64,000 nucleotides of DNA, from the NCBI GenBank assembly GCA_964612745.1, contig CAZTCH010000007.1, forward strand, positions 1,327-65,326, read 5' to 3'. The notes under the pieces are model-generated. The model did no database searches. It was not told where the DNA came from and saw only the letters and a program-made list of their open reading frames with translations. Source of the stretch: an uncultured Candidatus Saccharibacteria bacterium. Lineage in GTDB: Bacteria > Patescibacteriota > Doudnabacteria > UBA920. The translations under genes and the position numbers were made by a program. Below are positions 1-64,000 of the stretch, piece after piece. The stretch's first letter is position 1. Every line of letters starts with the position of its first letter.

Positions 1-2560
1 CTTTAATGACATCTGCAGCCAAAGATTGGATTGGGAAATTTACCGCCGCTCGTTCTGCTGCTTGGCGAATAAAGAATTGACCGGATTTAATTTCTGGAAA
101 CTTTCGCTTGCGACCAAGCTCATTAACCACGACTGCAGATGCCTTCACTTCTGCTTTTACTTGTTCGATGTACGCTTTAACTCCTGGGTAGGTGGCAAAA
201 TATTTCTCTATATACTGCTTCGCATCACCCAAGTTAAGCTCTGCCATCCGGTAAGAGAGTCCGAAAGCAGAAAGGCCGTATAATATACCAAAATTAACTG
301 TTTTTGCATGCCGGCGCATATCCTTAGTAACTTTTTCTGCGGTTACTCCAAACAAACCCATAGCTGTTGAAGTGTGAATGTCTTCACCGCGATGAAATAC
401 ATCCATCATCGCTTTGTCTTGCGACAAGTGTGCAACGACGCGCAGTTCAATCTGAGAATAGTCCAAAGAAAGTAATGTGTATCCTTTCGCTGCAACGAAA
501 GCTTTGCGGATTTCACTACCTAAGCCATCTCCTTTTACAGGAATATTTTGTAAGTTTGGATCTGTACTAGACAATCTCCCTGTTGCAGCAATCGTCTGAT
601 TGTAACTTGTATGAATGCGTCCAGTTTTTTTGTTTACCATTTCAGGTAACGCAAGCAAGTACGTAGACTGGAGTTTTGTCAGTTCACGATACTGCATTAT
701 TTTTTCTATAATCGGGTGCAGACCGAGCATTTTTTCCAACTCACCTGCTGCAGTAGAAAGACCTGTCTTAGTCTTTTTATTTCCTTCGCTAGACAAGCCT
801 AATTTTTCAAACAATATCTCTTTGAGTTGTTTTGGTGATGCAATATTAAACTCCTGACCAGCAAGTTTGTGTATTTCTTTTTCTAACTCTAGGATATCTA
901 TTTCGGCATGCCCAGAAAGCGCTTGTAATAGCTTTTTATCCAGCAAAATCCCTGCTTGTTCCATGTCTGCAAGCACCGGAATGAGCGGCATTTCAATATC
1001 GGTAAACACTGATTGTACGTTTTCTACTTCTAACTCCGGAGCATACTTTTCTTTCAGCCGTAGAGTCATGTCGACATCTTCACAGGAATACCAAGACACT
1101 TTCTCCACAGGAACATCTGCCATAGAAATCTGAGTCTTTCCCTTACCAATCAAGTCCTCGATCGGCTGCATTTGGTAACCAAATTCCGTAAAGGCAAGAG
1201 CATCTAACCCATGTTGTCGCGTACCCGCATTCAGCAAATACGAAGCAATCATAGTATCAAACCAACTCCCACCCAACACAATACCAGCGTTCTGGAGCAC
1301 GACATAATCATATTTAATGTTATGCCCAATCTTTATCAAGTCACTCTCCAAGAATTTTTGCAGCTCCTTACTTTCTTTGACCACTGCAGCCACCACATAG
1401 TATGCCACGCCAGCTTGTACACAAAACGAAACACCAAGCAGATCGGCATCTACTGCTTGTACAGACGTAGTTTCTGTATCTAACGCAAATTCGGTGGCAG
1501 TCTGCAATTCAGCAAGAAGTGGGGCGAGACGCTCCGGAGTATCCACCAAATGGTACTCTTGGGAAGTCACCGAGCCCGATTGAACACCACCAATTCCCAC
1601 ATGTACTTCTTCTGCTGTATCCACCTGCTCCACCGGAACGTTCGTGAGAGGATTGTAACTCTTTGGTAATTTATCGAGTAGCGTTCTAAATTCAAGCTCT
1701 TGAAACAGCGTGGTCACGTGCTGCAATTGCGTTTGGGAAAATTCGTACGCGGGTATTTCTATATGCATTGGCACAGTTTGCACAATCGTTGCCAAAAAAT
1801 AAGATTGCCGAGCAGACTCTTCCTGCTCTTGCAATAACTGCAATACCCGTGGTTTAATTTTTTCCCCAACAGTACCTGCATGAACATGCTCGTACAACGT
1901 TTCAATAGAATGAAACGCTTTCAAAATATCTACCGCCCCTTTTTCACCAATACCTTTTACTCCTTTGATGTTATCGGAAGGATCACCCCGAAGCGCTTTG
2001 TAGTCAATCATCTGACTTGGCTCTAACCCATATCGTTCCCTCACTGCCTTCGTATCATAAATAGCAGTGTCACTAATCCCTTTCTTTAAGGTGTACACCT
2101 TTACACAGTCATTAACCAGCTGCAATGTGTCCATATCCCCCGTCACAATCATGACTTCGCACGAGTGATTATTTTGCACGGTCAACTCACGCGCAAGAGT
2201 TCCAAGAACGTCATCTGCTTCAAAGCCCTCTTTTTCAAAAATGGGAATATTGAGCGCACGAACTACCTCTTTTACTTTTGGAAATTGATCGTAGAGCTCT
2301 TGATCTGCCTTCACCCGAGTACCTTTGTATTCTGCATACTGTTCATGCCTGAAAGTTGGTCCGGCAAGGTCGAAGCTACAAGCGATATGCGTTGGCTTTA
2401 AGTCTTTAATCGCACGCAAAAGAATCATAGTAAAGCCATACACAGCCCCTACCGGCTGTCCTGTTTTTGTCGTAAGCCCTGGAACAGCATGGTACCCGCG
2501 GTGTACGAGTGCGTTCCCATCTATGAGCATATATCGCTTTTTTGCTTGTTTTGTAGCCAT
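1..2560 (-). CDS. polA: DNA polymerase I, partial; the 3' end runs off the window
   Basis: Reverse-strand reading from the ATG at 2558-2560 gives MATKQAKKRYMLIDGNALVHRGYHAV..., an N-terminal 5'-3' exonuclease domain. Near position 1 it reads ...NFPIQSLAADVIK, the Pol I palm region. The frame is open to the window edge, which is why it is absent from the ORF track. The plus-strand ORFs at 26..2615 are antisense artefacts. Confidence 0.85.
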   Translation of the reverse strand, partial: MATKQAKKRYMLIDGNALVHRGYHAVPGLTTKTGQPVGAVYGFTMILLRAIKDLKPTHIACSFDLAGPTFRHEQYAEYKGTRVKADQELYDQFPKVKEVVRALNIPIFEKEGFEADDVLGTLARELTVQNNHSCEVMIVTGDMDTLQLVNDCVKVYTLKKGISDTAIYDTKAVRERYGLEPSQMIDYKALRGDPSDNIKGVKGIGEKGAVDILKAFHSIETLYEHVHAGTVGEKIKPRVLQLLQEQEESARQSYFLATIVQTVPMHIEIPAYEFSQTQLQHVTTLFQELEFRTLLDKLPKSYNPLTNVPVEQVDTAEEVHVGIGGVQSGSVTSQEYHLVDTPERLAPLLAELQTATEFALDTETTSVQAVDADLLGVSFCVQAGVAYYVVAAVVKESKELQKFLESDLIKIGHNIKYDYVVLQNAGIVLGGSWFDTMIASYLLNAGTRQHGLDALAFTEFGYQMQPIEDLIGKGKTQISMADVPVEKVSWYSCEDVDMTLRLKEKYAPELEVENVQSVFTDIEMPLIPVLADMEQAGILLDKKLLQALSGHAEIDILELEKEIHKLAGQEFNIASPKQLKEILFEKLGLSSEGNKKTKTGLSTAAGELEKMLGLHPIIEKIMQYRELTKLQSTYLLALPEMVNKKTGRIHTSYNQTIAATGRLSSTDPNLQNIPVKGDGLGSEIRKAFVAAKGYTLLSLDYSQIELRVVAHLSQDKAMMDVFHRGEDIHTSTAMGLFGVTAEKVTKDMRRHAKTVNFGILYGLSAFGLSYRMAELNLGDAKQYIEKYFATYPGVKAYIEQVKAEVKASAVVVNELGRKRKFPEIKSGQFFIRQAAERAAVNFPIQSLAADVIK

Positions 2561-2755
2561 AGCTGCATTATACAGAAGGGATAAGAGAGAAGGAAGAGCG
2601 CTGTCTGCCGGCTGACGGATAGTGTACTTCTGTTACATGTTGTATTACTACTCCCTACCCTTCGGCCGTGAGCTCAGGGTCGAACGACAACCTAGCTCCT
2701 AATACCTAAAAGCTTCTTAGCTTTTCAGCTTTCTAGCTACTAGCTTTTCTGCCGT

Positions 2756-2853
2756 TAGATGGGCACCATCTGACATGTATATTTTAGTTTACCAATGTCG
2801 ATAGGCTCGCAACTACTAACGATTGAACATGGTGTCAGATGGTGCCCATCTAA
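2756..2853. repeat. 24-bp inverted repeat (ttagatgggcaccatctgacatgt / acatggtgtcagatggtgcccatctaa) around a 47-bp spacer; MITE-like or a structured RNA stem
   Basis: Seen directly: a near-perfect 20-bp complementary core with a 3-nt indel, in the 395-bp polA-pilB intergenic region. A second hairpin, gacgagg-atacc-cctcgtc, follows at 2859-2877. Confidence 0.5.
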
Positions 2854-3010
2854 CTCCTGACGAGGATACCCCTCGTCGCAAATTACAAATCGCAAGCGCG
2901 AAATAGCAAACAAATTACAATATCGAATATACAAACAAAGAAAACTGTAAGTAGTTTACAGTTTTCAGTTGCAGTTTTGTCCGCCAACTGGCGGATTTGA
3001 GTTTTTCCGA

Positions 3011-4696
3011 TTACTCTCCTACCACACGAAACACTTCCTCTACATCTGTAATACCTTGTAATGCCTTCATGAGCCCATCTTGAAGCATGGTCAGTGTTCC
3101 GTCTGTAAGCGCTTGCGCCTTTAGCTCACTTGTAGAAGCTTCACGTAAAATGAGTTCTTTGATTACATCATTCACTTCAATAACTTCATAGACACCAACT
3201 CTCCCCTTGTACCCTAAACCATGACAAGCAGCGCACCCCGGTGCAGTATAGAACTCCGAACCAGTAACAACCACTGGACCAGAAGGAAGTGTTGCTAGTG
3301 TCGTGGTTATTTTCTCAAGCAAGGCAGCCGGTAACTGATACGTTCGCTTACAAGAATCACACAATCGTCGTACAAGCCTTTGTGCAATCACTGCGTTTAT
3401 TGCTGGTGCAATCACAAATGGCTTCACACCCATAGTAATTAATCTCGGGATTGCTCCAAAAGCATCGTTGGTATGCAGTGTAGACAACACCACATGCCCA
3501 GTCAGCGCTGCTTGTAGGGCGGTGTCTGCAGTTTCTGCATCGCGAATTTCACCAACCATTACAATATCTGGATCTTGTCGTAAGATAGCCCGCAGTGCTT
3601 TGGCAAACCCAAAATCTACAGCATGATCAATCGGAGTTTGCTGTACCCCTTCCAATCTATACTCTACTGGGTCTTCAATGGTAATTATTTTAACCCCTGG
3701 TTCATTCAGTTCGTTCAAAAAAGCGTAGAGTGTCGTAGTTTTTCCACTTCCTGTTGGCCCAGTGGTAATAATCATACCGTTTGGACGGGCAAGTTGTTTC
3801 TCTATAACTTCTTTTGACTTACCCACCAAACCCAAGTCTTCTATTTTTAAATTGACCGCCCCCACACCAAGCAAACGCATAACCACACCTTCGCCATAAG
3901 CAGAAGGCAAGGTGGATACACGAACATCCACTGCTGATTCATCCCAAATAAACGTTAAGCGCCCATCTTGAGGAATACTTTCTGTGTTCAACTTTAACTT
4001 TGCGATTATTTTTATTCTCGCAAGTAAGTTTTTTTGTTCAGGTTTGGAAAAATGGATAAGATCCTGCAACACACCATCTACTCGAAAGCGTACTTTTACA
4101 ACCCCCTCCTCTGGCTCAATGTGAATATCGGAAGCACCTAACTGCATAGCAAGACCGAAAAGCAAATCGACGTTTTCACCCACCAAACCCCGCAAAGATT
4201 CGCCAGTACTCGATATGGTTTTCTTAGATTTCTCCAAATAATTCACAGTGGAGCTCAAACGAACAGTATCGTTCGTGTGTTCTGGGGGTGTTACGACATG
4301 CTTGTAAAAATTAAGCGCATACGTAAAACCAGCTTTTGAAGCTACGTATAATTTCACCGTATACTTTTTTCCCAGTTCATTCAGTTTTTGCTGTAATAAT
4401 GGATTCTCGGGATTAGTTGTTGCCACTCGAATAACCTCGTGATCTCTGGAAAATGGAATAGCTTGGGATGCAGCAGCTTCGGCCTCTGTAAACAAACTAA
4501 TACTATTCAAGTCTGCAGGTGACAAGTACAGGTTAATGTAGGGCAACCCAAGTAATTTAGCTTGGGAAGTTGCGTTTACTTCTTCTAGCTGCCTTGAAAA
4601 CACCTTGCCTTTAGAAGTAGAAGTGTCTGGTTTTAAAAATGAATTACTCATTTTTAGTATATGCAAAAAATTAGAGTCATCGTGTTCATTATACAC
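3011..4696 (-). CDS. pilB: Type IV pilus / type II secretion assembly ATPase (PilB/GspE family)
   Basis: Walker A GPTGSGKTTT, Walker B DIVMVGEIRD, a tetracysteine motif CDSCK...CAACHGLGYKGRVGVYEV and a GSPII_E N-domain-like N-terminus. 561 aa. Confidence 0.9.
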   Translation of the reverse strand: MYNEHDDSNFLHILKMSNSFLKPDTSTSKGKVFSRQLEEVNATSQAKLLGLPYINLYLSPADLNSISLFTEAEAAASQAIPFSRDHEVIRVATTNPENPLLQQKLNELGKKYTVKLYVASKAGFTYALNFYKHVVTPPEHTNDTVRLSSTVNYLEKSKKTISSTGESLRGLVGENVDLLFGLAMQLGASDIHIEPEEGVVKVRFRVDGVLQDLIHFSKPEQKNLLARIKIIAKLKLNTESIPQDGRLTFIWDESAVDVRVSTLPSAYGEGVVMRLLGVGAVNLKIEDLGLVGKSKEVIEKQLARPNGMIITTGPTGSGKTTTLYAFLNELNEPGVKIITIEDPVEYRLEGVQQTPIDHAVDFGFAKALRAILRQDPDIVMVGEIRDAETADTALQAALTGHVVLSTLHTNDAFGAIPRLITMGVKPFVIAPAINAVIAQRLVRRLCDSCKRTYQLPAALLEKITTTLATLPSGPVVVTGSEFYTAPGCAACHGLGYKGRVGVYEVIEVNDVIKELILREASTSELKAQALTDGTLTMLQDGLMKALQGITDVEEVFRVVGE

Positions 4697-4720
4697 GATG
4701 ACTCTTACTCGGTCATACCA

Positions 4721-5911
4721 CTACACTTTCTTCCAAGCGCTTTCCACCACTTCTGCAAACTGCGACTCAATAATTTCTATTGTTTGCGTACTCACCCCAT
4801 ACATATATCTCGCACCCGTATCAAGCATGGCAGACTCCCACGCATTCACCCCAAAATGCAAAGCGAGAGCAGCACTATCCAATGCAGGATGTTGTATTGC
4901 ATATACCATAGTTTGTCCATCATGAGACACAACTAACACACACGAATGGGCCCCACTAAAATACTGTACGACATGTGTAAGTATGTATGGAGAGGCCTCC
5001 AATGTTTCGCCAGTTTTAGCAAAATCGCTCGGCAACAACATGGAATAGACAAGCCCGTGATCATCCGTTTGCTTTACTCGCGCCAAAGCCCTGCCGAGTA
5101 ATTGCGTTATACTCAGCGTCTGTGGAGCAAATAACTTCGCAACCACCCCCGCATGGTCTGCACCAGCAGCGACAACATCCGCCACTACTGGAAATAGTGT
5201 TGTGGAGGTTTTTAGGGTAGAGAGATTGTTTGTTGCGGCCAAAATACCCGCGAGAATAGCCGTAGCAGCTGCTGGTACAAGTTCCACTTCTCCAAAACGA
5301 GCCAATATATGATACACCAACTCAGACAGAGCACTTACCTCAATAGAGACTACATTGATTGTGCCAAAATTTTGATTCTCTGGGTGAATATCTATATTGA
5401 TCCTTGGTAAGGAATAGAATAGTTCGGTATTGTCTGTAAAAACGGCACCCAATTGCTCTGGAGTCTGAACTCCTACTACTATAATAAGCTCGAAAGGAAA
5501 CTCACCTGCATGCACGGTGACGTCGTGTGGTAAAAATTTACCCTCTTTCGGACTTAAAAAAATCTGCAGTTTATCTGGGAGAGAGTCATAACTAAGCTCT
5601 GCAAGCTTGGCATTACTTGTATCCACAGAAATAATAAGATGAGCAGCATCTACCCGTAGCGGTTGCATGGTGTCCGTAAACGGCAAAAACCATACCCGGT
5701 CAGGAACACCACCTTCGGCCACCAAAGTTACCGTCTTTTTCAGAGCAGTAAGACCAGAGGCAAGAGCACTCATGGCCGCCACCACATCCACAGAAGGGTT
5801 CTGGGGTCCCATAATTGCGATTTTCTGATATTTCTGGATATGTTCGAATACCTGTTGTAGCTGTGTGACTTCCATAGGAAAAACTTTATGAAGTTCTAAA
5901 CTATAGCCCAT
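4721..5911 (-). CDS. DHH/DHHA1-superfamily phosphoesterase-like protein (NrnA-like with a degenerate motif I)
   Basis: 396 aa. IISVDTSN (DHH motif III-like) and a C-terminal SGAH (GGGH-like) are present. Motif I lacks the His/Asp residues, so the protein may be inactive. Weak call. Confidence 0.4.
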   Translation of the reverse strand: MGYSLELHKVFPMEVTQLQQVFEHIQKYQKIAIMGPQNPSVDVVAAMSALASGLTALKKTVTLVAEGGVPDRVWFLPFTDTMQPLRVDAAHLIISVDTSNAKLAELSYDSLPDKLQIFLSPKEGKFLPHDVTVHAGEFPFELIIVVGVQTPEQLGAVFTDNTELFYSLPRINIDIHPENQNFGTINVVSIEVSALSELVYHILARFGEVELVPAAATAILAGILAATNNLSTLKTSTTLFPVVADVVAAGADHAGVVAKLFAPQTLSITQLLGRALARVKQTDDHGLVYSMLLPSDFAKTGETLEASPYILTHVVQYFSGAHSCVLVVSHDGQTMVYAIQHPALDSAALALHFGVNAWESAMLDTGARYMYGVSTQTIEIIESQFAEVVESAWKKV

Positions 5912-5970
5912 TTTACTTAGTGGGTCAATATCCGTACAATATATATACGCTCATTTAATACTGTCTTGTA

Positions 5971-6369
5971 ATGCCGAAAAAACCTCTACCCCTCACCACC
6001 TCCTTACCAGAGATTGCAGAATTTGCCCAAGTTATTTCCACGCGTATACATGGCGGGACAACCTTAGCTTTAATTGGGCCTTTAGGATCAGGTAAGACAA
6101 CTTTCACCCAACACCTCTTGCAGGCGCTTGGGTACACCGGCAGCGTCAGTAGTCCAACTTTCGTGCTCATGCAAGAATATGAAATACCGAAGCAATCACT
6201 GCATATTGAGCACTTTGATTTATACAGACTAGAATCTGAAACAGAAATAGTGCAGAGTGGCTTAACAGAACACTGGGGAAGCCCTGAAACCGTTTCAATT
6301 ATAGAGTGGGCAGATAAAGCAAAAGAATTACTGCCCGAGAATACTATTTATATACACTTCACTTCATAA
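5971..6369 (+). CDS. tsaE: tRNA threonylcarbamoyladenosine biosynthesis ATPase TsaE
   Basis: Walker A GPLGSGKTTF and a conserved SPTFVL motif. 132 aa. Confidence 0.85.
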   Translation: MPKKPLPLTTSLPEIAEFAQVISTRIHGGTTLALIGPLGSGKTTFTQHLLQALGYTGSVSSPTFVLMQEYEIPKQSLHIEHFDLYRLESETEIVQSGLTEHWGSPETVSIIEWADKAKELLPENTIYIHFTS

Positions 6370-6370
6370 C

Positions 6371-7606
6371 ATGCAGTACTCTAGCAAAACAATACAACAT
6401 CCCCTCCTCTGGCTCATCCCTGTGTTTTTTTTACTATTCACAGTACAGCACCAAACAGCCTACGCCAAAACTGCTACTGTAGCAGACATTATCAAAACCA
6501 CAAACCAAACGGATAGCCCTAAGTTAGAAATACCTTCGGAACTAGCTTCCACGACTCAAACTGGAAATACGTATGCTATTGCAACAACTCCTTTCGTTCT
6601 TTCGAGGCAAACTCTGCAGCAAAAACAAACCGAACCAGTACTACCAGCCTTAGCGCCAGATACTGTATACGCCTGGGTTAAAGCACAAATCCAATCACTC
6701 CCACTCAACCCTGAAAATGCCGTGTTTCAAATGTCAGGTGATAGAGTTGTGGAGTTCAACCCTGGCAAAGCAGGTATTACCCCCGACGCGCGACTCACTA
6801 CTTTGGCGGTCCTACAAGCACTGAAACAAGGCACCCCCACCCCTACCGCAGTAACCATAGCTGGTATCCCTATTGCCGCTGCTGTCACCCTACCAAAAAC
6901 AAATACGTTAGGTATTAATGAATTTCTTGCTGGTGGAATTTCCGACTTTTCTAATAGCTCCAAAAATAGACTCACTAATATAGAAACTGGGAAGAACCAA
7001 GTAAAAGGTGTGCTCGTAAAACCTGGTGAAATTTTTAGCTTTGGTGAATACTTGGGAGACATCACAGCAGAACAAGGCTTTAAACCAGAAATAGTTATCA
7101 AGGCAGATGGTTTAAAACCAGAACTTGGCGGGGGTATTTGCCAAGTCTCTTCTACGTTATACCGAGCGGTTATGCAATCGGGCATGGCAATTACCCAACG
7201 CAGAAACCACGCGTTCTCGGTAAGTCACTACTTCCCCGCTGGTACCGATGCAACAATTTATACACCAGTCACTGACCTTAAATTTAAAAATGATACTCCA
7301 GCTCATGTACTTATCTGGCCATATTACAAAGACAAAACACATCTTGCTTTTGACTTGTACGGCACGAGTGATGGAAGAACAGTAGTGGTTGATGAACCAG
7401 TTCACACAGATCGCAAGGCAGACGGCTCTCTGAAAGCAAGCTGGACAAGACATGTAACTATAAACGGCAGCACTCGAGATGACGTGTTTAAATCAAACTA
7501 CCTACCTCCAGCACTGTTCAAAAAAGAAGAGAAGTTTGTAGTTGCAGAACCAACACCAACTCCAGCTACCACCCCAACCCCAACCCCAACTCCAGCTGCA
7601 AACTAA
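6371..7606 (+). CDS. VanW-family protein with an N-terminal TM segment and a C-terminal Pro/Thr-rich tail
   Basis: The GGGICQVSSTLYRA...RRNH motif is typical of the VanW domain. A signal/TM segment sits at the N-terminus. The C-terminus reads EPTPTPATTPTPTPTPAAN. Confidence 0.75.
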   Translation: MQYSSKTIQHPLLWLIPVFFLLFTVQHQTAYAKTATVADIIKTTNQTDSPKLEIPSELASTTQTGNTYAIATTPFVLSRQTLQQKQTEPVLPALAPDTVYAWVKAQIQSLPLNPENAVFQMSGDRVVEFNPGKAGITPDARLTTLAVLQALKQGTPTPTAVTIAGIPIAAAVTLPKTNTLGINEFLAGGISDFSNSSKNRLTNIETGKNQVKGVLVKPGEIFSFGEYLGDITAEQGFKPEIVIKADGLKPELGGGICQVSSTLYRAVMQSGMAITQRRNHAFSVSHYFPAGTDATIYTPVTDLKFKNDTPAHVLIWPYYKDKTHLAFDLYGTSDGRTVVVDEPVHTDRKADGSLKASWTRHVTINGSTRDDVFKSNYLPPALFKKEEKFVVAEPTPTPATTPTPTPTPAAN

Positions 7607-7662
7607 ATAAACCAATAGAGTACGTTTCGACTCACGTTTGTTGCGTAACTTGCATAACGCCC

Positions 7663-8679
7663 ATGATAACGTCTAGCGACACCACAAATACACTTACCCA
7701 AGACCCTGAAACTCCCGAAGAGGCAGCGTTCGAAACGAACCTCAGACCAAACAGTCTTTTAGAGTACGTCGGACAAGACGCAATCAAGCAGAACCTTCAC
7801 ACTGCTCTATCGGCAGCAAAACTCAGAAGCGAACCTGTGGAGCACGTACTACTCTATGGCCCACCTGGGCTTGGAAAAACCACACTAGCCGGAATTATTG
7901 CTAAAGAAACTGGGAGAAACTTACGCATCAGCTCTGGCGCCAGCTTGCAACGCGCGGGTGATCTTGCGGCAATACTTACGAACCTAGAAGAAGGTGATGT
8001 CTTTTTTATTGATGAAATCCACCGCTTAAACCCTACAGCAGAAGAGGTTTTATACCCCGCAATAGAAGATGGCGTACTAGACATTGTCGTTGGAAAAGGC
8101 CCTGGAGCAAGAAGTATACGGATGCAGCTCCCAAAGTTTACCCTTGTCGGCGCCACCACTCGCGTTGGCCTTATTTCCAACCCTCTCCGCGATCGCTTTG
8201 GTCACATCTTTCACCTTGAGTACTACACCGATACTGACCTTGCTACAATTATTAACCGCTCAAGTGCAATCCTAAACTACCAAATAGAACAAACAGCCAG
8301 TGCAGAAATTGCCAAACGAAGCAGGGGCACCCCACGTATTGCCAATAGACTACTCAAGCGCTCACGAGATTATGCGCAACTGCACGGCTCAAGCACTATT
8401 ACCTTGTCGGACACCACTCAGAGCCTCCAACAGCTCGGCGTAGACCAACTCGGCCTCGACAGAGGTGATAGATTACTCTTAGAAACGTTAATAACCAAAT
8501 TCTCGGGTGGGCCAGTTGGCTTACAAACACTTTCAATTGCAACTGGTGAAGCAGAAGACACAATTACCGATATATACGAACCATATTTAATCCGCCAAGG
8601 ACTACTTGAACGAACCCCAAAAGGCAGGAAAGCCACCGCAAACGCATACACACACTTACATATACCAAACCCTAATTAA
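7663..8679 (+). CDS. ruvB: Holliday junction branch migration ATPase RuvB
   Basis: LLYGPPGLGKTTLAGIIA (Walker A) and VFFIDEIHRL (Walker B/sensor). 338 aa. Confidence 0.95.
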   Translation: MITSSDTTNTLTQDPETPEEAAFETNLRPNSLLEYVGQDAIKQNLHTALSAAKLRSEPVEHVLLYGPPGLGKTTLAGIIAKETGRNLRISSGASLQRAGDLAAILTNLEEGDVFFIDEIHRLNPTAEEVLYPAIEDGVLDIVVGKGPGARSIRMQLPKFTLVGATTRVGLISNPLRDRFGHIFHLEYYTDTDLATIINRSSAILNYQIEQTASAEIAKRSRGTPRIANRLLKRSRDYAQLHGSSTITLSDTTQSLQQLGVDQLGLDRGDRLLLETLITKFSGGPVGLQTLSIATGEAEDTITDIYEPYLIRQGLLERTPKGRKATANAYTHLHIPNPN

Positions 8680-8685
8680 AGAGCA

Positions 8686-8913
8686 ATGAATCAATTATTA
8701 GATATACCTTTTGGACTCACGAGTACGGCACTCATTTTATACGCTTTAGCTGTCATAATTCTTGGTGGTATAGGCGGTGTGAGTTTACTTATTCTGACAA
8801 AGAACGCAGAGAAAGCAAGCGTAGCTCGAATGACTAGTTTTTTGTTTATACTCAGCTTTGCTGGTATTGTTGGTGCTTCAATTATTACTATCGTTCGCTA
8901 CTTTTATGCATAA
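8686..8913 (+). CDS. Small two-TM membrane protein
   Basis: 75 aa with two hydrophobic helices. The stop overlaps the next gene's start (ATGCATAA). Confidence 0.4.
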   Translation: MNQLLDIPFGLTSTALILYALAVIILGGIGGVSLLILTKNAEKASVARMTSFLFILSFAGIVGASIITIVRYFYA

Positions 8914-9442
8914 ACTATTTGAATCGCAGCTCGACAACGAAAAAATTTACCTTGTTATTCGTGAACACCCAGTACTCTTTTATTTACGTTTGAGTATTGC
9001 TGGTTTTTTGTTTCTAGTCGGAATTCTGGCGCACATGTATATCCCCAACCTTGTTTCCACCGCACTCAGCGAGAGCGCCCTACTCGTACTTTCACTTCTG
9101 TTTTATACGTACTATTTGGTTATTTTGCTTGGGTTGTTATTGGTAGTTAAATTTTATTACCTCTCACTGCAAATAATAACTGATATGCGTATGGTGGACG
9201 TTGACCAGTCAGGGATTTTTAAGCGGAAAGTTACAGAGATTCAAATTGAGAACGTTGAAGAAGTCACCAGTAGTGCCCATGGGCTCCTCCCAACCGTCTT
9301 CAATTTTGGGAATGTCCTCGTGCAAACAAGTAGCGCCCAAAATGAATTTGAATTTGAAAATGTATCCCACCCAGAACAAATAAAAAAACTAATTCTGGAC
9401 TTGTACGAACAACGAAAACATAAATCTCCTCCTAAAAACTAA
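8906..9442 (+). CDS. Membrane protein with a bacterial PH-like (bPH_2/DUF304-like) domain
   Basis: The ATG at 8906 gives MHKLFESQLDNEKIYLVIREHP.... Two TM helices are followed by a PH-like segment (FKRKVTEIQIENVEEV...FNFGNVLVQTSS). The ORF-track start at 8858 is probably too far upstream. Confidence 0.5.
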   Translation: MHKLFESQLDNEKIYLVIREHPVLFYLRLSIAGFLFLVGILAHMYIPNLVSTALSESALLVLSLLFYTYYLVILLGLLLVVKFYYLSLQIITDMRMVDVDQSGIFKRKVTEIQIENVEEVTSSAHGLLPTVFNFGNVLVQTSSAQNEFEFENVSHPEQIKKLILDLYEQRKHKSPPKN

Positions 9443-9447
9443 AGCTT

Positions 9448-10500
9448 ATGATTCCAGTAATAATTTGTGGTGGTGTCGGAACAAAAATGTGGCCAGAAAG
9501 CCGCACTGCATCCCCTAAGCACTTCCTCCCCTTGTTTAATGGGAAGTCATTATTTGAGCTAAACTGGGAAGCTCTACGCTTACAATACACTCCCGCTGAA
9601 ATATTTTTACAAACCAACAAAGCGCAAAGCCTTCTCGCAATGGAGCTGGTACCAGAAATTGTAGAAGCGAATATTTTTATTGAACCAGAAACCAGAAACC
9701 AAGGACCAGCAACTGGCTTTACCGCTGCAATGCTCTACAACGAGCACCCAGACGAGCCGTTCATGCTTATTCAAGCAGATGTACTACGAACCCCCGCGAA
9801 ACGATTCATAGAAATGCTAGAAGTCTGCGATAGACTGGCAAGAGAAACAGGAAAATATATTACCGGCGGTTTTAAACCCACCTACCCCGTTATGGGTGTT
9901 GATTATTTAGTCCCTGGGAAACGCGTCTCCACAGATACTGAAGTTGGTGTATATGCCGTAGATCAATTTCTATGGAGAGGGACTAGAGAGCAAGCAGAAG
10001 AATACACAAAACAAAAAGGGGCGTTAATTCACGCAAACCACAGTTGTACCACTCCCCGATCGTTACTCCGAATGTTCGAGCAGTATAAACCAGAATGGTA
10101 CACTCCACTGAAAAATATTATTGCCGGTGGTGATATTGCTGCAGAATATGCCCTAATGCCGAAAGGGCCAATAGAGGACGTTACACAAGAAGTACACAAA
10201 AACGGTGACTCACTGGTGGTAGAACTACCTTTTGAATGGATAGACTTTGGCACTTGGGAATCACTCATGAACTACACCTCCCCGAAAGACCACACGAATG
10301 AAGCTCACACCACTGAAATTGACGCCAAGGACAACTTTATTCGTACGAGCAAGGAGAAACAAGTTGCCCTTATTGGGGTCTCTGATCTCATAGTAGTAGA
10401 CACGGAAGACGCGCTACTCATCTGCCACAAAAACCACACCGGCAGTGTTGGGAAAGTAGTCGAAGCCCTGAAAGAGGGCGGGAAACATGAATTAGTCTGA
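9448..10500 (+). CDS. Mannose-1-phosphate guanylyltransferase-like nucleotidyltransferase
   Basis: The N-terminal IICGGVGTKMWPESRTASPKHFLPL matches the NTP-transferase G-loop seen in GDP-mannose pyrophosphorylases. 350 aa. Confidence 0.7.
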   Translation: MIPVIICGGVGTKMWPESRTASPKHFLPLFNGKSLFELNWEALRLQYTPAEIFLQTNKAQSLLAMELVPEIVEANIFIEPETRNQGPATGFTAAMLYNEHPDEPFMLIQADVLRTPAKRFIEMLEVCDRLARETGKYITGGFKPTYPVMGVDYLVPGKRVSTDTEVGVYAVDQFLWRGTREQAEEYTKQKGALIHANHSCTTPRSLLRMFEQYKPEWYTPLKNIIAGGDIAAEYALMPKGPIEDVTQEVHKNGDSLVVELPFEWIDFGTWESLMNYTSPKDHTNEAHTTEIDAKDNFIRTSKEKQVALIGVSDLIVVDTEDALLICHKNHTGSVGKVVEALKEGGKHELV

Positions 10501-10506
10501 CTAACC

Positions 10507-10533
10507 AAAACACCCCCTGAGGGGTGTTTTTTT
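10507..10533. terminator. Bidirectional Rho-independent terminator (aaaacaccccctgaggggtgttttttt)
   Basis: A GC hairpin flanked by A- and T-runs, sitting between convergent genes. Confidence 0.7.
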
Positions 10534-11281
10534 ATTCCGGCAAAGAATTCCACATAATATCTAACATTTGTTTGTGCATTTGAACAATACTAGGATTTTC
10601 TATAATTATAGTCACTAGAGGCTGTACAAGTTGCTGGATAATAACTTTTTTTGGTATTAGCAGCATATTTGTTAAGAGCTCCGCGCCTGGTGGTAAAATT
10701 TTGACTTGGCAATTATATTGTTGTTGCAGTCGCTTAAACTCTTGTCCAATCGGGGTATCTTGTAAAATAAGCCGAACATCTAGATTGTATTTTCTTCTAC
10801 GCTTACGGTAATCAGCAAAATATTCTTCATCTAGCCCATACCAAATTTCTTCATTCGCAAATACATAGTAATAATCTTTAGGTCGTACATCCTCTAATAC
10901 ACTTTCATACGCAGTACGCATACCAACGATACCTTCGTAATATTTTATTACACTCTCCCCACCCTTTAAACTATAGAGTGCTTCTAACTCTGGTAAAGCA
11001 CTTTTTAATTTAAAACGTTTGCTCTCCAAAACCGTCTCCAAGCGGCTAGGACTCTCTGCAGCGAATAACCGCTTAAAACCTTTGGGCTCAATACGCACTA
11101 AACCTTTAGTCATGAGAGTATTAACCACAGAATAGACTGTGGTTCTTTTTATAAGTGCTGCATCTGCTATATCCATTACAGTAGACGGACCTAGGGATAA
11201 ACTAGCTAAATACACCTTGGATTCATGATCGCTTAAGCCAAGGTCAGTTAACAATTCAGAGAGTTTTTCTATATTTTTCAT
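10532..11281 (-). CDS. TrmB-family HTH transcriptional regulator
   Basis: The N-terminal LSDHESKVYLASLSLGPSTVMDIA is a TrmB-type wHTH. 249 aa. A paralog lies at 42730..43536. Confidence 0.65.
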   Translation of the reverse strand: MKNIEKLSELLTDLGLSDHESKVYLASLSLGPSTVMDIADAALIKRTTVYSVVNTLMTKGLVRIEPKGFKRLFAAESPSRLETVLESKRFKLKSALPELEALYSLKGGESVIKYYEGIVGMRTAYESVLEDVRPKDYYYVFANEEIWYGLDEEYFADYRKRRRKYNLDVRLILQDTPIGQEFKRLQQQYNCQVKILPPGAELLTNMLLIPKKVIIQQLVQPLVTIIIENPSIVQMHKQMLDIMWNSLPE

Positions 11282-11285
11282 ATTT

Positions 11286-11359
11286 TGTCGATTTATTCGA
11301 CATCATAATTGCAAATCTATGCATTAACATTTTAACATATTTTCATTATATTGTCGACA
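11286..11359. promoter_or_regulatory. Divergent promoter region with two palindromic operator-like sites, TGTCGA-N5-TCGACA (11286-11302) and TGTCGACA (11352-11359)
   Basis: Perfect palindromes seen in the AT-rich 184-bp gap between the TrmB-like gene and the secreted-protein gene. There is an RBS aggagg at 11455-11460. Confidence 0.45.
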
Positions 11360-11465
11360 TAAATGACATATTAAAATTATTGTGCAATAATTATTACATA
11401 AAAGCAAATATCCAAACTATCTAATCAAAAAACTTAGGCAACACTTCCAATCTCTAGGAGGAGAT

Positions 11466-12116
11466 ATGAAAAGCTTCACAATGTTATTATTGGCCTTGAC
11501 CACCATTTCAGTCGCCAGTGCTCAAACTTCGGTTAATGTTATTGCCAGAACAGCACTCGATTCCAATGGAAATGTGGTAAAAAATTTCACTGAAATCTCT
11601 TTCGAAAAAGGTCGTTGGACCCCTTTCGACATTGTGATTATTGGCAAACCAGATGGTCGCACCAGTGAAATAGCAATTGGTGGTGGATTAAAAATATCCA
11701 CAAATAAACACTTCACATGGTCTAGTGAGTTATTACTAGTAAAGGACTTGGGGGAGAAAACTCAAAAAGGTTTTTACTTGCAACCATTCCATTATTTTAG
11801 TGGGCACCTTAACCATGAACTCCGCTGGCAGATAGTAACCATTCCCTATCTCGCTTTAAGTAGTCGAAGCAAATTTCAATTTACGCTGGAGCGCGCACGA
11901 TTACTTAAAGATACGAGAGTTGGAACAGTAGGAATAGGTACCGGCGGGTTTAAATCAGGAAAAAGCAAATTCCAGACCCGCCCACTAGTCAGTTTTCAAC
12001 CAAAGGGTTGGCCAGTAGACTTTTGGTATCAAGTTTACTTACCAACAACTCAATCACCACACACAAGGCATACATTTCAAGTCCGATTCTCTTTTAAAAA
12101 GAAATTGGTCGGATAA
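11466..12116 (+). CDS. Secreted hypothetical protein (signal peptide, beta-rich)
   Basis: Signal peptide MKSFTMLLLALTTISVASA, a good RBS and 216 aa. It lies divergent from a TrmB regulator, as does the paralogous arrangement at 43783. Confidence 0.55.
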   Translation: MKSFTMLLLALTTISVASAQTSVNVIARTALDSNGNVVKNFTEISFEKGRWTPFDIVIIGKPDGRTSEIAIGGGLKISTNKHFTWSSELLLVKDLGEKTQKGFYLQPFHYFSGHLNHELRWQIVTIPYLALSSRSKFQFTLERARLLKDTRVGTVGIGTGGFKSGKSKFQTRPLVSFQPKGWPVDFWYQVYLPTTQSPHTRHTFQVRFSFKKKLVG

Positions 12117-12171
12117 CCCAACAACCCAGCCGCGAACAAATTGCACTCGTTCGCGGCTCCTTTCTCAAAAA

Positions 12172-12882
12172 GTGTTTCATATGAAGATATATTCAGAACA
12201 AGCAAAAAAATATTTAACACTAACCCAAAATGACCCTATCAAAGAGTTTAGCCAAAGACCAACGATTTTATCTTTACTCGGCAACCTAGGTAAAAATGTG
12301 TTGGATATTGGTTGTGGGAATGGTATTCTTGACCAATTACTGATTAATAATGGATACTGTGTGGTTGGCTTTGACAACTCTAAAGAGCAAATCATCCTAG
12401 CAAAGCAAAATTGTCCGAAAGGTAGACTCTTCATGGCTGATCAAAACTCTTTTTCCTGCGAAAAAAAGTTTGATTGCGTAATAGCCGTATTGGTGTTAAT
12501 GCACTCAAAAAACAATAAAGAGTTATTGCATTTTTTCCAATGCGCTAAAGATAACTTAAAACCTAGTGGGAAGTTTGTTGGAATGGTTTATAACGAAAAC
12601 TTTAACCATTTCAATTCTCCATATTACGGACGCATATGGAGAAAACTACCTAACCAAAAAATCGAAGTTAGCTTTCTAAACCCTAACAACAAATTACTAA
12701 CAAAAACCACCGCCAGAAACATTGGCCACACTGAATATGGCGCCACCGCAAATGCTGTGGGTTTTAATAAACTCACATGGCATCCTCTGGTAATTACTAA
12801 GGAAGGATTAAATACACTCGGTGATGATTACTGGAGCGAGTATAAACAAGACTGTCCTTACACTTGTTTTATCGCCTCATAA
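12172..12882 (+). CDS. Class I SAM-dependent methyltransferase
   Basis: Motif I VLDIGCGNG. An alternative start lies at 12181 (MKIYSEQ). A terminator follows. Confidence 0.75.
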   Translation: MFHMKIYSEQAKKYLTLTQNDPIKEFSQRPTILSLLGNLGKNVLDIGCGNGILDQLLINNGYCVVGFDNSKEQIILAKQNCPKGRLFMADQNSFSCEKKFDCVIAVLVLMHSKNNKELLHFFQCAKDNLKPSGKFVGMVYNENFNHFNSPYYGRIWRKLPNQKIEVSFLNPNNKLLTKTTARNIGHTEYGATANAVGFNKLTWHPLVITKEGLNTLGDDYWSEYKQDCPYTCFIAS

Positions 12883-12895
12883 CAACCAAAACAAA

Positions 12896-12929
12896 GCAGT
12901 TACTCGGCATACCGAGTAACTGCTTTTAA
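12896..12929 (+). terminator. Rho-independent terminator (gcagttactcgg-cat-accgagtaactgc plus a T-run)
   Basis: A 12-bp perfect stem followed by ttttaaaa. Confidence 0.7.
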
Positions 12930-12970
12930 AATGTTTGAAATTTGTTAATTGTTATTTGAACTTTACAATC

Positions 12971-14059
12971 TTATTGTTTATAAGCTTCTTCTGTAGAGGG
13001 GGTCAGAGTGACGTGCTGTGCGGGCATTTCAAGCGGATGGGTGGTTGTGATAAACGTCTGGAACTTGCCTTGTAAATATTTAAGCAAGAATGTTCGACGT
13101 TGGTCGTCTAGTTCTGAGAGTACATCGTCGAGTAACAATATCGGTTTGTCTTCCCCTTTGCTCAAATATTCAAGCTCTAATACTTTCATAGCTAAAATTT
13201 GGCTGCGCAACTCACCACGGGAAGAAAATGGAGACAAGAACAATCCATCACTCTTCAGGTTAAAATCGTCCCTATGTGGGCCAACGACACTCGAAGCGGT
13301 AGCAATTTCCCTATTCGCTTGTTCGTGCAATCCTTTGCGTAAAGATTCTTCTACTTCCTCTACTGTTGCACCAGCCAATGTTTCGTATTCAACTTCCACA
13401 GGGCGATGAAACCCAGATATAGAGCTGTAAATCTCGGCAATGTGTTGATTGAGAAAACTTATAAACCGCTTTCTGTGCATGATAATTGGCACACCCAGAC
13501 GAACAATTTGCTCGTTCCACGCAACCAACTCTTCCCTACTTGCAGCACCGGCTCTGATTTGCTGGAGTACTCTATTTTTTTGGCTTAACACCTTCTTGTA
13601 GTTTGCAACATCTTCTAAGTACTGCTGGTCTTTTTGGCTTAGTACCATATTCAGATACCGGCGGCGCCCATCTGGAGAACCTGTAAACAACATAACGTCC
13701 GCTGGTTCAAATATAACTACATTCAAAAAACCTTGTACTTCCCGCCTGCGCTTTACTACACCATCGAGCTTGAAGTTCGCATATATCCGCTCTCTTTGTT
13801 CTAGAAAAATCTCTATAGTGTGACTCTGGCCTCGTTTTTCCACAACAACCCGCACCTCTGCCGTGGACGTATCCCGCATAAAAATAAATTCGGAATCGTC
13901 TCGGAATGATTTAAACAAGGATGCAAAATACACTGATTCGAGAAGGTTAGTCTTCCCCACTGCGTTAGGACCCGAGAGAACCACGAGGTCACTCGTAATG
14001 TCTAATTCGAGTTCAGGGTAATTTCTGAAATTCTTTATGGAAATCTGTTTTACTTTCAT
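12971..14059 (-). CDS. recF: DNA replication and repair protein RecF
   Basis: MKVKQISIKNFRNYPELELD...LSGPNAVGKTNLLESV (Walker A). 362 aa. Confidence 0.9.
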   Translation of the reverse strand: MKVKQISIKNFRNYPELELDITSDLVVLSGPNAVGKTNLLESVYFASLFKSFRDDSEFIFMRDTSTAEVRVVVEKRGQSHTIEIFLEQRERIYANFKLDGVVKRRREVQGFLNVVIFEPADVMLFTGSPDGRRRYLNMVLSQKDQQYLEDVANYKKVLSQKNRVLQQIRAGAASREELVAWNEQIVRLGVPIIMHRKRFISFLNQHIAEIYSSISGFHRPVEVEYETLAGATVEEVEESLRKGLHEQANREIATASSVVGPHRDDFNLKSDGLFLSPFSSRGELRSQILAMKVLELEYLSKGEDKPILLLDDVLSELDDQRRTFLLKYLQGKFQTFITTTHPLEMPAQHVTLTPSTEEAYKQ

Positions 14060-14206
14060 AAGGTAGAGATTAGAGAATAGAGGGTAGAGAGTAGAGATAA
14101 AAGAGAAGAGTTAGTCGCCTCTTCGGCGACCCGCCGAAGAGGCGGGAAGAAATAGTAAGAAAGTATTAAATAAATCACAATCCGAATTATAGTACTACAG
14201 CATAGA

Positions 14207-15313
14207 TTATGTTTTAATTGGCATTACGAGATAGCGGTACTGTTTGTCGTCTGGATCTTCAAAGACCACTGCACTTGTAGGGCTATTTAGCTTAACTCGG
14301 ACACTTCCGGAAGTCAAAAACTGCAGGACGTCTAACAAATACCGAGGGTTAAACAAAGCTGTTCCAGATCCCCCAATAATTTTTGCTTCTACATCTACCG
14401 CCCCCTCCCCCGCGTCTTGCGATTGAGCAGCAAAAAGGATATTTTGGTCATCTTCATCATATCGGAATGAAACCCCCACGGCTCCTTTAGAGAACACGGA
14501 GACGGCGCGCAAAGCTGCCATACACTCCTGTTTCCCAGCTTCTATGGTAATTGAAAAATCTTTCGGAATAATGGCCTCATACTCTGGAAATTGACCATCT
14601 ACCAACCGTGTCGACACGGTTGTGTTGCCAATCGTGAAAACTGCTTGGTTTTCCGCTACTCCAAATACTACATCTGCCCCTTCGTTTGCGTGCAGCAAGC
14701 GGACAACTTCAGAAACGGCGCGAGTTGGAAAAATCACAGAAATAGTAGGTGTTACCACCCCAGCCCCCGTAACCACAGTATACTCCGACAATCGGTAACG
14801 ATCTGTAGCAGCTACGACTAATTCTTGCCCCCTACCCAGTACCGAAACTCCGCAAAGCTCTGACTGGGTTTCGTTGGTCGAGACCGAGAATAAAACACCA
14901 TCTAAAGCTTTAGAAAGCGCTGCTGCGGGCATGGAAACTACTTCTGCCGGTAGAGTGTCTGCTATCCGTGGAAAGTCTTCTGCAGGTACTGTTTTAAGCG
15001 TTGTACGAAATTTTCCAGCAGATAACCGCAACCCACCATCCACCACCTCCAGAGTGACCGGTTCTGCGGGGAGACTTGAAACAACCTCATTCAGAAGCTT
15101 CGCAGGAAGACAGACGGAGCCCTCTTCTTCCACCTTACAACGAACAAGTTCGGAAATACCTATTTCCAAATTCGTACTAGATATCTTTAGCATTCCATTT
15201 TGAGTCTTCAAAAGAACACTTCCTAAGATTGCTAATGTACTACTACTGGATACGGCTCTACTACATATTCCAAGAGCATTTTTTAGATTTTCTTGTACTA
15301 TTATTATTTTCAT
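14207..15313 (-). CDS. dnaN: DNA polymerase III beta sliding clamp
   Basis: The ATG at 15313 gives MKIIIVQENLKNALGICSRAVSS..., of DnaN clamp length and pattern. The 11 codons upstream in the ORF track are unlikely to be translated. Confidence 0.9.
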   Translation of the reverse strand: MKIIIVQENLKNALGICSRAVSSSSTLAILGSVLLKTQNGMLKISSTNLEIGISELVRCKVEEEGSVCLPAKLLNEVVSSLPAEPVTLEVVDGGLRLSAGKFRTTLKTVPAEDFPRIADTLPAEVVSMPAAALSKALDGVLFSVSTNETQSELCGVSVLGRGQELVVAATDRYRLSEYTVVTGAGVVTPTISVIFPTRAVSEVVRLLHANEGADVVFGVAENQAVFTIGNTTVSTRLVDGQFPEYEAIIPKDFSITIEAGKQECMAALRAVSVFSKGAVGVSFRYDEDDQNILFAAQSQDAGEGAVDVEAKIIGGSGTALFNPRYLLDVLQFLTSGSVRVKLNSPTSAVVFEDPDDKQYRYLVMPIKT

Positions 15314-15359
15314 TGGATATATAAATAAAATACTTAGTAATAACAATAAGAACGGTGGA

Positions 15360-15530
15360 AAAGTGGATAGCGTTTACAGGGTGTCTTTCTTTTCCAATAA
15401 ACATTGGTATTAAACGGCGATCGGTCGGATAAAAAATCTGTAGATAACTTGGGAGTAAGCAAGCTTGAGTGATGGGGATAAGTAGTTATGTAATCCACAG
15501 ATGGGCATGTGGGTGTAACTTATCCACTTT
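15360..15530. promoter_or_regulatory. Candidate oriC segment: a cluster of DnaA-box-like 9-mers in the dnaA-dnaN intergenic region
   Basis: TAATCCACA (15491-15499) and TTATCCACT (15520-15528) are near-consensus boxes. There are also GTGGATAG, TGGGGATAA and TGTAGATAA variants. The region is AT-rich. Confidence 0.5.
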
Positions 15531-15598
15531 TCGAGTGATTTCATGCACAACTTATAGCTGCCTTTTCCCTCCCCTTCTCCACAAGTTATACAGAGTGT

Positions 15599-16975
15599 TT
15601 ATGAGGCATAGAGTTTATCGGTGATTAAGTCGATTTCTTGTTTAAACCCTTCTTTATCCTTTATCATTGTGTGTACTTTTTCTACGGCGTGCATAACTGT
15701 GGTGTGGTCTCGTCCTCCGAAGAACTCCCCAATGCTTGGGAATGAGCTGGTTAGCTCTTGCCTGGCCAAAAACATAGCGATTTGCCTTGGTTTTACAAAT
15801 TCCTGGCGCCGTGACTGCTTTATGAGATCTTCACCGGTTACGTTGTAGAACTCCGCAACCAAAGCGACGATTTTCTTAACGGTTATCCCCTTTTTCTTGT
15901 TATTCATCATGCCTTGGAGCATGCTTTGCGCTTGTTCTAGGGTAACTGTTCTGTTTTCTAACTCTTGAAACACAAGGAGTCTATTTAATGCCCCTTCGAG
16001 TTCGCGGACGTTGTTTTGGATATTTTCTGCTATGTAGTAGACAATATCTTCGTCTATGGTTGCGCCTCTTTTGGTTAATTTTGTGCGGAGAATTGCCATT
16101 CTCGTTTCTAAATCAGGGGCTTGAATGTCGGCAACCATCCCCCATTCAAACCGAGAGACTAACCGCTGTTCAATAGATGGGATATCTTTTGGCAGGCGGT
16201 CGGCGGTGATGATTATTTGCTTGCCTTTGTCGCGAAGTTCATTAAAAGTATGGAAAAACTCTTCTTGAGTCCCCTCTTTTCCGGCAATAAACTGGATATC
16301 GTCAATAAGGAGCATGTCTACAGTGCGATAATGCTGCTTAAATTCATCCATTTTCTTAGTAGAAATGGCGTTAATGTAGTCGTTGGTGAATTTTTCACTG
16401 GTTAAGTAGAGTACTTTTGCGCGTTGGTTTTCACTTAACAGTTTATTGGCCACTGCGTGCATTAAGTGGGTTTTTCCAAGTCCTACTCCACCATATATAA
16501 ACAGTGGATTGTACTGAGTGCCTGGGTTTTTTGCCACTGCGAGGCTGGCTGCGTGTGCAAGTTCGTTATTTTTCCCAATAATAAAGTTATCGAATATGTA
16601 TTTTTGGTTAATATTCGACTGATTTTGAATTGTTTGCTGGATTGCGTTGTTTTGTGGGGTATTTTGTGGTGTTTGTTGCGAGTTTTGCTCTGTTTGCTGT
16701 GTGGTTTCTATTTGCACTTGAGGGCGTTGCATTTGCCCAACTTGGTACTTTATTGTTTTTATTTCTGGCGCTATCCCCTTGAGCGCTTTGAGCATCTCGG
16801 CGTTGTACTTACTAGAAATCCAATCTTTGTGGTAGGTGCTTGGTACGGAAACGGTTATAACATCTTCAGTTTTCTCTGAAATGTGAGTATTCTTGAGCCA
16901 TGTATTAAAATTCGCCTTAGAAAGAGATACTTCTAAGTGTCCAAGGATTGCCTGCCAGATTTGGTCGTTGTTCAT
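15599..16975 (-). CDS. dnaA: Chromosomal replication initiator DnaA
   Basis: AAA+ motifs GGVGLGKTHLMHA and LLIDDIQF. The C-terminal domain IV reads DHTTVMHAVEKV. 458 aa. Confidence 0.95.
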   Translation of the reverse strand: MNNDQIWQAILGHLEVSLSKANFNTWLKNTHISEKTEDVITVSVPSTYHKDWISSKYNAEMLKALKGIAPEIKTIKYQVGQMQRPQVQIETTQQTEQNSQQTPQNTPQNNAIQQTIQNQSNINQKYIFDNFIIGKNNELAHAASLAVAKNPGTQYNPLFIYGGVGLGKTHLMHAVANKLLSENQRAKVLYLTSEKFTNDYINAISTKKMDEFKQHYRTVDMLLIDDIQFIAGKEGTQEEFFHTFNELRDKGKQIIITADRLPKDIPSIEQRLVSRFEWGMVADIQAPDLETRMAILRTKLTKRGATIDEDIVYYIAENIQNNVRELEGALNRLLVFQELENRTVTLEQAQSMLQGMMNNKKKGITVKKIVALVAEFYNVTGEDLIKQSRRQEFVKPRQIAMFLARQELTSSFPSIGEFFGGRDHTTVMHAVEKVHTMIKDKEGFKQEIDLITDKLYAS

Positions 16976-17247
16976 TTCGGTTCGAGGTTTTAGAAATTTA
17001 AGTACAGAGCTAGGTAATTTTTATGTATTTCTAGTAAGTTTAGTGTACTTAAACTTAAAGATACTTCATTCTAACAAGGTAGTTATCAACATGCTATACC
17101 CATACGATTCCGCATATATAAGCGAATAATGTTTTAATTTGTTGATTAGCTGTGGATATCCTGTGTTTTCTGTGGATATAATTTGTGGGTTACATAGAAA
17201 AACCCACCAATTTTTGGTGGGTTTTGTTAGTTTTTATACGGTATATT
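16976..17247. promoter_or_regulatory. AT-rich dnaA upstream region with two TGTGGATAT DnaA-box-like sites (17151-17159 and 17171-17179); a second oriC-half candidate
   Basis: Two 8/9 matches to TGTGGATAA lie 20 bp apart in a roughly 270-bp AT-rich, non-coding stretch. Confidence 0.45.
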
Positions 17248-18483
17248 TTATGCTTCTGGGTTTGGTTGGTTTTCCTCTGTTGGAGGTGTTGGATTTTCTG
17301 TTGGTGTTGGCTCTGGCGCTGGCGGGGATTGCGAAACTATTTGCGTTGTTGCGCTTACATTTTGGAAACCACCCATGAGCATGACGCGTACCATTCCATT
17401 TGCATTTGGTACAAGGTCCAGTGAAACACCAATAAGTTGTCCTGTTACTGTGGCTTCCAGTTTTTGTGCTTTTCCAGCAATAGCGGAAGCGGTTAGTTTG
17501 TCGCCGAGTGCGATTGTGCCTGTGACTGCAACTTGTTTGTAGGTACCGGTTATTACAACACTCAGGAATTCTCCTGGTTTAACAACGGTTGGGTCGCTGC
17601 TGGAAATACTTGGATCGATGTTGAAGTCGGACAAGTTTTTGTCTGCAATACCTACAAGTACTACATTGTCACCAGAAACTGCTGGTGCAACGGTGATTGT
17701 GGGTTGTTCACCAAGTGTTGGTACGTCTACAGCGCCGGTGAGCATGAGCACATCTCCTTGGTGGATATCTTGTGTACTCGTGTTTTTTGCAATAATTGCT
17801 GTGGAACCAAGGATGCGTCCAAGTACAACCAAATCTTTTTTCACTAAGATGGTTCCTTGTGCAGTAATTGTCCCTGTGTGGGCAATAGAGAGTAGGGAAG
17901 TGTCGTTGTTTTTTATTTCAAACACATTTCCTGTGCTTGCAGAGGCAGACAGAAGGAAGGTGCCTTCGTTCGTGAGGAGTAATCTGTCCGTACTTTCTTT
18001 TTGTACTTGCAGAATAGAACCGCTACCTTTTTGGTTAATAACCAATGTGCCTACTTGTTCTGGGGGTGTAGGATTGTTTGTGTTTGCGAGCTGTTCGCCA
18101 TCTTCAAGTACAAAGGTGTTGTTTATGAACTGATACCCAGGTTTTATGTAGATAACAACAGTTTGCTTTGCAGGGTTGCTGCCGTCAAAGCTTTCTATTG
18201 CTTGACCAATAACTTGCCCGCTTCGGGTTGCTTTCATTGCATATCCTGCGGTTGTTGCAGAAGAGGTAATGTAGTCACCAGGAACTATTGGCCCATTTTC
18301 CATAGTGACTTTTACTGGAACGCGTCCGACAAGGGCGACCGCTGGGCGCATTGGGTTGTTGGTTGCGCTGGCAGTACCACCAGCAAGGAAGTTGGTGCCA
18401 TCGAGCAATGCTCCAGGGTTGGTAGAAACAACACCGAGTAAGCTCTTTTGGTAGCCTTTACTAGATTTTTCTACTTTCTCCAC
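17248..18483 (-). CDS. Thr/Gly-rich hypothetical protein (GTG start, no signal peptide); possibly a displaced C-terminal module of the upstream giant protein
   Basis: 411 aa with a Pro/Thr-rich tail PPAPEPTPTENPTPPTEENQPNPEA. Its GTG start overlaps the giant ORF's stop by 23 nt in another frame. Confidence 0.55.
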   Translation of the reverse strand: MEKVEKSSKGYQKSLLGVVSTNPGALLDGTNFLAGGTASATNNPMRPAVALVGRVPVKVTMENGPIVPGDYITSSATTAGYAMKATRSGQVIGQAIESFDGSNPAKQTVVIYIKPGYQFINNTFVLEDGEQLANTNNPTPPEQVGTLVINQKGSGSILQVQKESTDRLLLTNEGTFLLSASASTGNVFEIKNNDTSLLSIAHTGTITAQGTILVKKDLVVLGRILGSTAIIAKNTSTQDIHQGDVLMLTGAVDVPTLGEQPTITVAPAVSGDNVVLVGIADKNLSDFNIDPSISSSDPTVVKPGEFLSVVITGTYKQVAVTGTIALGDKLTASAIAGKAQKLEATVTGQLIGVSLDLVPNANGMVRVMLMGGFQNVSATTQIVSQSPPAPEPTPTENPTPPTEENQPNPEA

Positions 18484-21400
18484 CTACACTGCTCACGGCC
18501 AAGACTTCTCCAGCAGCGACTGGTGCTACTGAGTCGTAGATTTCAGCGTAGTCAGCACAATCAAAATCAGAGAATGCTGGGTCAACGTTACACGTGCCAC
18601 GGAACGTACCAGATGTGCGAATGTCACCAGAGACATCGAGTTTGTATGTTGGCGACATGCCAATTCCCATGTTGCCACCATCGGTTAGGGTGAGGAGCGC
18701 AGCACTGTAAGCACTGTTAATGACTTGCAATGAACTATCGCTCATCACACGGATAAATTTAGATACACCAGTACTGTTGTTGTTGTATAATTGTAGGTTT
18801 GTACCATTTGAGCTGTTTGAATCAAGACGGAGACCAGAGGTGTTACTTGCAGTATTTGCTACTACATGTAGTTGTGATACTGGTGCGCTTGTTCCAATAC
18901 CCACAAATCCGCCAATATATGCTCCATAGTTCGTATCTGCTCCTGATTGAGTGTCGACATATAAACCGTATTGCGTGCTGGTGCCAGTAGTATTCATACT
19001 ACCGTTAGCAATATAGATACCGTAGCTGTTTATGGTGCCACCAGTGGTGAGTGTCGCTGCGTTGGCAATGTAATTCCCATACACATTTACTGTAGAGCCG
19101 GTTGTTGAACCGGTTGAACTTGGGGCAAAGTAACCACCAAAGACTTGTGTGGTGCCTCCGGTGTTTGCGCCCGATGTGGAAGGCCCGGAATAAATACCCC
19201 AGACTTGTCTTGTACCAGTGGAAATAGCACCAGTGATGCTAGAGTTAAACAACCCAGCGGTGGTGGTGTCTGCAGTGGTAGAACTCGAAGATACGGTGAA
19301 GTACCCTGCATATGCATTTTTAGCAGCGTTTCCACTGAGTGTTATACCAGAATAAAAGTTGTTGTTGCTATTTGCAACGTTGGTTGAGTCAGTACCCGAA
19401 ATAACTATTCCGTAACTACTAGCAGCTGTGCCCGAGCTATAGTCTGGGTTAAAGCCTGCCAAGTAGCCACCAGTACCAGAAGCACCGACGTCAGAAGTGA
19501 CTCGTAATATACCTGTTCCAGTTATTCCTGTAGAGGTTGGTCCGACAATATTTAGTCCTGCTCCTGTAGTAAGAGAAGAGGTGGTTATTTTTTGTGCGGT
19601 GCCAGTAGTCACTGTTGAAACTAAGTCTAAACCAGCAGTAGCAGCAGCGCTGGAGCCAACTGTAATATTTCCAGTTGTTGTGTCAATAGCAAGGTATGTT
19701 GGGTCAAATGCGCCAGTGGTTCCAGCCCCAAAACCGAATATATTGCTCGTTTGTTTATATCCTAAACCAACCACAGAGCTAGCAGCTCGGATAAAAGAAA
19801 TGTGTGAGCCTGTGTGTCCAGTGGCTGCTTTTACTATTTGGATGGCACCGTAGTTAGAACTATCGCTTCCTCCATCTTCTATGGTTAATTTTGCAGGAGG
19901 TGTGGTGGTTCCAATACCGACATTTCCTGCTGCTACTAGCAACCCGTAGTTAGCAGTAGTAGCGCCAGAAGCAGAAAGGTACGCTGCTACGTTTGTACCA
20001 GATGTTACGTTTGTATTAGTTACTGTGGAGTAGAGGCCGTATGCTGTGTGGCCTGTGCTACCATTTGCGCCGGTTCTTGCGAGGTTGAGTAGGGTGGAGC
20101 TTCCGGATATGCCGCCAGCAGTAGAGCTTGATGAGATTGCAGTGAGGTTTCCAGTGCTCAGTGATGTACTAGAGATGTCTACGCCATTACCAGAGGTGAG
20201 GGAGTTGGCAGCGATTTGCACGCCAGCAGAAGCGCCGGTGCCATTGGTTACTGTAGGTTGGAAAATATTGTTTGCAGTAAATGTATTTGCAGCATTTTTG
20301 TATGCCACATTACTGAGTGTCCCTGCTGTGTTAATACTTGCTCCACCAAGTTGTAGAGCTGATGTTGCGTTGATGGTTGCAGAAGTAACACTGGTGGTTA
20401 CGGTTATGGCTGTTGACCACGCTGGTGCGACGCCGACACCTCCAGAAACAAGCACTGAGCCTGTGGCTACCCCTGCAAGTTTTGATAACGCAGAAGATGA
20501 AGATGCATAGAGTATGTCTCCAGTAGTGTAGCTGCTTTGTCCTGTACCGCCATGGTTTGCAGCGAGCGCTGTTGCATCTACAGACCATGTGCCACCTGTT
20601 ATATAGGGGACACCAGTAGAACCAGAGGTGTTAATTCCAGTGCCACCATAAGTAGAAGAAATGGCAGTGCCGTTCCAAGTGCCGCTGGAAATGGTACCAA
20701 CTGTGGTAATAGAGCTAAGGTTGCCCGTAGTAATAAGTGTGCCAGACGCGTCTGGGACGGTCATTGTTCTGTCTGCAGAAAGGTCGGTTACATCAAATAT
20801 TCCGTAGAAAGCACCACCGGCACTTTCTAGTATTTTTAGTTCTGATGCAGCGTTGTTGAGTGTGATATCGAACGCACCAGTTTGACTCCAGTCGGCGGAA
20901 AGTGCACCAAGTGCAAGTGTTAGTGCAGCACCTTCGGAACCGCCATTACCCCCAGAAATACCAGAGCCATTGGTAATACTTGTCACATAGTTGCCAGTTG
21001 TATGTGTGCCAAGTGTGATTAAGTCTGTGAGTGATGTTGCGCCAGTGCCACCATTACCTACTGCGAGTGTGCCAGCTACTTCCGCAGTGCCGAGATCGAC
21101 TGCGGTGGTGGTGGAACCACTTCCAGTGAAGAGGGAGGCGGTTAAGGTGTCGGATACATAGGCATCGGTAAGCGCAGTGCCATTCCATGTACCAGAAGTA
21201 ATTACACCAGTGTTTGCCGTGATAACTAATCCATTGTAAGAGGTGGCACCTGTAACAGCACCCGTCAGACCAAGGGTGGTAAATGACCCACCAGCAGTAC
21301 ACGCAAATGCACCAGTAGAGTTAGTAACAGTACAACCAGTGGAACCAGACCCGCCACCAAGAAGCACATCGCCAGTAGATGATGCGCCAATGCTCACTGT

Positions 21401-24400
21401 ACCACTTCCTTTTGCGTCAATGGTTATGTTTTCGTTTGTTCCCGAAGATATGGCTGCAAGAGCAACTCCACCAGCGGCAGCGGCAGAAGTAATCTTAAGT
21501 CCAGTTGCAGCAGATGCAGTAACTGTGTCTACTTGCAGTGCATAGTTAGTACCTGCTTTGGCTACGGTTAAAGCAGTTGCAGAGCTCACTGTTGTAGTAG
21601 TGACACCGGTGTTGGTTATGCCAACCACAGCGGCAATCGCACCAGAAGAGTTTACTTGGAAGAGGTCGCCAGAACCTACGGTTAATGCAGATGCAGGGGA
21701 GTTATCACCAATACCCACATTGCCACCAGTTGTGATGCGTAAGTCAGAGGTAGTACCGCCACCAGAAAGGCTAAGTCCTCCTGTGGCTGCTGATATGGCA
21801 AATTCTGAGCTGGATTGAATTGCAATACCTGCTCCACCGGTTGGGAACAGAGTTGCACTTACGAGCCTAGGGGTAAGTGTTATTGCTTGTGAATGGGCGC
21901 CAGTTGCTTTTATACGAACTTGTCCATCTGACGTATTATCTACTGCAAAGATGCTGTCTCCAGAGTTATATACATCCAAAAGTGCTGTTGGTGCTGTTGT
22001 CCCAATGCCTACGTTTCCACCCGCAAAGATTGCAGCGTAGTTTGTGTCTGCTCCGGTAGGGGACTCCACATAGAGACCTGTGTTGGTAGAAGTACCATCT
22101 GTGTCATATGTACCGTTTGCAATGTATAAACCGTATCCATTTACAGTTCCACCAGCACCAACGTCCGCAGAAGGTTTTACATATGCTCCGTATACATTTG
22201 TAGTGCCACCGGTAGACTCTGCACCAGCTGTTGGTTGTAATCTTGCACCGTACACATTTCTTGTTCCAGAAGTGATAATACCAGTGGCGGTAGATGCAAT
22301 ATCAATTCCAACTGCTGTATCTGCAGTGGTAGAAGAAGTACTTATGTTTAAATACTGACCAATTCCAGTTTTAGCAGCGTTGCCACTGAGTGCGATATCG
22401 GAGTAGTTACCATAGACTGTGTTTGCGAGTGCGGTGGCGTCGGTAACAGTGTTGTATATGCTATACGCTGTATCTGCGTTTGTAGTATTAGCGTTGGCAA
22501 ATGAGTTGTAGAGCCCATATGCAGTGCCAGAAGCAGTAGAAGTAGTGGTTGTTCCGGTGAACTTTGCCAATGCTTTTCCGTTAGCGATTGTTGCATTTAC
22601 AACGTCTAACTTTGCGTCTGGGGAGGTGTTGTTGATACCGACATTACCACCTGAAGATATATCAAACAATACAGTTCCTGAGCTGTTTTGGGCTTGGAAA
22701 AGATCAGATGTTTGTGAACCATTACCTTTAGCAACCACAGGGATGACCCGGGCTGATCCTGATTCAAAGAAGCCGGCATAACCCACAGGTGCGCTCGCTG
22801 TGGTAGAAGCAGTGGAGTAAATTCCATAAGGGGTTCCACCGTTTGTTCCTGCGGTGTTTCTAGTTTGCGTTGCCGAGAATCTACCCGCGGTAATATCATA
22901 ATTGTCGAACCCGGAGCTTAAGGTTGCTGTGAGTCCTCTCATTGAGCTATTGGCGAATGTGGTTGAAGCGTCTGTGTTCGTAAAGCTTATTCCATTTGAT
23001 TGCCCACTGGTAAATGAGGCATTTATTAGATTTCCTACTCCTGCACCTTTGGTGATGCTAATAACGTCAGAATTTGTTCCGTGACTAATTGATATTGCAG
23101 GTTGTGCTGTTGTGGTTTCGGTAATTGCCAACTTACCTGTTGGTGATGTTGCACCAACCCCCACGTTGCCATTTTCAAATATCGCAGCGTAGTTGTTGGT
23201 GGCACCAGTTGCAGTTGCGTATAAACCAACATTCGTAGTAGCTGCACCAGTGTTGCTAAAGTATCCAGCGTAGTCAGTGCCAGATGTCGCTCCTGTTTGA
23301 GAAACATTCAATGTTTTGTTTGCGCTACCTGTTGCGGAAGAGGCTAAGGTGGCTATGTCTCCACTGTTTCCAGATATAGAAATGACATCATTTGAAGTTG
23401 TTGGCTGCAAAGTCGTGCCAGTTCTAGACCAGTAACCCAAAGCACCGCTCGTTGGAGCGGTAGAGGTAAGGTTTTTAGATCCGTCGGTGTACACAATTCC
23501 TGAAGCGCTTAACCCCGAGAAGTTAATTGTTCCAGAAGAAGTAATACCAGTTGCAGCAGCAATTGCACCAGAAGAGTTTACTTGGAAGAGGTCGCCAGAG
23601 CCTACGGTTAAAGCAGCAGCAGGGGAGGTGTCGCCAATGCCGAGCCCTGTTGCATTTACTGTAACCCTGTCAGAGTTACCTGTTCTTAAATAAATTGGTT
23701 GCCCTGAAGCAGCGTTTAGGATGGTTACCCCACCAGAGCTTTGGTTGAGTGCCGAGTTAGCTGCTGATTCTGCTAAAGTTCCGTTTTGGAATGAAATATA
23801 TGAATTATCCCATGTTGGTGGTCCAACAATTCCACGCACAGTCCCTGAACTGGTAAAGTTCATCGCTCCTTCTACTGTTAACGCTTTTGTTGGTGTGGCA
23901 ATACCAATACCAACGCTACCATTCATAAATGCGGCGGCGTATTCGGTGCCAGCGCCGGTGCCAGCATCTACGTAGAGGCCGTATGCAGTAGATGAGGCGT
24001 CGTTGTTGGCGATTGTAATGTGGTCGCCGTATACGGTGTGCGACTGGCCAGCATCTGTGTCTACTGTTACGGTTGTTTTATTGCCATATACAGTTAGTCC
24101 TGCTGCTGCGTCTTGTACGGTGCCGGTAAGTGCCATGCCTAGTACTGCGGTGTCCGTAATAGTGTTGCTCGTTACTTGAATTGTTCCTGCGGTTTGTGTG
24201 GAGCCGGAAGAACTAATAACTATTCCTTGTATGTCTGCGGTCGCAGAGTTAGAAATGGTGAGTGAATCCCCAGCAGTGTCTGGTGCGATTGTTGTTTTGC
24301 CGTCGCTGTCTACGTCGAAGTCTGCAAGGTCAATGTTGCCGTCGCCGTTTAAGCTGTTGGCCACAAAAGCAAATGGAGCGGCTACAAATTGCTTGCGAGG

Positions 24401-24823
24401 AGACATTTCTCCGTCGTAGCTTGTGCCAGTTGGAGCAAAGTTTACAGAGAGGTACAGGCTGCCGGTGGTAAAGTCTACTCCGGTCAGTGCGTTACATGAG
24501 CCTAGTTTTGCATTGAACACAGCATTGGTCACAACCAGCTTTGCGCAGTCGCCACTTGCTTGGTCAAAAGTTTCTGTCCAGAGCAGGGACCCACTGGTTA
24601 GTGCGTCGTATAGTTTAAATTCAAAAGCGTAGCTGCCATTTGCAACGTTGGTGCCATCACTCGTTTTCGTAAGTTTTCCTTGGAAGTTTACAATTTTAGG
24701 GATTGTAGCACTCGCTTGCTGTGGGTTTGCGGCAAAAGAACTGAACACAACACAAACCAAAGTAACGTACACGAGGGTACGTCTCAGGTTTTTTACCTTA
24801 GTTAAAAAGATATTTTGGTTCAC
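18461..24823 (-). CDS. Giant secreted repetitive surface protein, Gly/Thr/Ser/Ala-rich with beta-helix / tail-fiber-like repeats
   Basis: 2120 aa. The N-terminal signal peptide is LVYVTLVCVVFSSFAANPQQASA. The motif NYAAIF-GGNVGIGTT-P--KL-V recurs at least 8 times. Apparent GTG start. All plus-strand ORFs inside this span are low-complexity antisense artefacts. Confidence 0.85.
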   Translation of the reverse strand: MNQNIFLTKVKNLRRTLVYVTLVCVVFSSFAANPQQASATIPKIVNFQGKLTKTSDGTNVANGSYAFEFKLYDALTSGSLLWTETFDQASGDCAKLVVTNAVFNAKLGSCNALTGVDFTTGSLYLSVNFAPTGTSYDGEMSPRKQFVAAPFAFVANSLNGDGNIDLADFDVDSDGKTTIAPDTAGDSLTISNSATADIQGIVISSSGSTQTAGTIQVTSNTITDTAVLGMALTGTVQDAAAGLTVYGNKTTVTVDTDAGQSHTVYGDHITIANNDASSTAYGLYVDAGTGAGTEYAAAFMNGSVGIGIATPTKALTVEGAMNFTSSGTVRGIVGPPTWDNSYISFQNGTLAESAANSALNQSSGGVTILNAASGQPIYLRTGNSDRVTVNATGLGIGDTSPAAALTVGSGDLFQVNSSGAIAAATGITSSGTINFSGLSASGIVYTDGSKNLTSTAPTSGALGYWSRTGTTLQPTTSNDVISISGNSGDIATLASSATGSANKTLNVSQTGATSGTDYAGYFSNTGAATTNVGLYATATGATNNYAAIFENGNVGVGATSPTGKLAITETTTAQPAISISHGTNSDVISITKGAGVGNLINASFTSGQSNGISFTNTDASTTFANSSMRGLTATLSSGFDNYDITAGRFSATQTRNTAGTNGGTPYGIYSTASTTASAPVGYAGFFESGSARVIPVVAKGNGSQTSDLFQAQNSSGTVLFDISSGGNVGINNTSPDAKLDVVNATIANGKALAKFTGTTTTSTASGTAYGLYNSFANANTTNADTAYSIYNTVTDATALANTVYGNYSDIALSGNAAKTGIGQYLNISTSSTTADTAVGIDIASTATGIITSGTRNVYGARLQPTAGAESTGGTTNVYGAYVKPSADVGAGGTVNGYGLYIANGTYDTDGTSTNTGLYVESPTGADTNYAAIFAGGNVGIGTTAPTALLDVYNSGDSIFAVDNTSDGQVRIKATGAHSQAITLTPRLVSATLFPTGGAGIAIQSSSEFAISAATGGLSLSGGGTTSDLRITTGGNVGIGDNSPASALTVGSGDLFQVNSSGAIAAVVGITNTGVTTTTVSSATALTVAKAGTNYALQVDTVTASAATGLKITSAAAAGGVALAAISSGTNENITIDAKGSGTVSIGASSTGDVLLGGGSGSTGCTVTNSTGAFACTAGGSFTTLGLTGAVTGATSYNGLVITANTGVITSGTWNGTALTDAYVSDTLTASLFTGSGSTTTAVDLGTAEVAGTLAVGNGGTGATSLTDLITLGTHTTGNYVTSITNGSGISGGNGGSEGAALTLALGALSADWSQTGAFDITLNNAASELKILESAGGAFYGIFDVTDLSADRTMTVPDASGTLITTGNLSSITTVGTISSGTWNGTAISSTYGGTGINTSGSTGVPYITGGTWSVDATALAANHGGTGQSSYTTGDILYASSSSALSKLAGVATGSVLVSGGVGVAPAWSTAITVTTSVTSATINATSALQLGGASINTAGTLSNVAYKNAANTFTANNIFQPTVTNGTGASAGVQIAANSLTSGNGVDISSTSLSTGNLTAISSSSTAGGISGSSTLLNLARTGANGSTGHTAYGLYSTVTNTNVTSGTNVAAYLSASGATTANYGLLVAAGNVGIGTTTPPAKLTIEDGGSDSSNYGAIQIVKAATGHTGSHISFIRAASSVVGLGYKQTSNIFGFGAGTTGAFDPTYLAIDTTTGNITVGSSAAATAGLDLVSTVTTGTAQKITTSSLTTGAGLNIVGPTSTGITGTGILRVTSDVGASGTGGYLAGFNPDYSSGTAASSYGIVISGTDSTNVANSNNNFYSGITLSGNAAKNAYAGYFTVSSSSTTADTTTAGLFNSSITGAISTGTRQVWGIYSGPSTSGANTGGTTQVFGGYFAPSSTGSTTGSTVNVYGNYIANAATLTTGGTINSYGIYIANGSMNTTGTSTQYGLYVDTQSGADTNYGAYIGGFVGIGTSAPVSQLHVVANTASNTSGLRLDSNSSNGTNLQLYNNNSTGVSKFIRVMSDSSLQVINSAYSAALLTLTDGGNMGIGMSPTYKLDVSGDIRTSGTFRGTCNVDPAFSDFDCADYAEIYDSVAPVAAGEVLAVSSVGGESRKI

Positions 24824-24937
24824 GTTGTGTTTTTCTTTTTTTAAACCGAGTAGCGCTATTTTTGCACTTCCTAGTTTTTCCGCTTATTTTTGGCGGTATT
24901 GTCTATTTTTGGACAATATAAAAGCCGCTTAACAGTA

Positions 24938-25138
24938 TTAAGCCGCTGTAATTTGGGTTTCTGTCTGGAAAAGGCTTACTAAGCTTTGCTTGGTAAAACG
25001 ACGATCCCGTCTTGAACCGATACGAATAGCTTCTAGTTTACCCATACGCTCCCAATTTCGGAGAGTGTTGGCGTGAACATGAAGGATCTGACAAGCCTCT
25101 TTGAGGGTTAGAAGCTCAGGAATCTGATTCTCTTGCAT
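24938..25138 (-). CDS. Excisionase/AlpA-family HTH DNA-binding protein
   Basis: MQENQIPELLTLKEACQILHVHANTLRNWERMGKL is the Xis/MerR-like HTH_17 pattern. The ORF-track start is a GTG at 25159; the ATG at 25138 is preferred. Confidence 0.6.
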   Translation of the reverse strand: MQENQIPELLTLKEACQILHVHANTLRNWERMGKLEAIRIGSRRDRRFTKQSLVSLFQTETQITAA

Positions 25139-25156
25139 TGTGTTTTTGTTTTTTAC

Positions 25157-25189
25157 CACAGATGCACAGATTTCTCAGATTACACAGAT
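25157..25189. promoter_or_regulatory. Direct heptamer repeats of CACAGAT (three full copies plus a partial) upstream of the Xis-like gene
   Basis: The sequence cacagatgcacagatttctcagattacacagat was seen directly. It resembles an iteron or operator. Confidence 0.4.
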
Positions 25190-25603
25190 ATTCCTACTAC
25201 TTTTTGGTAGTAAGTTGCATCCGTAGTATCTGTAAATTGGTGTACCGGTGGCTTATTTAATTTTGTTTTAGTTTTGGTTTCTTTTGTAAAGATGTTGTTG
25301 GGTTACAAATTTTGGTAACACAACTTAACAAAACCTGTATTTATAGTACCATAAGTTATAAACAGGGTCAAAGGTTTTTAAATAGATAGAATGTAGCTCA
25401 GAGATTGTTGTGTGTATCCAATTTCCTTTGCACTTAAGCGATTATTATGGTTTACTTGTTTTGGCCGGTGTACAGCTTGTGCGTTCGTTGTGGATAACTA
25501 TTCCGGAAAAGTGGATAACTTGTGAGTATTTTTTGCCAGCTCTGTTCATAGAAACTAAAAAAACCACCGGTTGGTGGTTTTTGGTTGGTCCTGTACCTTT
25601 TTG

Positions 25604-26608
25604 TTAACTGTTTTTTCGTTTTACCGTTTTCTTTATCAGAACATATACTACGATAAAAATAAAGGTACTTAATATGAGGAGGAAGCCTAGTACTAAACTG
25701 AGGAGCTCCCATGGTATAACCCAGAAGCTAGCGGTAGCTTTTGTCTGTTTTTGGGTGGAGTCGCCGTAAGTAAGCGTTAAGTTGGCGGTGTAGCGCCCAA
25801 GTGCAAAGTTGTTAAACTCATGTTTTACTGCGTTCCAAAACCCTTTGGGTGTATTTTCTGGCCTTTGTGCGTCTTTTGCTTGCACTTCTCCTTTTGTGTT
25901 GAGCCAAGAAGCTTCAAACCGGCGGATGGAGCGGGGGAGTACGTTGCTCCCGTCTGGGTTTGCGGTTACTATTTGGCTTGTTCCGCCGAACATGTTGTGT
26001 ATAACAATATCTCCGAGTGGTTTTACCCACGAAGCGCCTTCGTTTTGGAATCTGTAAAAGAAATCCACGGGTAAAGCACGGAAAAAGCGAGCATCTTTTG
26101 TTTTAAACTCCAGAATATCTGCACCTTCAAGGAAATTTCCATTTACTTGGGTAAGTAACAGGGTTCCTACTTGCGCTTCTACTGCGACATCACCAGCATT
26201 TTCTGGGGTTTCGCCTACGGTGCTAGCTAGTGCAGCAGCAAAGTAGCCTCCTGGTTCTGCATTTGCTGGTATGGTCACTGTGAACCCCACCTTTTTTCGC
26301 TCTAGAGGGCCAAACGACAACATGTCTTGGTCTAAAGTTATCCATTGGCTCAAGCCTTTTTTTTCTAAAACAAACTTTGGTTGGCCGCTTTCGTCCTTGC
26401 TTTCGAAATCTGCAATAGAAATTTGGTAGACTCTGGGTTTTCGCGCGTCGTTGTACAGTTCAAATTCACCAGAGATAGTTTGTCCTGGGTTTGCTGCAAG
26501 TTCTAGCCTAATTGGGGAAGCGGTTAACGCTGCTGCTGTCTGGGGAAGGCTAGTGACAAGGAGGATAAGGGTGGTTAGGCCCAGTATTGTTTTGTTTACG
26601 TTCCGCAT
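25604..26608 (-). CDS. DUF916/DUF3324-like cell-surface protein (signal peptide plus a C-terminal TM anchor)
   Basis: Signal peptide, then SPIRLELAANPGQTISGEFELYN (DUF916-like). A C-terminal TM helix is followed by the basic tail KKTVKRKNS. 334 aa. Confidence 0.6.
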   Translation of the reverse strand: MRNVNKTILGLTTLILLVTSLPQTAAALTASPIRLELAANPGQTISGEFELYNDARKPRVYQISIADFESKDESGQPKFVLEKKGLSQWITLDQDMLSFGPLERKKVGFTVTIPANAEPGGYFAAALASTVGETPENAGDVAVEAQVGTLLLTQVNGNFLEGADILEFKTKDARFFRALPVDFFYRFQNEGASWVKPLGDIVIHNMFGGTSQIVTANPDGSNVLPRSIRRFEASWLNTKGEVQAKDAQRPENTPKGFWNAVKHEFNNFALGRYTANLTLTYGDSTQKQTKATASFWVIPWELLSLVLGFLLILSTFIFIVVYVLIKKTVKRKNS

Positions 26609-26609
26609 G

Positions 26610-27530
26610 TTATCGAAGTTCTTGTGAAATTATCCATCTGTTGTACTTCTTTGTACCACTATATAACATAATACCAATAAATATCCCCAAAAGGCTAATT
26701 TTTGCCAAATCTAGTATGGGCCAGACCCAAATAGTGGCTTTTTGCCTTGTTTCCAAGGTGGGATTGTTCGAATAGTAAAGTATGGTTTCCACCGTGTACA
26801 TACCGGCGAGCCATTTTTGTGCCTTGGTGGTAAATGTTTTTTCTTCTGTGGGTAGCAGATGCAATGCGTTTTGGTTAATAGGTAGAGACTCGACTAGTCT
26901 TCCAAATACGTTGTAAATGTTTTGTTTTCCTTTTGGTGTGAGGTGCACGTTTCCAGTGTTTTTGAGTAATACAGACGAAGTGTAAGGTTTGTTAACGAAA
27001 TGGGTATCGTTTTTTGAAGTGGTATTGAGCTGGGGTTTGCTGGCTCCGTAGTCTACAAGCAGCAATGTACCTAATTTCCTTGAGACAACGATCGCATTTT
27101 CCTTTGCATCTTCAAAAGAAAAAAGGATGGCTGCGTAGTGTCCACCAGCTGTCGCGTCTGCCGGTGGGGATATTTCAAATTTTACTGTTGTGCTCCCTTT
27201 GGCGGGAATAATAAATTCTGGCTGCTGGGTAATTTTTACCCAAGAGCTCATGGAGTAGCTGTTGTTTATTTGCTCATTTGTTGCAAGAAATCGTGGTTCT
27301 CCAGCTGGGCCGACTGGGATAAAGTCTTGGATGGCATAACTAAGTGTGTGGTCAGTCGTGTCAGTGTTGAACACGGTAATGGTTTTGGTAATGCTTTGCC
27401 CCGGTTCTACTACCGCGTCAATTAAGAATGGTGAAATAGACAAACTTCCTTCGGAAAGTTGCTCTGCGGCGGACACTGTTCCCATAGAAGCAACAAAAAG
27501 TGCAAAAACGAGAGTAATTAGTTTTTTCAT
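26610..27530 (-). CDS. DUF916/DUF3324-like cell-surface protein, paralog
   Basis: Signal peptide, then SPFLIDAVVEPGQSITKTITVFN, then a C-terminal TM with a basic tail. 306 aa. Its start is coupled to the neighbour's stop. Confidence 0.6.
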   Translation of the reverse strand: MKKLITLVFALFVASMGTVSAAEQLSEGSLSISPFLIDAVVEPGQSITKTITVFNTDTTDHTLSYAIQDFIPVGPAGEPRFLATNEQINNSYSMSSWVKITQQPEFIIPAKGSTTVKFEISPPADATAGGHYAAILFSFEDAKENAIVVSRKLGTLLLVDYGASKPQLNTTSKNDTHFVNKPYTSSVLLKNTGNVHLTPKGKQNIYNVFGRLVESLPINQNALHLLPTEEKTFTTKAQKWLAGMYTVETILYYSNNPTLETRQKATIWVWPILDLAKISLLGIFIGIMLYSGTKKYNRWIISQELR

Positions 27531-27568
27531 GGTTTAGGTACTATTGTCCGATTACGAGGCTGCCGGGG

Positions 27569-28690
27569 TTAGTATTGAGCAGTGGTAATATACGTAACTG
27601 TGTTGGTGTACTGGCCTGCGGCTTGCCCAGTGCCAATTTCTAGCTTGTAGCTGACAGTTGTTTCTTCGCTTGTTGCAGGTCCAGTGGAGCAGGCAACTTC
27701 GTAGTTTCCGGTGTCCAGCGCTGCCCATGTGTTGTTTGTAGAAAAACGGCTTGTTGTGCCGGTGCAGAGTGACTCATCGCTACTATGGTAGCCAAAGGCC
27801 CCAGTGGTAATACTCCCAGGCCAAGTTGCTGGCGTGCTGTTGGTGCCGCTGACTGGGCTAATAGTTTCGCTGCCGCCGTCTCTGGTGAGTGCTTGGTTCT
27901 GCCGAATGGTAGTGGTGTATCCCGCCGAGGCGTTTGTGGTGACGGTAATTTTATGAGCAGCAATTGCTGGGACGTTGACCCCTAATTGACCATAGGCGAT
28001 AGCATTTGCTGTGGTGGTAATAGTAGTGGTTTCGCCGTCGAACAAGGTGCCAGATCCAATCCCAGAAAAGGTAATACTCAGGCTTGCTCCTACCGTTGCA
28101 GCGGTGGCTGTGTTGGAGAACCCAGTTTCGGTGTTGGTGCCATACCGTGCTTTCACTTTTATTTTATACGTAGTACTGGCGGTAAGGCCAGTAACTCGCC
28201 CACCACTGCCACCACCCCATGCGGTGTAGCTTTGCCAAGCTGCTGTTGTTCCTACCGTGTTATCTACTTGAATATAGTTTGTTGTGACAAAATCGTCGCT
28301 AGAAATTGCAATGGCGTAATTTGTATCTGTTTGTTGGCCGTCGCCTGTGGTAATAACGTAGTCCAGTGCGTTGTATAGGCTACCACCAGTATTTGTGAGT
28401 GTAGGTGTAGCAGGGACACCTGGGAAAGCATGCTGGAAAAAGCCTGGGAATATGGAATAGTTTCCTGAGGCTGTACTGCTGTCGTTAGAGTCGCCAATAC
28501 CATCTCTGCTGGCGTAATTGGTAGAGCTAGAAGCACCACCACCGCTGTCTAGGCTTGGGTTTTCTATTTGGTAATTGCTGCCACTCAATGTTTCTGCCTG
28601 TGCTATTGGGGCAAACACAAGACTGCACAAGGCACAGAGCCATACGAGTTGTTTTACAATCTGTAGCTGCATATACAGTAAGTTTACCAC
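27569..28690 (-). CDS. Secreted Thr/Gly-rich protein with an Fn3-like domain and a WxL-like C-terminus in which Trp is replaced by Tyr
   Basis: It has a signal peptide. STTYKIKVKARYGTNTETGFS is Fn3-like. The C-terminus GQYTNTVTYITTAQY aligns to the WxL consensus G-x-Y-x-x-x-L-T-W-x-L with W replaced by Y. 373 aa. Confidence 0.55.
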   Translation of the reverse strand: MVNLLYMQLQIVKQLVWLCALCSLVFAPIAQAETLSGSNYQIENPSLDSGGGASSSTNYASRDGIGDSNDSSTASGNYSIFPGFFQHAFPGVPATPTLTNTGGSLYNALDYVITTGDGQQTDTNYAIAISSDDFVTTNYIQVDNTVGTTAAWQSYTAWGGGSGGRVTGLTASTTYKIKVKARYGTNTETGFSNTATAATVGASLSITFSGIGSGTLFDGETTTITTTANAIAYGQLGVNVPAIAAHKITVTTNASAGYTTTIRQNQALTRDGGSETISPVSGTNSTPATWPGSITTGAFGYHSSDESLCTGTTSRFSTNNTWAALDTGNYEVACSTGPATSEETTVSYKLEIGTGQAAGQYTNTVTYITTAQY

Positions 28691-28702
28691 GGGCTTGTTT
28701 GC

Positions 28703-29731
28703 TTATCCGATCTCTCGCCTTCTTTTTTCCCTGGCAATAATATATTTATTGTATTGCTTGAGAGCGAGCCGGAGAATGAGCAGTGCCACAATCCCAGATG
28801 GGATAACAACTGCCAGTAATTCCCAAGGGATAATCCAAAACGAGGTTGTTATTTGGGCACGATTTTGGTTTTGTGATCCGTATGTCAGTGTTAGTCTTGC
28901 TTTGTACCATCCAATAGGCGCATATGTTGCTTGATGTTGTACTTTGGCGAAAAAGGTATTTGGTGCTGACGGCGGTGGTTGGTTTTGTGGGTTCTCTGTG
29001 TCGCCACTCTTGGTGAGCCATGAGGCAGTATACTTGCGAATTGACTTTGGTAATACATTGCCACCAGTCGGGTTCGCTGGGATGATCTTCTTTGTTTTAC
29101 CCCACGCATTCTCTATTACAACATCACCGAGTGGTTTGGCCCAATCTTCGCCATTGTTTTGAAAACGGTAGAAAAAGTCCACTGGTAGGGTGGAAAAAAA
29201 CTTTCGGTTTTGCGCAGTGGAAAATTCTAAAATATCAGCGCCTTCTGTAAAGTCACCAGAGACCCTAAGGAGTACGAGCATGCCAATTTGGCTGCCAATC
29301 GCAACACCGTCTGCTTCGGCTGCTATCTGCGGTGGTTCGTTTCTGAGTAGGATGGCGGCAAAATGCCCCCCAGCATCGGCGTCTGTTGGTACGGAAAGCA
29401 GCACGGTGATTTTTTGTCGTTCACTTGGGCCAAGGGTTATGTCGCTTGGGCCAGAAAACCACTGCGAAATGCCTTCTTTTTGCCGGCTTAAGACAGGGTT
29501 ACCGCTCTCATCTTTGGCATTAAAAGTTTGGTAGTCCAAGTAATAGACTTTTGACTCTTTTTGGTCGTTGTAGGCATCAAAGGTGATTGTGAGAATGCTT
29601 CCGGCAGAAGCAGTGAGCTCTGTTTTAACGGGGGAGACTGTTATGGCTTGTGTTGGGGTGGTATTTGCCCAAAATGCTAAAAGTATCCCACAAACGAGTA
29701 GTGAGTATATGTGTTTTGGTTGTGTGAACAA
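28703..29731 (-). CDS. DUF916/DUF3324-like cell-surface protein, third paralog
   Basis: Signal peptide, then SPVKTELTASAGSILTITFDAYN, then a C-terminal TM with the tail KQYNKYIIAREKRRREIG. 342 aa. Confidence 0.6.
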   Translation of the reverse strand: MFTQPKHIYSLLVCGILLAFWANTTPTQAITVSPVKTELTASAGSILTITFDAYNDQKESKVYYLDYQTFNAKDESGNPVLSRQKEGISQWFSGPSDITLGPSERQKITVLLSVPTDADAGGHFAAILLRNEPPQIAAEADGVAIGSQIGMLVLLRVSGDFTEGADILEFSTAQNRKFFSTLPVDFFYRFQNNGEDWAKPLGDVVIENAWGKTKKIIPANPTGGNVLPKSIRKYTASWLTKSGDTENPQNQPPPSAPNTFFAKVQHQATYAPIGWYKARLTLTYGSQNQNRAQITTSFWIIPWELLAVVIPSGIVALLILRLALKQYNKYIIAREKRRREIG

Positions 29732-29820
29732 AGCGTTTTTGTAGGGTTACTTCGAAAATAATTATACACCATTCAGAGGTGAATGGTGTATAGATTGGTT
29801 GTAAAACAGTTTTTGTGAGT

Positions 29821-30924
29821 TTAGAAATTCCCTGTTGCGATGTACGTCAAGGTGGTAGAATAGCTACCTGCTTCAGTGAGTGTGGAAATGTTAGCTAGAT
29901 AGGAAACGCTTAAAGTTTCTGTTGCAGTCGGTACTGTTTCAGAGACAATAGTGGTTGCGGTGCTGGCAACAAAGTTCCAGCTACTGTTTGTCCCACGTGC
30001 GTACCCAGAAGCTACAGTTGCGTCGCCACTCGCGCTGACCGACAATGCAAATTGTTCGCTACCTGTTGTACCGTCACTATCGGTGGTAATGCTTGCTGCG
30101 GTAATAGTGTTGCCTCCACTGGTGAGTGTAGCACCGAAATACGTTACACTGTACCCGCTCTGAGCGTTTGTACCAACTGTTAAGGTGTGTGCTGCTGTCG
30201 GGGTGTTGCCAGCTGTGGCGTTGCCACCAACGGCGTCTCCTGTAGCCCAGCGACCAGTGCTAGAAGACAGAGTGCCAAACCCAATAGTGTTGTCGTCTAC
30301 AGTAAATGTGATAGATGGAGCGACTGTAGCGCTAATACTGACTTGGTCGTCGGTAATAATGTCATATGAAAGAGTGCCGCTGTCACCAAATGTACCACCC
30401 ACAGTTAAGGTGTCGTCATCATCTGCTGCGCCATTGCTAATTTGGTTGGTTCCAGCAACACCTGTGCTGGCGTGTGTACCAATTTTAATGCGTACACAAC
30501 GGCTTGCGGTTACTGTACCAGTTCCAGAAGTAATGGTGACTACTTGGCCAGATGCTCCAATGCCCCACGTTGCCCCACTGGGGGAGCCAGCGAGTGTTTG
30601 TTCTGTGTACGATGCAGTTGTACATGTGGCGCTATCGCCTGTAGCAAAGTCAACATCCCCGAACACTATACTGCTTACCCCAGTAAAATCAGCAGAAAAT
30701 GTTAGGGTTATGTCTTGCCCAGCAGTAACACCTGTAGGGGTAACAAAAAATATTGTGTGGTTTGCCGCAGTGCTCGCTTTTAATCTGCTGAGAGTGTCGG
30801 AGAATGAAGTTATTGCAGCAGCTTGTGCTACTTGGATGTTTGGTAGTAATAAGGCAAGAGAGACTATAACAACCAGAATGTGTTTTAGTCTTTTTTTGAG
30901 TGCGGTTGGGATAACGTTTCGCAT
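29821..30924 (-). CDS. Secreted Thr/Gly-rich protein with a WxL-like (YxI-variant) C-terminus
   Basis: Signal peptide. The C-terminus EAGSYSTTLTYIATGNF matches that of the 373-aa protein. SSWNFV is a candidate first motif. 367 aa. Confidence 0.55.
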   Translation of the reverse strand: MRNVIPTALKKRLKHILVVIVSLALLLPNIQVAQAAAITSFSDTLSRLKASTAANHTIFFVTPTGVTAGQDITLTFSADFTGVSSIVFGDVDFATGDSATCTTASYTEQTLAGSPSGATWGIGASGQVVTITSGTGTVTASRCVRIKIGTHASTGVAGTNQISNGAADDDDTLTVGGTFGDSGTLSYDIITDDQVSISATVAPSITFTVDDNTIGFGTLSSSTGRWATGDAVGGNATAGNTPTAAHTLTVGTNAQSGYSVTYFGATLTSGGNTITAASITTDSDGTTGSEQFALSVSASGDATVASGYARGTNSSWNFVASTATTIVSETVPTATETLSVSYLANISTLTEAGSYSTTLTYIATGNF

Positions 30925-30981
30925 TACGGTAAGTTTACTTTTTGTTTCAATGGCTGAACTATCTCTTTACAATTTAGTATA

Positions 30982-31926
30982 TCACTTTTCTTCTTGTTTG
31001 TACAGCAATCTTTTCCCTAGAATAATTACGAACAGTAGCAAGACTACTGAAATAAGTGAAAGCCACACGAGAGTAGGTTGATTCTGTCTGTTTCCTTTTG
31101 CAATTTTGCTTATTACCGTTTCATTACCAGACATGTCCACTGCTTTGAGGAATACCTTGATGTCTTTGTCTCCTTGGTTTTTGAGTTGGTATGGGGATCG
31201 TGTTCTTACCCAATCGGTTTCAGTAGGGTACTCTTTTTTTGCGTCTATTTCGGCAATCTCGTAGTATTGTATACCGCTTTCCACATCTTCTGCTTGAAAA
31301 GCCGCAAACCAATTGCCTGAGAAAAGTGTTTCATCCTTCCCAATGGCAAGCTCGAGGTGTATTGGGGGAGTGTTGTCTGGAGTATTTGCGAGAGGGGTTT
31401 CTACAGCTTTTTCTGTGGGTTTGCCAATATTGATTGTTATCGGGGTGTATTGGTGAGGGATAACGCTACCGAGTCCGTCATTTGCTAAGGCTTTTGTGTT
31501 TTCGGCATATGATATGGTTGCAGTTCCTTCTGCAAGTGCTTTAAAAGAGATAGAGAAGAGTTGGCCTTGTCTACCGGTGAAACCTGGTGTAGGTAATCCT
31601 CCAGTAAAGCTAATAACTCCAGAATTTTGGGCTTGGCTGGGTTTTGACTGCCAGTACGAGATAATTGAATTAGCCGTGCTGAGGCTTGTTACTGCAAGCA
31701 TCTTACTCGGATAGTTCACGCTTCCTTCGAGTGCATTTGCTGCCGTGGTTGTATTGAGGAATGCCGAAACGGTAAAGGTTTCACCTATTACAACAGCTTT
31801 TTTTGAGCTAAAAGTAAATGTGCTGTCACTTGCCAGTAGCGCCGATGGGGATACGCAGAAGAGTAGTACTACAACGGCAAGTAATTGTGTGGTTTTGTGT
31901 AAAGACATAGAGTGTTTGTTAGTCAT
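30982..31926 (-). CDS. Membrane-anchored protein with a cohesin-like beta-sandwich domain
   Basis: It has a signal peptide. GETFTVSAFLNTTTAANALEGSVNYPSKMLAV...GQLFSISFKALAEGTATISY follows the cohesin pattern. The C-terminal TM is LVWLSLISVVLLLFVIILG followed by KR. 314 aa. Confidence 0.5.
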   Translation of the reverse strand: MTNKHSMSLHKTTQLLAVVVLLFCVSPSALLASDSTFTFSSKKAVVIGETFTVSAFLNTTTAANALEGSVNYPSKMLAVTSLSTANSIISYWQSKPSQAQNSGVISFTGGLPTPGFTGRQGQLFSISFKALAEGTATISYAENTKALANDGLGSVIPHQYTPITINIGKPTEKAVETPLANTPDNTPPIHLELAIGKDETLFSGNWFAAFQAEDVESGIQYYEIAEIDAKKEYPTETDWVRTRSPYQLKNQGDKDIKVFLKAVDMSGNETVISKIAKGNRQNQPTLVWLSLISVVLLLFVIILGKRLLYKQEEK

Positions 31927-33412
31927 TCCACCAGTAGAGAAGGATGCTAAAGTCTACTAAGTTTACTATTTTATCTTTATTTATATCTGCAAGTGTTGTG
32001 CCACTTTTCTGCCAGTAGTACATGAGAATGCTCAGATCTGTCAGATTTACTTTGGTATCACAGTTTAGATCTGCTGGAATACTTGCACATTGCAAGCCGA
32101 CTTTTTTGCTACCCAGAATAGCAAGATTTCCAATAGTGTTCAGTGGTATTTGGAATTGGTTTGATTTATTCAGTAGTGGTTGTATTGGCGTGATATTCCA
32201 GCGATTTTCTGGTGCAAAGAAAGCATTTCCCCATTCTGGGGTAAACACACTCACTTGTTGTGGGGTATACACCAGAGTCGCAGTAAGGGCTTGTTTGGGG
32301 TAGCGCACTACTCTACCAGTGGCGTCTTGGATAAAAATTCCGAAGAGTACATCTGCGATGGCGAATTTATTTGGGGCACCAGTTTTATTTGGAAACCCAG
32401 ACCATGAAAGACACGTTAGGGAGAGCTGGCTTTGGTCTGGAATGCTACCAGCGGGGATGTGTAGTTGTATATATGCCCCATTTTGGCACGCAATACCGTA
32501 CACACCGCTCAGTGTGGCGTCTATGACTGTAGCGTTTGCACTAGGGAGTAATACAACGCCGGTGTTACTTTGTGTGTGAGAAATAGTATATATTTCTTCG
32601 ACAATCCCACTAGCTGTGTAATCGGTCTTAGCTGCCAAAGCTTTCAGGGTTGTAGTTTCGGTGAAAGTGAGAGGGGTAGTATATACGGAGCTACTTATGG
32701 TGGGGTTACTGCCGTCAGTTGTATAATAAATGGTTGCTCCACTTGTTGCGCTGGTAATGCTTACCGTTACTGTGTTTTCAAACAACGCTGTCGTAGGGTT
32801 CATGACAGGGCTTGCTACCGTACCAAGGGTGCCAACGAGAGAACTAATACCAACAGGGTCAGTGATGGCTATGGATACTTCACCTGAGTCGATAAGTGCG
32901 TCTAGGCTTGTACTCGTAGCGATATTGAGAGAATATGTCCCAATACTGCTAGGATTGGTTATGTCTTGGTCTCCAGCGCTTTGAAATGTGGCGTTACTAC
33001 CAATTTCGATTACTATAGTGCTTCCAGCACTGATGGGGTCAGTGTCGTTCAAGGTGAATTGGATGCTGCCACTGCTTCCAGATATGGCCTGAGCTCCTAT
33101 GCTACTTCCAGAGCCTGTGCCGGCGCTAGCGCTTAAAGACGCGTCAGTAGCGTTAATCTCGAGGTCTAAGTCTTCATGGTTTAGGCTGGGGATGGTAAAA
33201 GCGCTGCTTTGTGGAGTAATGGTGATTTTGCCACCCGCTGGTATTTCTGTGGGGTTGGTAAAAGTAATTCGATGTCTTGCTGGTTCTGACTTTGCTGAAG
33301 TACTTATTCTGTCACTTCTGTTGGTGAGTGTGGCAGCTTGTGTGTTTGTGCTCTGGTGCAAAACCCACAACAATCCAGTTGCAAGCACGAGAAGTGCGCA
33401 TAGTTTTTTCAT
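31919..33412 (-). CDS. Secreted protein with an Fn3-associated (chitobiase-C-like) domain and a C-terminal dockerin (two Ca-binding repeats)
   Basis: It has a signal peptide. GATIYYTTDGSNPTISSSVYTTPLTFTETTTLKALA is an Fn3_assoc-type segment. The C-terminus DLNCDTKVNLTDLSIL...ADINKDKIVNLVDFSILL gives two dockerin repeats. 497 aa. Confidence 0.65.
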   Translation of the reverse strand: MKKLCALLVLATGLLWVLHQSTNTQAATLTNRSDRISTSAKSEPARHRITFTNPTEIPAGGKITITPQSSAFTIPSLNHEDLDLEINATDASLSASAGTGSGSSIGAQAISGSSGSIQFTLNDTDPISAGSTIVIEIGSNATFQSAGDQDITNPSSIGTYSLNIATSTSLDALIDSGEVSIAITDPVGISSLVGTLGTVASPVMNPTTALFENTVTVSITSATSGATIYYTTDGSNPTISSSVYTTPLTFTETTTLKALAAKTDYTASGIVEEIYTISHTQSNTGVVLLPSANATVIDATLSGVYGIACQNGAYIQLHIPAGSIPDQSQLSLTCLSWSGFPNKTGAPNKFAIADVLFGIFIQDATGRVVRYPKQALTATLVYTPQQVSVFTPEWGNAFFAPENRWNITPIQPLLNKSNQFQIPLNTIGNLAILGSKKVGLQCASIPADLNCDTKVNLTDLSILMYYWQKSGTTLADINKDKIVNLVDFSILLYWWND

Positions 33413-33421
33413 ACGGATTGC

Positions 33422-33790
33422 TTAGGCTTTTAAAAGCGTTCTTGCTCGTCTTTGGTCAAGGTAAAAGTTGGTCACTATTAAACCAAAGAGAGTGGTAATT
33501 GCAATAGCGAGCAGCCACTGTCTCGATGTCTCCGTTTGGTTTTGGTATCGTTGTTGTGCGTCGAGTTGTTGTGCTCGTTTTTCTAAAACCTGCTTTTCTT
33601 CTTGTAGTTGTTGGTAGAGGGTGTTTTCTGGAGTAGGGTCAACGGTCCCACCAACTGCAATCCCGGCAACAGTGCCAATTGGGCCTGTTTGTTCGACGGT
33701 GTATGCGTCTATTGCCGGTAGAACCAGCATAAGGCAGGCGCACGCGCTGAGTAAGAGTGTATAGGTACCAGTGAGAAAAGAGATTTTCAT
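33422..33790 (-). CDS. Small membrane protein with a coiled-coil (N- and C-terminal hydrophobic segments)
   Basis: 122 aa. It has a signal/TM at the N-terminus, a Gln/Glu-rich coiled-coil in the middle, and a C-terminal TM. Confidence 0.45.
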   Translation of the reverse strand: MKISFLTGTYTLLLSACACLMLVLPAIDAYTVEQTGPIGTVAGIAVGGTVDPTPENTLYQQLQEEKQVLEKRAQQLDAQQRYQNQTETSRQWLLAIAITTLFGLIVTNFYLDQRRARTLLKA

Positions 33791-33942
33791 ATAAGGTAGA
33801 TCTTTCTGTAAGTATTATACAACCTTTTTGGACTGTCTTGGCCGGTTGACCAATTTGTTTTTTTTCAGTATACTTATCCCAGCAATGTTATTTGCGCCCT
33901 AGTTTTCTGCAGGGTTTTCCAGTATTAATATTCATTCATAAA

Positions 33943-34083
33943 ATGAAGCGAACATACCAACCAAAAGTTAAAAAGCGTTTAAAGACGCATGGTTTTCGCG
34001 CCCGAATGAAAACAGTTACGGGGCAGGCAGTTATTGCCCGCAGACGGGCAAAGGGGCGAAAGAGACTGTCTATTAGCGAATAG
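33943..34083 (+). CDS. rpmH: 50S ribosomal protein L34
   Basis: [46 protein letters not shown]. The ORF-track start lies upstream of the true ATG. Confidence 0.95.
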
Positions 34084-34139
34084 CTTTAGATCGGCAAGCT
34101 TATAAAGCTAAAGCTTTATAAGCTTTTATTTTATACACT

Positions 34140-34484
34140 ATGTTTTCTCGGGAGAACCGTTTAGCGCAAGATGGTGATATTCAGAGGGTCTTACGAACAG
34201 GTCGTAAGTTTTTTTGCCCTCTTTTTACTATTCGGTGGCGTGAGGTGCACAATACTGTCACACCTCCTCGGTTTGCGGTCGTGGTGTCTACGAAGGTGGC
34301 GAAACGGGCGGTAAAGCGGAATCGACTACGTAGGATTACTCGTGAATTATTGCGTAAAAACCTGCGAAGTATACACTCTGCAGACTATATGATCATCTTA
34401 CGCCCTGAGGTCCTTAAGGTGCCCGAGGCGCAATATCTGCAAACACTTGCTGGGGCATTTGAAAAGGCGAAACTGTTGGTATAG
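34140..34484 (+). CDS. rnpA: Ribonuclease P protein component
   Basis: A 114-aa basic protein containing the RnpA motif RLRRITRELLR. It sits in the conserved rpmH-rnpA order. Confidence 0.9.
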   Translation: MFSRENRLAQDGDIQRVLRTGRKFFCPLFTIRWREVHNTVTPPRFAVVVSTKVAKRAVKRNRLRRITRELLRKNLRSIHSADYMIILRPEVLKVPEAQYLQTLAGAFEKAKLLV

Positions 34485-34560
34485 TGTAAGTATTTCTCAT
34501 AAAAAGTGCTTTGAGCACTTTTTTGTTTATCCACAGAATCTGGTACACTACCTGAGTAAT

Positions 34561-34791
34561 ATGCGATATTTACTTGCCGGAATCATTGTATTGTACCAGC
34601 GCACGATATCCTTAGATCATGGATTGTTTCGGGGTTTGTACCCGCATGGGTATTGTAGGCATTTTCCTACATGTAGTGAATACGCACGGCAATCGATTCT
34701 AAAGTACGGTGTTTTTCGAGGTGTGGGGAAATCTACTTTGCGCGTCTTACAGTGCCATCCTTTTGCTAAGCCGTCTGTTGATTTACCATAA
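34561..34791 (+). CDS. yidD: Membrane protein insertion efficiency factor YidD
   Basis: The ATG at 34561 gives MRYLLAGIIVLYQRTISLDHG...CRHFPTCSEYARQSILKYG, which is the YidD signature. Confidence 0.85.
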   Translation: MRYLLAGIIVLYQRTISLDHGLFRGLYPHGYCRHFPTCSEYARQSILKYGVFRGVGKSTLRVLQCHPFAKPSVDLP

Positions 34792-34926
34792 AGGGTATAG
34801 GGTTTGTTGTTTTTAGAAAAGGAGATAGTGGTCGAGCTCTGTACGAATGTAACTTCTTTTGCTGTTCTTTGGTCTCTACTGCTCAGTGAGTAGAGAGTGA
34901 AGATTAGTAATTAGAAAATATTTCCA

Positions 34927-35625
34927 ATGTTGGAACTTTACCATCAGTTTATTTATAACCCGTTACTGAATTTGTTGGTTTGGGGGTACAATTCGTTACC
35001 AGGTCACGATATCGGTATTGTTATTGTCGTGCTTACTATTTTAGTTCGCTTGCTGCTTGCACCAACAATGCACAAGCAGATTAAAAGTCAGCATGCAATT
35101 GCAAAACTGCAGCCAAAACTAGAAGAGTTAAAAGAAAAGCATAAAGATAATAAAGAGGTTCAGGCTCGCGCAGTAATGGATTTGTATAAAGAACACAATG
35201 TGAACCCCTTTGCTTCTTGTTTGCCCTTGCTGTTGCAGCTGCCAATCCTCATCGCCCTGTATCAAGTGTTTAATAAAGCACTCCATGGAAACTTGGATGG
35301 CTTATATCGTGTAGTGTACAACCCAGGGGTGATTGACCCTATGTTCTTAGGTGTTATAAACTTGGCCAATCCGAATATTATTTTGGCAGTTTTGGCTGGT
35401 GGTTTGCAGTTTTGGCAAGCTCGAATGATGCAAGCAAAATCTGCTACAAAACCCACAGATGCTTCGGCGCAAATGATTCAGATGCAGACAATGTACTTGC
35501 TACCACTGGTGAGTATCTTTATTGCGTGGCGTTTGCCAGCAGGTCTGCCGTTGTACTGGATCGTGACCACATTGTTTGCAATCGCACAACAGTATTACGT
35601 TACGAAGCGTCACACGAACGAGTAG
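34927..35625 (+). CDS. yidC: Membrane protein insertase YidC (short form)
   Basis: 232 aa with five TM helices and the conserved LLLQLPILIALYQVF. It lies downstream of yidD. Confidence 0.9.
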   Translation: MLELYHQFIYNPLLNLLVWGYNSLPGHDIGIVIVVLTILVRLLLAPTMHKQIKSQHAIAKLQPKLEELKEKHKDNKEVQARAVMDLYKEHNVNPFASCLPLLLQLPILIALYQVFNKALHGNLDGLYRVVYNPGVIDPMFLGVINLANPNIILAVLAGGLQFWQARMMQAKSATKPTDASAQMIQMQTMYLLPLVSIFIAWRLPAGLPLYWIVTTLFAIAQQYYVTKRHTNE

Positions 35626-35657
35626 TTGGTTATTGGTAAAATATTAAAGCAAGCCAT

Positions 35658-36128
35658 ATGAACTCTGACACTATAGAGGGTATTACCTCGGTTATTACCG
35701 GTTTAGTTTCTGCTATGGGTCTAGTTGCGACAGTGGAAGTAGAAGATATCCCCCATAGAGGGATCGTATTCTCTATTCACCCTGAGTCATCTGCGTATAT
35801 GCTTATTGGTCACCGTGGGGAACATTTGCACGCGCTTGAAGTTTTGGTAGTTGCGATGTCTCGCCGGATATTGCCTGAAACTCCTTGGTTTAGTTTGGAT
35901 GTAGATGATTATAAACGGAAGCGTGAGTGGTATTTGAAAGAGACTGTACAAGGTGCGGTGGCGCATCTCGAGAAAGCGGGTAAACAGGTGGGATTAGTGC
36001 CAATGCCTAGTTATGAACGAAGGTTCGTGCACTCCTATATACAAGAACGGTACCCGCAGGTAGAGTCTGAAAGTGTTGGTGTTGCGCAGTCACGGCGCAT
36101 TGTTTTGAAAAAAAAGTCTAAAGAATAA
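35658..36128 (+). CDS. khpB: Jag/KhpB RNA-binding protein (KH plus R3H)
   Basis: The C-terminus RRFVHSYIQE...GVAQSRRIVLK is an R3H signature. It follows yidC, as jag does in other bacteria. Confidence 0.8.
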   Translation: MNSDTIEGITSVITGLVSAMGLVATVEVEDIPHRGIVFSIHPESSAYMLIGHRGEHLHALEVLVVAMSRRILPETPWFSLDVDDYKRKREWYLKETVQGAVAHLEKAGKQVGLVPMPSYERRFVHSYIQERYPQVESESVGVAQSRRIVLKKKSKE

Positions 36129-36135
36129 TACGTAC

Positions 36136-36627
36136 ATGTCTCGAACACATACAACTTTAAGCGTGGAGGTATTGCAGTTTGTAGAAGGCGTGGGTACTCC
36201 TTGTCCTCTCTCTGAGGTGTATACTGCATTTCAGAAGATGTATCCTCGTAAGAAAGTGTATGATGTGGTTTTTCGGCTAGAAGCACAAGGGTTGTTGCTC
36301 TATGCGAATCCTGCGAAAACAATGTTGGAGATGTCTTCTGATGGGAGGGCGCTCCTGAGTACTCGGCGACCAGTAAAAGATGGTGTGTGGAAGTTGGTTA
36401 TCTTTGATATTCCAGAGACGCAACGAAAGATACGAACTGTTTTGCGGAATCAGTTAAAAGCAATTGGATTTCGTAAGTGGCAAGGCAGTATTTGGATCTC
36501 TCCCTATGCTCTTGATGCGAGTGTTGAACAAGAATTGTCTGAGCTTGCAAAACACTACTTTGTTCGACTGATAAAAACTACGGACATAAATGTAACAACA
36601 GATTTAGAAGAGTTGTTTAGAGAGTAG
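36136..36627 (+). CDS. PaaX-like wHTH protein with a Cas2-like C-terminal domain
   Basis: VWKLVIFDIPETQRKIRTVLRNQLKAIGFRKWQGSIWISPY follows a Cas2/VapD-like beta-alpha-beta pattern. It is preceded by a roughly 80-aa HTH-like N-terminal region. No CRISPR array or cas1 is in the window. Confidence 0.45.
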   Translation: MSRTHTTLSVEVLQFVEGVGTPCPLSEVYTAFQKMYPRKKVYDVVFRLEAQGLLLYANPAKTMLEMSSDGRALLSTRRPVKDGVWKLVIFDIPETQRKIRTVLRNQLKAIGFRKWQGSIWISPYALDASVEQELSELAKHYFVRLIKTTDINVTTDLEELFRE

Positions 36628-36651
36628 AGAGTAGAGAATAGGAGCTAAGAC

Positions 36652-36683
36652 AAAAAACCTAGCGCTATGCGCTAGGTTTTTTT
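36652..36683. terminator. Bidirectional terminator (aaaaaacctagcgc-tat-gcgctaggttttttt) nested inside a roughly 25-bp purine-rich inverted repeat (tagagagtagag...)
   Basis: A perfect 8-bp GC stem flanked by A- and T-runs. Imperfect gagagtagagaatag / ctattctctaccctctc arms lie outside it. Confidence 0.7.
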
Positions 36684-36724
36684 ATTTCTACCCTCTACTC
36701 TCTATTCTCTACCCTCTCTCAGTA

Positions 36725-39544
36725 CTACTCCACCGTAAACACTACCTTGCTGCTACTATTTGTTCCCGACTTTGCTTGTATGGCATACGAACCAGGAGCG
36801 GGGGCGTCCCAAATGGTGCTATAGGCATATGTGCCATCTTGCATGCGGATACCCGAACTTGTCCCTACTGCAAAATCGTTGAGATAAAATGTAACACTAT
36901 CTAGTTGGCTATTGCTGACCGCTTGGAAAGCAACAGGGCTACTAATTGTTTGGTTTTTAACAGGGCTGGTAATGCTCAGGGGAGTACTGGCTGAGACGGT
37001 GACCCGTACGCTTGTTTCGGTACTCTTCCCGAAAGAATTAACGACTTGCACGGCTATGACATGTTCACCATCTGCTACTTTTTTGTTGATGGTGAATAGG
37101 TATGGTTCCGTAGTTTTGCTCTCTACTAACTGACCGTCCAGGAGCAGCTCTACACGTTGGCCTGGGGTGGCATTTTGCACTTTGGCAGATACGGTAATAG
37201 GGAGTTGAGTGATGCGCGCGCCATTTCGAGGTTCTTGGATGGATACTTGCGTTACTTCATTCTGATTTTCTTCTGTGGTGGTAGTTGCTCCACTCGGTGG
37301 GAGACTAAAGCCCTTGCTTTCCATCCATGCTCGCACAGGGTCTTCCCACGCAGCATTGTCTGGTTTCTCACTTCGGAAAACCGTGTAAGGTCTGAACTCG
37401 ATATTCTCGGAAGGGGTGCTAGATGTGGCGGCGAGCCCTGTAGTTCTGTCTATGCGCGCAATGATATGTACGTCATCGTATTCTTTCGGGACGGAGTAAC
37501 TTGCAAACACCTCTTCTTTTGTCTGTGGGGTGAAGTTTGTTGGAAGTTTCCCACTGACACTATCGACGCTAATCTTTTGGATTCCATCGGGCACGGAAAA
37601 GTTTTCTACTGGTGTATCTTTGAGTGCTTGTCGTAAGAATGTGTTCACAATTGGCGCCGCGACGACAACTCCATCTGCGCCACGCTTCATAGGTTCTCTA
37701 AAGTAGTTGTTTCCAGTCCAGACTCCCACAGCAATGCTAGGGGTGAAGCACATGGTCCAACCATCTCGCCACTCGTTGGTTGTTCCTGTCTTACACGCAA
37801 CGGGTCTTCCGGGGAGGGTGAGAGGGTTGTTTACACCAAAGATATAGGAGCGGGCAGCGTTGTCCGTCATGATGCTTGTGAGTTCATAGACTGCTTGTTC
37901 GTCCACTGCTCGTTGGCTTTTATCGGAGTATTCCTCAAGAATTTCGCCAGTACGGCTTTCGATTTTCAAAATTGGGGTTGCGGGATTGCGTACGCCTCCG
38001 TTGGCGAGAGTGGCGTATGCAGCGGTGTGATCCAAGAGTCTTACCTCACAACCTCCAAGTACCAGCGACAGCCCACAATCGTTAAAGTTACTGGTTATCC
38101 CAAGGTCTTGCGCAGTTTTAATTGCGTTGTTTACACCTACGAGTGCCAAGGTTTTTACTGCAGGAATGTTTAAGCTACCGGCAAGTGCTTGCCGCATAGA
38201 GACTGGTCCGAAATTGGCACCGGTATAGTTTTTCGGGATGTAAGATTTTCCGCCGTACGTTCCGAAGTTGGTGGTTACATCCATGAGCATGGAGGCTGGT
38301 GCGTAACCGAATTCTTTTTTGAACGCCGTGAGGTAGACGAATGGTTTAAAGCTGCTTCCAGGTTGGCGCAGGCTTAAGGCAACGTTTACACTAGGGTCAA
38401 ATAAACAATCTTTACCAGGGGTGCATCCTTCGGGGGTGCTTGTACCAAAGAAATCTTTACTACCAACCATGCTCAGTATTTGTCCGGTTTTGGAGTCTAT
38501 GGCAACAAGTGCTGCATTGTTTGCGTTGTAAGACTTAGCGTTTTTCTCTGCTCTGTCAGAAATAGCTTTCTCGGCTAAGTTTTGCAGTTTCAGGTCGAGG
38601 GTGGTGTATACTTTCAGACCACCTTCTTCAAGAGATTGTTCTCCAAACTTGTCTGCGAGATAATTTTGTACGTAGAGCACGAAGTGCGGAGCTTTGAGGC
38701 TGTTCTGTGGTGGAATGAACGCTACGGTTTCTTTGCTCGCTTGTTCCTTTTCCTGTGCCGTAATATACCCTTGGGCCTCCATAAGGCTTAAGATTGTCTG
38801 CTGTCTTCTGTCGAGCGCATCTCGGTTTGGTCCGAATGGGTTCAGGTATGTAGTGGATTGGGGGAGCGCAGCAAGGTATGCACTCTCTGCGAGGGTGAGG
38901 TCTTTTGCAGATTTATTGAAATACGATTTACTGGCTGCTTCTATGCCGTATGCGTTTCGTCCGTAAGGAATTTCGTTCAGATACAACTGGAGAATTTCTT
39001 CTTTACTGTATCGTGCTTCTAGTTCTATAGATAAGATGACTTCTTTTATTTTGCGCGAGATTCGTTTGTCTGAAGTAAGGAGTGCATTTTTAACGAATTG
39101 TTGCGTAATGGTGCTGCCCCCTTGTTTTTTGCTGCCTGAGGTAATGTCTACCCATGCAGAGCGAGCAAGCGCGCGAAGTGAAATACCTTTATGTTTAAAG
39201 AAGTCTTTGTCTTCTACAGCCACAGTGGCGTTTTTGAGGTATGGCGAAATAGCGTCTAATTGTACGAGTGTGCGTTTTGCTTCGCCGTGGATTTCGTAGA
39301 GTAGTTCGCCGTTGCGGTCGTAGATCTTAGATGACTCAGGGACTGTGCGTTGGAGGAGTGTGTTTGGGTCAGGAAGGGTAAAACTAAAATAGACGAACAT
39401 GAGTGCGAGCAGCGCTATACCAATAGCAAAAGCTCGAAACAGCCATGTCGTAATAAGACGTTTATTTCGTTTAGCGTATTTCCACCATTTTTTAATATTG
39501 GTTGCCGACTGCTCGGATACGCGCTCAAATGAATATATTTTCAT
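36725..39544 (-). CDS. Class A penicillin-binding protein (PBP1A-type transglycosylase/transpeptidase) with C-terminal Ig-like extensions
   Basis: The GT51 motif is LDAISPYLKNATVAVEDKDFFKHKGIS. The transpeptidase motifs are SSFKPFVY (SxxK) and KTGTT. There is an N-terminal TM anchor. 939 aa. Confidence 0.9.
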   Translation of the reverse strand: MKIYSFERVSEQSATNIKKWWKYAKRNKRLITTWLFRAFAIGIALLALMFVYFSFTLPDPNTLLQRTVPESSKIYDRNGELLYEIHGEAKRTLVQLDAISPYLKNATVAVEDKDFFKHKGISLRALARSAWVDITSGSKKQGGSTITQQFVKNALLTSDKRISRKIKEVILSIELEARYSKEEILQLYLNEIPYGRNAYGIEAASKSYFNKSAKDLTLAESAYLAALPQSTTYLNPFGPNRDALDRRQQTILSLMEAQGYITAQEKEQASKETVAFIPPQNSLKAPHFVLYVQNYLADKFGEQSLEEGGLKVYTTLDLKLQNLAEKAISDRAEKNAKSYNANNAALVAIDSKTGQILSMVGSKDFFGTSTPEGCTPGKDCLFDPSVNVALSLRQPGSSFKPFVYLTAFKKEFGYAPASMLMDVTTNFGTYGGKSYIPKNYTGANFGPVSMRQALAGSLNIPAVKTLALVGVNNAIKTAQDLGITSNFNDCGLSLVLGGCEVRLLDHTAAYATLANGGVRNPATPILKIESRTGEILEEYSDKSQRAVDEQAVYELTSIMTDNAARSYIFGVNNPLTLPGRPVACKTGTTNEWRDGWTMCFTPSIAVGVWTGNNYFREPMKRGADGVVVAAPIVNTFLRQALKDTPVENFSVPDGIQKISVDSVSGKLPTNFTPQTKEEVFASYSVPKEYDDVHIIARIDRTTGLAATSSTPSENIEFRPYTVFRSEKPDNAAWEDPVRAWMESKGFSLPPSGATTTTEENQNEVTQVSIQEPRNGARITQLPITVSAKVQNATPGQRVELLLDGQLVESKTTEPYLFTINKKVADGEHVIAVQVVNSFGKSTETSVRVTVSASTPLSITSPVKNQTISSPVAFQAVSNSQLDSVTFYLNDFAVGTSSGIRMQDGTYAYSTIWDAPAPGSYAIQAKSGTNSSSKVVFTVE

Positions 39545-39698
39545 AGTGAATTAAAAGGCTAGTAGATGTAGTATACCGGCTTTCTGTACCCCTGTAAAAA
39601 TGCTACAATGAAGCCATATTTATGAAATTCGAGTGCTTACTGTTGCGGATTTTGTGGTGTGTTGCTATCCGTACGTACTCTCTAGGGGATTTAGCGTT

Positions 39699-40877
39699 AT
39701 GACCAAAGAACAAAAAATAGAAGAATTGTTGAGTCGTGGTGTGGCTGATGTGGTAGATAAGGAAAACTTGCGCAAAGCGCTGCTTTCCAAGCGGGTGTTG
39801 CGTGTGAAGCTAGGGATCGATCCAACCAGTCCCAATTTGCATATTGGGCGTGCGGTGGCTTTGTGGAAACTACGCGCTTTTCAAGATTTGGGTCACCAAG
39901 TGGTTTTTATTGTTGGGGACTTTACCGGTTTGATTGGTGACACTTCCGACAAAGATGCAGAACGACCAATGCTTACAGAAGCAGAGGTGGAGCAGAACAT
40001 GCAGACGTATCTTGCCCAAGCATATAAAATTTTAGATAAGACTAAAACAGAAGCTCACTTTAATTCCAAGTGGTTGAAAAAACTTGGGTTCAAGGAAATC
40101 GGTCTCATGGCAAATGGGTTTGGGCTGCATGAGTTTTCTGCGCGCGAGCTGATTAAAAAACGACTCGATGCTGGCAAGCGCGTGAGCCTTCGTGAACTTT
40201 TGTACCCACTCATGCAAGGGTATGACAGTGTTGCGGTACAGGCAGATGTTGAACTTGGTGGGAGTGACCAGTGGTTTAATTTGCTTGCTGGTAGGACTAT
40301 CCAGCCACTATACGGTCAAAAGCCACAAGATATCATGACGTTCCAACTGCTCGAAGGAACAGATGGGCGCAAGATGTCTTCGTCGTGGGGGAATGTGATT
40401 ACCTTAAACGATGCGCCAACGGACATGTTTGGGAAAGTTATGTCGTTGCGGGATGAACTTATTGGTCGCTACTTTGAGCTTGCCACTCGCGTGCCTTTGC
40501 AAGAAGTAGAGCAGTTCATGCAAAGCACACCAAACCCACGTGATCAAAAGATGCGCTTAGGAGAAGAGCTGGTAACGTTGTACCACGGAGCCGCAGCTGC
40601 ACAGCAAGCGCGCGAAGCATTTATTTCGCAGTTTAGTAACAAAGAATTACCTTCCGATATTCCAGAAGTAAAGCTGGGCTCGGGGGAGTATAAGCTTGTG
40701 GAGCTGCTCGTGCAAACCGAGTTGGTCACTTCAAAAGCAGAAGCGCGCAGGCTTTTGGAACAAGGTGGGGTGCGGGTGAACCAAGAAGTGGTGAAGACGG
40801 ATATTCAGATTACGCACAAAAAAAATACCGACTTACTCCTGCAAGTCGGAAAACGGAAATTTATAAAGCTTGTATAA
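39699..40877 (+). CDS. tyrS: Tyrosyl-tRNA synthetase (class I, with a C-terminal S4 domain)
   Basis: The ATG at 39699 gives MTKEQKIEELL.... It has a HIGH-like HIGR, a KMSSS (KMSKS) motif and a C-terminal S4-like LVTSKAEARRLLEQGGVRVN. Confidence 0.8.
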   Translation: MTKEQKIEELLSRGVADVVDKENLRKALLSKRVLRVKLGIDPTSPNLHIGRAVALWKLRAFQDLGHQVVFIVGDFTGLIGDTSDKDAERPMLTEAEVEQNMQTYLAQAYKILDKTKTEAHFNSKWLKKLGFKEIGLMANGFGLHEFSARELIKKRLDAGKRVSLRELLYPLMQGYDSVAVQADVELGGSDQWFNLLAGRTIQPLYGQKPQDIMTFQLLEGTDGRKMSSSWGNVITLNDAPTDMFGKVMSLRDELIGRYFELATRVPLQEVEQFMQSTPNPRDQKMRLGEELVTLYHGAAAAQQAREAFISQFSNKELPSDIPEVKLGSGEYKLVELLVQTELVTSKAEARRLLEQGGVRVNQEVVKTDIQITHKKNTDLLLQVGKRKFIKLV

Positions 40878-40882
40878 ATAAT

Positions 40883-40913
40883 AAAACCCTTTCTTTACAG
40901 AAAGGGTTTTATT
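40883..40913 (+). terminator. Rho-independent terminator (aaaaccctttctttacagaaagggttttatt)
   Basis: Hairpin plus a T-run located 6 nt after the tyrS stop. Confidence 0.7.
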
Positions 40914-40921
40914 ATAAAGAA

Positions 40922-41080
40922 CTAAGCGGCTGGAGTTGGTTCAACTTCTTCGCCTTCTTTTTCTTCTTCTTTGATTTCTTCTGTTGGCTCTACTGGAGCT
41001 TCCATTGCTGGCATTTCTGCTGCTGCAGGAGCATCCATTACTGGAGCTGTAGGAGTTGCTGGTACTTCTTCTGGGTTCAT
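40922..41080 (-). CDS. Small acidic Pro/Glu/Ala-rich protein (52 aa)
   Basis: The minus-strand ATG at 41078-41080 has an upstream aaggag RBS. It translates to MNPEEVPATPTAPVMDAPAAAEMPAMEAPVEPTEEIKEEEKEGEEVEPTPAA. It falls below the ORF-track length cutoff. Confidence 0.4.
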   Translation of the reverse strand: MNPEEVPATPTAPVMDAPAAAEMPAMEAPVEPTEEIKEEEKEGEEVEPTPAA

Positions 41081-41202
41081 AATCTTCTCCTTGTTCTCAC
41101 TTTTTACAGCGAGAAAAGTTACTTGTATGTATAAACAATTGCTTGTCTTGGAGCAAGTGTACCAGCTATTGGTTGTTTTGTCCAGTCGGTGGGGCGTTTA
41201 GA

Positions 41203-41326
41203 CATGTAAACATATAAGCATGTGAACATGTAAACATTAAAACATAAAACATTAGAACATTGAAACATGTAAACATTCAAACATTAGAACATAGAAACAG
41301 TAAAACATGGAATCATTAAAACACGG
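41203..41326. repeat. Tandem array of about 17 degenerate heptamers (A/G)AACAT(N)
   Basis: The sequence catgtaaacatataagcatgtgaacatgtaaacattaaaacataaaacattagaacattgaaacatgtaaacattcaaacattagaacatagaaacagtaaaacatgg was seen directly. It lies between the ruvC 3' end and the small acidic gene. Confidence 0.7.
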
Positions 41327-41359
41327 ATGGGGGAAGAGTGATGCTTGTGAATGGGTTGG

Positions 41360-41845
41360 TTACTTTGTGTGGGGTTTGTGATGGAGAGCACAGCAGAGTG
41401 CAATGGCGAGCGCGTCCGCGGCGTCGTCTGGTTTTGGAATGGTGTCCAGAGTAAACGTGTGCTTGACCATGAATTGCATTTGTTTTTTGTCTGCTTGGCC
41501 GTTACCCGTGAGCGTACTTTTTACTTGTAGAGGGGTATATTCGTAAATTGGTACGTGGTGTGCAGCTAGAGTTTGCAGTATAACTCCTCTGGCTTGTGCA
41601 ACGTTGATTGCAGTTTTTACGTTGGTTTCAAAGAATAGTTTCTCTACTCCTGCAGCAGCTGGCTTATGTGTGCTGAGTAACTGCGAGAGGTCTTGTGCGA
41701 GTATATGCAGTCGTTCGGCATCGGTGAGTGATTTGTCCGTGGTAACAACGCCAAAATCAACAGCTTTCCAGCCGCCTTTACCGTCTTTTTGAATTACCCC
41801 AAAGCCTGTCGTGGCGGTCCCAGGGTCGATACCGAGTATAATCAT
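41360..41845 (-). CDS. ruvC: Crossover junction endodeoxyribonuclease RuvC
   Basis: The ATG at 41845 gives MIILGIDPGTATTGFGVI..., the RuvC catalytic-Asp start. The ORF-track start lies 8 codons upstream. Confidence 0.9.
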   Translation of the reverse strand: MIILGIDPGTATTGFGVIQKDGKGGWKAVDFGVVTTDKSLTDAERLHILAQDLSQLLSTHKPAAAGVEKLFFETNVKTAINVAQARGVILQTLAAHHVPIYEYTPLQVKSTLTGNGQADKKQMQFMVKHTFTLDTIPKPDDAADALAIALCCALHHKPHTK

Positions 41846-41925
41846 GTAAGCATTAAAACATAGAAACATATAAACACAAAACCTTTTGCTTACATGTTTC
41901 TATGTTTATATGTTCAAGTTTTGCC

Positions 41926-42657
41926 TTAGAGCTGGGCGGAGGTGTATATAGCGACGACGTCTTCGTTGTCTTCTAATTCTTCGTATATAGCTTCTACTTC
42001 AGCTTGTTGTTCAGGGGTAAGGGCTACTGGTTGCGTGGCAAGTTTTGCGGTGTGTGCTTGTGCTACTATTGCGCCTGCTTGTTCTAGTGCGTTCTTTACT
42101 TGCTCTAACGTACTAGGATTTGTTTGCACTTCCAACCCCTCTTCTGTCTCCACGACATCTTCTGCTCCAGCGTCTATTGCCACCAGTTCCAGCGTCGATA
42201 ACTCTATTTTCTGACCTCTGTTTTCTGTCCTCTCTATTAATATCTGTCCTCTATCGCTAAACTGCCATGCGACGCTTCCCATTGCTCCAAGGCTGCCTCC
42301 GTGCTTACTTAAGGTGTGCTTAATAGTTTGCACAGCGCGGTTGGTGTTGTCGGTTGCTACTTCTACCATGAAGGCTGTGCCAAAAGGTCCGTATCCTTCG
42401 TAGAGTGCTTCTGTGAGGCTTGCGCTATTTTTGTCCGATGCTTTTTTGATTGCTCGCTCTATGTTGTCATTTGGCATGCCTTCTGCTCGTGCGTTGTCTA
42501 CTTCTGTTCTGAGTTGGAAATTGAGCGCGGGGTCAGGAGTACCATTTTTTGCGGCAATGGTAATCTTTTTGGATAACTTCGAAAACAGGACGCCTCGTTT
42601 TGCATCTTTGGCTCCTTTACTGCGTTTGATTTGTGACCATTTGCTGTGTCCGGACAT
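41926..42657 (-). CDS. yebC: YebC/PmpR-family transcriptional regulator
   Basis: MSGHSKWSQIKRSKGAKDAKRG is the canonical YebC N-terminus. 243 aa. Confidence 0.9.
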   Translation of the reverse strand: MSGHSKWSQIKRSKGAKDAKRGVLFSKLSKKITIAAKNGTPDPALNFQLRTEVDNARAEGMPNDNIERAIKKASDKNSASLTEALYEGYGPFGTAFMVEVATDNTNRAVQTIKHTLSKHGGSLGAMGSVAWQFSDRGQILIERTENRGQKIELSTLELVAIDAGAEDVVETEEGLEVQTNPSTLEQVKNALEQAGAIVAQAHTAKLATQPVALTPEQQAEVEAIYEELEDNEDVVAIYTSAQL

Positions 42658-42729
42658 ACAATGAATGCGAATGAGTGAATGCTGATTGCAGAAGTATAAT
42701 ACTGTAGAACAAAAATAGTGCCAAGCAGC

Positions 42730-43536
42730 TTACTTTTGGTGCTTTGTGGTTTTGTCCCACTGTGGTTCTGTGGCCTTCCAAAGTGCTTGCAGGAATTGCC
42801 GCAAGTTCTGTGCCAAGAGTGGTTCTTTAAGTTCTATTAAGTAATGTGGGTGAGTTTCAAGAGAGAGTAGGACTAAATAATTTCCATAAATCCAGATATC
42901 TGTCGTAAAGTCTATATCTGGAATAAGCAAAAATTCGCCAGTGCCTGGGCCTGTTGCCGCTGCTGTTTTGCGTACAATGGCATCATCACTAAAGAGTTTT
43001 AAGGTAAGGTTCTCGCTTCTGGGTTGTTGCCAGTACCAAGAGATCCATTCTTTGTAGCCTGTTTCAAACTGGGCAGATTCAAACCCCCAGACAGTGGAGC
43101 CGAACTGGTGCGCACTTTCCATCCATTTATCTGCTCGTTTGTATAAAAAATCTAGTATTCTTTCTTCTTCTATGTAGGTAAGTCTGGGTTCTGTCTGTGT
43201 CTTTTGGGGGATTATTTTATCCAGCTCGTATACTGCGCGTTTTGCCAGTTCCAATTTTTTTACCACACTTGCTTGTTCTTTCTCGAGCTGTGCTATAAGC
43301 GCTTCTGGGGGTTTAGCAAGTAATTGTGTTACAGGCGTTCCAAGATCTTCTACGAGTAACTCTTGCTTTATGAGTTGCTTTGCGACTGCATAGCATGTGG
43401 TGCGGTTGAGTTTTGTGAGTTCCGCCACTTTGTTGTAGCTAATCGGATTGTGGTGCAAAACAGTTAAATACACTACTGTTTCATTTCGGCTCAGTCCTAT
43501 TTCTGCAAGGAGGCTATGCAGTAACTCATTTGTCAT
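42730..43536 (-). CDS. TrmB-family HTH transcriptional regulator, paralog
   Basis: LLAEIGLSRNETVVYLTVLHHNPISYNKVAELTKLNRTTCY is a TrmB-type HTH. It lies divergent from a secreted-protein gene, as the 10532..11281 copy does. Confidence 0.6.
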   Translation of the reverse strand: MTNELLHSLLAEIGLSRNETVVYLTVLHHNPISYNKVAELTKLNRTTCYAVAKQLIKQELLVEDLGTPVTQLLAKPPEALIAQLEKEQASVVKKLELAKRAVYELDKIIPQKTQTEPRLTYIEEERILDFLYKRADKWMESAHQFGSTVWGFESAQFETGYKEWISWYWQQPRSENLTLKLFSDDAIVRKTAAATGPGTGEFLLIPDIDFTTDIWIYGNYLVLLSLETHPHYLIELKEPLLAQNLRQFLQALWKATEPQWDKTTKHQK

Positions 43537-43782
43537 AGTTAGTACAACAATAATAATACGCTTATTCTAGTACAGTTTACGAAATTTGTCGAAACTAGTT
43601 ATATTCAAAAATGAACAGATTAGGTATCGTGAGGGTACAAAAGTAGAACTTTCTAGTGACTCTTTTTCGAGCACCTGATGCATGGGGTGCTCAAAACAGG
43701 GGAAAGAAAGCGAGAAGTCCAAGGGTTAGCCATTCTGGCCAGACCGCTCGCTTTGCACCTGAGAAAAACCACAGGAGGTTCT

Positions 43783-44535
43783 ATGAACAAAGTATTCAGT
43801 ATAGGTGTGTTGGTTGCATTGTTTGTACTGCCAGTTTTTGCCCAAGAAACGGCGTCGTGGGATACTTCGGTCCACGGTTATGTCTGGGTTGGGTCACGGT
43901 ATTGGGGTGGAATCGCCAATGCCGAGTTTGACTCAAGGCCGGTCGCACAGGGTGGGGTAAATGTGGTGCTCCAGAAACGAGGAACCCAAGTTGTTTTGAA
44001 AACTTGGTTTTCCGGAAGCACTGCAAGAAACGCTGCTGGTGAGCGGTTCACAGGAAACGCACAAGAGTTTGATCTTGGCGTTGACTTGGTCCAGAAACTG
44101 GGACACGGATGGGCTGCTAAGGTGGGTTATTCGCACTTCTTTATTACTAAGAGTGCGGGTAGCGATGTTGAGATGTTGGTTGTAACTATTACAAAAGACG
44201 TAGTAGTAACAGAACGGCATCAAATTACAACAGGTATGGAGTTTTACGACTTCGTACCTACTCACAAAACTGGTCCGGCTGGTGGGCAGTTCTACTTGCC
44301 GAACATTGCGTATAGCTTTGTTCTTGGTAAAGTTGTGCTGAACACAGGCGCTGCAGTAGCGTTTAACTCGAATGGGGCGTTCGGACTCAGGTCTGAACGA
44401 ACTGTGAGGGTAACGGCGCAGCTGCTATGGAAACTGCCAAAAGGGAGTACGGGGCCAGACGTAACATACGGAGGCTCCTTCAATAGCAAGCAACGACCAA
44501 TGCGCACCACCGTCGGGTGGTCGTGGATATTTTAG
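43783..44535 (+). CDS. Secreted hypothetical beta-rich protein
   Basis: The ATG at 43783 has an aggagg RBS. The signal peptide is MNKVFSIGVLVALFVLPVFAQE. The upstream part of the ORF-track call is non-coding. Confidence 0.6.
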   Translation: MNKVFSIGVLVALFVLPVFAQETASWDTSVHGYVWVGSRYWGGIANAEFDSRPVAQGGVNVVLQKRGTQVVLKTWFSGSTARNAAGERFTGNAQEFDLGVDLVQKLGHGWAAKVGYSHFFITKSAGSDVEMLVVTITKDVVVTERHQITTGMEFYDFVPTHKTGPAGGQFYLPNIAYSFVLGKVVLNTGAAVAFNSNGAFGLRSERTVRVTAQLLWKLPKGSTGPDVTYGGSFNSKQRPMRTTVGWSWIF

Positions 44536-44581
44536 TGCTCTGCACAAACGCCCAGAAGCTTTTGCTTTCTGGGCGTTCTTT

Positions 44582-45001
44582 TTATTCTTCTTCTAAGATT
44601 CTGAAAAAGAATTCGGATATCCTATCTGCATTTTTCATATTTTTATTGCAGTGTTCGTATTTAGAGCACATCCATGTGCCTCTAGACCTGTATTCAATTC
44701 CTTTTGGTCGTTTCTTGGTTTCGCAAGAAACAAAGAATACGTCACTTTGCTTTCTATGCTTGTGGCAAAATTCGCAGAACCCAAGCCGGAGTGCGCCAAT
44801 GGGTGGTTGTACTACTTCTAAGCGCAAACCAGAAAGGGAGTTTTTGTATTCAAATAGTACAAATAAGCACATCTCAGATTGGTCCAGCCAGCTAAAGTAT
44901 GTTAAATCTGAAAAGGCCACTTCTTCTAGTCGCGCTGGAAGACGTAGGTGTTTTACTTTTTTGAATAATGTTCGAATCTGTTCACGTGTGACTTGTTTCA
45001 T
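44582..45001 (-). CDS. Cys-rich hypothetical protein (zinc-finger-like CxxC...C...C pattern)
   Basis: CEFCHKHRK...FVSCETKK...WMCSKYEHCN. Its start overlaps the rsmI stop by 4 nt, suggesting translational coupling. The opposite-strand ORF at 44517..45005 was rejected. Confidence 0.5.
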   Translation of the reverse strand: MKQVTREQIRTLFKKVKHLRLPARLEEVAFSDLTYFSWLDQSEMCLFVLFEYKNSLSGLRLEVVQPPIGALRLGFCEFCHKHRKQSDVFFVSCETKKRPKGIEYRSRGTWMCSKYEHCNKNMKNADRISEFFFRILEEE

Positions 45002-45663
45002 TTAAACGATATGAGTAGAACTATTTCACCTTTTATGCTTGTGCGGTTTGCTAAAATTTGTGCGACTTCGACTGCGCTACCGCGAATGTATTCCTCGTGG
45101 AGTTTTGTAATTTCTCGAGCCACTACTACTTTGGCGGTGGGGAAGTACTTGGCGATTACTTGTGCTGACTTTACGATGCGTTGTGGGGATTCGTAAATAA
45201 TGAGTGTGCTGCTAGTTTGCTCTGCGTCTTTCAGTGCAGCGAGTAATTTTGGTTCTGTTTTGGGTAGGAAGCCTACAAACAAAAAGCGGTCGCTGGGGAG
45301 GCCTGAACCAGCCAGTGCTGTTGTAACAGCGCTTGGTCCAGGGATGCTCTCTACGGAGAGTTGTGCTTCTGTGCATGCGCGCACTAGTTTGAACCCAGGG
45401 TCAGAAATAGCAGGAGTTCCGGCGTCGCTCACAAGGGCGGCATTGTGTGTCTGGAGCTTGGCGAGAATTTTTGGAATAGCAATTGCTTCATTATGGTCTG
45501 CGAGCTGTACGAGCTCCTTTTTAGGTATTCCTAAATGTTTTAAAAGCGTACCGGTATGTAAAGGGTTTTCGGCAATAATAAAATCTACCTCGGTTAGGGT
45601 ACGAATGGCCCTGAGAGTAATATCTTCGAGGTTGCCAATGGGGGTTGGGACGATTGTGAGCAT
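44998..45663 (-). CDS. rsmI: 16S rRNA (cytidine1402-2'-O)-methyltransferase RsmI
   Basis: MLTIVPTPIGNLEDITLRAIRTL...FIIAE is the RsmI tetrapyrrole-methylase-fold N-terminus. 221 aa. Confidence 0.9.
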   Translation of the reverse strand: MLTIVPTPIGNLEDITLRAIRTLTEVDFIIAENPLHTGTLLKHLGIPKKELVQLADHNEAIAIPKILAKLQTHNAALVSDAGTPAISDPGFKLVRACTEAQLSVESIPGPSAVTTALAGSGLPSDRFLFVGFLPKTEPKLLAALKDAEQTSSTLIIYESPQRIVKSAQVIAKYFPTAKVVVAREITKLHEEYIRGSAVEVAQILANRTSIKGEIVLLISFK

Positions 45664-45699
45664 GACTATAGTATACGTATTTCACAATTTTTCGTATAG

Positions 45700-45728
45700 T
45701 TGCCCAATGGGCTTTGCTTCGGTATAAT
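45700..45728 (+). promoter_or_regulatory. Sigma70-like promoter (TTGCCC-17-TATAAT) upstream of tRNA-Ile
   Basis: The -35 element is ttgccc at 45700-45705 and the -10 element is tataat at 45723-45728. The spacer is 17 bp and the site lies about 45 nt upstream of the tRNA. Confidence 0.45.
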
Positions 45729-45774
45729 TGCTCTACGGGCGAAGCGTTTAGTGCTTCTTTGCCCACCTTAGCGC

Positions 45775-45851
45775 GGGCGTGTAGCTCAGCTGGTTAGAGC
45801 ACGAAGCTTATACCTTCGGGGTCCATGGTTCGAATCCATGCACGCCCACCA
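45775..45851 (+). tRNA. tRNA-Ile (anticodon UAU), CCA encoded
   Basis: A manual cloverleaf gives acceptor GGGCGUG/CACGCCC, D-stem GCUC/GAGC, anticodon stem CGAAG/CUUCG with loop CUUAUAC, and a T-arm CAUGG-UUCGAAU-CCAUG. A terminator follows at 45853-45883. Confidence 0.85.
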
Positions 45852-45852
45852 T

Positions 45853-45883
45853 AAAATAGACCACAGGTGTGGTCTATTTTATT
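45853..45883 (+). terminator. Rho-independent terminator (aaaatagaccac-aggtg-tggtctattttatt)
   Basis: A perfect 10-bp stem plus a T-run. Confidence 0.75.
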
Positions 45884-45917
45884 GCCAGAAATAAATTACA
45901 TTTGTATTCTCCTTTAC

Positions 45918-45950
45918 AAAAAACCACCAGATTGCTCTGGTGGTTTTTTG
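45918..45950. terminator. Bidirectional terminator (aaaaaaccaccag-attgct-ctggtggttttttg), downstream of gyrA
   Basis: A 9-bp stem flanked by A- and T-runs. It lies 16 nt beyond the gyrA stop. Confidence 0.75.
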
Positions 45951-45965
45951 TAAAGTTTGTACTTT

Positions 45966-48431
45966 CTATATTATTGTAGCGCTGGCAACTGAGTCATTTG
46001 CATCTAGTTTCATCACTCGTACGCCTTGCGTGGCTCTACCAAGGGTGGAGATGGCGTTCAGTGGTGTGCGAATGGTTTGCCCTTGGCGGGAGATGATCAC
46101 TAAGTCATGCTCTTCTTTTGTACTCAAGATATACATAGCCATGATTTTTCCGGTCTTTGGGGTAATCTTCACTGTTTTGATTCCACTGCCTGCTCGCTTT
46201 TGAATCTTGTAGTCTTTGAGCGGGCTCTTTTTACCCATACCGTTTTCGGTAATAACTAAGACTTCAAGGTCTTTGACTTCAACGTCTTTGCGGATGATGT
46301 CCATGGAGATAATGTCGTCATCCTTTTTTATACGCATACCGGTGACCCCTGCAGCGGTGCGTCCCATTGGGCGAACATCTTTTTCGTTAAAGCGAATTGC
46401 TTGGCCATTTTCTGTGGAAAGCATGACCTCATCTGCGCCACTGGTGGTTTCTACCCATTTGAGTTCATCGCCATCTTTGATGCCGATAGCAATCATGCCG
46501 CTGCGCCTTACTTTGGCAAATTCTTCTCGGGCTACTTTTTTAATGAGCCCTTTCTTTGTTGCCATGACCAAGAATTTTACGGTGTCTTTCTTGGAGAAGG
46601 TGAGAATGGCCGTGGTGGTTTCACCTTGGCCGAGTTGTAGGAAGTTTACGAGTGCTTGACCCTTACTTGTTCTAGAGCCTTCGGGGAGTTCGTAGACTTT
46701 TGTTTGGAAGACGCGACCCTTGTTGGTAAAGAATAAGATATCATCGTGCGTATTTGCACTAATCATTTTCTCTACAACATCTTCTTCTTTCAGGGATTGT
46801 CCGATAACTCCTTTACCACCACGAGACTGTTGTTTGTAGGTGTCGGGGAGGAGGCGTTTTACGTAACCAGATTTTGTTACGGTCACAATCATCTGGTTTT
46901 CCGGTATAAGGTCTTCTGCAACAAAGGTGCCTACAGCGGAAGGGACGATTTGAGTTCTGCGCTCGTCTCCGTACTTGTCACGCATTTCCTCTGTTTCTGT
47001 TCTAACGATCCCCAGAATCTTTTTTGGATGAGCTAGTAAATCTTCCAGTCTTGCTATGAGTTTGAGCTTTTCTTCCAGTTCGTCTTCTATTTTCTTTCGC
47101 TCTAATCCAGCTAAGGTTTGCAAACGCATTTCTAAAATTGCAGTTGTTTGCAAATCAGAAAGCTTGAACTTCTTCATTAAGGCTGCGTGCGCATCTTCTT
47201 TAGTTGGGCTTTTCTTAATCACAGCGATTATTTCGTCGATGTGGTCAAGCGCTATTTTCAACCCTTCTAAAATGTGCGCTCGTTCTTTGGCTTTCTTGAG
47301 TTCGTATTCGGTGCGCCTGCGTACGACAATCTGCCGGTGAGTAATAAACTCCTCGAGCATGGATTTTAGGTTGAGCAGGTTTGGCTCGAGTCCGCCAACA
47401 AGCGAGATGGTGTTTAGATGGAATGTATCTTGGAGTTGGGTAAAGCTGTAGAGTTGGTTTAAGATCTTGTTCGGTAGGGATTCGCGCTTGAGATCTACGA
47501 CAATACGGACTTTGTCGGAGGATTCATCACGGACATCTTTAATACCTTCGAGGCGTTTGTCGCGCACAAGGTCTGCAATCTTTTCGAGCAGCGTCGCTTT
47601 GTTTACGCGGTAAGGGATTTCGGTAATGATGATGCGGAACGCGCCACTTTTCGTTTCTTCTATTTCTGCTTTGCCTCGGACCACGATACCACCACGTCCA
47701 GTAGCGTAGGCGTTCTTAATAGCGGTGCGGTCGTAGATAATGCCACCAGTAGGGAAGTCTGGGCCTTTGATGATATCAGTGAGCTCTTCTATGGTGGTGT
47801 CAGGGTGATCAATAAGTTGGATTACACCATTGGTTACTTCGGTCAGGTTGTGAGGCGGTATATCTGTTGCCATACCAACCGCAATACCAAGAGTGCCATT
47901 GAGGAGCAGTTGTGGCAGTTTCCCTGGGAGTACTGTTGGTTCTTTTTCGGTCGCGTCGAAGTTATCTCGCCAGTCCACTGTTTCTTTTTCTATGTCTACC
48001 AGTAACTCTTCTGCGATTGCCGTCATTTTTGCTTCGGTGTATCGGTATGCAGCAGCACCGTCGCCATCCATGGAACCAAAGTTACCTTGCCCTTTCACGA
48101 GAGGATAGCGCATGGCAAAATCTTGTGCCATGTGTACCATGGCGTCGTATACGGCGGAGTCACCGTGAGGGTGGTATTTACCCAAAACTTCTCCAACAAT
48201 TTTTGCTGATTTGGTTGTTTTTGCAGAAGCTCTGAGTCCCATTTTTTGCAGGGCGTAGAGTATGCGTCTGTTTACTGGCTTTAAGCCATCTCGTACGTCA
48301 GGTAATGCACGCATGACAATAACAGACATGGCATAGTCAAGGTAAGAGCCTTGCATTTCTGCTTCAATGGTCCGTGGTCTGATTATGCCTACGTTGTCAC
48401 TCAGTGGTTTGTCGGAATCAATGTTTGCCAT
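45966..48431 (-). CDS. gyrA: DNA gyrase subunit A
   Basis: 821 aa. The active-site region is AAMRYTEA-like ([13 protein letters not shown]...[11 protein letters not shown]), and C-terminal beta-pinwheel repeats are present. Confidence 0.95.
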
Positions 48432-48460
48432 ACATTCTATTGTTTCTGTCTAAAGGAAGA

Positions 48461-48658
48461 TTATCTTGGAAAATCTGCTTTTGCTTTATTTATTTTATCT
48501 TTAATGTCGGTAAAGAAAGCGGCGGGTCGTTTTGGGTGTCTGGGGATTTGACTCGTTACTATCCATAAGAGCGATAGTATTACCAGCGCACCGATGATAA
48601 TTGCCCAGAGTAAGCGTTGGCGTTTATGCTCGGGCATTCGCTGTACATTTTCTAACAT
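48461..48658 (-). CDS. Small single-TM membrane protein
   Basis: 65 aa with a central hydrophobic helix. It lies between the MBL-hydrolase gene and gyrA on the same strand. Confidence 0.4.
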   Translation of the reverse strand: MLENVQRMPEHKRQRLLWAIIIGALVILSLLWIVTSQIPRHPKRPAAFFTDIKDKINKAKADFPR

Positions 48659-48684
48659 GGTTTTTGTATTGGAGCGTGTGTTTC

Positions 48685-49308
48685 TTACGCGCTAATAATA
48701 ATTACTTTTGCTGTTTCGATGTTGGCCAAATCTTTCTTCTTGAGCACTAGCTTTTCTACAGTTTCTGCTTTACCACCCATTTCTTTTACAAAGCGCTCTA
48801 GTGGTTCTAGCTGCAATGTCACTCCTTCTTGCTGGTAGTGGCTTGGTATAACGATTTTAGGGTCAATCTGGTTTACGAGCTTTGCTGCGGTGGTCGCTGC
48901 GAGTACTCTTTCCCCACCAACAGGGAGTATGAGAACATCGATTTCTCCGAGTGCTTCGAGCTCATCTTCCTTCATGGTGAAGTCCTTGATGTGTGTAAGG
49001 TTTAAAATTTTTAAATCTTCACTTTCAATTAGGTATACAGTCACAAAGCCACCATCTTGTTTTATAGGGATACCGGTTACGGTAACACCTTTGATGTCGT
49101 ACTCTCCAGGGTTTGGAATGATGAATGGTTCACCAGAGAGTGATTGGTATGCGTTGTACAGCTTGTTCTGTTCGTCGGCAAGGATAACGATGTCGGCGTT
49201 GCCTCGTGGAGGAGTGAGTCCAGAATCTTTTCCGGTTGGGTCAGTAACTACTACTGCATCCTTTGTTGTGAATTTAAAGCTAGATAAGCCTAAGTATTGG
49301 ATATGCAT
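48685..49308 (-). CDS. Metallo-beta-lactamase-fold metal-dependent hydrolase (UPF0173-like)
   Basis: MHIQYLGLSSFKFTTKDAVVVTDP...ILADEQ follows the pattern of the small MBL-fold hydrolases. 207 aa. Confidence 0.65.
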   Translation of the reverse strand: MHIQYLGLSSFKFTTKDAVVVTDPTGKDSGLTPPRGNADIVILADEQNKLYNAYQSLSGEPFIIPNPGEYDIKGVTVTGIPIKQDGGFVTVYLIESEDLKILNLTHIKDFTMKEDELEALGEIDVLILPVGGERVLAATTAAKLVNQIDPKIVIPSHYQQEGVTLQLEPLERFVKEMGGKAETVEKLVLKKKDLANIETAKVIIISA

Positions 49309-49721
49309 ATGTTGTGTAACAAAATTCTCATTATGTAGTACAGGACTGGTATGTGTACCAGTGGGTTGGCAGTAGAAAGTAGACTCTTTCTAGAGAAAAT
49401 GGCTGTGTGTATAGCTCTGTGGCACAGTCCAAATATGGGTTAATTTTAGCATTTTTTGACCCCTTTCGTAAAACTAATGGGGCTTGCTTTTTTCGTTGGA
49501 TTTGCCTATAATATTGGAACTTACATGGTTTGGTGCTCGCTACTGCCACTTTGAAATAAGGGGCAAAAACTTAATTTTTAATCCCTGTGTAAGTGTTCTC
49601 AGTAGCACCAAAAGAATATTAACCAACTATGAAACACACTTTGTAACTCTCCAGGCAGTTTGTGCGTGGTTTTTTATTTGCCAACGCAGGAGTAAACAAG
49701 TGTATTTTGTAGAATAAATTT

Positions 49722-50996
49722 ATGTCAGACGAACCAGTACAAGCAGTTAATACTGCACAACAAAATATTGACGAAGTAAAAGCAAACAAGGCCCAGAGTA
49801 TGGAAGACTTGCTTTCCACCGGAGCTGAAATCCGCGTGTTGAAAGTTGGCGATATGGTAGAGGGCACATTGCTTTCTGTTGGTAAAAATGAAGTTTACAT
49901 TGACATCGAAGGTATTGGCATTGGCGTTGTCCGTGGTCGTGAATTGTACGATGACCAAGCAACCCTCGCTTCTTTGAAGGTAGGGGATACCATTTTGGCA
50001 TCTGTTGTTGAATCGGAAAACAAAGATGGCAACATCGAGCTTTCCCTCAGACAAGCAGGGCACGAACGAGTATGGCAAGCACTCAAGGCTAAGATGGAAA
50101 GCGCAGAAATTGTGAGCACGAAGATTCTTGGTGCAAACAAAGGTGGTCTTATGGTAGAAATCAATGGCGTACTCGGGTTCTTGCCTGTGTCCCAGTTGAA
50201 CTTAGAACACTACCCACGCGTAGAAGATGGTGACAAACAGAAGATTCTTTCCGCTTTACAAAGCTATGTTGGTCAATTGTTTGCAGTGCAAATCATTACT
50301 GCTGATCCAGAAGAAGAGAAGTTGATTGTGAGCGAAAAAGCTGTGTTTGAAAAAGAAACAGAAGGTCGCTTGGCTCAACTCAAGATGAACGACGTTATTA
50401 CCGGTATGGTAACTGGTGTTGTTGACTTCGGTATCTTTGTGAAGTTTGGTGATTTGGAAGGGTTGGCACATATCTCTGAGCTTGCTTGGCAGCGCGTAGA
50501 AAATCCAAAGGATTTGTTCCGTGTCGGTCAGGAAGTGCAAGCAAAGATTATTGCTATAGACAAAGGACGTGTTTCTTTGTCCATCAAGCAATTGCAGCCA
50601 GATCCATGGCTCGAAGCTGTGAAGCAGTACAAGATAGGGCAAGTTGTAGAGGGTAAGGTCACAAAAATCATGCCATTTGGTGTGTTTGTAGAACTCTCTC
50701 CACAAATCCAAGGTTTGGCTCATTTGGCAGAATTGTCACATGACGCAATCAAGGACCCAGAATCTGTACTTAAGGTTGGTGAAATGAAGGCTTTCAAGAT
50801 TATCTCTATTGAGCCAGCAGATCACCGCTTAGGTCTTTCTTTGAAGGCTATGGAAGAAAAGCCAGCAAAGGCAGAAGTAAAAGCAGAAGAAGTCTCCTCC
50901 TCCGCTTCCGACGCTGCTGAAGCTATGTCGGACGAGAAAGCTACGGCGGACCTTCGGGAGGAAAAGACTGAAGAGTCTGCTCCTATCGCTGAATAA
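49722..50996 (+). CDS. rpsA: 30S ribosomal protein S1 (four S1 domains)
   Basis: Repeated S1 OB-fold segments (GDMVEGTLLSVGKNEVYIDIEG, VITGMVTGVVDFGIFVKF, VVEGKVTKIMPFGVFVEL). A terminator follows at 51005-51033. Confidence 0.85.
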   Translation: MSDEPVQAVNTAQQNIDEVKANKAQSMEDLLSTGAEIRVLKVGDMVEGTLLSVGKNEVYIDIEGIGIGVVRGRELYDDQATLASLKVGDTILASVVESENKDGNIELSLRQAGHERVWQALKAKMESAEIVSTKILGANKGGLMVEINGVLGFLPVSQLNLEHYPRVEDGDKQKILSALQSYVGQLFAVQIITADPEEEKLIVSEKAVFEKETEGRLAQLKMNDVITGMVTGVVDFGIFVKFGDLEGLAHISELAWQRVENPKDLFRVGQEVQAKIIAIDKGRVSLSIKQLQPDPWLEAVKQYKIGQVVEGKVTKIMPFGVFVELSPQIQGLAHLAELSHDAIKDPESVLKVGEMKAFKIISIEPADHRLGLSLKAMEEKPAKAEVKAEEVSSSASDAAEAMSDEKATADLREEKTEESAPIAE

Positions 50997-51004
50997 ATCA
51001 GACT

Positions 51005-51033
51005 AAAAAAGAGCCAACATGGCTCTTTTTTAG
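51005..51033 (+). terminator. Rho-independent terminator (aaaaaagagccaacatggctcttttttag)
   Basis: Hairpin plus a T-run located 9 nt after the rpsA stop. Confidence 0.75.
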
Positions 51034-51040
51034 CGAAAAA

Positions 51041-51077
51041 ATAAAGAGCCGGGCTAGTTGGATAATATCCTTCTAGT
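51041..51077 (-). terminator. Terminator-like hairpin (gagccgggctag...ctagtccggctc) followed on the minus strand by a U-run, downstream of the GC-rich LysM gene
   Basis: A 12-bp stem with one mismatch. The minus strand then reads tttattttttcg. Confidence 0.6.
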
Positions 51078-51109
51078 CCGGCTCTGAGTCGTTTCGCGTG
51101 AAGCAGTCT

Positions 51110-52276
51110 TTATGCAGCGGCGGATGCCGCTGCTGTGTCAGGTGGTGAGGGAGGTAGTTCCGCCACCGGTTTTGCTTCGAGCAGAATGCGTTCTGCTGGC
51201 TTTGGCGCGTCCGGGAGGACAAGCACTCCCGGCGTGACCGTCACCCGGAAGTCCCCGCGGGTAAAGACAATCCCGTCCGCGCTCCGGTTAATAGCCACAT
51301 CTTGCCCCATGTTATCAACACGCAACATTTTAGTGCCGGTTTGCACCGTTGCTGAATTTGCGTCGAAGTGGACGGTTAATCGGCTGGGGTGGTCGTCGGT
51401 CGCTGCCTGTGTGATGGCCGGGGTTTCTGCCTGAATGGTGGGCGGTAGTGCGGTGCGGTGGGTTGGTGCATCGTCTTTGGTCCAGCTCACAGGCAACTCA
51501 ACGGCTGCACCGACGCGATTCGGGGTAAAGACAAAGTCTTGCCCCGGAACTACGTCTGGTCTACCGTAGCGAACTGGGTTAGCGCATCCTTGAAGCGAGT
51601 AGGCCCGTTGTTCACCCTCGTGACCGTCAGCCGTATAAACACATTCGAAGCATGCGCGCTCACGGAGATATTGCGGCCGGTCATGGTCCGCATATCCCAC
51701 GTTCGCCCAGCCTGTCGCCGTGCCAGCACTGATACTCATCACCTGTATACCGTTAACCGGCAGGCCGAAGTCATGTGCGGCTTGCGCCCGCATGACCTCT
51801 GGAGCGGTGTCGTTGTTAATACCGCCACGGATAACCGCGGGGCCCGCCTGTTCGGGACGAAGCCATTTACGGTGCGCTAAGTAGCCCAGCAGGCCGATCA
51901 ATATTAATATCCCGAACAATACCCGCAGCCAGGTGTAGCTTTCGGTGGGTGGAGGTGGGGGCGGCGGTGCGATGCCGAGTTGGGCGAGGTTCGCGACCTG
52001 CGGCAGAATGCCTGCTGCTTCAAGACCAGCGAGTTGTTCGCCGGGTTTGATCAGCACGACCGTTTTGCCGTCGCTCGCCTTGAACACTCGGCCCGCCTCT
52101 TGCAGGAATGGGTTTGCGGCGACAACCTTTTGCCATTGTGTGGGGTTGTCCAGCTTCACGCCGGACAATTCCCATACGGTGTCATTGGGTTGGACTGTGT
52201 AGAGCGGTTGCGGGTTTTGCGCGAAGACTGCGAAAGTCAGCGCGCAGAGAATTGCGATTGTGAAAGTTTGCTTCAC
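51110..52276 (-). CDS. LysM-domain membrane protein with a poly-Pro linker; the gene is strongly GC-rich
   Basis: It has a signal peptide. YTVQPNDTVWELSG...W.KVVAANP is LysM-like, PPPPPPP follows, then the TM helix LRVLFGILILIGLLGYLA, then a Cys-containing domain. By eye the gene is about 60% GC, against about 42% in the flanks. Confidence 0.7.
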   Translation of the reverse strand: MKQTFTIAILCALTFAVFAQNPQPLYTVQPNDTVWELSGVKLDNPTQWQKVVAANPFLQEAGRVFKASDGKTVVLIKPGEQLAGLEAAGILPQVANLAQLGIAPPPPPPPTESYTWLRVLFGILILIGLLGYLAHRKWLRPEQAGPAVIRGGINNDTAPEVMRAQAAHDFGLPVNGIQVMSISAGTATGWANVGYADHDRPQYLRERACFECVYTADGHEGEQRAYSLQGCANPVRYGRPDVVPGQDFVFTPNRVGAAVELPVSWTKDDAPTHRTALPPTIQAETPAITQAATDDHPSRLTVHFDANSATVQTGTKMLRVDNMGQDVAINRSADGIVFTRGDFRVTVTPGVLVLPDAPKPAERILLEAKPVAELPPSPPDTAAASAAA

Positions 52277-52643
52277 GATTTGCCTCCTTTAAAGCAATGT
52301 GAAAGAGTTGGTTACGCTCTCAGGTACCGCCTCCGTAAATTGAGGCACTGAAAGCACTTGAAATTCGGCCGTGCGAGTCAGATTACCCGCTGCCGAGTAT
52401 GGGGTGAATTCCGCATGGAACCCACAGTTATAGGGCAAATAAGATTTGCCATACTTATTGGGTTTCACTAGTGATAATTCAGAGTATAATATATTTGACT
52501 GTATGTCAATAATATTGCATAGTAATTTTACTTTACCGCATAAACATGGTAACTATTGTGAATTTAGGTTTTTGGACGTAATATTTGCTCTGTTAAGGCA
52601 GTGTTTGATAATATTTACAGTATAGATTGTTACCACCAATTGT

Positions 52644-53360
52644 ATGGGGATTAAATACAAGGTCAATGCTAATTTTTTTGAGAAGTGGACTCCTGAAATG
52701 GCCTATCTTCTAGGATATCTGTACGCCGATGGTAGCTTGGAGGATGCTTCTTACTTACGCGGTAAGTATCTGAGGTTGACTAGTACTGATTTTGAATTGG
52801 TGGACTTCACGAAAAAGGTTCTGGGTTCAGAGCATACTATTGTTACTATCCCTCCGAAGTCTAAGTTAGAAAAGACCAGATATTTTTTGCGGATTGGCAA
52901 CCATAAAATATTTGATGACCTGATTGGTTTGGGTCTGCATCCTAAGAAATCATTGACGATGAAATTCCCTCAAGTCCCTCAACGGTTTTTATCACATTTC
53001 GTTCGTGGTTATTTTGATGGAGATGGACATGTCGGGATAGTGAAAAGCGGGAATTCATTCAGGCGGGTGACTATAGTTTTTGTAAGTGGTAGTTTAGATT
53101 TTCTGATAGGTGTTGCAAATTGTTTGGAACAGAATTTGGGGTTACGGATAAATAAAGTTTACAAACGTCCTGGTGTATACCGTTTGGCCTATTCCACGCA
53201 TGACAGTATCAAGGTATTTAAATACATGTACGCGGATGCAAATGGTGTATTTTTAAGAAGAAAATTTGGGGTGTTCAAAAAGTTTTTTAATGATTATAAT
53301 AAGTGGGTAGATTCAGAAATCCAGGGGATTTTAAGCGTAAATGGTCGTGTGGTGAAGTAG
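52644..53360 (+). CDS. LAGLIDADG homing endonuclease, double-motif single-chain type, free-standing
   Basis: The two motifs are LLGYLYADGSL (aa 22-32) and VRGYFDGDGHV (aa about 121-131). 238 aa. The stop codon TAG at 53358-53360 lies inside the first 18 nt of the predicted tRNA-Cys. Confidence 0.85.
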   Translation: MGIKYKVNANFFEKWTPEMAYLLGYLYADGSLEDASYLRGKYLRLTSTDFELVDFTKKVLGSEHTIVTIPPKSKLEKTRYFLRIGNHKIFDDLIGLGLHPKKSLTMKFPQVPQRFLSHFVRGYFDGDGHVGIVKSGNSFRRVTIVFVSGSLDFLIGVANCLEQNLGLRINKVYKRPGVYRLAYSTHDSIKVFKYMYADANGVFLRRKFGVFKKFFNDYNKWVDSEIQGILSVNGRVVK

Positions 53361-53419
53361 TCTAACACGGCGGTCTGCAAAACCGCTATTCATGGGTGCG
53401 AATCCCATCACGACCTCCA
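53343..53419 (+). tRNA. tRNA-Cys (anticodon GCA), non-canonical (3-bp D-stem, G at T-loop position 55)
   Basis: The acceptor is GGUCGUG/CACGACC with discriminator U and CCA. The anticodon stem GCGGU/ACCGC carries the loop CUGCAAA. The T-arm is AUGGG-UGCGAAU-CCCAU. The deviations from consensus lower confidence. Confidence 0.55.
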
Positions 53420-53424
53420 TTGTA

Positions 53425-53509
53425 GCCCGAGTGGTGGAACTGGTATACACGCGACACTTAAAATGTTGTGCCGAAAGGATTGAGGGTTCGAGTCCCTCCT
53501 CGGGCACCA
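53425..53509 (+). tRNA. tRNA-Leu (anticodon UAA), long variable arm
   Basis: The acceptor is GCCCGAG/CUCGGGC plus A-CCA. The anticodon stem CGACA/UGUUG carries the loop CUUAAAA. The variable arm is UGCCGAAAGGAUU and the T-arm is GAGGG-UUCGAGU-CCCUC. It is contiguous, with no intron. Confidence 0.85.
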
Positions 53510-53512
53510 CAT

Positions 53513-53542
53513 AAAAAACACCGACATAAGCCGGTGTTTTTA
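53513..53542 (+). terminator. Rho-independent terminator (aaaaaacaccg-acataag-ccggtgtttttatg)
   Basis: Hairpin plus a T-run directly after tRNA-Leu. Confidence 0.7.
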
Positions 53543-53564
53543 TGTGCTCCTCATTGTTTGCATA

Positions 53565-53590
53565 CAAAACAAAACCCCCTCAAGGGAGGG
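53565..53590 (-). terminator. Terminator (ccccctc-aag-ggaggggg plus a U-run on the minus strand) for the 53599..54234 gene
   Basis: The minus strand reads accccctcccttgagggggttttgtttt. Confidence 0.65.
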
Positions 53591-53598
53591 GGTAAAAT

Positions 53599-54234
53599 TT
53601 ATTTTGCTAAAGCCAACTCTTGGTGAGCAGGTTTAATTGCGTATTTCTGGTTAACAGTTTCTTGTATAGCTGCCATTTCACGTTCTACTTTTTCACAACC
53701 ACGTAGCCAGTTAGCTGACCCTGGTACAACGTACACACCCATCTTTTTCTTACAGGTATTGTACTTATTTTTGTACAATGGTTTGTCGAGTAGTTTGGTT
53801 ACGGCTTGAAAGCCTTGAAAATGGTTTTCAAACTTTCTCCATTGTGAATGCCCAGGCTTTACACCAACGCTACCACAGTTAAGGTTTGCAGCGCGAGCAC
53901 AAAAGTTGCTTTCCACAAAGGTAATACCGAGTGCTTGTTCCCAATTTGGCTCCAGAATAATCTGGTCTGCGTATGGGGCAAGTGGAGACTTTTTGGACTC
54001 CAAGTATTTTTGCACAGCTTCTGCGAGTTCCGCATTAGCCAAATCTTGCACATTAAGGCTCTGTTTCTGAGTGATTAAGCTTAGTGCACTTGGTTTCATC
54101 TCAAACACAAGGCTCTGAGTGTTCTCGTTTATAGTCTGTGCGGCACCACTATGTGGGTAGACTAAGCTTACTAATGTAATGAGTAATCCTACGGCTGATA
54201 ATTGAATATTTGTATAAGTAAGGGGAGCTTTCAT
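53599..54234 (-). CDS. Secreted hypothetical protein (signal peptide; possibly a cell-wall hydrolase-like fold)
   Basis: The N-terminal hydrophobic segment is LLITLVSLVYPHSGAAQ. ALGITFVESNFCARAANLNCGSVGV weakly resembles a lytic-transglycosylase (SLT) motif. 211 aa. Confidence 0.5.
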   Translation of the reverse strand: MKAPLTYTNIQLSAVGLLITLVSLVYPHSGAAQTINENTQSLVFEMKPSALSLITQKQSLNVQDLANAELAEAVQKYLESKKSPLAPYADQIILEPNWEQALGITFVESNFCARAANLNCGSVGVKPGHSQWRKFENHFQGFQAVTKLLDKPLYKNKYNTCKKKMGVYVVPGSANWLRGCEKVEREMAAIQETVNQKYAIKPAHQELALAK

Positions 54235-54578
54235 TGTTCAAACTCCTTTCTACAATCGATCGCGTTTGTCTGAAAACAGATGTGGGCGATTCGAGAATTA
54301 TAAGGTCTGGCAACTGTCACAACATATAGAACTTGCCAAACAAAAAAGCGCCACAAGGCACTTCTTATGGACCTAGTATGCCAAATATGGGCCGATTAGT
54401 CAATACTTAAAAGTTAAAATAAGCTTTATTTAAGAGGATATTTGTTTTTTACCTCTCAGAATAGGCGTAAATACCCTGTCAATACCACACTCTATTTGAC
54501 TTTTCATATCTATTTGGCACTGATATGCAGGGTTTTAAAATTTAGCTTTAATTGTAAGGGTTTTATTGGTGGCGTGGG

Positions 54579-54632
54579 TAACCCTGACACGAAACAGTCG
54601 GGATGTCGAAGACTCCAGGGGAACCCAACTTC
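54579..54632 (-). repeat. Copy 1 of an approximately 50-nt direct repeat (minus-strand sense ...UUCCCCUGGAGUCUUCGACAUCCCGACUGUUUCGUGUCAGGGUUACCCACGCCACCA)
   Basis: The plus strand gggtaaccctgacacgaaacagtcgggatgtcgaagactccaggggaa is 44/50 identical to copy 2 at 55243. Three substitutions keep a 6-bp stem pairing (CCUGAC/GUCGGG vs CCCGAC/GUCGGG, one pair via G-U wobble). It ends with a tRNA-3'-end-like ACCCACGCCACCA. Confidence 0.6.
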
Positions 54633-54694
54633 GCCAAGGCTACGTCGGGCTCAGTCGAACCCAAAAGTTCCTTCATTCATTCTTTCTCTTTCAA

Positions 54695-54728
54695 AAACAA
54701 AAGACACCCACTAAAGTGAGTGTCTTTT
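54695..54728 (-). terminator. Rho-independent terminator of the ParB-like gene (minus strand aaaagacactcac-ttta-gtgggtgtcttttgtttttg)
   Basis: A 12-bp stem with one mismatch, followed by a U-run. Confidence 0.65.
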
Positions 54729-54762
54729 GTTTGGAGCTCCATAATACGAGATGTCAGAACTG

Positions 54763-55182
54763 CTATCTGTGCAATAGATCATAGATAACTCTATCTTCAG
54801 TGTAGATAATATTGATAAATGGGGGTTTGAACTTTTTTAATGCTTCGAACGTATGATTACCATCGAGTAAGTAATAATTGCTATCAAATTTCTCACACAG
54901 TAAAACTATTTGTTCAGCCATAAATTCTTCAATGATGATTTTATCAGTAGTATCTTGAAATTTCACTACTGATTCATGATTGAGCATTTCTGGCTCAGGA
55001 CCTACGGTTCGTATAATCAATTCTGGGTTAACTTTTTCTGGACCTTTTATATTATCTTTTCGGCTTTGAATATACTTTAAAAGATTCGTATTATTAGCTT
55101 CTAAATGTTTAAAAGTATCAACTAACCATTGAGAGTAGTTTCCAACATTTTTAGCTTCCTCAATTTGTTTAACTGTTAACAT
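54763..55182 (-). CDS. ParB-like nuclease domain protein (ParB/Srx superfamily), small and stand-alone
   Basis: YYLLDGNHTFEALKK matches the ParB/sulfiredoxin DGHHR-type motif, with DGNH in place of DGHH. 139 aa. Flanked by the approximately 50-nt direct repeats. Confidence 0.6.
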   Translation of the reverse strand: MLTVKQIEEAKNVGNYSQWLVDTFKHLEANNTNLLKYIQSRKDNIKGPEKVNPELIIRTVGPEPEMLNHESVVKFQDTTDKIIIEEFMAEQIVLLCEKFDSNYYLLDGNHTFEALKKFKPPFINIIYTEDRVIYDLLHR

Positions 55183-55242
55183 GATTTCAGTATAACAAAA
55201 AATTCCCTTTAGGGAGAGTTTAATGCTGGAGCGGGTAACCCC

Positions 55243-55296
55243 GACGCGAAACGGTCGGGATGTCGGGGACTCCAGGGGAAGACCGCACTACATCTC
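55243..55296 (-). repeat. Copy 2 of the approximately 50-nt direct repeat; its minus-strand 3' end ...GGGGUUACCCGCUCCA equals the last 12 nt of tRNA-Gly(GCC)
   Basis: The plus strand reads tggagcgggtaaccccgacgcgaaacggtcgggatgtcggggactccaggggaa. Confidence 0.6.
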
Positions 55297-55305
55297 ATAA
55301 ACATA

Positions 55306-55345
55306 TAGACCTCACCGTAAAGGTGAGGTCTATATGTTTGGAGCG
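55306..55345. terminator. Perfect 17-bp hairpin (aacatatagacctcacc-gtaaa-ggtgaggtctatatgtt)
   Basis: Seen directly. It lies immediately 3' (minus sense) of the tRNA-Gly 3' fragment. Confidence 0.5.
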
Positions 55346-55358
55346 GGTAAGGGGAATC

Positions 55359-63583: not shown

Positions 63584-63658
63584 CCCTTTGTAGCTCAATG
63601 GATAGAGCAGCTCCGTCCTAAGGAGACGATGGGGGTTCGATTCCCTCCAAGGGGACCA
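63584..63658 (+). tRNA. tRNA-Arg (anticodon CCU)
   Basis: The acceptor is CCCUUUG/CAAGGGG with a U4-G69 wobble. D-stem GCUC/GAGC. The anticodon loop is GUCCUAA and the T-arm is GGGGG-UUCGAUU-CCCUC. CCA is encoded. Confidence 0.75.
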
Positions 63659-63840
63659 GTGGTGCCGGATAAAATTCCTGGTGAGGAGACCAGTGATTTA
63701 GTGTGAAGTAGATTATCGGTTTAGAAGAATATGGCACGCTGGATGCTTGCTCTGAGCTCGGTGCTACTGCACTTTAGAGAGGCGAGGGTGAGTTGTGTCT
63801 TAGTATTTGCTATTATGTACTTAGAGTAATAACACAAACA

Positions 63841-64000
63841 CATGACTGACACAGAACTAAAAAATTATTTAGAAGAGATTTCGGAGAGTACCCAAGTAAT
63901 TGCAAAAGGGTTGCCATGGTGGAGGGTTTTCTTAAACGGGGTTCTTGGTGGCTTTGGGTACGTACTTGGTTTTGTTTTTGCAGTTGCATTACTCGGTGTT
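63841..64000 (+). CDS. Hypothetical membrane protein, partial (continues past the window end)
   Basis: The ATG at 63841 gives MTDTELKNYLEEISESTQVIAKGLPWWRVFLNGVLGGFGYVLGFVFAVALLGV... and the frame is open to position 64000. Confidence 0.35.

Follow-up and report, generated by a model that had tools for sequence, protein, structure and literature searches.

A two-motif LAGLIDADG gene that ends inside tRNA-Cys and its relatives beside tRNA genes in Patescibacteria

The endonuclease gene and its tRNA neighbors

The window analyzed here, a stretch of DNA 64,000 nucleotides in length, contains a free-standing, two-motif LAGLIDADG homing endonuclease gene on the plus strand at 52644..53360, which begins with ATG and encodes 238 amino acids. 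The gene runs directly into a tRNA-Cys(GCA) gene (plus strand; 53343..53419 by ARAGORN, 53343..53416 by Rfam), which is followed after 5 nt by an uninterrupted tRNA-Leu(UAA) gene (plus strand; 53425..53509 by ARAGORN; 56.7 bits with Rfam). A hairpin with a U-run resembling an intrinsic terminator closes the unit after tRNA-Leu (plus strand, 53508..53546), and its predicted fold of -17.2 kcal/mol (z = -5.6) was equaled in stability by 0 of 200 shuffled sequences. The order Cys then Leu(UAA) is found at 80 of 117 tRNA-Cys loci in a sample collected by the tRNA alone.

The two motifs reported for the ORF in the initial annotation, LLGYLYADGSL and VRGYFDGDGHV, were confirmed by translation, and in a Pfam profile search the protein matches LAGLIDADG_3 (PF14528) with 49.7 bits (E 4.4e-13; cut-off 22.5 bits) over its second domain only. 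The catalytic residues Asp29 (in LLGYLYADG) and Asp127 (in VRGYFDGDG) are invariant across 22 homologues, and an acidic residue followed by Gly closes each motif. The AlphaFold2 model (pLDDT 89.5, pTM 0.89) is pseudo-dimeric, with two repeats that each comprise a helix, four strands, and further helices, while residues 234-238, the tail encoded by the tRNA, have pLDDT values below 50 and are modeled as disordered. The top Foldseek matches are I-Tsp061I, an intein endonuclease domain, I-AniI, and I-OnuI; the PDB matches listed (107 with E<=0.001) are all LAGLIDADG enzymes or intein endonuclease domains, with TM-scores of at most 0.61, and the bI3 maturase is present among the fold matches. A profile search of the PDB matched 2DCH (E 4e-6). 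On the basis of motifs, profile, and predicted fold, the ORF encodes a monomeric two-domain LAGLIDADG homing endonuclease with presumed cleavage activity.

The tRNA-Cys gene scores 62 bits with Rfam (cut-off 29 bits), and its 3' end reads ...CACGACC-T-CCA, so that CCA is encoded and the discriminator is U73. The U73 discriminator is an identity element of tRNA-Cys. Both the acceptor stem, which is 7 bp long, and an alignment to about 55 orthologous tRNA-Cys genes confirm the 5' end of the tRNA. The endonuclease stop codon TAG at 53358-53360 corresponds to tRNA nucleotides 16-18, and nucleotides 1-18 comprise the last five codons of the ORF plus the stop. The 18-nt overlap first noted from the sequence is therefore exact by ARAGORN, Rfam, the acceptor stem, and the orthologue alignment. 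The unusual G at T-loop position 55 is also real, and base 55 co-varies with D-loop base 18 across relatives (A18/G55, 28; G18/U55, 24; A18/U55, 3; G18/G55, 0). It is only because this tRNA-Cys is of the A18/G55 variant that a TAG stop occurs at this position. The 3-bp D-stem with its A13/A22 mismatch was initially considered a second oddity. This feature is ordinary in bacterial tRNA-Cys, including that of E. coli.

The features expected of an intron- or intein-borne endonuclease were also sought. A search of 51900-57400 for group I and group II introns or any other Rfam family at E<=10 returned only tRNAs and chance-level matches, in keeping with the absence of a group I core upstream in the initial annotation, and a search of the whole window at the Rfam gathering threshold returned nothing except tRNAs. 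In a positive control, the same type of search finds a group I intron at another locus (L084) with 75.5 bits. The ORF begins with a Met codon of its own, and LAGLIDADG is the only domain in it; no extein or Hint domain flanks it. Insertion inside the tRNA with supply of a replacement 5' end was rejected, as the first 18 nt of tRNA-Cys, allowing up to 3 mismatches, occur once in the window. The gene is thus free-standing, as originally proposed, given the lack of an intron match, two tRNAs found contiguous by both ARAGORN and Rfam, and a Met start behind a conserved promoter-like box.

The 367 nt preceding the ORF (52277-52643) contain only two mechanically listed 59-aa ORFs and are taken as non-coding. 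Their description as structured was not upheld: the fold has a z of only -2.0, 3 of 100 shuffles fold equally well, and relatives share with this stretch only a short promoter-proximal box (mean column identity 46%), and a structured upstream RNA was consequently rejected. The stretch contains TTGACT-N17-CATAGT (plus strand, 52495..52523; 9 of 12 matches in a consensus scan), a candidate for the promoter that originally served the tRNA-Cys/tRNA-Leu operon. This sequence now lies ~120 nt 5' of the endonuclease ATG. A similar box, TTGACC-N17-TGTAAA, occupies the equivalent place in a relative (L008), and a TTGAC(C/A)-N17/18-(G)TTAAGCT-type box is kept 5' of the endonuclease unit in L013, L158, and L206, comparable to the TTGACC of the endonuclease-free loci L159 and L162. 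At empty sites the putative promoter lies 20-30 nt 5' of the tRNA, and at occupied sites it still precedes the endonuclease unit.

A second promoter-like element, TTGCTC-N17-ATAATA with a preceding TG, was read from the sequence closer to the endonuclease gene (plus strand, 52585..52613). The conserved TTGCAGTAT motif is immediately preceded by a TATAAT-like box at many loci (L001, L008, L010, L013-L017, L033, L120, L135, L158, L176, and L181). Comparison of loci places a box conserved on the 5' side of the mobile unit (TTTACAGTAT...TTACCAC), together with a short leader lacking a Shine-Dalgarno sequence, at 52614..52643 (plus strand). Of 53 loci, 25 have the TTGCAGTA-type motif, and TTACCAC-like spacers occur in many more. 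The layout TTGCAG-N17-TATAAT-6 nt-ATG/GTG at many loci predicts a leaderless mRNA. The adjoining minus-strand gene has AAAGGAGG 6 nt 5' of its GTG and the endonuclease ORF has no such sequence. A consensus scan found no plus-strand promoter-like site inside the endonuclease ORF.

Distribution of the family and signs of mobility

Homologues with 39-69% identity are present at 50 distinct loci in many groups of Patescibacteria, and all of them abut the 5' end of tRNA-Cys. The position of the stop codon ranges from 23 nt inside to 12 nt before tRNA nucleotide +1, except in two read-through copies that run through the tRNA (stops 79 and 81 nt inside). The ORF overlaps the tRNA at 35 of the 50 loci and stops outside of it at the other 15. 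The abutment of ORF and tRNA is not due to chance, because it recurs at 50 distinct loci, and the overlap is a family-wide trait rather than a peculiarity of the window.

Related proteins are associated with other tRNA genes. A second clade abuts tRNA-Asp, often in the order Met>HE>Asp (HE, homing endonuclease), and further sister clades occupy the Cys-Leu spacer. In a neighbor-joining tree, which is a distance tree without support values, the proteins group by insertion site: all 57 HE>Cys proteins form one clade, and Met>HE>Asp, Cys>HE, and Cys>HE>Leu proteins form separate ones. Judged from these sequences, the protein phylogeny follows the insertion site and not the host. A literature search for tRNA-linked LAGLIDADG genes in CPR bacteria turned up only cases in rRNA introns, and this large family specialized in lodging 5' of tRNA genes is seemingly new to the literature. 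The initial suggestion of an endonuclease gene lodged in a tRNA cluster is borne out. A phage vector for the gene was considered and rejected, as viral contigs contain only distant relatives (29-37% identity) that do not adjoin tRNAs, with a tRNA within 100 nt downstream in 1 of 80.

Comparison with relatives lacking the ORF, a route proposed in the initial annotation, revealed numerous empty sites, some of them syntenic. Among 79 distinct usable loci found by tRNA-Cys alone, 7 have an intact copy, 70 are empty, and 2 have a decayed copy, one frameshifted (L176) and one reduced to a C-terminal stump (L103). The endonuclease gene is present in L181 and absent from L116, L161, and L170, all of which have an identical tRNA-Cys gene. 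The same upstream gene (rbfA, or S1 with a minus-strand gene) is found beside both occupied and empty sites. When loci are ordered by flank similarity, those with and without the gene intermingle at equal divergence; the most similar flanks share about 75-80% identity, and the sample contains no occupied/empty pair from one species. Mobility of the gene is supported by its patchy presence at a syntenic site and by the decayed copies.

Within the clade of the window, endonuclease identity is 61-62%, compared with 73% for S1 and 54% for RbfA. The endonuclease has diverged roughly in step with host genes, so inheritance in this clade could be mostly vertical. One locus (L028) has an S1 that is 71% identical to that of the window, like other clade members, and an endonuclease that is only 47% identical, a contrast that suggests replacement rather than pure vertical descent. 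No near-identical endonuclease copies were seen in unrelated backgrounds.

The empty alleles place the insertion in intergenic DNA, outside the tRNA. Alignment of the empty locus L192 with the window and L008 did not locate the 5' insertion junction, as the intergenic DNA is too diverged, and a GC-rich ORF neighboring the endonuclease gene is unrelated to its positional counterpart in L192. The 30 nt leading up to tRNA nucleotide +1 in 97 empty alleles, where the left half of a recognition site would lie, contain about 0-0.2 bits, with a weak T at -1 only. With no conserved leader bases, a classic split recognition site would have one degenerate half. The tRNA part is identical in occupied and empty alleles, which counts against a simple account of how an occupied allele escapes cutting.

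A probable selfish gene in a pre-tRNA leader and its alternatives

Considered together, these comparisons make it probable that the locus contains a free-standing, monomeric two-domain LAGLIDADG homing endonuclease gene, presumably capable of homing, in the 5' leader of tRNA-Cys and tRNA-Leu(UAA). The selfish element would be ~0.75-0.8 kb in length, include its own promoter-like box, and be situated between the operon promoter and nucleotide +1 of tRNA-Cys. As there is neither room nor a promoter between the ORF and the tRNAs, the endonuclease gene is probably co-transcribed with both of them. The tRNAs would then probably be freed from the shared transcript by RNase P, so that the insertion would cost the host little, with RNase P serving in the role that splicing has for intron-borne endonucleases. 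The protein is predicted to cut endonuclease-free alleles at or near the junction of leader and tRNA-Cys, as the 5' part of the tRNA is the only conserved sequence there, and repair from the occupied allele would copy the gene into the cut allele. Since the stop codon lies inside the tRNA, cleavage by RNase P would leave an mRNA without a stop codon, which may keep the enzyme scarce. This effect cannot be essential to the family, given the 15 of 50 loci with a stop outside the tRNA.

It is unlikely that the gene is a stranded passenger, a former homing endonuclease gene whose copy no longer homes, through a lack of susceptible targets or a loss of activity, and which is inherited vertically and expressed as a by-product of tRNA operon transcription. 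The similar divergence of the endonuclease and neighboring housekeeping genes in the clade of the window would fit such a history, as would the lack of near-identical copies in unrelated backgrounds, but the full-length ORF retains every invariant residue of the family and L028 suggests replacement. Furthermore, at least 7 relatives are 60-69% identical over 238 aa without frameshifts, indicating continued purifying selection.

Domestication appears quite unlikely. The protein would in this case be a host factor that acts on the tRNA-Cys operon, for example as a DNA-binding promoter regulator or a maturase-like helper of the pre-tRNA, and would no longer be selfish. LAGLIDADG maturases are known, and the match to the bI3 maturase, the intact ORFs whose motif residues stay invariant in widely differing lineages, the upstream box with its unusually conserved TTACCAC spacer, and divergence roughly parallel to that of host genes in this clade are all compatible with a host function. 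A host factor is difficult to reconcile with the absence of the gene from ~89% of comparable tRNA-Cys loci, some with an identical tRNA, with frameshifted and truncated copies, and with sister clades at other tRNA sites and HNH genes at sites of this type. The protein also keeps both catalytic Asp residues, and LAGLIDADG maturases often lose them.

An intron- or intein-encoded endonuclease with an overlooked host structure retains almost no probability and is refuted as far as the tools used allow: LAGLIDADG enzymes are usually borne by introns or inteins, and the nearest structures come from an archaeal rRNA intron and an intein, but intron families gave zero matches at E<=10, both tRNAs are contiguous with good scores, empty alleles show insertion outside the tRNA, the window lacks a second, displaced tRNA 5' end, and the ORF has its own Met start without extein or Hint sequences.

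The leader-lodged gene may also be one case of a broader arrangement, an extension that is possible but doubtful as a whole. Homing endonuclease genes of Patescibacteria would find an intron-like niche in pre-tRNA leaders and spacers, with at least two families (LAGLIDADG and HNH) having repeatedly become lodged directly 5' of tRNA genes. Such genes would be rendered harmless by host RNase P instead of self-splicing, and the tRNA 5' end would provide both part of the target and the end of the reading frame. In most copies the stop codon would be removed, which would couple tRNA maturation to endonuclease shut-off through rescue of the stop-less mRNA.

Comparison with known systems

Introns and inteins are regarded as the main refuge of homing endonuclease genes, and free-standing ones are known chiefly from phages. 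The present family, which is large and cellular, appears to have found a third refuge, the discarded part of a tRNA precursor. If this is true, it would be a new answer to how selfish nucleases spare their host and would point to an exchange of genes among CPR bacteria, a group that is poorly understood. The family would also offer compact monomeric meganucleases with natural tRNA-gene targets as possible engineering scaffolds, and a natural system in which to study how translation and RNase P compete for a single transcript. Overlaps of ORFs and tRNAs in these genomes are genuine, and annotators should not dismiss them as miscalls.

The group I intron in tRNA-Leu(UAA) of cyanobacteria and plastids is a selfish or ancient element that is tolerated since RNA processing restores the tRNA; it splits the anticodon loop and is excised through its own ribozyme activity. 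In contrast, tRNA-Leu(UAA) and tRNA-Cys are intact in the window, and removal of the element would require host RNase P. Similar to enzymes of the I-Tsp061I and I-DmoI type, which give the best sequence and fold matches (2DCH; Foldseek rank 1), the protein is monomeric, with two domains in about 200-240 aa. Those enzymes are encoded within archaeal rRNA introns, which are removed by splicing, whereas the window gene lies in a pre-tRNA leader without an intron, and identity is only ~17%.

The initial likening to phage seg genes is apt, and the closest precedent is T4 segB, a free-standing gene between T4 tRNA genes (tRNA-Arg/tRNA-Ile) that has its own promoter and a transcript processed by a host RNase, and whose product targets the tRNA region of endonuclease-free relatives (PMC2988022). 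SegB is a GIY-YIG enzyme of a phage, does not overlap a tRNA, and is spread by co-infection. The window gene, in contrast, is of the LAGLIDADG type and belongs to a family in cellular chromosomes that abuts or overlaps a tRNA 5' end at 50 loci and has site-specific clades across the phylum. Within the same phylum, insertion sequences in CPR rRNA genes carry LAGLIDADG genes such as I-ShaI (Tsurumaki et al. 2024, PMC11270868), which belong to the same superfamily and likewise form site-specific clades with a patchy distribution and degenerate copies. These genes are mostly single-domain and lie inside rRNA genes, mostly in group-I-like introns, unlike the two-motif, free-standing, tRNA-linked family of the window; the word "tRNA" has 0 occurrences in the main text of that paper (PMC11270868).

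The proposal that the RNA island of the window is a hotspot for selfish elements holds in part, as other genomes have genes of the LAGLIDADG or HNH type between tRNA-Cys and tRNA-Leu. Duplicated tRNA 3' ends are observed in the window at 54.7-57.2 kb.

The endonuclease gene and its predicted product

The ORF at 52644-53360 (+) opens with ATG and encodes a 238-aa protein with the motifs LLGYLYADGSL and VRGYFDGDGHV. Because its TAG stop codon is at 53358-53360 and tRNA-Cys(GCA) is placed at 53343-53419 (+) by ARAGORN and by the Rfam tRNA model (62 bits), the ORF ends 18 nt within the tRNA. tRNA-Leu(UAA) follows at 53425-53509 (+; ARAGORN, Rfam tRNA model 56.7 bits), and a terminator is found only after this second tRNA, as a hairpin with a U-run at 53508-53546 (+; -17.2 kcal/mol, z = -5.6). 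The arrangement described in the initial annotation, an endonuclease ORF running into tRNA-Cys with tRNA-Leu(UAA) behind it, is therefore confirmed by the tRNA calls.

As far as these tools can tell, the gene lies in neither an intron nor an intein: an Rfam scan of 51900-57400 at E<=10 picked up tRNAs but no intron and no further RNA family, the domain is of the LAGLIDADG_3 type (Pfam 49.7 bits, cut-off 22.5), and the window has no displaced tRNA 5' end. The 367-nt stretch 5' of the ORF, which includes the start region of the divergent minus-strand gene, is taken as non-coding, with only two 59-aa ORFs in a mechanical ORF list. Its earlier description as structured does not hold up well, as its predicted folding barely exceeds that of shuffled sequence (z = -2.0). 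The 388-aa ORF at 51110-52276 (-) has ~60% GC in surroundings of ~42%, a signal-peptide-like N-terminus, a run of prolines and a weak LysM-like match; it has a single homologue among 5.8 billion proteins (P0123, 60% identity), encoded on a 7873-nt contig that matches in length the one bearing endonuclease homologue P0015.

Across 22 aligned homologues, neither motif varies at its acidic residue (D29, D127) or at the glycines beside it. The AlphaFold2 model built from this alignment (pLDDT 89.5, pTM 0.89) consists of two repeats of helix, four strands and helix. All Foldseek matches listed from the PDB (107 with E<=0.001) are LAGLIDADG enzymes or intein endonuclease domains, the top match being I-Tsp061I, an archaeal intron enzyme, and a sequence profile search returned I-Tsp061I (2DCH, E 4e-6) and an I-DmoI chimera. 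The archaeal intron enzymes I-Tsp061I and I-DmoI are thus the nearest to this protein. The motif residues, the model and these matches together identify the product as a LAGLIDADG enzyme that is monomeric and two-domain and keeps its predicted catalytic residues. The tRNA overlap contributes a floppy tail and no structural element; pLDDT falls below 50 only at residues 234-238, which coincide almost exactly with the tRNA-encoded GRVVK tail.

A family at Patescibacteria tRNA genes

A word-indexed search identified 813 relatives of the protein at E<=0.001, essentially all from Patescibacteria/CPR assemblies, and an exhaustive HMMER search gave 938 50%-identity clusters at E<=1e-30. In the first relatives inspected (61-67% identity), the ORF ends exactly 18 nt into tRNA-Cys, with tRNA-Leu(UAA) next. 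A scan of one genome per species yielded at least 488 relatives, and the ORF end relative to the next tRNA was tabulated for the best 80 loci. The tRNA-Cys group comprises 50 distinct loci, labelled Doudnabacteria, Moranbacteria, Parcubacteria, Paceibacterota, Magasanikbacteria, Yanofskybacteria, Andersenbacteria and others, in which the stop lies -23 to +12 nt from the tRNA 5' end (+1), except in two, where the frame crosses the entire tRNA (-79, -81). The overlap, present in 35 of the 50, is a trait of the family; ends at -18 are the most frequent, and the tail is then GxVVK. In two additional loci of this group the ORF is disrupted. tRNA-Asp(GTC) is likewise abutted by a more remote clade (36-42% identity), often with tRNA-Met just 5', and other relatives sit directly 3' of tRNA-Cys or tRNA-Met. 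In a neighbour-joining tree the proteins cluster by insertion site, with all 57 of the proteins encoded directly 5' of tRNA-Cys in a single clade. Among 80 viral relatives (29-37% identity) examined as a control, any tRNA was present in four loci and lay within 100 nt downstream in one.

The position of the stop codon tracks the form of the tRNA. Positions 18 (D-loop) and 55 (T-loop), a tertiary pair, co-vary in Patescibacteria tRNA-Cys: one form has D-loop ..GTAG.. and T-loop GGGTGCRAATCCC (A18/G55), the other ..GTGG.. and GGTTCRA (G18/U55). Distinct tRNA-Cys sequences, including those of related loci L001-L087, number 28 for A18/G55, 24 for G18/U55, three for A18/U55 and none for G18/G55. 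The TAG stop is formed by nt 16-18 of the A18 form; with G18 tRNAs the frame continues to a later stop, or the ORF stops just 5' of the tRNA. The overlap is therefore a by-product of an ORF packed tightly against the tRNA, and the abutment is the conserved feature. The window's tRNA-Cys carries G55 in place of the near-universal U55 (pseudouridine).

The nearest precedent in lifestyle is segB of phage T4, a free-standing GIY-YIG endonuclease gene between tRNA genes that targets the tRNA region (PMC2988022), which bears out an early comparison to seg genes. LAGLIDADG genes of CPR bacteria have been described within rRNA insertion sequences, and the word tRNA is absent from the main text of the broadest survey (PMC11270868); other CPR papers describe rRNA introns only. 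A full-text literature search, of incomplete coverage such that an earlier description elsewhere is possible, returned no report of tRNA-linked free-standing LAGLIDADG genes. The family at Patescibacteria tRNA genes is apparently undescribed, and the window locus is one member of this large group of leader- or spacer-embedded homing endonuclease genes.

Several loci show further combinations. In L084, a group I intron (3516-3752, Rfam 75.5 bits) lies ~80 nt 5' of a tRNA-Met, after which comes a LAGLIDADG gene of the Met/Asp clade. Contig VMGJ01000005.1 (L018 and L076) carries Cys-type and Met-type endonuclease genes together. The MAG SMAG_U8090 has two endonuclease-tRNA-Cys-tRNA-Leu loci on separate contigs (L036, L048), which could reflect a strain mixture or a duplication.

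Occupied and empty alleles

Metagenome contigs were searched with a pattern covering the anticodon arm and the T arm of the window-type tRNA-Cys; because this omits the first 30 nt of the tRNA, the sample is blind to the endonuclease. Upstream sequence of 780 nt or more was available for 79 distinct loci; among these, an intact endonuclease gene abuts the tRNA in seven, one has a frameshifted copy (L176), one retains only a C-terminal stump (L103) and 70 have none. Relatives lacking the ORF, with which comparison had been suggested, are thus available as empty alleles with the same neighbouring genes: the order is rbfA, [endonuclease], tRNA-Cys, tRNA-Leu in many lineages, and S1(+), a minus-strand gene, [endonuclease], tRNA-Cys, tRNA-Leu, a 211-aa gene(-) in the window's clade, which includes the empty L192 (S1 72% identical). 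The window's 388-aa ORF and the gene at the equivalent place in L192 are unrelated. L181, which has the endonuclease gene, and L116, L161 and L170, which lack it, have identical tRNA-Cys sequences, and near-identical ones differ in occupancy (L120 vs L122; L001/L010 vs L192). Occupied and empty loci interleave at equal flank divergence, and the flanks of occupied L206 are nearer to those of empty L097 and L146 than to those of occupied L013.

The family is therefore site-specific and its distribution patchy. Together with the decayed copies, this is the footprint that homing endonuclease genes typically leave and, with the missing intron, supports the initial reading of a free-standing gene lodged in a tRNA cluster. 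The window copy could instead be stranded and no longer mobile in its own genome, as endonuclease divergence in its clade is close to that of host genes (61-62% identity vs 73% for S1 and 54% for RbfA). This is improbable; L028 has a similarly close S1 (71%) yet a much more distant endonuclease (47%), a mismatch that hints at replacement of the gene. The patchy distribution, decayed copies and site-specific clades also speak against a host function under conservation. A domesticated regulator or maturase is unlikely, since the gene is absent from ~89% of comparable loci and decayed copies occur.

The window's gene is intact, and the inserted unit occupies the leader of a tRNA operon that looks essential. 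Empty alleles have a sigma-70-type promoter with its -10 box ~10-30 nt before tRNA-Cys +1 (~50 nt in L097), such as TTTGACC-N-GTTAAGCT-20 nt-tRNA in L159 and TGATAATAT-25 nt-tRNA in L163. Occupied L013, L158 and L206 still have the L159-type box TTGAC(C/A)...(G/T)TAAGCT, followed by ~85-105 nt, the ORF and the tRNA; the gene is thus inserted within the operon's leader. In many loci the unit has its own conserved box, TTGCAG-N17(..TTACCAC.)-TATAAT-6 nt-ATG/GTG, a layout from which a leaderless mRNA would be expected. For the window's clade, the box immediately 5' of TTGCAGTAT is TATAAT-like, and the window itself reads TTGCTC (52585-90), N17, ATAATA (52608-13), then TTTACAGTAT...TTACCAC on the plus strand. 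No Shine-Dalgarno sequence precedes the window ORF, whereas the neighbouring gene has AAAGGAGG, and no plus-strand promoter-like site was found within the ORF. TTACCAC (52630-52636) keeps its position in the promoter spacer in many loci, and on the opposite strand (GTGGTAA) it is similar to tRNA-Cys nt 7-13 (GTGGTGA), a similarity that may be fortuitous or may mark an autoregulatory operator. A palindrome, TTGACTGTATGTCAA at 52495-52509 and TTGACCTAATGTCAA at the equivalent position in L008, overlaps with the putative original promoter 5' of the unit and may be an operator.

It is proposed that a single transcript spans the ORF, tRNA-Cys and tRNA-Leu, and that RNase P cleaves at tRNA-Cys +1; the host would tolerate the insertion because the tRNAs are released. 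The enzyme would cut empty alleles near the leader/tRNA junction, and repair would copy the gene in. This junction is implicated because conservation among empty alleles is limited to the tRNA side (~1-2 bits per position from +1 to +19), the 30 nt before +1 having essentially no information content. The main weakness of the model is that one half of the split target would be degenerate, and it offers no account of how occupied alleles avoid cutting. RNase P cleavage would also remove the stop codon in the window and in 70% of family members, so that released protein would then come only from unprocessed transcripts. This may limit expression; it is not essential to the family, because the stop lies outside the tRNA in 15 of 50 loci.

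Spacer nucleases and duplicated tRNA ends

The gap between tRNA-Cys and tRNA-Leu exceeds 400 nt in 14 of 80 loci of the tRNA-only sample. LAGLIDADG genes are present in two of these, and decayed LAGLIDADG remnants lie just 3' of tRNA-Cys in two loci outside the 14. An HNH endonuclease gene (~165 aa) occupies the spacer in nine loci, eight of them among the 14: L110 (118-615; its tRNA-Cys is cut by the contig end), L139 (908-1402), L162 (2572-3087), L167 (3261-3764), L171 (2877-3386), L199, L123, L157 and L205 (frameshifted). The Pfam HNH/HNH_3 check was made on two representatives, L110 and L139. The HNH-bearing inserts between tRNA-Cys and tRNA-Leu(UAA) are ~545 nt, and at least five of the ORFs likewise extend into the tRNA-Leu 5' end. 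Two unrelated nuclease families thus occupy the same kind of site.

Within the window, tRNA 3' ends are duplicated at 56474-57162, 55335-55565 and 54713-54737. The 3'-terminal 26 nt of tRNA-Leu(GAG) plus A6 (56474-56499) have a second copy at 57137-57162 (96%), and the two enclose a GC-rich 663-nt stretch composed of about four degenerate 155-167-nt repeats; an inverted copy of the repeat unit lies at 55363-55455. For tRNA-Gly(GCC), the 3' end at 55537-55565 has a 97% copy at 55335-55363 and a partial one at 54713-54737. Such duplications look like scars left where elements integrated repeatedly at tRNA 3' ends. Elsewhere in the window, a tRNA-Ile with anticodon TAT (UAU) is found at 45775-45851 (ARAGORN; Rfam 70.6 bits); AUA is read in most bacteria by a modified CAU tRNA, and UAU tRNA-Ile is uncommon.
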